A DNA stretch of 64,000 nt from Perna viridis (taxonomy: Eukaryota): NCBI GenBank assembly GCA_037379345.1, contig CM074517.1:2542001-2606000 (forward strand), in the 5' to 3' direction. A program made the position numbers and the translations under genes. A model generated the notes under the pieces. The model saw nothing but the letters and a program-made list of their open reading frames with translations, searched no databases and was not told the origin of the DNA. This document shows, piece after piece, positions 1-64,000 of the stretch (its first letter is position 1; every line of letters begins with the position of its first letter).

Positions 1-15356
<15,356 letters not shown>

Positions 15357-15386
15357 TCAACTACAGCAACTAGTGTGTGAATGTGT

Positions 15387-15571
15387 TGTTAGTGTGTGTT
15401 TACAGAGTTCCAGTGGTGATGACTGGTTGTCATTGTTAGTGTGTGTTTACAGAGTTCCAGTGGTGATGACTGGTTGTCATTGTTGGTGTGTGTTTACAGA
15501 GTTCCAGTGGTGATGACTGGTTGTCATTGTTAGTGTGTGTTTAGAGAGTTCTAGTGTTGATGACTGGTCAT
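15387..15571. repeat. 47-bp tandem repeat, 4 copies, in the RABGAP1 3'UTR
   Basis: Unit TGTTAGTGTGTGTTTACAGAGTTCCAGTGGTGATGACTGGTTGTCAT. Confidence 0.9.
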
Positions 15572-15574
15572 CAG

Positions 15575-15580
15575 AATAAA
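15575..15580 (+). promoter_or_regulatory. Candidate polyadenylation signal AATAAA of RABGAP1-like (another at 17264-17269)
   Basis: AATAAA about 220 nt after the stop, followed by GT-rich sequence. Not verifiable without transcripts. Confidence 0.3.
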
Positions 15581-17823
15581 GGCTGTGACATGATATGAAA
15601 TGTGTGTATTTATTGTGTATGTAAGAAAAAAAGAATAATATTTACTACTGATTTTATCATAGATTCTGAGCAAGAAGCATAAATATTTTGAATGTTTAAC
15701 TGCAAATATACATTTTAGATAATATTTGGTTCATTGTGTATGCACTGTGTATTTGTCTTATTCTTTGTTTCCTATAAGTGTTAGCTACATTTTTATTTAT
15801 TCTTTGGACTTCTGTTTTAGCATCCTGGTACATGAAATATATTTAATATTTGTAGGGGCTTTATTGATTGGAATGAACAAGACATTTTACTTTCTTTTCT
15901 AGGTTCATTGTATTGCAAAAACAAAGGGTTCTCAAATCATTAATTATTAGTTTTCCATAGATGGAATTTCTTATACTGCTACTGGAAACACATATAAACT
16001 TACAAACCTTTAATTTAAGCTTTATAGAAAACATTTATTTCCTCTATGAACATTGAATGTTCAGTATATTGTATATAACACTGTAATGTCTAGTCAGTTG
16101 TGTACAGAGTTATGTTTTTCTTCTTTTAAAACTTACTGCATTTAGTCCATAAGACGTGTACAAATCATCATTTGATCAGCAAACAACAAAATAATTTATA
16201 TCCCACATGAAAAAAGAAATGTGTCAATTAATCATCTGTACTAGTGAAAAATTGTGTCTTATGATAATTTATACTTGTGGAAATTATTGTCACATTATCA
16301 TCTATACTGTTGAAAAAAATGTGTCGCATGATAATTACTACTTGTGAAAAAAATGTGTACCATGATCATCATTACTGTTGAAAAAAAATCAGTACTTGTG
16401 AAAAATGTATCACATGATCATCAGTACTGTTAAAAAAATTTGTTACATGATCATCTGTACTGGTGGAAAAAATGTGTTTCATTTTTATTTAAGTTGCTAT
16501 CAATATTGTATTATTTTCCTTTGTAAAGGACCAGGAAAACAATAATTATAGTTGTTCTTTAGAGATATTATTACGTGTATTATTCCAGCTGTCACCAATG
16601 ATAGCTACAATAACAAAGAAAATCTTCATTTATTATTGTCAGAAGTCCTAATTTTTAATATAACTGCTGGTAGTGCATTGATAAAAGCATCAGAATAATT
16701 TCTAATATATTTTTATTGTATTATTTCAATCAGTACCACAGACTCATTTTATCTGTAAACTTTAATTTGAAGTTTTCTTTCACAAAAAATCATTTAGATT
16801 TGAGGTCTTAGTGCCTGGTTAATGGCTTGGCAGGAACAGCTTCTATAATACTGTATAATACTTGTTATTATAGAAAGAGGTGTGATTTGTTGATTACCAA
16901 AGAAGACATCCCACCCATCATATTACTGTGATTTTTGCTTATCTTATGGATGATCATACTTAGTGGCTATCATTTCTTAGTAAAGTTTTGTCATCTTATT
17001 TATATTCTTTTTCAAATGGAAATTAATACGTGTATCCTAAATCTGCACTAAACCTACTTGATATGTACCCTCATAGCCTCATAGAACATATTCTGATACC
17101 TTGTTTCGAATTGAGTTTTATACATTTTAAGTACTGGGCATTCTCTTATGTAATAGACAAGCTTTTCACTATTGGTCCATTGTATAATGTGCAATTCTGT
17201 GTTAATGTCTTTAGATGACTTTGTTATAAGCTTTTATATTGTTGTACAGCTATATGATATAACAATAAAACATGTCAGAACATCTTAAACATACATTATT
17301 AATGTCAAAGTGTTTATTGTATTTACTGACCATTAATTTTTATTTGACAGGTATCAATAGGTCCAGACTGCTTCGAATCAATATTTTTTTCCTTATTATA
17401 CTCCCTAAATGGGGGTAAATAGTGAAAGGGATGTCCATCCTTCCATTTCCTAGGGGAAACCCATCTCTTGTCCATTACACCACTGAATGGAATTAAATGT
17501 AACCTTCACAGAATCTTTATTACATGTTCCCAATGTGTACCTTCTATTTTAGATTTTGATCTTAATCATTAAGCGGGTTTTACTTAGCAAAACATGGACT
17601 TTGTCATTTCTGAATATGTGGACAAGGGAGGACCCATCTTTTATCTGTTACTCCTCCTACACCACTGAATGAATGAAACTTGAATCTTTTTCACTTGTTC
17701 CCATTATGCACCTCTAGTTTTAGGTTTTATCCAAATCAATATGGAGGTCAGAAAGTGCATGTTATCAAATGGTAGAGTGGGGGTATCGAGTTTTTGCCAA
17801 ATTTTATATTTGTGTTGTGATAA

Positions 17824-19226
17824 TTTATTATACCCTTGCAAACAAAGTTTGTGATGAAATATAGGTTTCACCTGTCTGTCTTGTCTTTCTGTCCACACTC
17901 TTTTCTAAGTGGCTTGCAGCATTGTTATGAAACTTTGTGGGATGTAATATAAACACATGGAGATATGCATACTGTCAGGAATTATATTTGGACAAAAATT
18001 GTGGAAATGACAGCTGTTGAACTTCCGCATTTCTCATCAGACTTTGTTTGATGCGTTTTCTGTAACTCCTCCTTAACAACTTTCAGGTTTATTATGAAAC
18101 TTGAGGTGTGTAAGATAATCATATTAGGATGTGCAAATTTTCAGGAATTTATGTTTGGGCAAAAACTGTAGAAGTGATGGCTGTTTGAACTTGCACAATT
18201 TTCAGCAAAACTTGGTCTGATGCATTGTTTACAACTCCTCCTTAAGAACTTGCAGGATTGTGATGAAACTCATGGAGTGTTAAATTACCATATTGGGTAT
18301 ACATATTGTCATGAATTTATGTTAACAGTAAAGCATTCATATTCTGTTGTTGTGTTGTGAATAACTAAAAAATATTACTGATTGTGGTTTTGAGTTGGGA
18401 GTTTTTAGAAATAGCAGCAAAGTTGTATATAAAAAGTGCTTAGTCTTTCCACCATAGAAATTATGTCCAGTATGAACCATTTGTCCATATTGGTCTCCAA
18501 ATGTACTGGGGTACATGGTTCAACAGCTTGTGTGGGGTATTGGTCCTGTTAGGGGCAATGTGTCGTTTGATGGTTCAACAGGCTGTGTGGGGTATTAGTC
18601 CTGTTAGGGGCAATGTGTAGTTCGATGGTTCAACAGGCTGTGTGGGGTATTAGTCCCATTAAGGGCAATGTGTAGTTCGATGGTTCAACAGGCTGTGTGG
18701 GGTATTAGTCCTGTTAGGGGCAATGTGTAGTTAAATGGTTCAGCAGGCTGTGTGGGGTATTAGTCCTGTTAGGGGCAATGTGTAGTTCGATGGTTCAACA
18801 GGCTGTGTGGGGTACTAGTCCCATTAAGGGCAATGTGTAGTTTGATGAATCAACAGGCTGTGTGGGGTATTAGTCCCATTAAGGGCAATGTGTAGTTCGA
18901 TGGTTCAACAGGCTGTGTGTGGTATTAGTCCCGTTAGGGGCAATGTGTAGTTCGATGAATCAACAGGCTGTGTGGGGTATTAGTCCTGTTAGGGGCAATG
19001 TGTAGTTCGATGGTTCAACAGGCTGTGTGGGGTATTAGTCCTGTTAGGGGCAATGTGTAGTTCGATGGTTCAACAGGCTGTGTGGGGTATTAGTCCTGTT
19101 AGGGGCAATGTGTAGTTCGATGAATCAACAGGCTGTGTGGGGTATTAGTCCTGTTAGGGGCAATGTGTAGTTTGATGGTTCAACAGACTGTGTGGGGTAT
19201 TAGTCCTGTTAGGGGCAGTGTCTAGT
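17824..19226 (+). mobile_element. Helentron-like element with an amplified 3' terminus
   Basis: 5' TTATTATACCCTTGCAAACAAAG and (GTCT)n-like tract shared with 57882-58453; ends ...GGGGTATTAG...GTCTAGTT. Confidence 0.5.
18516..19226. repeat. 55-bp minisatellite, about 13 copies
   Basis: Unit TGGTTCAACAGGCTGTGTGGGGTATTAGTCCTGTTAGGGGCAATGTGTAGTTCGA. Confidence 0.95.
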
Positions 19227-19236
19227 TTGCAACAGG

Positions 19237-20362
19237 TTTTATTATGCCCCTGTGACAAACTGTTGAGGGGCATATTTATTTACTCCTGTATGTTCGTTTA
19301 TACCCGGATTACACATGATTATGGCTTGTCTGGCTATCTCCTCCTACAGTTTTTGAACTACATCTAAAATATTTTACAGGATATTTCTACACGTTATTAG
19401 GGTGTGCAGGGCCAAAGGAATATTTTTTTGTGAAATATTACGGAAATTGGTGATAGTTAAACTTAAGTCATTTTACTCAAAAATAGGGCTATATAGCTTG
19501 TCCGGCTATCTCCTTGTACAGTTTTTGAACTACATCTAAAATATTTTACAGGATATTTCTACACATGATAAAGGTGTGCAGGGCCAAAGGAATTTAACTT
19601 TCGTGAAATATTGTGGAAATTGGTGATAGTTAAACTTAAGTCATTTTATTCAGAAATATATAGATCATGGCTTGTCCGGCTATCTCCTCATAGTTTTTGA
19701 ACTACATCTAAAATATTTTACAGGATATTTCTACACATGATGAAGGTGTGCAGGGCCAAAGGAAATTGATTTTCATGAAATATTACAGAAATTGGTGAAA
19801 GTTAGACATAGTTATTTTCATTAGAAATAGGGCTATATGGCTTGTATGACTATCTTCATCTAAAATATTTTTTGCAGGATGTTTCTAGACATAATGATGG
19901 TGTGCAAGGTTTTCATGAAATATTACAGAACTGGGTGATAATTAGACTTTGTTATTTTTGTCAGAAATGTATCCCAAGCAACAAAGTTAGGGATTTGTTA
20001 TGGGGGTATTAACATTTTTATGTGTCCATTAATACGTCCATCGGTCCTCTTTTTCTCGTTGCAACTAGCCTAACACTACCAAACAGAATATCATGACACT
20101 ATGTGGCCAGGATACAATATGTACTTATACATATATTTAGGAATTTCTTATCCCCAAATTGATCCTCAGACCATGAGTAACACAAGTCTTGGAAGGATTC
20201 TGAATCTGCAAACCATGTCTTCATACAAAAATAAACATGTTCCTAATTTGGAAAATCTAGCGAGCGGGGCTTCATTAGTCTTACAGACACATTTGATTTA
20301 CTTTTAAAAAAAATCACAACTAACAAATGAGGCGGGGGCTCCTGTGATAAACACGTCTAGTT
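19237..20362 (+). mobile_element. Dispersed Helentron-like element, family B copy 1 (internal ~173-bp tandem modules)
   Basis: Highly similar to 52561-53387 across its length; starts TTTTATTATGCCC, ends CTAGTT. Confidence 0.65.
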
Positions 20363-20920
20363 TTCAATGCCAACAAAATTTTTAGTGAGAAGTATGTAGG
20401 ATTCACCACATTGGTCCATATCTGAATTTTAATGAACATTTTTAGGAGTGTTTGATTCCTGACAGACAATCCCCACGTTTTAATATGTCATAAGGGCACC
20501 TTCTCAATGAATCTTAATAGAAAGGTGAGGCATCAAATCCATAATGGTAGATGATTATTATTCCTGTAAGGAAAGTAAATACAACATAAAAGTTTCAGTT
20601 AATAATAAAATCCAAGTGAAAAAGGATGTGTTCAGGAGCTGATACAGGAATTGAAGAACAGGAGAGTGCTTGCTGTGATCTTCTGTCAATTAAACTATTT
20701 TTCTTCCATACAGTATTTCCAGTAGGGTATGGTCAAAGTAACAGATCTTTGTGATATACTCTCATCAACAAAGGGTTATAGTAATGTTGTCTTTGACAAC
20801 CTTTGGAACACTTAGAACCAAACTTGTAGAAACCTGGAAATCTTGCTTTAAAAGGTCTGTACTAAATGGTTGGCATTGCATTTATTGGTAATTTCTATGT
20901 TGTTATCAACTTATACCCTT

Positions 20921-22068
20921 GTTAGCTCATCTGGCCGAAAGGCCATGTGAGTTATTGCAGTCACCATGTCTGTTGTCATCATCCATTAACTTTTTCAAAC
21001 ATCTCCTCTGAAGATTGTAACTAAACTTTGCACAAATATTCCTAAGGGTATCTTTAACAATCCTTGTCTGGGGATATTTGATCTGGCAAAAAACATGGCT
21101 GCTGTTACTAAAAATAGACCATAGGCGTAAAATTGCAGAAGTAGGCAAATAACTCAAAAACAGTTCGGTTTAGCTGAAATCTGGCAGGAGGATGAAATTG
21201 TTCAGCATGATGGGATGGACCTATACCAAAATTTTCAGGAAGATTTGTCAATAAATGAATGAGTTGTGGTCCTGAAATGGATTTTTTACCAGAATTTTAC
21301 ATTTCCAACTTAGAAAATTTTCTCCTCTGAAACTACTGGATGGATTGAAAATAAACTTTGCATGAATGTTATGTAGATCATGTTTAACAATCTGTGCGTT
21401 AAGATTATTGATCTTGCAAAAAACATGGCCACTATTTTTAAAAATAGAACATAGGGGGCAAATTGCAGAATTATGCGAATAACTCTAAAACAGCTGGGTT
21501 TAGCCTAAAATCTGGCAGGGAGTAAAATTTCCAGCATGATGGGATTGACTTGTGCCGAAAATTTTCACAAAGATCTGTTGATGAATGTATGAGTTATGGA
21601 TCAAGAAATGATTTTTCTTGAAAATCTTCTCCTCTTCAGACAACATGTAGGATGAATTATAACCAAACATGGCATGAATGTTAGTTAGGATATCCTTAGC
21701 AATTTTTTATCTGTGGAAAAACATGACCACCACTACTAAAATTCGAGGGTTTGTTGAAATTACTTGAAAACCCATGGGTTTAGCTGAATTTTCTTGGAGA
21801 AAAAATTGTTCAGCATGGTGAGACCGACCTATGCTGAATTTTTCATAAATATTGGTTTCTCAATATTGAGTTATGGCCCTTGAAGTCAAATAAAAAACTA
21901 TGAGAGATTTATTTTATATTATGAAATTCTGGTGGATAACTAAGATGCTCTGTATTGATTAAATGACTCTTGTGACAATAGTACGGTAAGGTGACTAGTC
22001 CAGCTTTAGAAAGCTATAAAGACTTTTTGACCAGGTGAGTGATTCAGACTCCATAGCCTCTCTAGTTT
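20921..22068 (+). mobile_element. Helentron/HINE-like element, family A copy 2
   Basis: Starts GTTAGCTCATCTGGCCGAAAGGCCATGTGAG, has internal repeated modules, ends CCAGGTGAGTGATTCAGACTCC. Confidence 0.6.
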
Positions 22069-24353
22069 TTTATGTTATAAATATCAACGAAATCTTGTTT
22101 TTCCTTCAAAACTAATTCTCTGTTATCACTAAGTAGTAAAGCAAAGAGCCACAAAAAAACAAAAACAGAAAAAAAAACATACATGAGAAAATGCCCGAAG
22201 GAATTGAATAAAAGTCATGGTCTATCCATCAGCCAGTGATATGACTCCAATGACATATTGTAGTTATAACATAAAATCAATCTAATATATACATACAACT
22301 GGTATAGTTCATTGTTGGTATCAGTTGTCATACCCAAGGACACCTAACAGGAGGACATTTTCCAAGGGCCTTAATCAATCTTAGTATATGTTTTAGTATA
22401 GGTTATAAATGCTGATATGAATGGAAGCTTAAGATATGTATACATAGTTTGACACGAACTGCCAAGAGCATTTGTTTAAACAGTGAATCGGTACACATTA
22501 AAAGAACTTGTTAAAATATTTTATTACACAGTATCCTGAGCATATGTCTATATAATGATAAAGGTTAATAGCACAAAAAAAAATCCACATATTATGATCA
22601 TCAATGATTATGCGTACTTCATTTCACATTGTACGTATTAGAAACCTCCTGTAAGTTAACTTATATAGTTCTAGCATTTAAATCAGGCTTTTATTTTCAT
22701 AAAAAATAGGGGATGTCATCCAGGAGCTTTTAATCTAAAATATAACTCGTTCATCACTCACTTCAGAAATCTAGAGTTACAAAGAATGCAATGGAATCTT
22801 CAAAGTGTCATCTACAATATTGTACTTTATTAAGTAACAGAAGAAAGGATAAAGTGAGTAAAGTTTTATTTCTGTTATAAACATCTACTATGTTAATATT
22901 TTAGCCAATAGAACTTGGATATCAATATGAATGTTTCATGAAATGGAATTAAATATAGAACATCACAACTACCATCAATAAAATCTTTCTTGAACTAATA
23001 AGGTCAAAGTTCAAATGCTTCATAAAACATAATGAATGAAACACAAAAATAAAAAAAAAAAATTCAACATTTCTGTGATTTCTTAATAAGTGCAATTGGC
23101 AGTTGTACACATGTAGCATACATTTTGTAAATAAATATAATGTTCAATTACATGCCAACTTTCACCACAGGAAGATAACATATATATATATATTTGGTTT
23201 CAGTAGTAGCCAACATATGATAATACAAATATGCATTACAGGGTTTGAATGAATTTGGCACCTCTTCTATTTGATCTCATTGATTTGAATTTCTCTAGAA
23301 TAATAAGAACTTTAAAAAAGCCATTTCATTTTCAATTTAGAACAAAACAGAATTTTCCATAATTTTGAGCAACAAATTACATCAATACTGTACCCAGTAC
23401 AATAAAAACATAACAGAATCACATAATAAACAGTAGAAAAATAGTACACTTGTTATTACAAACAAACAAACAAACAACAATAAAAAGATGGAATGTTTTA
23501 AGTAAACATAACAATAAAAAAATAGAAAAAAAAAATAAATTCAATAACTAATCACAGTCATATAAAGGCAACAAGGTATGTATAAAATCTTCATTTTCCT
23601 TCACCTTTCACTCAACTTCGGGTGTTTCGACACTCATTAAATAAATGTTTAAAATACAACTGATATGGTCCTAACAACACAAAAATAGAATGGACGGATA
23701 ATTTTATCAAAACTACACTGGTGTCACATGTTTCATATCTGGAATATTTATGCTGCACTTTTGTAGTATCACCAAAAAATTTAAAACAGGCAAATTATTA
23801 CATATAATAACATGTAAATCCTTTTGTCATTAATAAGGCTTTAAATTTTGCAACACTTGCACTAATTTTATTAAAATTCTGCTGGAGCTTGTTCCTGTAT
23901 TTGTCAAACTCATAAAAATGAATTTATATTGGAAGTTGTTTACTAATAGAACATTACTTGACTATCTTCTCAAGAGGTTATCATACATACATTAGTAGAT
24001 ATATATATATTGAGCAGATAGACTTATTATTTTCTAATAAACATTGTAAAGAATATATAATTCCATGGTTGTCTTACAAATGTTTTATTATGACTTAACA
24101 GCAAACTTATGACAACTGTTTATTTTTTCACAATGAAACCATATAAATGTAATATTGTCTGTATTTTGTTTCAAATTACATCTTTCTTTGGAGTAATCAC
24201 ATCAAAGATAAGTCCTAATTTGAAGATGGTGAAATACTAAGTTTGGTATTATACATCAGTAAAGTAACATGATTTGATAAATGCACTTTCTGTTAAAGCT
24301 CTATCTAAAGAAGAGTTAAAGAAAATTGTTAATACATCTTCTAATTCAATTGT

Positions 24354-24466
24354 TCAAGCCATTGTTTTAGATCTAATGAACATGCCATAATTCTCATTAG
24401 GATGAGCGCAGACTGACAGCTGTCGAGTTGTATCTCCGTATGTATTTCCAAAAACATATCTTTTAT
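24354..24466 (-). CDS. FAM166B: FAM166-like exon 7 (HKRYVFGNTYGDTTRQLSVCAH...KTMA*)
   Basis: TTTTCAG acceptor, TGA at 24356-24354. Confidence 0.85.
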
Positions 24467-27400
24467 CTGAAAAGAAAAAAAAAATCAAAATTCATAAAAT
24501 TTAAATAATTTTAGAAATAGATGTCATGCAATTTACTTCAACATGGACAAAAGTACTACAACTATGTATATGTGAGTTTTTATTCCATGCTCGATCAATA
24601 AGTTCAATTTCTTGGTACTCATTCAATTTAGCCCTTTAATGACCGCACCATGCCCTTTCATTTGATGCATAAAATAAAAAGGTCAAGCTGATGCTCTAAT
24701 CAATTAAAACCTACATTTAGGTTTCTAGTTTTAACTTCACTTGTTTTTTTCTGATATAATTTACCATATAACATTTCTACAATGATTTTTAGACTTTGAA
24801 AATAATTTGTTTTCTTTCTGTACTGTGGATTTGATCTGATAGTAACTTACGAGGAATATAACCAGTATATTTAGGGATCATTCCATCTTGTAAGTAAAGT
24901 CTACGATAACCAGATGAACCAAAGTCAGCACTAGCAGCAGGTGCTGTTGATGGAGGTTGAGGGATACTAAGTTTTTCCATTGGTACACTAAAATAATAAT
25001 AATAATAATAAAAAAAAAATGTTTAATTCTATTTTGTGAACTACTAATAAAGAGGAACAAAAACAATCATGCTCATATTTCACTTGACTTATACAGAGAA
25101 TAAATATTCTAAGGAAACTGATGAAATGGACAAAACTATCTTTCACTATATACCTTTTTAAAGCTTGTGGTATTTCTGCTCCAGCAACTCTGGCATGATT
25201 TGCTGTTTCTTGTACAAACATTTCTAATCCTTTTTTTGTTGTCTGATTATAGCGACAGCCCAAACCTTTTTCTGTTGTCTTAATTCTAGGTATGTAACCA
25301 CGGTAACCAGGCATTGGTGGCTCTGTCAAAGGTCGTTTATTTTCTATAAAATTAAACAACAGTTTGCATTGTATTCTTACCCCTGTTGCTGTTAATGCAT
25401 ACATAATACATTATCTTCATTCTGTTTAAAAAAAACAGTGAAAACACAAGACACAAGTTCACATTATCTGCTTCCCCAGGAAAATCATTTTTTGTTCAGA
25501 ACTTCCCTTCTAAAAAAAATCCTATTTTCCTGGTTTCAAATGAGACCAAACTGATACCCTGGTACTATATAATTTCTCAAGAATCTAAAACACCAACAGG
25601 TATGCTTATAATGCAGGATTTCACATCTTTTATTGAAGTAAGGAGGTCATATATGACTAGTTATCTTTACACTTATTTTATTGAATTATGCATTGCACAC
25701 TTTACCATGGGTTCTGTAAGAGCTTATGGTTTAGCTCTACCCTGTGATGAAGGCTATGGGTACATTTCAGATGTATGTCTACCCTGTGATGAAGGCTTAT
25801 AGGTACATTTCAGATATATTCTACCCTGTAATAAAGGCTTATGGGTACATTTCAGATGTATTCTACCCTGTAATAAAGGCTTATGGGTACATTTCAGATG
25901 TATGTCTACCCTGTGATGAAGGCTTATAGGTACATTTCAGATATATTCTACCCTGTGATGAAACCTTATGGGTACATTTCAGATGTGTTCTACCCTGTGA
26001 TGAAGGCTTATGGGTACATTTCAGATGTATGTCTACCTTGTAATAAAGGCTTATGGGTACATTTCAGATGTATTCTACCCTGTAATAAAGGCTTATGGGT
26101 ACATTTCAGATGTATTCTACCCTGTAATAAAGGCTTATGGGTACATTTCAGATGTATGTCTACCCTGTGATGAAGGCTTATGGGTACATTTCAGATGTAT
26201 TCTACCCTGTAATAAAGGCTTATGGGTACATTTTAGATGTATTCTACCCTGCAATGAAGGCTTATGGGTACATTTCAGATGTATGTCTACCCTGTGATGA
26301 AGACCTATGGGTACATTTCAGACGTATTCTACCCTGTGATGAAGGCTATGGGTACATTTCAGATGTATTCTACCCTGTGATGAATGCTTATGGGTACATT
26401 TCAGATGTACTTTACCCTATGTTGAAGGCTTATGGGTACATTTCAGATGTATTTTACCCTGTGATGACGACTTATGGGTACACTTCAGATGTATTTTGGT
26501 CTGGAGTATTTGACAGTTATGTATACTTTTGTTGGACTTCATATCTTTAGCTGAGGAAGGTTGTACACAACTAGTAGTCCCTCCCTTATTTTGTTGATGG
26601 GTCCTGTAAGAGCTTCTGGCTTAGTTTTACTCCATGTTGAAGGTAATTTCAGCTTAGTTTGAGTTATTAACTTTTTGCCAAAACCCTACTGGGATAAATC
26701 ATTATGACAGTTTGATGTTCCTTCTTACCTAACAAGATTTCTCTCTGTGGATGCGTATCTCTGTACATATTTAATTTATCCCTGACATCAGGATCGTATG
26801 ATATAGCGCGTAGTCGTGGATAACCACTAACTTGTTTCTGTAAGTCATTATACTTAGCATCATGATATTTATAATTGGTCATATGTTGGTCTATACACAC
26901 ATCACAGTCTTCTTTGTATGTATTTCCAAATTTGAATGGCATTCTTGGAATGTAACCTAAACCAAAAAAAAAAAAGAAAATTTGTTATTGTACATGTACT
27001 GTATCTTAAATTCTTAGTAGTGAGAACCTACACTTGACTAAATACAACAGACAAGCATTAAAAGCATCACAAATCAAATGGGACCCTTCCTGTTTTTTTG
27101 GCGACAGTGGAATTAATACAAGATTACACTGGTCTCAGTTTGGTGACAACTTAGGGCTACGGATATATATAAAAAGAACTTATATAACATAAGGAATATA
27201 TCTGGTCCATTTTCTACCACGATTATTCTATTCTAATTTCTGAAGTTGTATATTTACCTCATTTCCAAAAAGAAAAATTAATGATTACCAACAAAATAAG
27301 TTGTTTACGTTTAGCTTTTTTTTAACAAACTTTTCTAAAGCAATTTGAAAACATACTTTTTGCTATCTAATGTGAGATATCTAAAGTAGTTTGCAGAAAA

Positions 27401-30400
27401 CACTGTATAAATACATTAATACACTCAGTAGGACAAAAACCTGATAAAACATACAAAATATTTAGATAGATAAATCACTACCATGATATAAACCTATTAA
27501 GTGTTGCCAGTATTTATTTAAGACTTAAAAATTGATAATAAATTTTGGCCTGTGTTGCATGGTGAATGTGGTTACCAACACACCATTAAAACCTCAGATC
27601 TTCACAACACATCGTTCCTGTACTATGTGTATCTGACCATGAGAAATATAATCATGCAGGTAGTGGTAATTTATTCTTCTACCAGTAGTTCAAATGAATT
27701 AGTTGAGAAGGATATGGACAGCAATATTGTATGTATAAGTTTATATATACAAATTTCACATTTAAGGAAACATATAAACTAGATGAGTCAATCGGCATCA
27801 AGTTAAAAAAAAAGAAACTGAACTTTTTCCCTGACAATCTCTCACACAAAGTAAAGTTTGGCATTTCAGATATTTCCTAAGTCAATAACTGGTAACGTTT
27901 TATGGTCAATACAGTATAAATCAACTAGAAACAATCCATCTGTGGCTGTTATAAAGTGTACAGGAAAATCTCATAAAACCATTGTACTTGGATACCATAG
28001 ATCTTTTTGGTGCTTTTGTATTCTGTGGTAAGGAAGACAATTATCATTAAAAGGGCAATTCAGATCTTCAATCAAACATAATCAATACAATACTTTATGG
28101 TAACAACATTGTAACCGGTATCAATAAGATTATTAACTGATATACGAACTTAAACAAATCAAACATGATTTGAATGTGACCAATCTATTATTTTTATGTC
28201 AAAAGAAAAAGATAATGGCTGCATATTATTCAATTCTAAAATTTTGGCATCTAATGGGAAAATAAATGATACCCAACCATGTTGTGTTGTATTTGATACC
28301 CAAGGATATGTGCTAAATTAAAAATCATAACATATTCACAACTAACTCAAATTCAAATGTTTATCCAGACTCCATAACCTCAACAGAACTAACTTTCACC
28401 TTCTTTTTCAGCATTCCAAAAAAAGATTACTCCAATGAATCAAGAAAAAAAAATCTCCTTTTCATATTCCAAGAATGATAACTAATTCGTTGAGGACAAA
28501 AGAACTGAAAATGACATTTTCAGACTCCAGAACATTTTTTTCACAATTCTTCAGTACTCAAAGAAAGATAACTCCAATTCATGAAATAATACAACTTAAA
28601 ATGGCCACAGCATTAGTGCAATACATCCTTTCACAGTGAAATTTAAACCTGATCTTTGTTTTATTATACTTATCAACTATACAAAGTTTAAAAAAGTTCC
28701 TTTCACATCTACAAAAGTTATTATCTGAAAACAGTCCATGGATGGACAAACACACAACTTTTCGGAGGGTACTTAGTAATCACATAATACCACACCACTT
28801 CATGTGGTAGAGTAAAGGTCTTAACAACATAACAGATTAGAAAGTAACTAGATACCTGTATACCCTGGCACCATGTTTTGTGTATATTTGTTGTCTCCTG
28901 TTGACTCAGGTAACTGACTTGTAACTCTTGGAACATATTCTGGGTGTGCTACTACTGTATTGGTGGGGGCAACATGTATTGTGCCCTGAAAAATACAAAA
29001 ATAAACACTTATTTATCAAGTGTTACTAAGTAAATAACAGCAGTAATTAAGTAAGAGCTGTACAAGTAAAGTATTAATGATGGATTTTGTGTTTGTTACT
29101 CAGCAGTACTACATTAGATCAGTTTTCATTACTCAGTAGTATTACATTAGGTCAGTTATTGGTACTCAGTAGTATAAAATTAGGTCAGTAATTAGTACTC
29201 AGTAGTATTACACTAGGTCTGTGATTGGTACTCGGTAGTATTACATTAGGTCAGTTTTCATTACTCAGTGGTATTATATTAGGTCAGTTATTGGTACTCA
29301 GTAGTATTACATATTAGGTCAGTGATTGGTATTCAGTAGTAATACACTAGGTCTGTGATTGGTACTCGGTAGTATTACATTAGGTATTTTTCTGTTACTC
29401 GGCAGTATTACATTAGGTCAGTTTCTGTTACTCAGTAGGCTTATATTAGGCGAGCTACTGGTACTCAGCAGTACTACATTAGGTCAGATTTTGTTACCGA
29501 ATAGTATTTCATTAGGTCAGTGTTTGGTACTCAATAGTTTTACATTCGGTAAATTTCTGTTACTCGGTAGTATTACATTAGGTCTGTTTCTGTTACTCAG
29601 TAGATTTATATTAGGTCAGTGATTGGTACTCAGTAGTATTACATTAGGTCAGTGATTGGTACTCAGTAGTATTATATTAGGTCAGTTTTTGTTCCTCAGT
29701 AGTATAAAATTAGGTCAGTAATTGGTACTCAGTAGTACTACATTAGGTCAGTTTCTGATACTCAGTAGGTTTATATTAGGTCAATGACTGGTACTCAGTA
29801 GTATTGCATATTAGGTCAGTTTCTGTTACTCACAAGTATCATTGATACTCAGTATTATTACAATAGGTCGATTTTTGTTACTCAGCAGTATTACATTAGG
29901 TCAGGTCTTGTTACTCGGTACTATTACATGTACATTAGGTCAGTGTTTGTCAATTTAACATAAGGGCAAGTTTTTATAACTAAGTACTATTACATTAGGT
30001 CAGATCTTGTTACTCAGCAGTACTACATGTACATTAGGTCAGTGATTGTTACTCAGTAGTATTACATTAGGTCAGTTTTGTTACTCAGTAACATTATGTA
30101 TTGGGTCAGTTTTTGTTACTCAGTAGCATTACATATTTGGTAAGTTTCTGTTACTTAGTAGTATTACACAAGGTCAGTGTTTGGTACTCAGTAGTAATAT
30201 ATTAGGTCAGTGACTGGTACTCAGTAGTACTATATTAGGTCAGTGATTGGTACTCAGTAGTATTATATTAGGTCAGTGATTGGTGCTCAGTATTATTACA
30301 TTAGATCATTTTTTGTTACTCAGTACTATTACATGTACATTAGATTATTACAAACACAAGTTTTTATAACTAAGTTATTACATTAGGTCAGTTTTTGAGA

Positions 30401-33400
30401 CAAAATAGAAAGTGTGTTCACAAATATACTAGAGCAATAGGTAGTCATAATGCAATTGACAATATAAGTCTATAATCATAATAATACTAAATTACACTGG
30501 TTATCACTTTGAAGTTGTCAATATCTGTCAATTACATTTTGAAACTGTCAGATTTTACACCAGTTAAACAAATAACACAACAAATATCAGGTTAAATTTA
30601 CTTAGTTTATCACTTTATTTACTCTTAAAGAAAATGCTAACCATTGTGAATGGACAACCTAATCATCTGGTCTTACTGGGTGTATTTAAATGTAATTATA
30701 TCAGTTATAAATATACCAATTAAGATAAACTTCCAAGGTAACCCAAACAATTTAGTCACACATGGCACAGTTATTCTAAGATGAAATCTGAGTACAGCAC
30801 TGTGCAGATCTATCTAAAGAGACAACAGACAAGAGCCTTGACTTAGAACTTTGAAGACAATCACTTAGACCCACAGATATTCTGTCATTAAGTCCATGCT
30901 TTAGGGACATTTCCTAGTTGTTGGGTCCAACACTGATTCTAATTTAAATCTGTGTATATCCAATACAATACTATGATTTTAAATTAACCAATACTAAAAA
31001 ATATCTATCTGTTAATGCAACATGCAGTTTTATAAGTGGATCAATTGGAAGGTCACTTGACCAAATGCCTAATCAGTCTTCCACCTGTAGGTCATGTTTT
31101 GTGTCTCCTACCAGTTGCCTTGGGAAGTAAATACATGCTGTAATAACTGTTAATATTACAAGAATGTTGCCAGAAATACTGTTTAACGTCTATAAGTTTT
31201 TAATATTCTAATAGGGTGATTTCAATTCAAACGGTTTAAACTGTTCAAAGTCACATTAATTGTTTGTACACAATACATTTTGAGTACTACTTCAACAATT
31301 AACTATAGCTTTTAAACAAGTTACCCCTTGATGTGCATAAAATAATCTGATTTGAAAGAATACTTCAATCCTACAGTTTCAATGAGTGTTGATTATGGGT
31401 TTATTTTGATAATCCTATTTAGAACTGTAATAAATTGCAATTAAATTTCTAATTAGTTAATTGTAATGCAAATCAAATGATTTCATATCATATTAAAAGT
31501 ATTTAATGCACTGAAAGAGTTTATTCTGATAATAAAACTTCAATGATAGCTTATTCATTTTGTCTCTTTTTTCTGCACTTTTATGCTTATATCAAATTTA
31601 TTGAGGTTTCTTGGGCAGTCCCGTATTTTGAAAATAGCCACATATTTTTGGGCACATATATTAGCTATACATTGTAATATATATTCCTTCATGGGTATGA
31701 GTATGTGTGAAAATGCAAACAGAGTTGCCTTTCATGGTCTTCCTAGCAATGAGCTCAGTTCCTATTAGAGGGAGGTCTATGTTACAACAAGGCATTAAAT
31801 TCAAGTTAATTTATCAGTACTGATTTTAAAATATAACAACCTATCACTGGTTTATTTCACAGTATATACACATGTTAGTGCTTATGTACTACGCTGAGTT
31901 TTCATTGTATGAATCATGTGAACATGAACAAAAAATAAAACAAGACATTGTAAATTTTCTAAAGCTCTAAACCTTATAGCAACCTAACAACATGTTTTAT
32001 ATCATGACAACTAAAGTATTTATTCTTCCAGTACTTCACTCATAAATAAGATCGTTCAATGTACAAAAGAATCCTAAGGTTTCAACTTTTAATATTATGA
32101 TTACTTCTTGACCCCCTAGTCTGAAAAACACCAAATAAAAGTCTCAATTTTATGTTAAATTTACCATTAATTGCAATTTATACCTAAACCTGTATCAAGA
32201 CACCATTTAAATTTTTAATTTGTACTTTACTACTGGATTTCTTTTTCACAACTAGTTATATATACCATTATGTCTTTAATTTTCACTATTCAAATCCAAT
32301 AGAAACAGTCTATATCAATATTTAAGTATGGTAAAAATGGAATTTATTTATGTACAGTTGCTCAAATTAAATTTAAAGGGAAAATGGTAAAAGGATCAAC
32401 TGCTTTGACGTACAATCATCCCTTACACAAATACAATAATATTTAAATTTACTTCAAATATTTGAAAGTCTAGGTTCTCTGATACAAACATTACACTATA
32501 ATTCTATAGTCTTCTATGAACACATTGTAGCTCTGCTTACCAGTACCATTAAGTTACATGTAGAAGCAGAAAATGTACACGGTACAATGTAGTTTCGCTG
32601 GGGCTCCTGATGCAAAAAGAATCCTAACTGACAATATATTATATACTGCCCTTGAAGATTTTAATGGCAGTCAAACCAGACTATTGTTACATACATGTTA
32701 TATGACATGTATCAATATATACATGTAGTCTCTTTCTCAGTTGCCAAGATATTTGAACTATGATTTTTAAATAACACATTAAAATGCCCTGACTTTAAAT
32801 TTAAAGGGCTTTAATAAAAAAGTTTGTTAAATCAGGTACAATATCAAATACTATACATATATTAATTTATATGTTTAATCTGATACACATATCTTCTAAG
32901 TGAAGGAACTAAGGACTTCATTTGTATGATTTTTTTTCTGTAAAGTAAAACCAACCAAAATGTAAAGTTGCAAAAAGGAAAACAATTTTTGTCATGATTT
33001 CATTTAAACCTCATAAAGAAATGGAGTACAATATCCTGTATTACATCCAATAATAGCAGTACATTTAGTATTAATTACACATTTACATTCTAAATTATAC
33101 ATGTACATTGTACTGGTGTAATTTCCAATTGCTGTTCAACATATACACATTACTAATTTATGTACATACAGTACACTCAAAATACCAATAAAACTGTTAA
33201 TAGAAATCTAACAAAGCAAATAAAGTATGGTAACAGAACTAAGCAGACAGGAACTTGATTGCTGATCAATTTGTCTATACAGTTAAAATCGATTTGGATT
33301 TCCCTATCGTTACAAGGAGAACAGTTTTATTAGAATTTAAATATCCACTTCACAAACAATTCATATTCATGTGAACATGATGGAAACACTTGTTAAAATT

Positions 33401-36056
33401 TAAAAGGGTGGTGATGGTAATCCTTTGATCTTAAAAGATGTGTATTTAAAAAGTGTTACTTTCTAATCATTTCAAAGCAGCATTACACAAACCTATCTTG
33501 AAGAGAAAATTGTATACAAGTACAAAAAAATGCATATGTACATGTACTAACATGATGATTATTAAATAAGGTAACATTTAACATTTTTATATTTTAGCTG
33601 TCAATTATTAGCCAAAAAAAATTGACATAAAGAGATAAAGATATACATGTAGTTTGTTATCTTATACTACATAATGTGAGAGTACATGTACCAATATTAG
33701 TGTATGTAATCACAAAAGTAACTAGATAAGGATAAAGGGTTTCTGAAGAATTCCCAGAAACTAGTCCTCTGTCAGTTCAGACAAATGAAATTTCAGCCAG
33801 AATGACATCTTGAGAGAAAGAAAAAGTTCAGACTGGTACAAATTTTCCCCAGTGCTGTCCAAAAACTTTACACTTAAGTGACTGGCCAATAAAAACTCTT
33901 TCAGGATGGCAGAACATTTTAATTGCCAGTTCAAATAGTTTACAACTATTCCTTTGAGCAAATTTGGGAAAGTTCTGCTTCTATTTACTTCATTTATTTT
34001 GAGGCCTTTTACAGCTTGCTTTATGGTTTGGGTTTTACCCATCATTGAAAACTCTGTGGTGATCTGTAGAAGTTTAATTGTTTGTTACTTGGTTTTTGGT
34101 AACTGTCTCATTGTCAAACACATCTCCTATTTTTATATTTTGGAGGGACATTTGTACAAGTATTGTACACAATTATGGAATTATGAGTTATTATTCAAAT
34201 TAGTCTGAGACTTGTTTAAATTCTCACAGTAAATTATTCATCTTGAATCTGAGTGCATGCAGTATGACAATCATTATGTACGAATCCTTAATGAATTTCA
34301 ATATCCCACTACTAATTAGATGAATTGAATTGCATTAATTCATGCACTTTGAAGTAGATTTTTTTAGCATTTTGTCAAATCAATATTTTTAAAATGGGTA
34401 AATTTTCCCAAAATGCAAGACATCAATAGATAGATTGATTATTTCAAAGTTTTATAAATAAATCCCTCTTATCAAAATGTAGTTATTTCCAGATGATTAC
34501 TATACACTGTACATTTTTTTCTCTCAGTCTTTTGCACTGAAATCATGATAACAATGCTTACGAAATAAAATCTATGACTACCAATACTCACTTGAGCAAG
34601 TTCATGGGTGTCTGTTCCATATGTTTTACCAACTCTGTATTTAATCTGTGGACAGTAACCTCGATATCTGAAGACACAAATATGCAAAAGGTACAAAATA
34701 TGTTCAAATCTTGTGGAAATATTTTTTAAAGTATAAATATGACTTAAAATACATAAATTGACATACAGTTCTGTTATAGAGTATGATAGTTCTGGATTAT
34801 GTGGATATATGACAGATTCATTTTTTGCATAAAAGCACTTTTAATTTACTTGTTCATTACAAAACAATGACATATGTGTACAAAAATTAGTTAGCATAAA
34901 GTTCCTGCTAGTTAAAACTGTCCTGTAACCAGTAAATGAATTACATGAAGAATTGACCTGTTAGATTTCATATTTTTGTTGATATACTTGTATAAAATAT
35001 AGCAGCTAATCTTTAAATAAAAAAAAATGATAAAAACTTACAATAATTACACATCTTCTTACATGAACATGTACAATAAAGTACTATGCAAAGGCAAACA
35101 TACAATGTACATGTATACAAACATCAATTTAATGTAATATGACACTGGCTTTATAAATGTATATTCAACTTAAAAATGCCCTAAATGGCATTACAAAAAG
35201 CCTGAAAAGGGCAAATGTATATTTGCACTAAGAACTAAATTTGATTACATTTCATTCTTGTTACTCATCTTATATCATGGAATGAATAAACAAACAACTT
35301 CAAAATTTGCAAATTGGCAAGAACTGTTTCTGTCTTTTCTTTGATGAGAAGCACCATATTTGATTTCCTACACCTAGTCAGTTAATAACTAGTACATTGC
35401 CTGGGTTTCATAAAAAAATCTCAAGTTGAGTATTTTCCGAAATATTTCTTCAACTGAAATTGGATATTTGAAGAAAATCTCAACTTGAGATTTTTTTTTA
35501 TGAAACTGGGCCCTGAAGAAGAAGATTGCAACGAGATTCTCTCACCAACAAAATCATGCACGATCAGTAAAATTACATGACATAACAAAAATATGAAACG
35601 TCAGACCAAGATTGGCACATACACAAACCATATGCAAGCATTTACATGAGCTATATTTTCATAAAGTTACATGTAGTAGGGGTATGAACAAAAGGCAAGG
35701 AGATAAAAAATTGTACCTGAAATAAGTGCCTGTGGTATGAACTTATGATTCCAAAGGAGTGTTTCAGGCTTTACTTGTCTCATATACATTATACATAATC
35801 TACATGTATAGTATATTTGCTCTGCGTATTCAATGCTGACATCAAAATGTATATAATTGTTTTTCAAGGATACAAATCTTCACTTCACATAACTGAAGGT
35901 TTAAACAACAAGTTGTTACCTCTTAATATTGAAATAGGATCATGGCCAAGATAATAGACAAATGACATACCCAGGCACGTGTGTTCCATCCCTTAAAGCT
36001 GCAAAATTCCGTCTTTGATCAAGACTTGGTCCACCACCAAATGCAATAGTGGTCAT
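24354..36056 (-). CDS. FAM166B: FAM166A/B-like (CIMIP2 family) ciliary microtubule inner protein, 319 aa; complement(join(24354..24466,24851..24987,25154..25343,26729..26956,28856..28985,34592..34667,35971..36056))
   Basis: Seven exons total 960 nt with matching phases. Four PGYxGYxP-type repeats (HVPGYRGYCPQIKYRVGKTYG, MVPGYTGYIPRMPFKFGNTY, PMPGYRGYIPR, MIPKYTGYIPHKRYVFGNTYG) are characteristic of FAM166/DUF2475. Paralogue assignment (A vs B) is uncertain. Confidence 0.85.
24851..24987 (-). CDS. FAM166B: FAM166-like exon 6 (VPMEKLSIP...GMIPKYTGYIP)
   Basis: TTTTAG/GTAAGT boundaries, 137 nt. Confidence 0.88.
25154..25343 (-). CDS. FAM166B: FAM166-like exon 5 (ENKRPLTEPPMPGYRGYIPR...QALK)
   Basis: TATAG/GTAT boundaries, 190 nt. 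Confidence 0.88.
25735..26498. repeat. About 42-43-bp minisatellite, about 18 copies (FAM166 intron 4)
   Basis: Unit TACCCTGTGATGAAGGCTTATGGGTACATTTCAGATGTATTC with length variants. Confidence 0.92.
26729..26956 (-). CDS. FAM166B: FAM166-like exon 4 (YIPRMPFKFGNTYKEDCD...REILL)
   Basis: TTTAG/GTAAG boundaries, 228 nt. Confidence 0.88.
28856..28985 (-). CDS. FAM166B: FAM166-like exon 3 (GTIHVAPT...GDNKYTQNMVPGYTG)
   Basis: TTTTCAG/GT boundaries, 130 nt. Confidence 0.85.
29095..30395. repeat. Diverged ~33-bp minisatellite, about 39 copies
   Basis: Unit TACTCAGTAGTATTACATTAGGTCAGTGATTGG. Confidence 0.9.
34592..34667 (-). CDS. FAM166B: FAM166-like exon 2 (YRGYCPQIKYRVGKTYGTDTHELAQ)
   Basis: TTCAG/GTGAGT boundaries. 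Confidence 0.88.
35399..35513. mobile_element. Hairpin MITE remnant
   Basis: GTTTCATAAAAAAATCTCAAGTTGAG...CTCAACTTGAGATTTTTTTTTATGAAAC inverted repeat. Confidence 0.5.
35971..36056 (-). CDS. FAM166B: FAM166-like exon 1 (MTTIAFGGGPSLDQRRNFAALRDGTHVPG)
   Basis: ATG at 36056, donor GTATGT, phase 2 matches the next exon. Confidence 0.8.
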
Positions 36057-36382
36057 TGTTTTACGAAGCCAGAACCCGGTTAGAGAAATCTGTTTTGACA
36101 CCTGTAATGTAATGGATTATCCAAAGAAAGGTTGTAATACGTGTTTGGATAAATTGATCGGTAGTGTGTTGTCTAGGGCGCTTTAAGTTGCTAAGGTGTT
36201 CTGCTTTCAAGCATTCAACCAATAAAATACGCCGCTGTTTACCTGAACTCCACGCACTACTGATTTTCGATGTCATTCCTTCAACCGGAAGTTAAAGTGC
36301 CCCTGCGTGAATGTAAAATTCAAGATGGAGTTTGTTTACATATGAGACGAACTTTTGTCCCAGAGGATTTTCCTTTTAAACC
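36057..36382. promoter_or_regulatory. Bidirectional promoter/5'UTRs shared by the FAM166-like (-) and Nanchung-like TRPV (+) genes
   Basis: Divergent ATGs 326 bp apart and locally CpG-richer sequence. X-box-like GTTGTCTAGGGCGC (36168-36181) and GTTGCTAAGGTGTT (36187-36200), CCAAT (36219-36223), forkhead TGTTTAC (36236-36242), ETS CCGGAAGT (36285-36292), YY1-like CAAGATGG (36321-36328). Confidence 0.7.
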
Positions 36383-36746
36383 ATGGGGAATACAACAGTC
36401 GTTGCATCCAGTGTCAAAGAGCAAGCAGATGCTGGAGCAAAAGAACTTTACAATCTTGTTGATCTGAAGGGTGGGGGTGAACTTGTAGAATTAATGAAAA
36501 GGGCAAGATGGACAAAAAATTTCAAAGAGGTTGATGATAAAATAAATAATGAGGTTAAAAATTTTCTCTATGACGAGGGAAGAGGGAAGAAAATTCCAAT
36601 TGTAGATTTGATCATGATGAGAAGTCAAGAAAGAGAAAGCCGTAAACCTAAGATAGGAAAAGACAAACGATTGAAAGAAAGAGATTTGGCTTTAATCGAT
36701 ATGAATTTTCCAGATGCTGAGGCCAATTATTTAAGGAACAAACCAG
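36383..36746 (+). CDS. nan: TRPV exon 1
   Basis: ORF 36383, donor GTAT at 36747, phase 1. Confidence 0.9.
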
Positions 36747-39700
36747 GTATATACATCTGATAACAACTTTTGTATAATAGCTTGATGGTTCACCTATCAG
36801 ATTCCTCATTAGCTGTTCTGTTTACCCATTATAATACATTTTTTGTACTGTTGTCCATTTTTGGAAGTAAAGTTTAAACTGTTCGAAGTTCAAATCTAAA
36901 ATATTTCAAGTTGGTACTTAAAAGATATTACAACGACAATTCTAATGAGGTTTAAAATCAACATATTAACAGAAGCAAATACGACACTCAAATAAACAGC
37001 ATCACTACACACAATACAGAAAAGCATGCAGATAAAAAATGGCAACATTTTGAGACAGATCGTACATTTGTATATGGTTGTACCAAAATTTGTATGGATG
37101 TAAAACTCACCACAAAACAACTCATATGGCTTGTCAAGGATATTTTGAAATTTTTAAATATTATTCAACTCAGGCTTCTGAGGTTTTTATTAACATTTAT
37201 CAAATTCATCAAAACAAACATGTACATGAATATAAGAAAATTTTAGCATTGAATCAGTCAGATATCAGTCTGATCAGAGACATATGATACAGATAAGAAA
37301 CTTGTTGATCAGCAGTTTATTGATAAACTATCATGCAGCGAAGAATGAGATTTACTGACCTTTCTATTTATTAGTTTAATAAATAAGTGAAAGTAAGGTA
37401 CATTTTCCCTTTTAGTTGAAATGTTCTGAAATAAATTGTAATAGTTGCCCAAGTGATGAAAGAGTGGGAAACCGAAGATTTCATTTAATTATCTTGTGAA
37501 ACAAAAAAGTTTGATAGGTTAAATTGAAAATTATGAATTTAATTTTGAATTATTTTCATATTCATAAAAATTTTGTGGGGGGTGTAGGAAAATTGTTTTG
37601 CATTCTTTCTTTTTTTTTTTTAAAAAAAAATATGGTATGAACATGAAGCTACATGTAAGTCTAAGATTTTACAGAATTTTATTTCAATATTTGTTTTTAA
37701 TAATGTTTTTTTACTTATGTTCATTTAAAGTCAGGTTGTTATTATTGATTAAGTAAGAACAAGATCTTGTTTCCTGCTGCGTGTTAATTTGAGATTTCAG
37801 TTGGTTGCAAATCTTTTTTGATCTAATCCACTTATTCTTGAGGAGATGCATGATGATGTATAGTAAACAATATGAAATATCATTTCCTTCTTGAGGACAG
37901 TTTTCTTGTATGTAAAGTACATTGAAGTAAAAGAGTTATAGACAAAGAAAATATGTGCTTCAGGTCCTTCTATCATACGTGTACATGTATAATAATTAGG
38001 TTCCATATTGACTGATAAAAACATCACTAACTTGAAATATATGAAGTTTCTACTTTTCTCTAAGAAAAAGTAAGTTAGGATATAGATTTATGTTTTCAGC
38101 TTGATTTTTACATGTAATTGTACATGTACATGGGTTATCTACATGTATACTATCTGCGCACTTACTTGTTTATTAGTTGTGCACCTTTACAAATGTGTAG
38201 TAAATATATATCTAGTTGAATGGCTGAATAATAAAACCTGGAGATATACATGTACAACAAAACATTCTACATTATCAATAAGCCCAAAATATTATTGGAG
38301 GAAAAAGATTACACTGAAATGAACATCACTATGTACTTACATGGTACACACAATGTACATTGATTTACAGTATGGAAGAAAAGAAAGGTGTAAAATTCTT
38401 TATTGATGTTGTTTGTAGTTCTCTGACTATATATTTTCCACTTGTTTGTAGCTGACACATTACCAGGTAAGATTTCTGTGGCTTGGTCATTATCAACCCA
38501 ACAATATATTTCTCCCATTTATAAATTTGTAAATGTAATGTACATCCAGCATCAGAAACCTCCCATATACAAAACCTATTGGTTTATTAGTGTATTTCAT
38601 TATAAACAATAATTTACCAAATTCTGAGAGTTGACTTCATTTAGTTCAGGGAAACAGGATTGCACATAGCATTAGGCATGTAACAGACTCTAGAATTGCT
38701 TTGTCTTTTTTCATCAACATTCAAATCTTGACTCTGGGTGCGTTATTTAAACCTCAATATGGACAATTTGGATAGAGTTTGAATTCATTGTTCATTGAAA
38801 TTGTAAAAAATAACTTTGAAAATATACTACCATGAGTACAGTACTTGCATAGTTATGTTACATCTACAATCTGACAATATTGGATTTATTGGTTTTTTTT
38901 TTATAAATTGAACAAACTTGAACTCTTATGATTTAGAGTGACATACTTATTGAACAACATGGTTAATGTGGTGTTAAACATGGTGTAATTGTTATGATCA
39001 GTAAATATTTCCCTGTATACAAGTAACTCTTTGTATGTGTACTTTCCGTGCCAGTGTTAACCTAGTTGATTTACCATTGTCATTCCCCTATAATACTTTT
39101 TGAAGTAGGCTAGAAATGCAAGATGGTGTTGCCACTCACCAGTAATGGTTATTTTGGTTAAATATGACCTGTAAATGGAGATTATTTTGCAATTTTTCTG
39201 CCCTCAAAAAAAAATCACTTCCAAAATTGATTATGCTTACAATGCACCTAGGTGACTTGAATGGTACTAATGCAACTATATTTTTTGCCAAACATATGAG
39301 TACCCATACATGAACACGTAGCTTTTAGTATGCACAAATGTGAGGAACATCAAAAATATATTTCATGTATTAATCATGCAATATGAAAATAATCAGATGA
39401 AAAACTATGACATGCACTGTTATATGTAGTTTACTCCTGGGAAAAGATCTATTCAACTTTCTAGACATGTCAAATCTATGAATTTTAACACATGAAAAAC
39501 TTCTAGCTTCATCCAGTCTTTTAATGATCTTGGGTTTTATTTCTAGTGTCTTGGGGTCTAAACTTGCTCTTCCTGATTGAATTGTTCAGAAATTAATGTT
39601 TTGTATGATTTGTCTCTGTCAATTAATTTTCAGTCATATGAATTCGGTAGAACAATTTTTAGCAGAATTGTCGATAGATACAATACAACAACATCATTGG

Positions 39701-42700
39701 ATAGCAATTAAATTTTGCTGCAGGTCTCTTTGTCAATAATTAAAAAAAAATATTCATAGGGATGGAGAATGAGCCATGTCCTAAATTTGTAGATCCTCAG
39801 TCAAAACATGAATGGCTCAAAATGTTTTTGTCGGAAATGACTTATGCAATGAAAATATGATTGTTTGAACTGTTAATGCAAACACATATCATGTGTTATG
39901 AAAAGTCTTGCATATTTCAGTTGGTGGAAACATCAGTAATATAACAACATAACGATACATTATCAATAAAGTTAAATTTTAATACAAATAAATAGCTCTG
40001 TCTCCCACAAGCCTTAAATGATGTTACTGCTATATATGTTTATTCTTGACAACAATGATTGATTAAACAATTTAATTGTAGTGAGTGATGTATGCCACTT
40101 TTTAGGCAGGTGGAGGGAGGATAGTAATTGGGGTCTTTCTTTCCCTCTGATACACATATGGGGACCTTATCTGTTACTCCTTCTACTCCACAGAATGGAA
40201 TTTTATGAAACTTCATGGAATCTTTTTTTTTTTTATTATTTTGCTATTTATTTCAATATGCTTTATTTACCATTACAGATTTATTATGCATTTTTTGGAT
40301 AGTTGCATAAATTTGCATCATCTCCATTTATTGTTTTATGGTTTTGTTTTTATTTGCATGTTATTCAGGTTATATTTTGTGTTGCTTACTTGCCAAACTG
40401 CTTGTTTTTCTTGGAAGCTATAAGATAAAAGCTGGGAAGGCAGCTACCAACATTTTTTTAGCTTAAGTTAACCTTTATATTTAAATACACTTATTATGTG
40501 GTCTTTTTGTATCTACAGGCCATGAAGGGTTTTAACTTCATTTGAAGTTGGATTCAGTCCTAAGTTATGAAATTTTTCTGTATTTACCTTTATTTAACTT
40601 TGTAATGTAGAAAAGTAATAATGGTAAGAACATGTTTCAGTACATTCAGAAACATTACACTCACAATAACTTCATGTACATACTTAATTCTTGTAAATTA
40701 ATACATGGAAGCATTTGTTTAAAAACAACAAATATAATATATTTGGTCCTTTTGATGTTTAGGTATTTATTTTTTTTATTTTACAGACCGTAAGTATCGT
40801 GAAGAATGCTGGGATGTCAACAAGAGAGGAACTGTTGGAGAAAACATTCTTCATATCTGTGTGCTGTTATCCACTGCCATTCATGCTGATTTAGCTAAGA
40901 GACTCATCAAAAGATATCCTAAACTGATCAATGATATTTATCTCAAGGATGAGTATTATGGTAAGGTAACAAGAGCAATTAAATAATGGTGGCAGTGGTG
41001 GGACATTGAACTGAAATTAGTACTTCAGAACTGTAACCTTTTTGGGTTCTTGATCCTCTGACAGGAGCATAAAATGTGTTGAGCATGTTTTATTAAACAT
41101 ACTTATCAGTCATAATCTTCATCCTTTCATGAATATTTTATTTTTGATAAACAGGATGTGAAGGGCAGTGATTTTAACCAAATAAAATTGGCATGAAAAT
41201 TCTAATTGATAAAAAGTGTCTCCTTATGGAAAATCATGTGTTCATCAAGGAAATTATCAATTTATGGTAAAATGATGAATGTATTTTCTCTTATTCTTAG
41301 TTGTTCATACAGATGACATATCATTTTATTTTATCGTGTAAAATCTTTTATTTCAATGAACTTGATAATTTATGTCTCTTAGTTAAAAAGAGACTTTGTT
41401 TACATTCTTCTCCTCCCAAATCTCTTCTGTATTAGCATATCTATTCTCAGAATGATATCCTAGAAAATTGAACTATGAGTATAAAACAAGGTGTCATTTA
41501 AATCTAGAACTATTTTGGATTTAAGAAAATAAGTAAGAAAATTATTTATTAAACTTACCCCTACTATGGGAGTTAGTCATGCCATCATTACCAATGGGGT
41601 TTAGTAAGATTCCTTGACTGGTTATCCTACTAACCCTACCCCTTAGCCATGCCGGCATGACTAACCCCCTATTAGAGGTTAGTTTTAAAAATTTATTTTT
41701 TAGGCATTTTCTTAATTCCAAAATAATTCCAAATTCAAACAATACCTTGTTATATCACCATTACACAGTTGGTTGTATACTTGTATGATTTCATGACATT
41801 AGTCTTTGACTTTTGAGGTATTGTCAAAGAATGAAATGTGAGGTAATAAAGTCAATCAGGTAAAAATTTACCCCAAGCTAATCAATGCTAATTGCAAGAG
41901 GAGAAAATAATATTGGTAAATGTATGTGCTTAGTTTGTGTCAGAATTGCTGAAGGATTGTCTGCAAATGAATGCAGGCTAATAAATTTATAGCAAAAACA
42001 AGTTTCTAATGAATTTTGTATTGAATAAGGGTGATAACATTGTAACAATTGCTAGAAATTTGGCAAAAACCACAACAAAATGATAAATACATTGTATCCT
42101 GTATGAATTTATTGCTAAACCATATATGTTTAGCATGAAAGGTGGGGGGGGCATTTATTTTTTATATTTTATATTAAGTTTTGAATGTGATCTCTTCTTT
42201 TTAAAGATTCACCAAGTTCTCTGCTTTTCCTTTTATATAATCAGTAATACGACTTTGATTTTGTTTTCAAAATCAACAGATACAAATGTAGTTCAAAATC
42301 TGCCTTTTCTTTGTTGTTAAATTCAACCTTTCAATAAAATCAATTTTAATCCAAACATAAAATTCTTGTATCAAAGAAAGATATATAAATAAGTTAAGCC
42401 AGATTACTCCATGGATGTAACCTTTTAGGGAGGTACATAGTAAGAAATTAGTTGAAAAATAGAAGAACTAATTTGTTAAGCATGAGTTATATCCTTTTGC
42501 CATTACCTGCGTCCGTCGTTGTCTTTGTTGTTAACAATTTTTCGAAACTATTCTCCTCTGAAATTACTTTACCAATTGGAACTAAACTTGGTATGAATGT
42601 TCCTTTGGATATCCTGCATAGAATTGGTGAGGGGATTTTTTATTCTTCAAAAACCATGGCCGCCATTACTAAAAATAGAACATAGGGGTCAGACAGTTGT

Positions 42701-45700
42701 TTTTCGCATATATCTCCAAAACTGTTAAGTTTAGCTAAATTCTGACATGGGTGAAAGTTTTCAGCATGATGAGATCTATTTGTGGTCAAATTTTCATTTT
42801 AAACCATTAAGCCTTGTTATTTCTTTCAAAAATCTTCTCCTCTGACACTACTTTACCAATTGAAACCAAACTTTGTATAAATGTTCCTTGGGGTATCCTG
42901 CATAGATCTGGTATGGGGATTTTTGATCCGTCGAAAAACATGGCTGCCGTTACTAAAAGTAGAACATAGGGGTCAGATAGTAGTTTTTCGCATATATCTC
43001 TAAAACCATTAGGTTTAGCTAAATTCTTTCAGTAGCTGAAATGATCCTTATTTTTAGGACTACAAAAATCTTCAGACATAAAAGTTGTCAGACAACTTCT
43101 TATGAGAATTATTGCCCTTTTTTTTTTACAGTTTTCAGTCAATATCTTGAAAACTTTGATAGATAGAAAGAAACTTTCAAATGCAGAAATGATCCTTATG
43201 ATAAGTCTTACCAAAGTCTTCTTGAGTTAAAGTTGTTGGACAACTTCTTGTTAAATTTATTGCCCTTGAAAGTCAGAATTCAACCAGGTGAGCGATTCAG
43301 GCTCCTCGGAGCCTTTTGTTTAAATCAAAAACTCCCTTTGACAATTTGAAAGTCAAATTTTTAAGTTTTCTTTGGTTCAGTTTGGGGGACTTTTATCTAT
43401 TTTATATTTAGGATAGAAGTGAACAATTCACATTTGTATATTCAAAATATCTTTGTAGCAATTTGATTGAAATTTAATTTTTACTAAACTAGGATTACTG
43501 AGTCTTTTCTACCTATTTTGAAATAAGAATATTTATGATAGCTAATGTATCATTCAAATGAGGTTCACTGGAGAAATTTGTGAATTGTTTAATTTAATTT
43601 ACATGTTTAATCCTTATTTTATTATAGGTGAGAGTGCATTACATTTTGCCATTGTAAATGAAGACCCTGCAATGGTAAAATTTCTACTTGATCATGGTGC
43701 TGATTATCATCAGAGAGCTACAGGCAACTTCTTTAATCCTGATGACCAGAAAGAATCCAGGACTGACTCCTTAGAACATGAATGGGTGGATCTTTGTGAG
43801 AAAACCAATTTTAGAGGGTATTACATCTAACTCAAAGTACTAAAATGATATGACATATTTAGTATCCAATTATGGCTCTAAAATTTTAAACATAAGTAAG
43901 GCCAAGATAAAAAAAATGTGTCTGTGTAAGGTGACATTCTTAAAAAAAATATGATAGCTAGGTTTGCATTTTCATTTTCTAATTTTTTTAGGCACTTTTA
44001 CTTCAACCAAATTATTAGTCTCTGAGTGTTTTTTTTAATGGACATGTTAATAATATCTTCATATGTATTAGTAATAACTATATTTAGGGCTTCCGTTACG
44101 ACTTGGTTGACCATACACATTGAAGAATGCAAAAAGCCATGTTTTCTCAAACGGCAGAAACACTTTGACAAACTGTACTTTCGTTTTTTTCCAATTATCA
44201 TTTTTTATTTTTAGTTATTTGATAAAATGGCTTAAGGTTGGGGCAGAAATATAGGGTAAGTCCGGTAAATGTAAACAGACATATTTTTTTCTTTGCCTAA
44301 GGACAGAGAGCAATGTCAAACTGCACTATGTATATGTATCTTAGTTGTCTGCTGATCTACAGTAGACTTTGCAAACTTCTTATGCATCCTATGTTATATG
44401 TATAGACTATTCTTATCTTGATTGATTTATTTTAGCCATGTATATTTTGGAGAGTATCCATTAAGCTTTGCTGCCTGCCTGGACCAAGAAGAGTGTGTTC
44501 GTCTAATGTTGGCAAAGGGAGCTAATCCTAACCTACAGGACACTAATGGCAATACTGTTATGCACATGCTTGTTATACATGATAAGAAGGTATGTCTCTC
44601 TAAATACGTTTGTTCTGTCCATTTTAGAATTTTTTTCTTCAGATTGTCACTATCTATAGATATTTAACAGCTCTATTACATATTCTAATATGCATGTCTT
44701 AATAGTTTTAATGGTTAATAAGTCTGTTATAAAAACAAGCTAAAACTGCATTTACAGGTTGAAGTACAGTACTGTATTTTCAGGACTATAAATCAATATT
44801 TTTTATTCAAAATTTTGAGTAAACTGCAATCAATGAAAGCTGTCACTCAAACAGTCAAACTGGCGATTGAACTCGAAGATTATTGATCAGTGCCACTATC
44901 CTTTATGAATGAATACGAAGATGCTAATAAAAACGTTAAAATATATAAGCAAACTTCCGAAGATATGTTAACAAAACTCTTTTTTTTACTGGTAAGACAT
45001 TATCAAGTCTTCCAGAGTTTTCGGTCCTTTAATATGCAAATTTATACCCATTTATGTTATGTCGTTTCACATTTACATGTGGCTCAAATTATTATCAGTT
45101 AAAGTGTTATCTAAATGGCTAATTGCAACCAAATTTAAAGGTAAAAATGTTCGTTTTTGTATTTATACATTAATTACTGCTCGTAATTATGACCTATGCA
45201 TCAAGCTAATTTCCTGCTAAATTTACACCTTGGTGCCCACGCTTGACATGTTTTACTATTTCGTACACCTGATGATCTAAGGCTTCAGAGTAATTGGCAT
45301 GGAATTCAATAAAAATCATTAAACTCACAAAGTACACCTTAACAAAAAAAACAAATATTCATTTCATTCAGAAATACTATACGTAGTAACATTGCTGGAA
45401 TAATATGCTGTGAAAAACAAACCACTCTACTTGTATCTCCGCTGACACTTATGATATAGATGCACATGTTTGGTCTGACCCTCAACTTATCTGGCAAATT
45501 CGACTTATCTATGGTTTTTTTTTGTTGATTTTGGTCAAAATTAGGCATTTCAACTTACACTCCACATTGACTTATAGTCTGGAAAATACAGGAAATATAA
45601 TCAGGCTTGAAAGAAATGATATTTTTTTTTTAAATATAGTTAAACTTGGCAAGAATTAAGTTTCTTGTAAGACAGTAATGGATGGATATAAAGGAATGTA

Positions 45701-48700
45701 CAAACTCCAGGAAGGACTTATCTGAAGTTAAATAGATTCAGTAAATTCAAGCCATAGCTTTTCCGTAGTTCTTTCTATGGTTTTCTTTTGATTGATATAA
45801 GCTACTAAAAATTTGTTATTTTGATTGATATAAGCTATTAAAAATTTGTTATTTTGATTGATATAAGCTATTAAAAATTCGTTATTTTGATTGATATAAG
45901 CTATTAAAAATTTGTGATTTTCTGCCTTGAAATCTTCAAAAATATTATCCAAGTAATATTTGATAATTTATTTTATCTTTAATATAATCGGAAATGTAGA
46001 TATTAAAACTACATTGTCATATTATTGTTGTAGTATTGCTTGCCTTATATCTGTTCAGATATTTAAAAATATCCATAAATTTGATTTCATAACAATGCAT
46101 GTGAAATATGTTAGAAAATTGGTAAAAAAAAAGACTTTTCACTTTAGTGTATGCAACTAATATTCATCACAATACATGTACTTCATGTACTACATGTACT
46201 TGTATTTGAGATATATATATATTTCTGTATGAATATTTTTTTTATTTCTGTATGAATATATATATATACAATTCACTTTTTTGTGCCTTTCTGGGATTGC
46301 AGCATTCTCCAAAAAAGGTTTGATGTTTGCAATTTGTACCTTTGTGCACCTTCTGTGTATAAATATTGTGTAATTAGAATTATGTGTGTTGTATATTACA
46401 GCTAGAATTTGCATTCACTGAAATTTCTGAACAAGAATCCCTCCATACTAAAAAATGATGCATCATTTGCTACTAAGATCACAAATATATATATGCCATT
46501 GTTAAATACTCTCTAGTTAATATTCAGAAGGAGTAAATAAATTTGCACTAGATTTTTTAATCACTGGGGGAGATTAGATTTCCAAATCAGTCCACCAGTC
46601 TTGGGGAGATTAGATTTCCAAATCAGTCCACCAGTTTATGAGACAATTCTTCTTCAGCCGAGTCTTTATTCAAAATTTTTTTCTCTCAAGTGCCAATGAT
46701 AGATTTTAACTTGCTCTATGAAGCTTTTTAGTTGAATTTTTTAAACATTTATTTTTTATTTTATTATTTGTTTAGGCGAATTGATTTAAATTACTGCTTC
46801 ATTTAGAAGAATTTATCTGTCCTATCCCAGACTGCAGTACTGCTATAATTTGCCTATACCCCTGCTTAGTCTTTAGCCACAAATTTAACCTTTTATGTAT
46901 TGTTATATTTTGCTGCATTTGCCAAGGAAACTATTCCCTGTAATTTATGGGTATTTATATAATTTTGAAATAACATATTTTAGTGTATTATTGTAGTTAC
47001 AGTTATGATGGGTTGCTGGGCTAGTTAATACATGTAGTAATGTGGTATACAATAGGAAGTTTAATGGAATTTATGTAACTTTCAGCAACTACATAATTAC
47101 ATATTTTTATCTAAGTTAATGGAAATCTAGCACTCTGCGTAGTTTTCATTTTAGTGAAAAAGTTTCGTCTTGTTTTATTAAGAAAATAACATTGTAAAAT
47201 TATTTTTACTTTATTTCTTTACAAATATATATGGTGTTACATGTTGAGGTAATGATACATTATTATTAACAAACAATTTCAAGTCATTCTTTGTCAATAA
47301 CATTAAACAATTTCTTCACAGGAAATGTTTGATTTGTTGTTACAAATGGGAGCCAAGTTGGACATAAAGAACAGACAAGGATTAACTCCCTTGACTCTTT
47401 CAGCCATGCTACCCAGAAAGGATGTAAGTAAATAATGCATGATGGTTTCACTTCCTTGACTCTTACTGCCATCCTATGCAGAAAAGATGTAAGTAAATAA
47501 CACATGATGGTCTCACTTCCGTGACTCTTTTTACCATCCTGTGCAGAAAAGATGTAAGTAAATAACATGATGGTTTCACTCCCCCGACTCTTAACTGATT
47601 CTATGCCGAAAAGATGTAGTTAATAACACACGATGGTTTCATTCCTGTGACTGTTTCTACCATCCTATGTAGAAATGATGTAAGTAAACAACACATGATG
47701 GTTTCACTCCTGTGACTCTTTCTGCCATCCTGTGCAGAAAGGATGTAAGTAAATAGCACTGATTGGTTTCATTCTTTTGGTTAGGAACTCAGTGGAGAGA
47801 AGTTATATTTATATTGTCAACATCTTCAGATTTGCAATTAATTTTGGTCAGTTTCAACAAGTAAAGCATAATTTTCACATACTTGATCGCAATCCCAACA
47901 CTTAGCACCATACACTTAACTTATTTCTGACAGTACCTTTTGTTTCTAACACCTAATCATACTACTGCTAAACCAGATGTTCAGAAAGTGTTGATATTGA
48001 ATATGTAAACTTGTTTTACTGTTGCTATATTTGTTTTTATCTAATTTGGTAAAATTTTCATGACCTGCCCTTTCTGACCTGATTTCTACTTCAACATTTG
48101 TTTGTATCTTAGATGGTAAAATGTTCACAACTTGACCTTTCTGACCAGATTTCTATTTCAATATTTGTACATTCTCATCTATCATATTTTTTCATTATGT
48201 TTATAAGAATAGTACTTCTGTTTACTTCAATAACTGTTTGCTTTATATAGTGAAACTTCTCCAAACTGGACCTTCAGAAAACTGGTCTTCCCTTCAAACC
48301 AGCTGTTTTCAAAATTCCCGGCCAATATACCTTAAAACCTGTGTGTTTTGTCTTCAATAGACCGGCCACCCTCATAAACCGTACATTGGCTGGTTTTTCA
48401 CACTTTTAGTTACATATTTCAAATAAAAACAACCTCTCAATTCCGGCCGCCCGGTTATTGTTCACCTGTAATAAATATGTCAACAAAACTTTAAATGATT
48501 ACGTAATATTATGCAATTAATAATTCATTTACTGATCAGTTTGCATTTCATCAGTAGACAGATGATAATTGAACAGGACAGTAGTTAAAACAACAAATTT
48601 ATATAGACATTACATTTTATTACTGGTTGGCTGTTAATTGGTGTGTACACACATCAGGCAACCGGGTTCATTTAATTGTACGATCTATACGATCTTTTAA

Positions 48701-51700
48701 CTGTCAATTTATGTGACCTGAACCCAAGCCAAAACAACACAGGGGTGAAATTATTAGACTTTGTTGATAGATAATTTATGAAAAGGAATACAAATAATTA
48801 ATTACCATCAATAGCCCTTTGATCTTTAATACACATTTTTTCAAAACCGTGAACATTATTTTGTCGGCAGTACCATTTGGAAAATCAAATCATTTATTGA
48901 TGCAAGCTTTGAAATGTAATAAAAGGCCAAAAGTTATGAATTGGCATTAAACATGTCTCAACCAACAAACTGACAAGGTGTAGGGTTATAGAACACATTA
49001 ATGGAAACAGCTCTTAGAATGCATTGCTATTTTTCACAAAACTGGCCTCCCTTATAAACCAGCCATTTTTTTCTTGTCCCAGTGGTGGCCGGTTTGGAGA
49101 AGTTTCGCTGTATTAGAAATATCAATAAATTAAAATTTCATTATATACAAAAAATTACCTATACATGTAGTAAAAGAAAATACAATTATAAAACATGCAA
49201 GAATTTATTGCAGTGAGATTTTTTTTAAGTCTGGCTAATGCTATGAAACTTTGTTTTAGATGTATGAACACATTTTAGAGAAGGTTAGACAAGTTGTATG
49301 GATATATGGTAATGTGACATGTGCTGGTTATCCATTGAAGTATATAGATACTATATCAGAGACAGGAGAAATTAATAAAGACTCTGTACTCAGTCTGGTT
49401 GTTTATGGGGTAAGTACTGGCAACTGTACCAGTAATAAAAAAAAGATTTTGTACCCTTATTTGATGTGTTGATAAATATGTATTTGAAGATACATTTCTA
49501 TGACTTTTAAGTTTAAACTTTTTGTGAATTTTTGAGTGGAACTGAATTTTCAAGCAGATTATGTGCAAATGTGTGTCACCTTAACAACTTGTGAAATCTT
49601 GAACAGAATGTGACAATTTACATGTGAATTCTCAGATGCCTTTTGTTAGAGTGTCAAGTAATAGAATAGGCCATATATGCCTTTCTGTCTCAGGAAGAAG
49701 AAAGCCATCTAAGTATGATGGATGGATTAGTTGTTAATCTACTGAAGGAGAAGTGGATTACATTTGCCAGATTTAGGTAATGAGCTATTTTTTTAGTAGT
49801 CTTTATTTTTGTGAAAACTTTATGGTCTTGTCTCATTGCTTGAAAAATTATTTAAGTATTAAAAAATATTGGTGGTGTTTTTTTCTTGTTGCAAACATGC
49901 CAGTTTTGATACCTAATCTATTTTCCATTTGCAACAGGCATCAAATTTTGTTTACACACTCACTTGGCACAAGGGAAAAATGTCCATCTGTTTTCCACAT
50001 ACAAAACTTGAGTACACAAGGTTAGAAGTCATTAAAGGCCAAATCCTTTTCAGTATAGTTCACATTTACATTCACACAGTGATTGAACTCCTTTTGTTAA
50101 CATGTATCATACATGATGTGTTCAAATTGATATTCTGTTTTTTTACAGATTTTACAGAAGATTTCTGGCTTTTATTGCCTATTTTATTGTATTCCTGGTT
50201 GCCTTTGCCCTTAGGCCTGGGGTAGATAAATGTCCAGGAACTGAACAGACCTATAACCTTACAGGGAATGGCCTAAATAACACAACTACTCCTGCTGCTG
50301 ATCCCTGCTTTCTACTGAAGGCTTGTAGTTATCATGACAAGGTAACAATTAGTTATCTACCCCTTGTGATTTCTTGGTATCATACTTGCCTGAAGTGCTT
50401 CCGGTTGTGGATTTGATCCCCAGTTAAGTCACACCAAAGACTTCCCATATCTGCCATATGAAGTTAAACCAAAATCAGTGGATTAATCGACCTAATTTAG
50501 GGAGATTAATTGATTGTTCAAAGTTCAAATTAGAGAAGTATAAATATAGTGTATGTAAAAAACACTATTTTTATATTTCTCTAATTTGAACTTTGAATAC
50601 ACATGCATTTTAGAGGAAAAAAATAAGCAGTTAATGTAAGTGATAGGGTATTTTCTAAATTAAACATATTAATGCATGTATTTTGAATAATTCTGGATAT
50701 AGCATCACAAAACTTTAAAAATTACTTAAGGTCTGAAAATTAGTAACTGTTTGTAATGTCATCAGTTTCAAATACTCTGAAGTTACCATGGAAGTTAAGA
50801 ATATTTTCAGATTTAAGTATTTTTAAAGTTTTGTGGCACCCAGGCCTGTTCTTGACAACTTGATATATGTTATAGGTTTAAGTATATGTACTTAACTAGA
50901 GACAGAAGAATAATCTCGCATTAAATAATGCAGATAAAGTAATTATTGTCCCCAACTGCTTCGTGGACGGGGAAATAGTTATACCAGTGTCCATCCATCC
51001 ATGGAAGTAACTACTCAGAAATTGCTTGAAGGAATTTTTTTCAAATTTTGTAGGATTGTTACCAGTAGTCACCATTTGTAGTTAATAATATTAAATTTGA
51101 CAAATTTTACAGATGTTATTGGACTTTTGCCCTTCAATTTTTTTTTTACAACAGAGTCGGAAAATTTACCACCTGCAAAAAAATACTTTTATGGTATTAT
51201 ATAGATAATTGCAAGTTATCTACAGCGTGCAATAATTTGTATTGTATTCAAATATGAATATTTGTCCATTTTTTTTTCAGATCCGTTGGGCATTAGAAGT
51301 AATAGTTTTACTATCATCTATTGTATACATCTATCTAGCCATGAAAGAGATATACCATCAGGGATTCAACATTTTTTTCACAACACTTGTAAGCTTGTAT
51401 TCTTTTTGAAGAATTATAAATACAAAGACAATCATATATATTATTAACACTAAATAACGTGCATTATTTCCAAGTGTATACCACAGGTATTTATGTTATT
51501 TAAAAAAAAGAACAAAAATATTAATGTACAGTCAAAATGAGTCAATCCTTGATTAACTTCAAGTATCTTAGTATCAGTATAACCAGTATGTTATCAATAA
51601 CCATTGGTGACACCACCGTCACATGGCAAAATGTTTATCCATGTTTATTAAATTATCAACCAAAAGTGGTATTGACAACAGACTCTTTACACAACAACAA

Positions 51701-54700
51701 GTAAGCTGATTACAAGCATTTCAAAGGTATTGTGAACATATTAGTTCTAAACTTACATGTATGTTAAATTGTCATAGAGAAATAGCCAAAAGAAGTGAAA
51801 ACACAAATTACAAGGTACAGTATAAACTGAATATTTGATGTAAAGCTCTCTATTCTGCTAATATTATTTATATGTAACTGTTACCATTATATTTATAACA
51901 TCTTCTTGGTGTGTTATAAAGTGATTCCCCCTCTTCATCTGTTCAACTTTGGGTATCTTTACAGAGCGGTGCTCCTATGAAGGCTCTATTTCTGCTGTCA
52001 TGTGTATGTGTGGTGTTAATGTTACCTGGTAGAGCTACATGTTCTACTAAGTATGAGGACCATGTTGCTGTGTTAGCTATATTGGGTACGGCTCCGTACT
52101 TCTTGTTTTTCTGCAGGTATGTTGACATTACATAATATATTGTTCTCTAATCACATAATAGAATAGCTTGGTAATAGGAAAAAATGACACTAAGAATAGT
52201 TGTATTAACTGTCCATCCATATTACATTAACATAATATTATTTTTTTTCCAACCATGCATACTTGTGTACTGTAAACCATGAAATTTTCGTGGCAGTTTT
52301 ATTTATTTAATCTGTCACGAATATTTTCTTTGAGGAACATTACAGTTCAACTTGATGAACAATCCCGAATTTAAAACTTTGCAAAAGCAGATTTATGGCA
52401 GAAATCATCAAAAAAAAAATGTGGTGCAAAAATTTTCTAGTTTACAGTATGTCTATTCGATTATTTTTCTTGCCTAAATTTCTACAATTCTTTAAAATTT
52501 GCATTCAGCATCAGCTTGTTTCCTTGTACTGTGTGTATTTTTTTTCAGCTGAAATGAACTTTTTTTATTATGCCCTGCGACAAGCTGTCAAGGGCATATT
52601 GATTTACCCCTGTCCGTTCAGATTATACATGATCATGGCTTTTCCGACTATCTCCTTGTACAGTTTTTGAACTACATCTAAAATATTTTACAAGATATTT
52701 CTACACATGATGAAGGTGTGCAGGGCCAAAAGATTTTGATTTATATGATATATTGCGGAAATTGGTGAAAGTTAGACTTAGTTATTTTCTTCAGAAATAG
52801 GGCTATATGGCTTGTATGGCTATCTCCTCCTGTAGTTTTTGAACTGTATCTAAAATATTTTTTGCAGGATGTTTCTACACATAATGATGGTGTGCAAGGT
52901 CATAGGATCTTGATTTTCATGAAATATTACTGGGTGATAGTTGGACTCTGGAATATTAAGGAACTGGGTGATAGTTAGACTTTGTAATTTTTGTCAGAAA
53001 TATATTCAAAAAAGTTAAGGATTTGTTATTGGGAGTATTAAAATTTCTGATGTGTCTGTCAGTCGTTCCATCGGTCCTCTTTTTCTCATTGCAACTAGTC
53101 TGATACTACCAAACAGAATTTCATGACACTATGTGGCCAGAATACTATTTGTAGATATGCATATATTTAGGAATTTTTTATTCCCAAATTGATCCCCAGA
53201 CCATGAGTAACACAAGTCTTGGAAGGATTTCTGAATCTGCAAACCATCTCTTCATACAAAAATAAACATGTTCCTAATTTCGCAAATCTAGCAAGCGGGG
53301 GCATCATTAGTGTCTTACAGACACATTTGATATCACTACTAACAAATGATGGGGGGGGGGCTTCTGTGATAAACAGGGTTTCTAGTTGCTTTTGATTTTG
53401 TACATTTTTGTCACAAAAAAATTCATCAAACCTTCATCAGAATGATTTTAAATATGGTTATGGTTTGTACCATGTGTAAACTTTATTCAACATGATTATG
53501 CTTCTATTTCCAAAACGTCTTTGTTTCCTTTTAAAGTTTTTTTTTTTTTAAATTTCATTTCACTGATCTTGGCAATTCTTCATGGTAGTGATTCATAATT
53601 TGGTTTACAGTTTCAGCTTGATGGGTTGTAATATGTCAAAATTTTGGCTTGGGTGCATTAATTTCTGTTTGCTATAATATTTTATTATTATTTTAGGGTT
53701 ACATAAATGTTCATCTCCTTTAATTCTAACTCTCCAATCTTTTATGGGAAAGGTTTTGATGTGATTATAGATACATGTATTTTGTTCTCTGTGTGAGCTT
53801 TTTGGCTTGGTTGGTATTAACTTCCTGTCTGTCATAACATTTGTGCCAAATCTCATCAATCCTCCATCAAAGATTTTTCCACTTTCACTGTTTTGTCAAA
53901 TCCTGAAATACAACTTTGATACATTTAGTAATATAATCAATGATGGGATTCACAATAAATTTTATAAAATCTCAGAGTTGATGTATTTTTATTTTTTTTT
54001 ATTATTTTTTTTGTTTTCAGAGGTTTTCGTATCCTTGGACCCTTTGTTGTCATGATCTATAAGATGGTAAAGGGAGACTTGCTGAGATTTTTCATCATTT
54101 ATATTGTATTTATTGTTGGATTTTCACAGTGTAAGTATCTATTTGTCCTGTCAGTTGATAGAGGAATGTCAATGAAGGACTGGTACTGTCATGGTAATGG
54201 TATTTATATAACATATGTTTGGTATTATCTACAATAATTGCTCAGTGATTTAATTACCTCACTTAAGATGACAAGGTGTATATATATTGGAATCACCTTG
54301 TCTGTCAGTCTATACATCATTTAATTTGGCTGCAATTTCATCACAATTATCCCCACTCCCAATGAACAGATTGATTTCAAATTCAATACATGGCTTTTTT
54401 TTTAGATGGGGCATATATTACAAGCCATTTTGGTTGCTGTCTGATATCAAGTTCCTTTTTTGCGGCTAGTGGGGCGTACCTAGCAGCACCTAGCACAATA
54501 ATATGTGTAACATTTTTTAAACCCCATGCAAACAAGTTTTGGAAGATTTCCCCTTTGTACTTTTGGCTGTCCTTTCTATCAGTCTTTATATTTTGTTTCT
54601 CACAACTTTGAAGTATTTTGAATGTTAAAATGATGGTTTGCATGCCCATTAGATAATTTAGTGAAGACTGGTAAAAGCATGCTAGATATTGGTTCTGTTT

Positions 54701-57700
54701 TGCTGTGCTAATAATTAACTTAAAGAAGTCAAAGTAAACAAGTTATATTTAGAATACTGGTGTCTTGGTTTTTTGTAAACCTTAAAGTTTTGTAAATAAA
54801 AATCTGTTTCTTTGCAGCAATGTACATCGTGTTTCAGAATACACCTGAATCCCCTTTCCAACATCCCATTGAGGCCATCATGGGGATGTTCATGATGTCT
54901 TTAGGGGAGTTTGGTGATTATTATGAAAACTTTGATCAAACAGATCATCCGGTTTTGAGTAAAGTAAATCCTGTGTTGTGTAACTGCTTTTCTGTACCAT
55001 TAATAGCCATAATTTTAATCTGTTTTATGTCCTATGTTTTCTCTGTTTAATGTCTGATGGTACCTCAGTGTTTGTCATTGTTGTGTATTATAGACTTAAG
55101 TAGATATGTAGAATTATTCTCTTTTTGTACTGTAAATAATCTTTACTAGTTATTATAGGATTAACCTATCTCCTGTCCTTCTTGTAAAGACTCTTTACTG
55201 GTTATTATAGGATTAACCTATCTCCTGTCCTTCTTGTAAAGACTCTTTACTGGTTATTATAGGATTAACCTATCTCCTGTCCTTCTTGTAAAGACTCTTA
55301 ACTAGTTATTATAGGATTAACCTATCTCCTGTCCTTCTTGTAAAGACTCTTTACTAGTTATTATAGGATTAAATTAGGAGATAACCTAATTATTATTTGA
55401 TCGTGATTTCAGCTTTGTACATCATACACTTGAACAAGGAATGGAGTCCATTCAGTAATCCTATTGAGTCAGTTATAGCTATGTTTATTATGTCCCTTGG
55501 GGAGTTTGGTGACTATTATGTTACCTTCAAACAGACAGATCATCCTACATTAGCAATAGTATGTTAGTCTTTCTCCTTTCTGCACCAGAAACAGATTAAT
55601 TCCTCTATAGAGGGATTAAAACAATACAGAAATGATGCACTTCCACATTTTATTTTAGAATTTTCAGTCAGCTTTTTCAGAGTTGTAGAAACATGAATTT
55701 TTGCTTTTTTGTTCATAATAGGTCAAATTTGTACTAGTGTAGTGATCCATTTCTGCATTGTGTGGAGTTTTTTTTATTAGGATAACAGTTTTTATAAATG
55801 TTTAAAGGGAGATAATCACTGGATTGAAAGTGTTCAGTTATTTACTGAAACATTGTTGCTGTCATGTTGCCTATATTTAACCATTGCATTTGAAGTCTGT
55901 TGCTTTATTTAATTACAAAAATGTACAAAACAACCAAATGGTCAGAAACTGTTATACTTTAGAAATTCCACAGTGAATTTTGAGTTGACATCCCTCCATT
56001 AACATTCTATGTTTGTATAATATGTTATGTCATGTGAATATATAATGTTATTAACATAATGCATGTTTAAAAGTTTAGAAAAGGCCACATTCAACTACAG
56101 TGAAAATACATGATCTTTTATATTGTCTGCTGTAGTTGGTATTAGAAGTCTCAGATTCATAAATATATCTGGGATTTTAAGTTTCAGAAATGTGACACTT
56201 AATTGGAGTTGGACGAACTAATTATTGTGTTATCTGTCCATATTATGATGTAACTTTTCACTCTTTTGCTTTGTAATTGAGTTTTATTCCTTCACTCAGT
56301 TAGCAATTTTTTCTTTCCACACTTTAACTTTTCTTTAATTTGATTTTAAGAAGGTTGCATTTTGACTTTTAAGAACTTTTAAAGATGGAAACAGAAAATG
56401 AACATATTTGAATCTTTTTCTTCCCAATTATATCATTAGATTTTGTACTTAGTACCTTATAGCCCCTCCTGAAGTTTGGAAAGAAAATAGAGCATTTGGA
56501 ATTTTAAAAGTCTGAGGTATACTCTTATTTGGGAAATTTTGCATTATTTTTAAGTGATATTCATTAACACCCTGTATTTGGACTTTTCCTTATCCTAGAA
56601 CTTGAGTTACTTAAAGTGTCTAAATGCAACTTGTATTTTATTTTGTTTAACTTCCATTTTGAGTTGATTAACTTCATTTCAGCATTTTACATTGCCTTTA
56701 TACAATCTACCTGCACACCAGACAATGAACCATGTGTTTTTAACAATGGTTTAGAAGCATGGTTTGGAACATTCACAATGAGTGTTGGGGATTTTGAGGA
56801 TATTTATGGAATATTTGATTCCTCAACTTACCCAACGCTCGTCAAGGTAAGATAAAATTTGGTACAGGTGTACTTGGGTCTAGATTTATTGAGGTAAAAG
56901 AGATTTGTGCAACTCTGTGACTTAAGATTTTTTATCAAGTATGAGTCCAGTGGCAAATAAATATTTTTGTTGATTGTGCTATAGTCAGTTTTTACTAATA
57001 GTATTTGAAAACAATTATAAGAGATAATAAAATTTTACCTTTCTACTTTATTTTTGTTTTAGTACATGTATTTTCAGGCTCTACAACAAATTGACCAACA
57101 TCATTCATTGTTAGTTAAGGTTTTTATAATTCTTTTTATGACTTTGTTGATTTTTTTTTTACAATTTTATTAACATTGTTATTTATGATTTCCTCTGTAT
57201 AAACTTTAGGATTTTTTGTTCTCTTTATTAAATATAAAAGCTGCACTTGCTTTAAATGTCTAAATGTTGTAAAATGTTGATGTTTTGTGTTTTTTTCCTT
57301 GTCATTTTGCTTGTTTTTTTTTTATTATTTCACAATTTGTTCTCGTAGATTTTGACTTTTAGAGAACTTATTTTTTTAAATCTTGCAATTAACTAATAAT
57401 TGTTAATTAGTTAATTATATGAAAATATATATTTCATCCCTGTGATAAATAACCTTTTTGTAAAAAATGTCAGGAAATATGCCCAGCTTTCACAGATACT
57501 TATATTTATTGTTCTCTCTTTAAGTTAACCTTTCTTAAGTAAGTTTTTAAATTTTGTAATTACTGTTTATCTCAATTACCTCTAAATTACCTGAAATAGT
57601 TCATATGAGACAAACAAGCCAGTTTATATCTTGATAGTTATATACATATGTAATTACACATACAAAGTACCATATGTTCAGTGAAATGGCTGACTGGTTA

Positions 57701-60700
57701 GATTTAAAGTGAAACATGAAAGCTTGATTATGATTTTAGATAATGTTTGCCATCTACATGATCTTGGTGACGTTACTTCTAGTCAATATGTTAATTGCTA
57801 TGATGGGTAATACATACCAGCTGATTAATGAAACACAGAAGGAGTGGTTCAGACAGGTATATTTATATATTGTAACATCACTTTATTATACCCTTGGCAA
57901 ACAAAGATTGGGGGCAGGATATTGGAATCACCTTGTCTGTTCATCTGTCTGTTTGTCCACATTTCTTATAAGTGCAGCTACATCTAAGCCACAAAAGGAT
58001 TTGATGAAATTTTATAGGAAGGTTGGATATCATAAGTAGGTGTGCATGAAACATTATAATCACTGTCAAGGGGGCCCGGAGAAAATCCTGGAGAAGTGTT
58101 TTACATGTAAAAACCTTGTATGTGTAAGTGCAACTCTTTCTAAACCACTCAAAGGGTTTGATGAAATTTTATAGGAAGGCTTTGGATCACATGTAAACTT
58201 GTATAAAGGAATATAATTACTGTAGGAGGACTTTAAAGGCAGATAATCCAAATTAAGGGTTTTACATATTAAAACCTGGAAAGCACAACTCTTCTAGACT
58301 GCTTGAGAGATTTTGATGTCATTGTTTAGAAAGGTTTGGCATCTTATGCAGATGTGCATTAAGGAATATTATTTTTGTTAGATGACATCAAAGGGAGATT
58401 TTAACTTTGAGTCCCATTTGATGTGAGGGTATTCTCTTTGTGAGCTTTTAGTTTTTTTTTGCTGTTTCTACCTCCTGATACATCCAATTTCAGGCTACAA
58501 CAGTGATAAAAGATATCTTCAATTTTAAATATTTTTTTTTATCAAATTGACTCTTACATCTCTGATAAACAAAATAATGTCAGTTATGAACATCTTGCTT
58601 ACCAGGATAACTGAGATATTTTCTGTCTTCACTGCCATTATTCTGTGCATAATTGTAGTATAACAATTTTCATGTTTTTACAAAAATTATGATGGTGGGT
58701 GATAAATGTTAAGTTCATATTTGTGACATCACATGGCTATCTGGATTTCGTCATGGAATCCAAAATTATTAATCATTGGAACTAATATAAATGTTGTTAA
58801 TTCAAGATATCAACTTGCCCAAAATAATAATATTGATACTTCCAAATGATGAACTAGACAAAATTTATAAATATAGAAAAACAAGCTACAAACGAAAAAC
58901 AACCAATGTATTGGTTTATTATTTTAAAACTGGAAAAAATTCTAACATGTTTGTCACTATACCATACAACAAGAAACCTGTGTAAAATTGAACTCATTTT
59001 TTACAGTGGGCCAAAGTTGTACTTGTTATTGAGCAGAGTGTTACAACAGAGGAGAGAAAGAAACAGCGTACTAAGTATTCCCAGCCACTACCAGATGGGG
59101 ACAGGGCTCTAGTCATCAGATGGCATCAGTCTGTAAGTATTTCCAGCCCCTACCTGATGGGGACAGGGCTCTAGTCATCAGATGGCATCAGTCTGTAAGT
59201 ATTTCCAGCCCCTGCCTGATGGGGACAGAGCTTTAGTCATTAGATGGTATCAGTCTGTAAGTATTTCCAGCCCCTACCTGATGGGAACAGGGCTCTAGTC
59301 ATTAGATGGCATCAGTCTGTAAGTATTTCCAGCCCCTGCCTGATGGGGACAGAGCTTTAGTCATTAGATGGTATCAGTCTGTAAGTATTTCCAGCCCCTG
59401 CCTGATGGGGACAGCTTTAGTCATTAGATGGTATCAGTCTGTAAGTATTTCCAGCCCCTACCTGATGGGAACAGGGCTCTAGTCATTAGATGGCATCAGT
59501 CTGTAAGTATTTCCAGCCCCTGCCTGATGGGGACAGAGCTTTAGTCATTAGATGGTATCAGTCTGTAAGTATTTCCAGCCCCTGCCTGATGGGGACAGCT
59601 TTAGTCATTAGATGGTATCAGTCTGTAAGTATTTCCAGCCCCTACCTGATGGGAACAGGGCTCTAGTCATTAGATGGCATCAGTCTGTAAGTATTTCCAG
59701 CCCCTGCCTGATGGGGACAGGGCTTTAGTCATTAGATGGTATCAGTCTGTAAGTATTTCCAGCCCGTACCTGATGGGAACAGGGCTCTAGTCATTAGATG
59801 GCATCAGTCTGTAAGTATTTCCAGCCCCTGCCTGATGGGGACAGGGCTTTAGTCATTAGATGGTATCAGTCTGTAAGTATTTCCAGCCCCTACCTGATGG
59901 GGACAGGGCTCTAGTCATTAGATGGCATTAGTATGTAAGTATTTTCAGCCCCTGCCTGATGGGGACAGGGCTGTAGTCATCAGATGGCATCAGTCTGTAA
60001 GTATTTCCAGCCCCTACCTGATGGGAACAGGGCTCTAGTCATTAGATGGCATCAATCTGTAAGTATTTCCAGCCCCTGCCTGATGGGGACAGGGCTGTAG
60101 TCATCAGATGGCATCAGTCTGTAAGTATTTCCAGCCCCTACCTGATGGGAACAGGGCTCTAGTCATTAGATGGCATCAGTCTGTAAGTATTTCCAGCCCC
60201 TGCCTGATGGGGACAGGGCTTTAGTCATTAGATGGTATCAGTCTGTAAGTATTTCCAGCCCCTGCCTGATGGGGACAGGGCTTTAGTCATTAGATGGTAT
60301 CAGTCTGTAAGTATTTCCAGTCCCTACCTGATGAAGACAGGGTTCTTGTCATCAGATGGCATCAGTCTGTATTTCCAGTCCTACCTGATGGGGACAGGGC
60401 TTTAGTCATTAGATGGTATCAGTCTGTAAGTATTTCCAGTCCCTACCTGATGAAGACAGGGCTTTAGTCATTAGATGGTATCAGTCTGTAAGTATTTCCA
60501 GTCCCTACCTGATGGGGACAGGGCTGTAGTCATCAGATGGCATCAGTCTGTAAGTATTTCCAGCCCCTACCTGATGGGAACAGGGCTCTAGTCATTAGAT
60601 GGCATCAATCTGTAAGTATTTCCAGCCCCTGCCTGATGGGGACAGGGCTGTAGTCATCAGATGGCATCAGTCTGTAAGTATTTCCAGCCCCTACCTGATG

Positions 60701-61829
60701 GGAACAGGGCTCTAGTCATTAGATGGCATCAGTCTGTAAGTATTTCCAGCCCCTGCCTGATGGGGACAGGGCTTTAGTCATCAGATGGCATCAGTTTGAA
60801 AGTATTTCCAGCCCCTGCCTGATGGGGACAGGGCTTTAGTCATTAGATGGCATCAGTCTGTAAGTATTTCCAGCCCCTACCTGATGGGAACAGGGCTCTA
60901 GTCATTAGATGGCATCAGTCTGTATTTCCAGTCCTACCTGATGGGGACAGGGCTTTAGTCATTAGATGGTATCAGTCTGTAAGTATTTCCAGTCCCTACC
61001 TGATGAAGACAGGGTTCTTGTCATCAGATGGCATCAGTCTGTATTTCCAGTCCTACCTGATGGGGACAGGGCTCTAGTCATCAGATGGCATCAGTTTGAA
61101 AGTATTTCCAGCCTTACCTGATGGGGACAAGGCTGTCATCATTAGGTGACATCAGTCTGTTAGTATTTCCAGCTCCTACCTGGTGGGGATAGGGCTCTAG
61201 TCATCAGATGGCATTAGTCTGTTAGTATTTCTGATCAGATAGATATTCCCAGGCCTTTCATTATGGAGACTGGGCTGTAGTCATCATATGGCACCAGATA
61301 TAACATGAGTAGTGACATCAGCCGAGCAGAAGCACTACTATCTTTAATCCTATAGCCTACACAATGATATTTTGAGTTTAGTATTATTTTTTACCTGTTG
61401 TCCATAAGTTATTCTGTCTTTCTATTTATATACCCTATTTCTTGTATGCACAACTAAAAATGTGACCTTAACTTCTTTTTGAATTTTAATTAAACTTCAC
61501 CTCAAGGTATAACATATCATATCAATGTGCATGCAGTTGATTTCTGAGGTTCTAATGAGGACATGTTTATTTATTAACGCACAGGTGGAGCACGTCAACA
61601 TCTAAAATTAAGAAAATTTTGATTCCATGTGTGATAATCATGAATGTTGTTTTTTTATCATTAACAGGAGAAAGAAAGAGAGGATCTCAGGGTGGCCAGA
61701 GAGGAACAGAGACTGAAACAGAAACAGAAGATTATGGCAGAAAGAAAGAAATTAATTCTGAAGAAAACGACTAATCTGGCTAGTATCATCAACACAGCTG
61801 CAGCTAAGGAGGGCAAAGTTAATGTCTGA
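36383..61829 (+). CDS. nan: TRPV cation channel, Nanchung/OCR subfamily (often auto-annotated TRPV5/6-like); join(36383..36746,40787..40960,43628..43817,44436..44589,47322..47423,49260..49409,49694..49776,50149..50341,51281..51388,51965..52116,54021..54130,[54818..54963 or 55413..55558 or 56683..56846],57740..57856,59007..59132,61668..61829); 776 aa (12a/12b) or 782 aa (12c)
   Basis: The N-terminus MGNT...VKEQA...[20 protein letters not shown] resembles Drosophila Nanchung as recalled. Ankyrin repeats ([65 protein letters not shown]), six TM helices, S4-S5 linker [17 protein letters not shown]6 [15 protein letters not shown] and TRP helix EWFRQWAKVVL. All phases are consistent. Confidence 0.92.
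40787..40960 (+). CDS. nan: TRPV exon 2 ([18 protein letters not shown]...DEYY)
   Basis: TTACAG/GTAAG boundaries, ankyrin repeat. Confidence 0.92.
41549..41688. mobile_element. TTAA-flanked hairpin MITE-like element
   Basis: TTAAACTTACCCCTACTATGGGAGTTAGTCATGCC pairs imperfectly with GGCATGACTAACCCCCTATTAGAGGTTAGTTTTAA. Confidence 0.45.
42474..43322 (+). mobile_element. Helentron/HINE-like element, family A copy 3
   Basis: Shares TTCTCCTCTGA...AAACTT...GAATGTTCC and ATGGCCGCC.TTACTAAAAATAGAACATAGGGGTC modules (twice), ends CCAGGTGAGCGATTCAGGCTCCTCGGAGCC. Confidence 0.65.
43628..43817 (+). CDS. nan: TRPV exon 3 ([21 protein letters not shown]...TNFRG)
   Basis: TAG/GT boundaries, 190 nt. Confidence 0.92.
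44436..44589 (+). CDS. nan: TRPV exon 4 ([15 protein letters not shown]...VIHDKK)
   Basis: TTTTAG/GTATG boundaries, 154 nt. Confidence 0.92.
44772..45591. mobile_element. Non-autonomous Tc1/mariner (pogo/Tc2-like) DNA transposon
   Basis: TIRs CTGTATTTTCAGGACTATAAATC and GACTTATAGTCTGGAAAATACAG (about 23 bp, few mismatches); TA on the left. Confidence 0.6.
45787..45915. repeat. 33-bp tandem repeat, about 4 copies
   Basis: Unit TTTTGATTGATATAAGCTATTAAAAATTTGTTA. Confidence 0.85.
47322..47423 (+). CDS. nan: TRPV exon 5 ([34 protein letters not shown])
   Basis: CACAG/GTAAGT boundaries, 102 nt, last ankyrin repeat. Confidence 0.9.
47376..47775 (+). repeat. About 65-bp tandem repeat derived from the TRPV exon 5 3' end plus donor (exon + 5 copies)
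   Basis: GATGTAAGT-like junction recurs at 47421, 47486, 47551, 47613, 47677 and 47742. Confidence 0.85.
48248..49110. mobile_element. Non-autonomous Tc1/mariner (pogo/Tigger-like) element
   Basis: 22-bp TIRs TAGTGAAACTTCTCCAAACTGG and CCGGTTTGGAGAAGTTTCGCTG, TA on both flanks. Confidence 0.7.
49260..49409 (+). CDS. nan: TRPV exon 6 ([26 protein letters not shown]...VVYG)
   Basis: TTTTAG/GTAAGT boundaries, 150 nt, TRPV WxYG motif. Confidence 0.92.
49694..49776 (+). CDS. nan: TRPV exon 7 ([27 protein letters not shown])
   Basis: CAG/GTAAT boundaries, pre-S1 LLxEKW motif. Confidence 0.9.
50149..50341 (+). CDS. nan: TRPV exon 8 (S1 and S1-S2 loop)
   Basis: TTACAG/GTAAC boundaries, 193 nt. 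[24 protein letters not shown], with a loop carrying NLT/NNT sequons and Cys residues. Confidence 0.88.
50395..50443 (+). mobile_element. Possible tRNA-derived SINE fragment
   Basis: Degenerate B-box-like GGATTTGATCCCC followed by GTCACACCAAAGACT; short and weak. Confidence 0.25.
50517..50597. repeat. Near-perfect inverted repeat (about 36-bp arms)
   Basis: TTCAAAGTTCAAATTAGAGAAGTATAAATATAGTGT and ACACTATTTTTATATTTCTCTAATTTGAACTTTGAA. Confidence 0.75.
51281..51388 (+). CDS. nan: TRPV exon 9 (S2)
   Basis: TTTTCAG/GTAAG boundaries, 108 nt. Confidence 0.88.
51965..52116 (+). CDS. nan: TRPV exon 10 (S3-S4)
   Basis: TTTACAG/GTATG boundaries, 152 nt, ends APYFLFFCR. Confidence 0.9.
52270..52447. 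mobile_element. Short TA-flanked MITE
   Basis: TA|CTGTAAACCATGAAATTTT ... AAAATTTTCTAGTTTACAG|TA. Confidence 0.5.
52561..53387 (+). mobile_element. Family B copy 2
   Basis: Same 5' and 3' ends and body as 19237-20362, with fewer internal modules. Confidence 0.65.
54021..54130 (+). CDS. nan: TRPV exon 11 (S4-S5 linker, S5)
   Basis: TTTTCAG/GTAAGT boundaries. [36 protein letters not shown], ends phase 1. Confidence 0.92.
54818..54963 (+). CDS. nan: TRPV pore exon 12a (mutually exclusive variant): [48 protein letters not shown]
   Basis: TTTGCAG/GTAAAT boundaries, 146 nt, phase 1 to 0. Confidence 0.88.
55140..55371. repeat. 52-bp tandem repeat, about 4.5 copies, between pore exons 12a and 12b
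   Basis: Unit CTCTTTACTGGTTATTATAGGATTAACCTATCTCCTGTCCTTCTTGTAAAGA. Confidence 0.9.
55413..55558 (+). CDS. nan: TRPV pore exon 12b (mutually exclusive variant): [48 protein letters not shown]
   Basis: TTTCAG/GTATGT boundaries, 146 nt, open frame, paralogous to 12a. Absent from the ORF track. Confidence 0.85.
56683..56846 (+). CDS. nan: TRPV pore exon 12c (mutually exclusive variant): [54 protein letters not shown]
   Basis: TTTCAG/GTAAG boundaries, 164 nt, phase 1 to 0, open frame. Confidence 0.85.
57740..57856 (+). CDS. nan: TRPV exon 13 (S6: [26 protein letters not shown]...EWFRQ)
   Basis: TTTTAG/GTAT boundaries, 117 nt. Confidence 0.92.
57882..58453 (+). mobile_element. Helentron-like non-autonomous element
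   Basis: TTTATTATACCCTTGGCAAACAAAG start, GTCT microsatellite, internal ~165-bp modules, 3' GTGAGGGTATT complementary to the 5' end. Confidence 0.5.
59007..59132 (+). CDS. nan: TRPV exon 14 ([12 protein letters not shown]...[20 protein letters not shown])
   Basis: TTACAG/GTAAGT boundaries, 126 nt, TRP helix. Confidence 0.88.
59071..61295 (+). repeat. 62-bp minisatellite, about 35 copies, derived from the TRPV exon 14 3' end plus donor
   Basis: Unit GTAAGTATTTCCAGCCCCTACCTGATGGGGACAGGGCTCTAGTCATCAGATGGCATCAGTCT. Confidence 0.95.
61668..61829 (+). CDS. nan: TRPV terminal exon 15 ([21 protein letters not shown]...GKVNV*)
   Basis: TAACAG acceptor after a T-rich tract, phase 0, charged coiled-coil-like tail, TGA. 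Confidence 0.8.
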   Translation, partial: EKEREDLRVAREEQRLKQKQKIMAERKKLILKKTTNLASIINTAAAKEGKVNV

Positions 61830-62195
61830 TTATGAGTATCTGTGACTGTATTGTTCTGTTATGTCCAAGAATATCTGTCTCTCACTGTTGATTCTACTTT
61901 TGCCATAGTTCTTAACCAAACTTTGGTTATTTCAAATATTACAGCCTAGGGTCAGAATGTTGTCAGAAACCCTAACACGGTTATACTTTTTACCCTGTAA
62001 GGACAAAAATTTGGGCTCATATTTTTCGATAGTGTTATGTTTTATTCATATTTTATTTGTATTGAATTCCCTTTTTTACCTTTTAAACGTGACTATTGTT
62101 CACAATTTCATTATTCTTATTGACATTTGATTTGAGCCACTTCACAACGTATATTATTTTGATTTAACTTGGTTATGTTTTTGCTATCGTCTTTC

Positions 62196-62378
62196 GGTTT
62201 CCAACAATTGGTTCAGGAGTGTATTGGGTTTCCAACGATTGGTTCAGGAGTGTATTGGGTTTTCAACAATTGGTTCAGGAGTGTATTGGGTTTCCAACGA
62301 TTGGTTCAGGAGTGTATTGGGTTTCCAATGATTGGTACAGGAGTGTATTGGGTTTTCAATGATTGGTTCAGGAGTGTA
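62196..62378. repeat. 31-bp tandem repeat, about 6 copies, downstream of the TRPV stop
   Basis: Unit GGTTTCCAACGATTGGTTCAGGAGTGTATTG. Confidence 0.9.
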
Positions 62379-64000
62379 TAAGTGAAAATACAGGTTTATA
62401 TACACAGTTGGAGTAGTATAATAATAATAATAAAAAAATACAGGTTAATGTTTATGCTAGTTTCTAAGTGTTTTGTAAAGCTTCCATTGTGGAATGGATT
62501 TGGAAAAAAAAAATTTAATAAATAATAAAATATTATTGAGAACCAAATGAGTAAAATGGCCCCACAAAATAAAGTATTCAAAACATTAGTTAATTACTGT
62601 GTTGTTACTACAGTGAACTGTTAGACTGTTTGTGTGCAGGTTTTATTATATATATGTTTCACCAGGAATATATAACTGATAGTACTACACACAATAATGA
62701 GATGATCATTTCCATATCTAGATATTATGGAAGTATTTTAATTCATCAGTTTTGTTCATAGTCAGATGAAATGTTGTTTGGATGTAAAGTTTATAGAGAA
62801 AAAAAAACTGAAACAAATAATGAACATTAGAATTCAATGATTCACTTTAACAGTAGAATTTCTGTTTACGGCTTTATCAACATTAATAGATAAGGCAGTT
62901 TTAAATACTTTTAACTTGTAATATTTTAGACATGACAGGTTACTTAAATGGTTGGTTTGTTCTATTGGGTCAAAAAAGTTTTATTTAAAATACAATATCA
63001 TTGGTTGAGGTACATTTATGGATGAAATTAGCCCTATTTTCCTGAAAATTGATCTTTGAGACAGAACAAACTTTTACTTGCTGAACACGAGTGTTAAATC
63101 TAAAGTTCAATTGTCTATTTTTATAACTTATCTGTACTGCACATTTAAGTCATAATCATTGGTCAACATAGCTGGTTTTCTTAAATTTTACAAAACCAGG
63201 AAGTAAATTTTCCATTTCACATGCAATACAAGTATCAGTGCCAATATAGACCCATATAATATCTTAATATTCTGAAGCATTTTTGCCTATTTTATCTGAA
63301 TTCTTAAACATTTGGTTGGTCAACATTGAAGCAGGCATAATATTTTTGAGAAAAAAAATTATCTCTTTTGTACCAAATTTGAGACATTTTTGCAAAAAGT
63401 TGAGTTTTTAATTATGTTCGACTTGTTGTTTCTCGACAAGAACTACTAAAAAAATTACAATATGGTAATGTTGTTTTTCATTAAGTCCTTAAAATAAATA
63501 CAGTTGGAGCAATTTTTTACCATGTTTAGAAATTCAGCTTAGTAGGGGGCAAAAAACATCCCTTAATGTATGTCAACCTTTAATATCAAATGTTCTTGAT
63601 CATTTTGTTATTAGATAAATTTATAGCTAAGAAACATTTGGATATTTTTAGAAATATGTTTCACCATTAATTTTTACATTTACCATTTTGTTGCAAATAT
63701 ATTGCATCTATCTGAGTTTTGTTTGTTACACACAGAAGTTGTAGTACTTGTGTCAACACAATATCCATCTTTCTGTCTATTGTGATATTAATAAACTGCT
63801 ATGTTGTTGAGTTTTATAAACTGTTATACATTTATGTATTTATTTGTAAATCCCTTTTTTGGAATTTGATATGTAAAGTGGATGATCTGTTTATTGTTGA
63901 TATTAAAATAGACTTTTAACATTTATATTAAAAAATAGATGTAGACATTTTTTCTGATATTGGCAGTATACAATAATTGATGTGCAACTTTTGACTGATT

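Follow-up and report, generated by a model that had tools for sequence, protein, structure and literature searches.

In our study, a TRPV channel gene of Perna viridis was found to contain three tandem homologous exons of the same phase, 12a, 12b and 12c, whose joint inclusion or joint skipping breaks the reading frame. The gene is of the Nanchung (Nan)/OCR-2 type, and exon 12c is very probably the c-type member of a mutually exclusive exon cluster in this bivalve gene. Cassette 12c encodes the whole outer pore of the c-type, which runs from the end of S5 through turret, pore helix and filter to the post-filter loop. The positions below are those of the window, the whole stretch of 64,000 nucleotides that was analysed (contig CM074517.1, positions 2,542,001 to 2,606,000).

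The exon cluster and its transcripts

The following features were located, all on the + strand.

54020-54130, + strand: exon 11, constitutive (S5, plus 1 base); donor for all three cassettes, present in spliced contigs
54818-54963, + strand: cassette 12a, 146 nt, Nan-type pore; joints 54130 to 54818 (runs X1, X13) and 54963 to 57740 (run X13)
55413-55558, + strand: cassette 12b, 146 nt; filter as in 12a, turret and post-filter loop different
56683-56846, + strand: cassette 12c, the exon under study, 164 nt, AG/GT borders; joints 54130 to 56683 and 56846 to 57740
56712-56735, + strand: turret loop of 12c, C-TPDNEP-C; Cys codons at 56712-56714 and 56733-56735
56748-56783, + strand: predicted pore helix of 12c, positioned by comparison with helix 628-639 in the AF2 model of XP_071154325.1 (P0003)
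56760-56762, + strand: Trp codon in the pore helix of 12c, within LEAWFGTF; lineage-specific
56778-56807, + strand: filter stretch of 12c, with SVGDFEDIY; motif [VI]G[DEQ]F[ED][DE] in 23/23 c-type rows
57740-57856, + strand: exon 13, constitutive (S6); acceptor for all cassettes; Pfam Ion_trans, E 1.7e-6

The three cassettes are bordered by AG and GT, start in phase 1 and end in phase 0. The codon at the 5' junction, composed of the T of exon 11 followed by CA or CT, encodes serine. The cassette lengths (146, 146 and 164 nucleotides) are each 2 mod 3, and the inclusion of zero, two or three cassettes breaks the reading frame. When read from its own first base, a cassette runs into a stop at codon 7 (12b), 24 (12c) or 26 (12a), and exon 13 contains a stop in frame 2, the frame that follows the skipping of all three cassettes. 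Docking/selector RNA pairing is known from some insect clusters and is not required for the class; none convincing was found in the cassette introns (54131-57739), where an inverted-repeat scan returned 6 short pairs, none of them tying one site to each cassette. Pfam gave no match on 12a, 12b, 12c, exon 10 or exon 11.

Cassette 12c is flanked by catttcag at its 5' end and gtaagat at its 3' end. It is open without a stop in the frame from 56685, and the other two frames contain stops. Its pore was the most divergent among the three cassettes: 12c was 42% identical to 12a and 35% identical to 12b in a MAFFT alignment of the three, and the pairwise counts of identical residues were 23/48 and 17/48, respectively. 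The filter reads SLGEFGDYY in both 12a and 12b and SVGDFEDIY in 12c, and the alignment placed a 6-residue insertion of 12c, flanked by two cysteines, in the linker between S5 and the pore helix. The initial annotation of this DNA had described 12c as alignable to 12a and 12b with an altered filter, a longer turret and a Trp, and translation and alignment reproduced that description. In a tblastn search of the window, the 12c peptide matched 12a with 37% identity (54820-54963, E 3e-7) and 12b with 41% identity over 34 residues (55451-55552, E 1.5e-5), and every match in the window beyond these two had E > 1. When the whole 723-Mb assembly was searched in six frames with the same peptide, the only matches were 12c itself, 12a (E 0.018) and 12b (E 0.235), so that 12c is neither a dispersed repeat nor a copied exon of another gene.

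Spliced joints from 54130 to 56683 were seen in contigs of the RNA runs X1 and X14, and joints from 56846 to 57740 in contigs of X1, X13 and X14. The joints of 12c to exons 11 and 13 carry GT..AG, come from three studies and skip 12a and 12b. One contig of 2813 nt (run X14) contained exons 10, 11, 12c and 13, and one of 2031 nt (run X13) contained exons 10, 11 and 12a, the joint of 12a to exon 13 being listed for the same run. The 12a and 12c forms co-occur in X1 and X13. A single cassette per transcript was thus found for 12a and for 12c, and no joint of 12a to 12b, 12a to 12c or 12b to 12c was present among the 15 joints listed out of 23. Cassette 12b was used by none of these 15 of 23 joints and was covered there by unspliced contigs only. 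The runs are labelled only 'RNA?' and their contigs give no levels, strand or tissue; the coverage of introns in X1, about 5 deep, may include DNA or pre-mRNA. The initial annotation had made its claim depend on the expression of 12c, and the in-frame joints through exons 11, 12c and 13 in contigs of three studies establish that the exon is expressed.

Channel family and partner

Pfam Ank families matched the exons at 43558-43827 and 44422-44580, and exon 13 matched Ion_trans. The best solved relative of exon 13 (S6) was Nanchung (E 2.4e-11), followed by Inactive (8e-10) and then TRPC and TRPV6. The closest annotated orthologue of the gene was that of Mytilus, and exon 13 was identical at 39/39 residues to Mytilus XP_071154325.1 (P0003). 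A profile of the three cassettes searched against solved structures gave Nanchung as the sole TRPV match (E 2.8e-8), and the same profile aligned the filter stretch of 12c to the filter of stink-bug Nan. Searched alone against solved structures, 12c matched no TRP channel at E<=10 and gave armadillo-repeat noise only (E 0.14 or worse). In Foldseek, the best matches of the AF2 model of P0003 were Nanchung chains (E 6.7e-55 to 1e-54, TM 0.78/0.86, 47-49% identity), followed by Inactive (1e-40, 32% identity) and TRPV5/6 (1e-27 or weaker); this full-length fold comparison used the Mytilus orthologue and not a joined model of the window exons.

The filters of Nan and OCR-2 are of the GEF type, and 12a and 12b fit their motif (T/S)-L/I-G-E-F-x-(D)-x-Y (PMC4164786). 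The filter of 12c keeps G-x-F-x-D-x-Y and departs from the Nan/OCR-2 motif at three positions. In the Ca2+-selective TRPV5/6 pore, a ring of aspartates in a TIID-type filter gives high Ca2+ selectivity. By sequence the present pore is not of this type, the filter being Nan-type and not FLT(V/I)ID (PMC4164786) and TRPV5/6 being distant structural matches. For the same reason the RefSeq name 'TRPV5-like' is not a family assignment; such mollusc entries are automatic models with a misleading name. The RefSeq models called 'TRPV member 5-like isoform X..' in Mytilus, oysters, clams and scallops (for example XP_071154325.1) are direct orthologues of the present gene.

The gene shares its family and fold with insect Nanchung and C. 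elegans OCR-2, as represented by the Nan-Iav-calmodulin structures 9NVN-9NVS (PMC12808645), and an Inactive-type (Iav) partner is present. An Inactive-type S6 exon was found in the same genome, on contig C1 at 63290300-63290419, and matched Inactive in the PDB at E 3.2e-15 and Nan at 5e-8. Nicotinamide is described as the natural agonist of Nan-Iav (PMC12808645). Nan and Iav are described as a 2:2 alternating tetramer, in which Nan alone forms no defined pore, Nan is reported to work with other partners besides Iav, and the S5-to-pore-helix loop of Nan is able to coordinate Ca2+ (PMC12808645).

Distribution and age of the c-type pore

The c-type rows numbered 23, of which 13 were from bivalves and 10 from gastropods. 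Eight proteins matched 12c at E<=1e-10 and were 56-64% identical to it along the whole exon. RefSeq isoform models with the c-type pore exist for 11 named bivalve genera, and c-like pores devoid of cysteines were found in gastropods. In Mytilus, a single locus gives rise to models with a-type (P0054-58), b-type (P0060) and c-type (P0003/P0024-32) pores. The non-mollusc Nan proteins listed contained only a 12a-like pore; unlike them, the c-type has F-E-D for F-G-D and a Cys-closed turret that is found in none of them. The insect Nan proteins listed have one pore type each (MSLT[NS]FGDYY and similar), in contrast to the three alternating cassettes here. No c-type pore was found outside bivalves and gastropods among the proteins listed, where cephalopods contained a-like pores only. 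One member of the homologue cluster, P0020 (964 aa), turned out to lack the exon and to be unrelated, and it was set aside.

In the c-type pore, Val took the place of Leu ahead of the filter Gly, and F-G-D was replaced by F-E/D-D/E. Two adjacent acids after the filter Phe were conserved in 23/23 c-type rows, so the extra acid (G>E, FGD to FED) that had been pointed out for 12c is a general hallmark of the type. The E>D change claimed for the filter position holds for the window and some lineages only, this position being occupied by D in 13 of the 23 rows, by E in 7 and by Q in 3. The Trp of the pore helix is likewise present in the window but not general, as it was found in 1/23 rows, that of Perna viridis alone. 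The Cys-pair turret was confirmed for bivalves, where C-x5-6-C-[VL]F was conserved in 13/13 c-type rows, whereas it was absent from 10/10 gastropod rows. The bivalve turret is a short acidic Pro-rich loop flanked by the two cysteines, and C-x5-6-C was also found in complete short c-type fragments; the gastropod c-type has an SSWW-type helix start, a longer post-filter loop and no Cys loop. The turrets of unionid c-type pores contain three Cys and fit a simple single-pair picture poorly. In the AF2 model of Mytilus P0003, the two turret Cys fall within residues 612-627, a non-helical segment that links S5 to the pore helix. Cassette 12c of Perna viridis differs from the Mytilus c-type by the pore-helix Trp and by T/N/E in the turret loop.

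Between the window and Mytilus, 36/48 residues (75%) were identical for 12a and its a-type counterpart, 38/48 for 12b and Mytilus edulis isoform X5 (P0060), and 33/54 for 12c and its c-type counterpart. The values of 61% (c) and 75% (a) had raised the idea of a faster evolution of 12c relative to the canonical exon. This idea was dropped: the c-type was below the a-type in only 20/36 species pairs, and the constraint on the two types is therefore similar.

These results bear on whether 12c is a decaying or 'poison' duplicate that yields noise or nonsense-mediated decay and no functional channel. Such a fate would agree with the position of 12c as the most divergent cassette (23/48 against 12a), with its lack of a TRP match when searched alone in the PDB and, for a poison exon, with the early stop that follows its inclusion beside 12a or 12b. 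However, 12c has an open frame, canonical splice sites and in-frame joints to exons 11 and 13 in three studies, its orthologues keep the filter motif in bivalves and gastropods and the Cys pair in 13/13 bivalve rows, and the type is about as conserved as the a-type (20/36 pairs lower). We consider this explanation extremely improbable.

The initial annotation had proposed a phylogeny of the exons with Nan pores, and such a tree was built on 54 columns from 59 proteins, one per taxon and pore type, taken from at least 120 listed. The tree omits duplicate isoforms, most of the mosquito and butterfly rows that were nearly identical, the two-cassette Biomphalaria model P0076 and P0143-P0159. All c-type rows formed one group (support 84/85, not a starred branch), with a bivalve subclade at 97/89 and a gastropod subclade at 100/98. 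The branch point of 12b was not placed; with insect rooting 12b fell outside all other rows, which was taken as an artefact of the short alignment.

The presence of the c-type in bivalves and gastropods, together with only 12a-like pores in the non-mollusc Nan proteins listed, identifies 12c as the older duplicate. The proposal that the duplication of 12c is older than that of 12a and 12b is upheld by the distribution of the types: the c-type was found in 13 bivalve and 10 gastropod rows, and the b-type only in Mytilus and the window. This narrow distribution among annotated isoforms suggests that 12b is younger. The c-type cassette very probably arose by exon duplication before the split of bivalves and gastropods and has since been kept about as conserved as the a-type, with 12a representing the ancestral Nan-type pore.

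Convergence offers a different account, in which the 'FED' pores of bivalves and gastropods arose separately and 12c is confined to bivalves and little older than 12b. The uniting branch (84/85) is unstarred and comes from 54 columns, and the turret and post-filter parts differ strongly, with a Cys loop in bivalves and an SSWW-type start and a longer loop in gastropods. On the other hand, the filter (S/N/A)-V-G-x-F-(E/D)-(D/E) is alike in the two groups, and the c-type formed one group in 84% of the bootstrap trees. Moreover, in the Biomphalaria model P0076 a single gene holds an a-type cassette and, after it, a c-type cassette, in the same order as in the window, and the contigs recorded for the a- and c-type proteins of Pomacea have the same length (24,344,826). 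Convergence is improbable in view of these observations, and a single origin before the split is preferred.

Predicted channel properties and comparison with known systems

Each mRNA takes a single cassette between S5 (exon 11) and S6 (exon 13), as seen for 12a and 12c, and any other number produces a frameshift and an early stop. By homology with insects, the subunit would form a 2:2 heterotetramer with the Inactive-type partner encoded in the genome. If 12c is chosen, two turrets and two of the four strands of the filter would then be exchanged and the outer mouth would become more negatively charged, and the swap of cassettes would leave the regions for ligand binding and gating as they are. 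With 12c, an intrasubunit disulfide probably staples the loop above the pore, the affinity for divalent cations (Ca2+ permeation or block) is likely to be changed, and the channel may possibly be sensitive to metals or redox state. A combination of changed Ca2+ handling and a turret disulfide is plausible by analogy with the alternative pore exons of NALCN and CaV3. The altered Ca2+ selectivity, the block by divalent cations or protons and the disulfide or redox site that the initial annotation suggested may likewise be proposed by analogy.

Alternatively, the c-type may mainly alter a trait other than selectivity, such as assembly or partner choice, ciliary trafficking, gating or mechanical coupling, or the binding of a ligand or matrix at the Cys-closed loop. 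The whole outer pore is swapped and not the filter alone, and the most bivalve-specific feature is the exposed turret loop. The need of Nan for Iav to form a pore and its reported work with other partners point the same way (PMC12808645). In stink-bug Nan, mutation of two Ca2+-coordinating residues of the extracellular loop is reported to leave Ca2+-dependent inhibition unchanged (PMC12808645), so turret chemistry need not matter for this inhibition. OSM-9 filter mutants were described with altered Ca2+ transients, yet behaviour was not abolished (PMC4164786). However, the sole feature common to 23/23 c-type rows is the double acid after Phe, which lies in the filter, and gastropod c-types without the Cys loop keep the filter change. 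The position of the double acid also matches residues that are critical in OSM-9 and TRPV4, the negative charge of OSM-9 D605, aligned with TRPV4 D682, being reported as critical (PMC4164786). A role mainly outside selectivity is on balance unlikely, although it retains a real share of the probability.

The joint reading that follows from a role in selectivity is tentative, and we hold it with more doubt than confidence. In this reading, the mollusc gene would have acquired a second selectivity filter before bivalves and gastropods separated and retained it since, and splicing would double the acid of the outer mouth on two of the four strands, with a disulfide-stapled acidic loop added in bivalves. 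One ciliary mechano-/chemosensory channel could in this way exist in forms of low and high divalent affinity, according to cell or condition, the high-affinity form possibly being gated by metals or redox state. If true, this would be the first TRPV channel with an ion selectivity set by mutually exclusive exons.

In TRPM3, splice variants of the pore loop differ in divalent permeability. The pore loop of TRPM3 also contains two extracellular cysteines, as does that of 12c, and those of TRPM3 bridge reversibly within one subunit and so control the activity of the channel (PMC12905292), which provides a precedent for the redox site suggested in the initial annotation. TRPM3 belongs to a different TRP subfamily and its cysteines are constitutive, whereas the cysteines of 12c come from an alternative cassette.

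Exons 15a/15b and 31a/31b of NALCN are similarly tandem, mutually exclusive, duplicated pore-loop exons in which a charged filter residue is swapped (EEEE vs EKEE/EEKE). They are reported to be conserved across invertebrate phyla including molluscs, with the derived type monophyletic in an exon tree, and to change selectivity (PMC3557258). In the four-domain NALCN, one of four non-identical positions changes from E to K (PMC3557258), whereas in the single-domain TRPV subunit an acid is added, which by homology would occur twice per heterotetramer. The invertebrate T-type channel CaV3 contains alternative exons, also named 12a and 12b, for the loop from S5 to the pore helix, with differing paired cysteines 'looming above' the filter, as in the mollusc Lymnaea (PMC7382465, PMC9694082). 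These exons were reported to shift the Na+/Ca2+ preference and the block by Zn2+ and Ni2+ (PMC7382465). The filter ring of CaV3 is unchanged and its function was shown experimentally (PMC7382465), whereas 12c, in a different family and here read from sequence, alters both the turret and the filter. The present gene would extend to TRPV channels the invertebrate pattern of NALCN and CaV3, in which selectivity is diversified by alternative pore exons and not by gene duplication.

In invertebrates, the TRPV channels of ciliated sensory cells are Nan-Iav and OCR-OSM-9, which are also targets of insecticides. The control of Ca2+ entry by the Nan-Iav pore is poorly known because all the solved structures are closed (PMC12808645). 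The a- and c-type pores constitute a long-conserved natural experiment on the residues of permeation and block, as the outer filter and the turret differ and the remainder is identical.

The c-type pore is already present as RefSeq isoform models, and no published description of it or of other alternative mollusc TRPV pores was found in our literature searches. Labels such as 'TRPV5-like isoform X' mask pores that are distinct, with a predicted difference in function, and studies that collapse isoforms overlook them. In a preprint on Octopus TRPV channels, isoforms were collapsed and CD-hit was applied at 0.95. Two 'TRPVA' sequences have been reported in scallop (PMC9664204), and they may be such isoforms or true paralogues.

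Structure and splicing of the pore cassettes

Three alternative pore cassettes were found between exon 11 (S5) and exon 13 (S6) of the Perna viridis gene. The first coding exon matched the N-terminus of the Mytilus orthologue, so within the window the gene extends over at least 36.4-61.8 kb.

36383-36760, first coding exon, near-identical to the N-terminus of the Mytilus orthologue
54020-54130, exon 11, ending ...GFSQ + T, then gtaagt
54818-54963, + strand, exon 12a, 146 nt, AG/GT borders
55413-55558, + strand, exon 12b, 146 nt, AG/GT borders
56683-56846, + strand, exon 12c, 164 nt, AG/GT borders, flanked by ...aacttcatttcag before and gtaagat after
57740-57856, exon 13, 39-residue reading, entered in phase 0 from every cassette

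Exon 12c was open throughout in the frame from 56685 (54-residue peptide, zero stops), and stops were present in both remaining frames. In a tblastn search of the window, the 12c peptide matched 54820-54963 (37% identity, E 3e-7) and 55451-55552 (41% over 34 residues), with no further match below E 1; no additional copy of 12c turned up when the entire 723-Mb assembly was searched in six frames. The MAFFT alignment of the three cassettes (A1) bore out the sequence described in the initial annotation: compared with 12a and 12b, 12c contained a changed filter stretch, a six-residue insertion between two Cys residues and a Trp in the pore-helix stretch.

The first two bases of 12a, 12b and 12c each finished a Ser codon begun by the last base of exon 11, and all three cassettes ended in phase 0. 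Each cassette length was 2 mod 3 and exon 11 ended in phase 1, so that exactly one cassette restores the frame. When read from the first base, as after another cassette, a stop was reached at codon 7 in 12b, 24 in 12c and 26 in 12a, and the skipping of all cassettes put exon 13 in a frame containing a stop. This shows that it is the reading frame that enforces a single cassette; transcripts in an aberrant frame would presumably be decayed. The intronic pairing search found no docking/selector pairing in the introns of the cassette cluster. A 52-nt tandem repeat (4.7 copies, 96% match) occupied 55131-55372, in the 449-nt intron that separates 12a from 12b.

Logan contigs of four runs, each belonging to a different study (X1, X13, X14 and X24) and labelled only 'RNA?', were mapped on 51900-57890. 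The GT..AG joint from exon 11 to 12c (54130 to 56683) was found in X1 and X14, and that from 12c to exon 13 (56846 to 57740; listed as 56844 to 57738, cut +2) in X1, X13 and X14. A 2813-nt contig of X14 contained exons 10, 11, 12c and 13 without 12a and 12b. A lack of 12c expression would have refuted the initial annotation; these joints in RNA contigs showed that mRNA includes 12c in the correct reading frame. The 12a form was represented by the joint 54130 to 54818 in X1 and X13, by 54963 to 57740 in X13, and by a 2031-nt X13 contig containing exons 10, 11 and 12a. No 12b joint was present among the 15 joints listed of 23, and 12b was covered solely by unspliced contigs; X24 contained none of the joints among exons 11, 12a, 12c and 13. 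The spliced contigs show RNA content, but carry no information on level, strand or tissue, and X1 also covered introns at low depth. Three exon differences between contigs and window were found, all synonymous, one each in exons 10, 12a and 12b, and none was listed in 12c. In the intron after exon 10, the region 52500-53400 had summed contig depths of 100-700 in all four runs and was rich in variant letters and internal joints. This behaviour resembles that of an abundant dispersed repeat that is transcribed, unlike that of a part of the mRNA of the TRPV gene.

Distribution and age of the c-type pore

The 54-residue 12c peptide was scanned with HMMER against 1.84 billion representatives. The scan gave 12 matches at E<=1e-3, eight of them at E<=1e-10 with 56-64% identity across the entire exon, and all eight contained the Cys pair and M(S/N)VG(D/E)FED. 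A region search with the Mytilus orthologue (P0003) gave 332 matches, and our survey rests on the best 120 of the 332 together with inspection of the pore segments. Among the matches listed, pores like 12c (c-type) were annotated as isoforms in at least 11 named bivalve genera: Mytilus (three species, identical), Saccostrea, Ostrea, Crassostrea virginica, Pinctada, Argopecten, Mercenaria, Mya, Dreissena, Sinanodonta and Potamilus. Most of these genera also had an annotated a-type isoform, and Mytilus edulis a b-type as well. The c-type filter was found without the Cys pair in the gastropods Haliotis, Pomacea, Babylonia, Nucella, Elysia, Candidula and Lymnaea. A Biomphalaria glabrata model of 835 aa (P0076) contained both an a-type cassette (MSLGQFGDFY) and, after it, a c-type cassette within a single protein; this is probably an annotation error stringing together two alternative exons, and is useful evidence that a and c share one gene, with a before c.

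The unionid c-type pores contained three Cys in the turret (CTCExGxPC) and Gln after the filter Gly in place of Asp/Glu. In unionids, c- and a-type pores occurred in separately numbered adjoining models (Sinanodonta P0051/P0065, ..038370/..038373; Potamilus P0052/P0062, ..018329/..018328), which reflect either genuine tandem duplication of the gene or the splitting of one gene into two models.

The double acid was absent from every non-mollusc Nan pore listed (bryozoans, hemichordates, amphioxus, Lingula, Owenia, a nemertean, a centipede, spiders and insects), most conforming to (L/M)G-E-F-G-D. Both cephalopod models listed, and that of Solemya, lacked a c-type pore, a weak indication from single gene models.

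In the exon tree (62 rows, 54 columns), all 23 c-type rows formed one group (84/85), with well-supported bivalve (97/89) and gastropod (100/98) subclades. The window's 12c adjoined the Mytilus c-type (91/75) and 12b the Mytilus b-type (99/86); the tree gave the b-type pair no firm position. The presence of c-type pores in both bivalves and gastropods, in a single group, upholds the proposal that 12c predates the 12a/12b split.

The extra acidic residue proposed for the outer mouth proved general, as two consecutive acids followed the filter Phe in 23/23 c-type rows; Val/Ile preceded the Gly in all 23. The turret Cys pair was retained as a bivalve character only: C-x5-6-C-[VL]F was present in 13/13 bivalve and 0/10 gastropod rows. 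The residue after the Gly, at which E>D had been noted, was E in 12a and 12b and D in 12c; it varied within the c-type rows (D 13, E 7, Q 3; n=23) and was N/S in the insect Nan listed, so it cannot be the defining difference. The pore-helix Trp, likewise noted in 12c, occurred at the window's position in 1/23 rows. The interpretation in the initial annotation is thus upheld in part: the chemistry of 12c differs at the outer filter and in the turret, and the E>D change and the Trp are lineage noise. The c-type exon was less conserved than the a-type in only 20/36 species pairs, so the two are under similar constraint.

Gene identity and predicted pore chemistry

Ankyrin repeats were encoded by upstream exons, and exon 13 matched the terminal part of Pfam Ion_trans. 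With a profile of the three cassettes, Nanchung was the sole TRPV structure matched (stink-bug Nan-Iav-calmodulin complex, E 2.8e-8); 12c by itself matched no TRP structure at E<=10, and is the most divergent of the three cassettes. Among solved structures, exon 13 matched Nanchung (2.4e-11), next Inactive (8e-10), next TRPC and TRPV6. Full-length tests were made on the natural orthologue P0003 (Mytilus RefSeq XP_071154325.1 / XP_076091215.1, named 'TRPV member 5-like isoform X6') in place of the window's joined exons. Its AF2 model (36-sequence alignment, pLDDT 81, pTM 0.71) had the following order:

to residue 611, end of S5
612-627, non-helical turret with both Cys within
628-639, pore helix
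V-G-D, non-helical, between the pore helix and the short helix
643-652, short helix
from 656, S6

Foldseek of the model placed Nanchung chains at the top (E 6.7e-55, TM 0.78/0.86, 47-49% identity), followed by Inactive (32% identity) and then TRPV5/6. These rankings identify the window gene, as judged from sequence and model, as a Nan/OCR-2-type TRPV, 'TRPV5-like' being merely a database label.

Another contig of the genome (C1) contained an Inactive/OSM-9-type S6 exon of a TRPV paralogue at 63290300-63290419 (39 residues; PDB Inactive 3.2e-15 vs Nan 5e-8). The usual partner subunit is thus encoded in the same genome, and this paralogue is the presumed partner of the window's gene. A third S6-like match on C1, at 54877910-54878020 (47% identity to exon 13), lay inside a 473-residue open frame and may mark another TRP-type channel gene, one whose exon is long.

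PMC4164786 gives the filters of OSM-9 (SMGGYDYEEF), OCR-2 (TIGEFTVLY), sea-squirt Nan (TLGEFQDLY), aphid Iav (TMGDYNY) and TRPV1-4 (TIG(M/L)G(D/E)L), with the aromatic residues aligned across an insertion in OCR-2/Nan-type filters; negative charge is critical at OSM-9 D605 in the outer pore, aligned with TRPV4 D682. In that alignment, the D605 slot is taken by the two residues between Phe and Tyr/Ile (G-D in 12a/12b, E-D in 12c), so that the conserved c-type change doubles the acid at this outer-pore position, in line with the extra acid at the outer mouth in the initial annotation. A more negative outer mouth may alter divalent permeation or block. According to PMC12808645, the Nan-Iav tetramer is 2:2 and alternating, Nan by itself has no defined pore and every Nan-Iav structure is closed; Ca2+ can be coordinated by the Nan S5-to-pore-helix loop, and mutation of two loop residues in Nan left Ca2+ inhibition unchanged. 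A turret disulfide is predicted, which fits cysteines that are present or absent as a pair and are placed in the extracellular linker; the three Cys of unionid turrets argue against a simple pair.

Precedents were found in several studies. NALCN exons 15a/15b and 31a/31b, conserved in a range of phyla to which molluscs belong, exchange a filter residue (PMC3557258), and CaV3 exons 12a/12b exchange a Cys-rich S5-P turret, which shifts Na+/Ca2+ preference and Zn2+/Ni2+ block (PMC7382465, PMC9694082). Both are close precedents for alternative pore exons, from invertebrate four-domain channels. The TRPM3 pore loop contains a redox-active intrasubunit Cys pair (PMC12905292). Full-text searches on alternative pore exons or on Nan/TRPV in molluscs yielded no description of alternative pores of Nan-type TRPV, and of the papers closest to the subject, neither an Octopus TRPV preprint nor a TRPV evolution study contained a word beginning with 'splic'. 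Alternative pore cassettes are thus a known phenomenon, here in a family for which no earlier description was found. The c-type sequence is already in RefSeq as automatic isoform models; its recognition is the new part.

A 62-nt tandem array (35.2 copies, 90% match) was present at 59072-61231. Its open frames repeated a peptide equal to the C-terminal 23-residue stretch of P0003, so part of a coding exon further downstream has expanded into an intragenic satellite.
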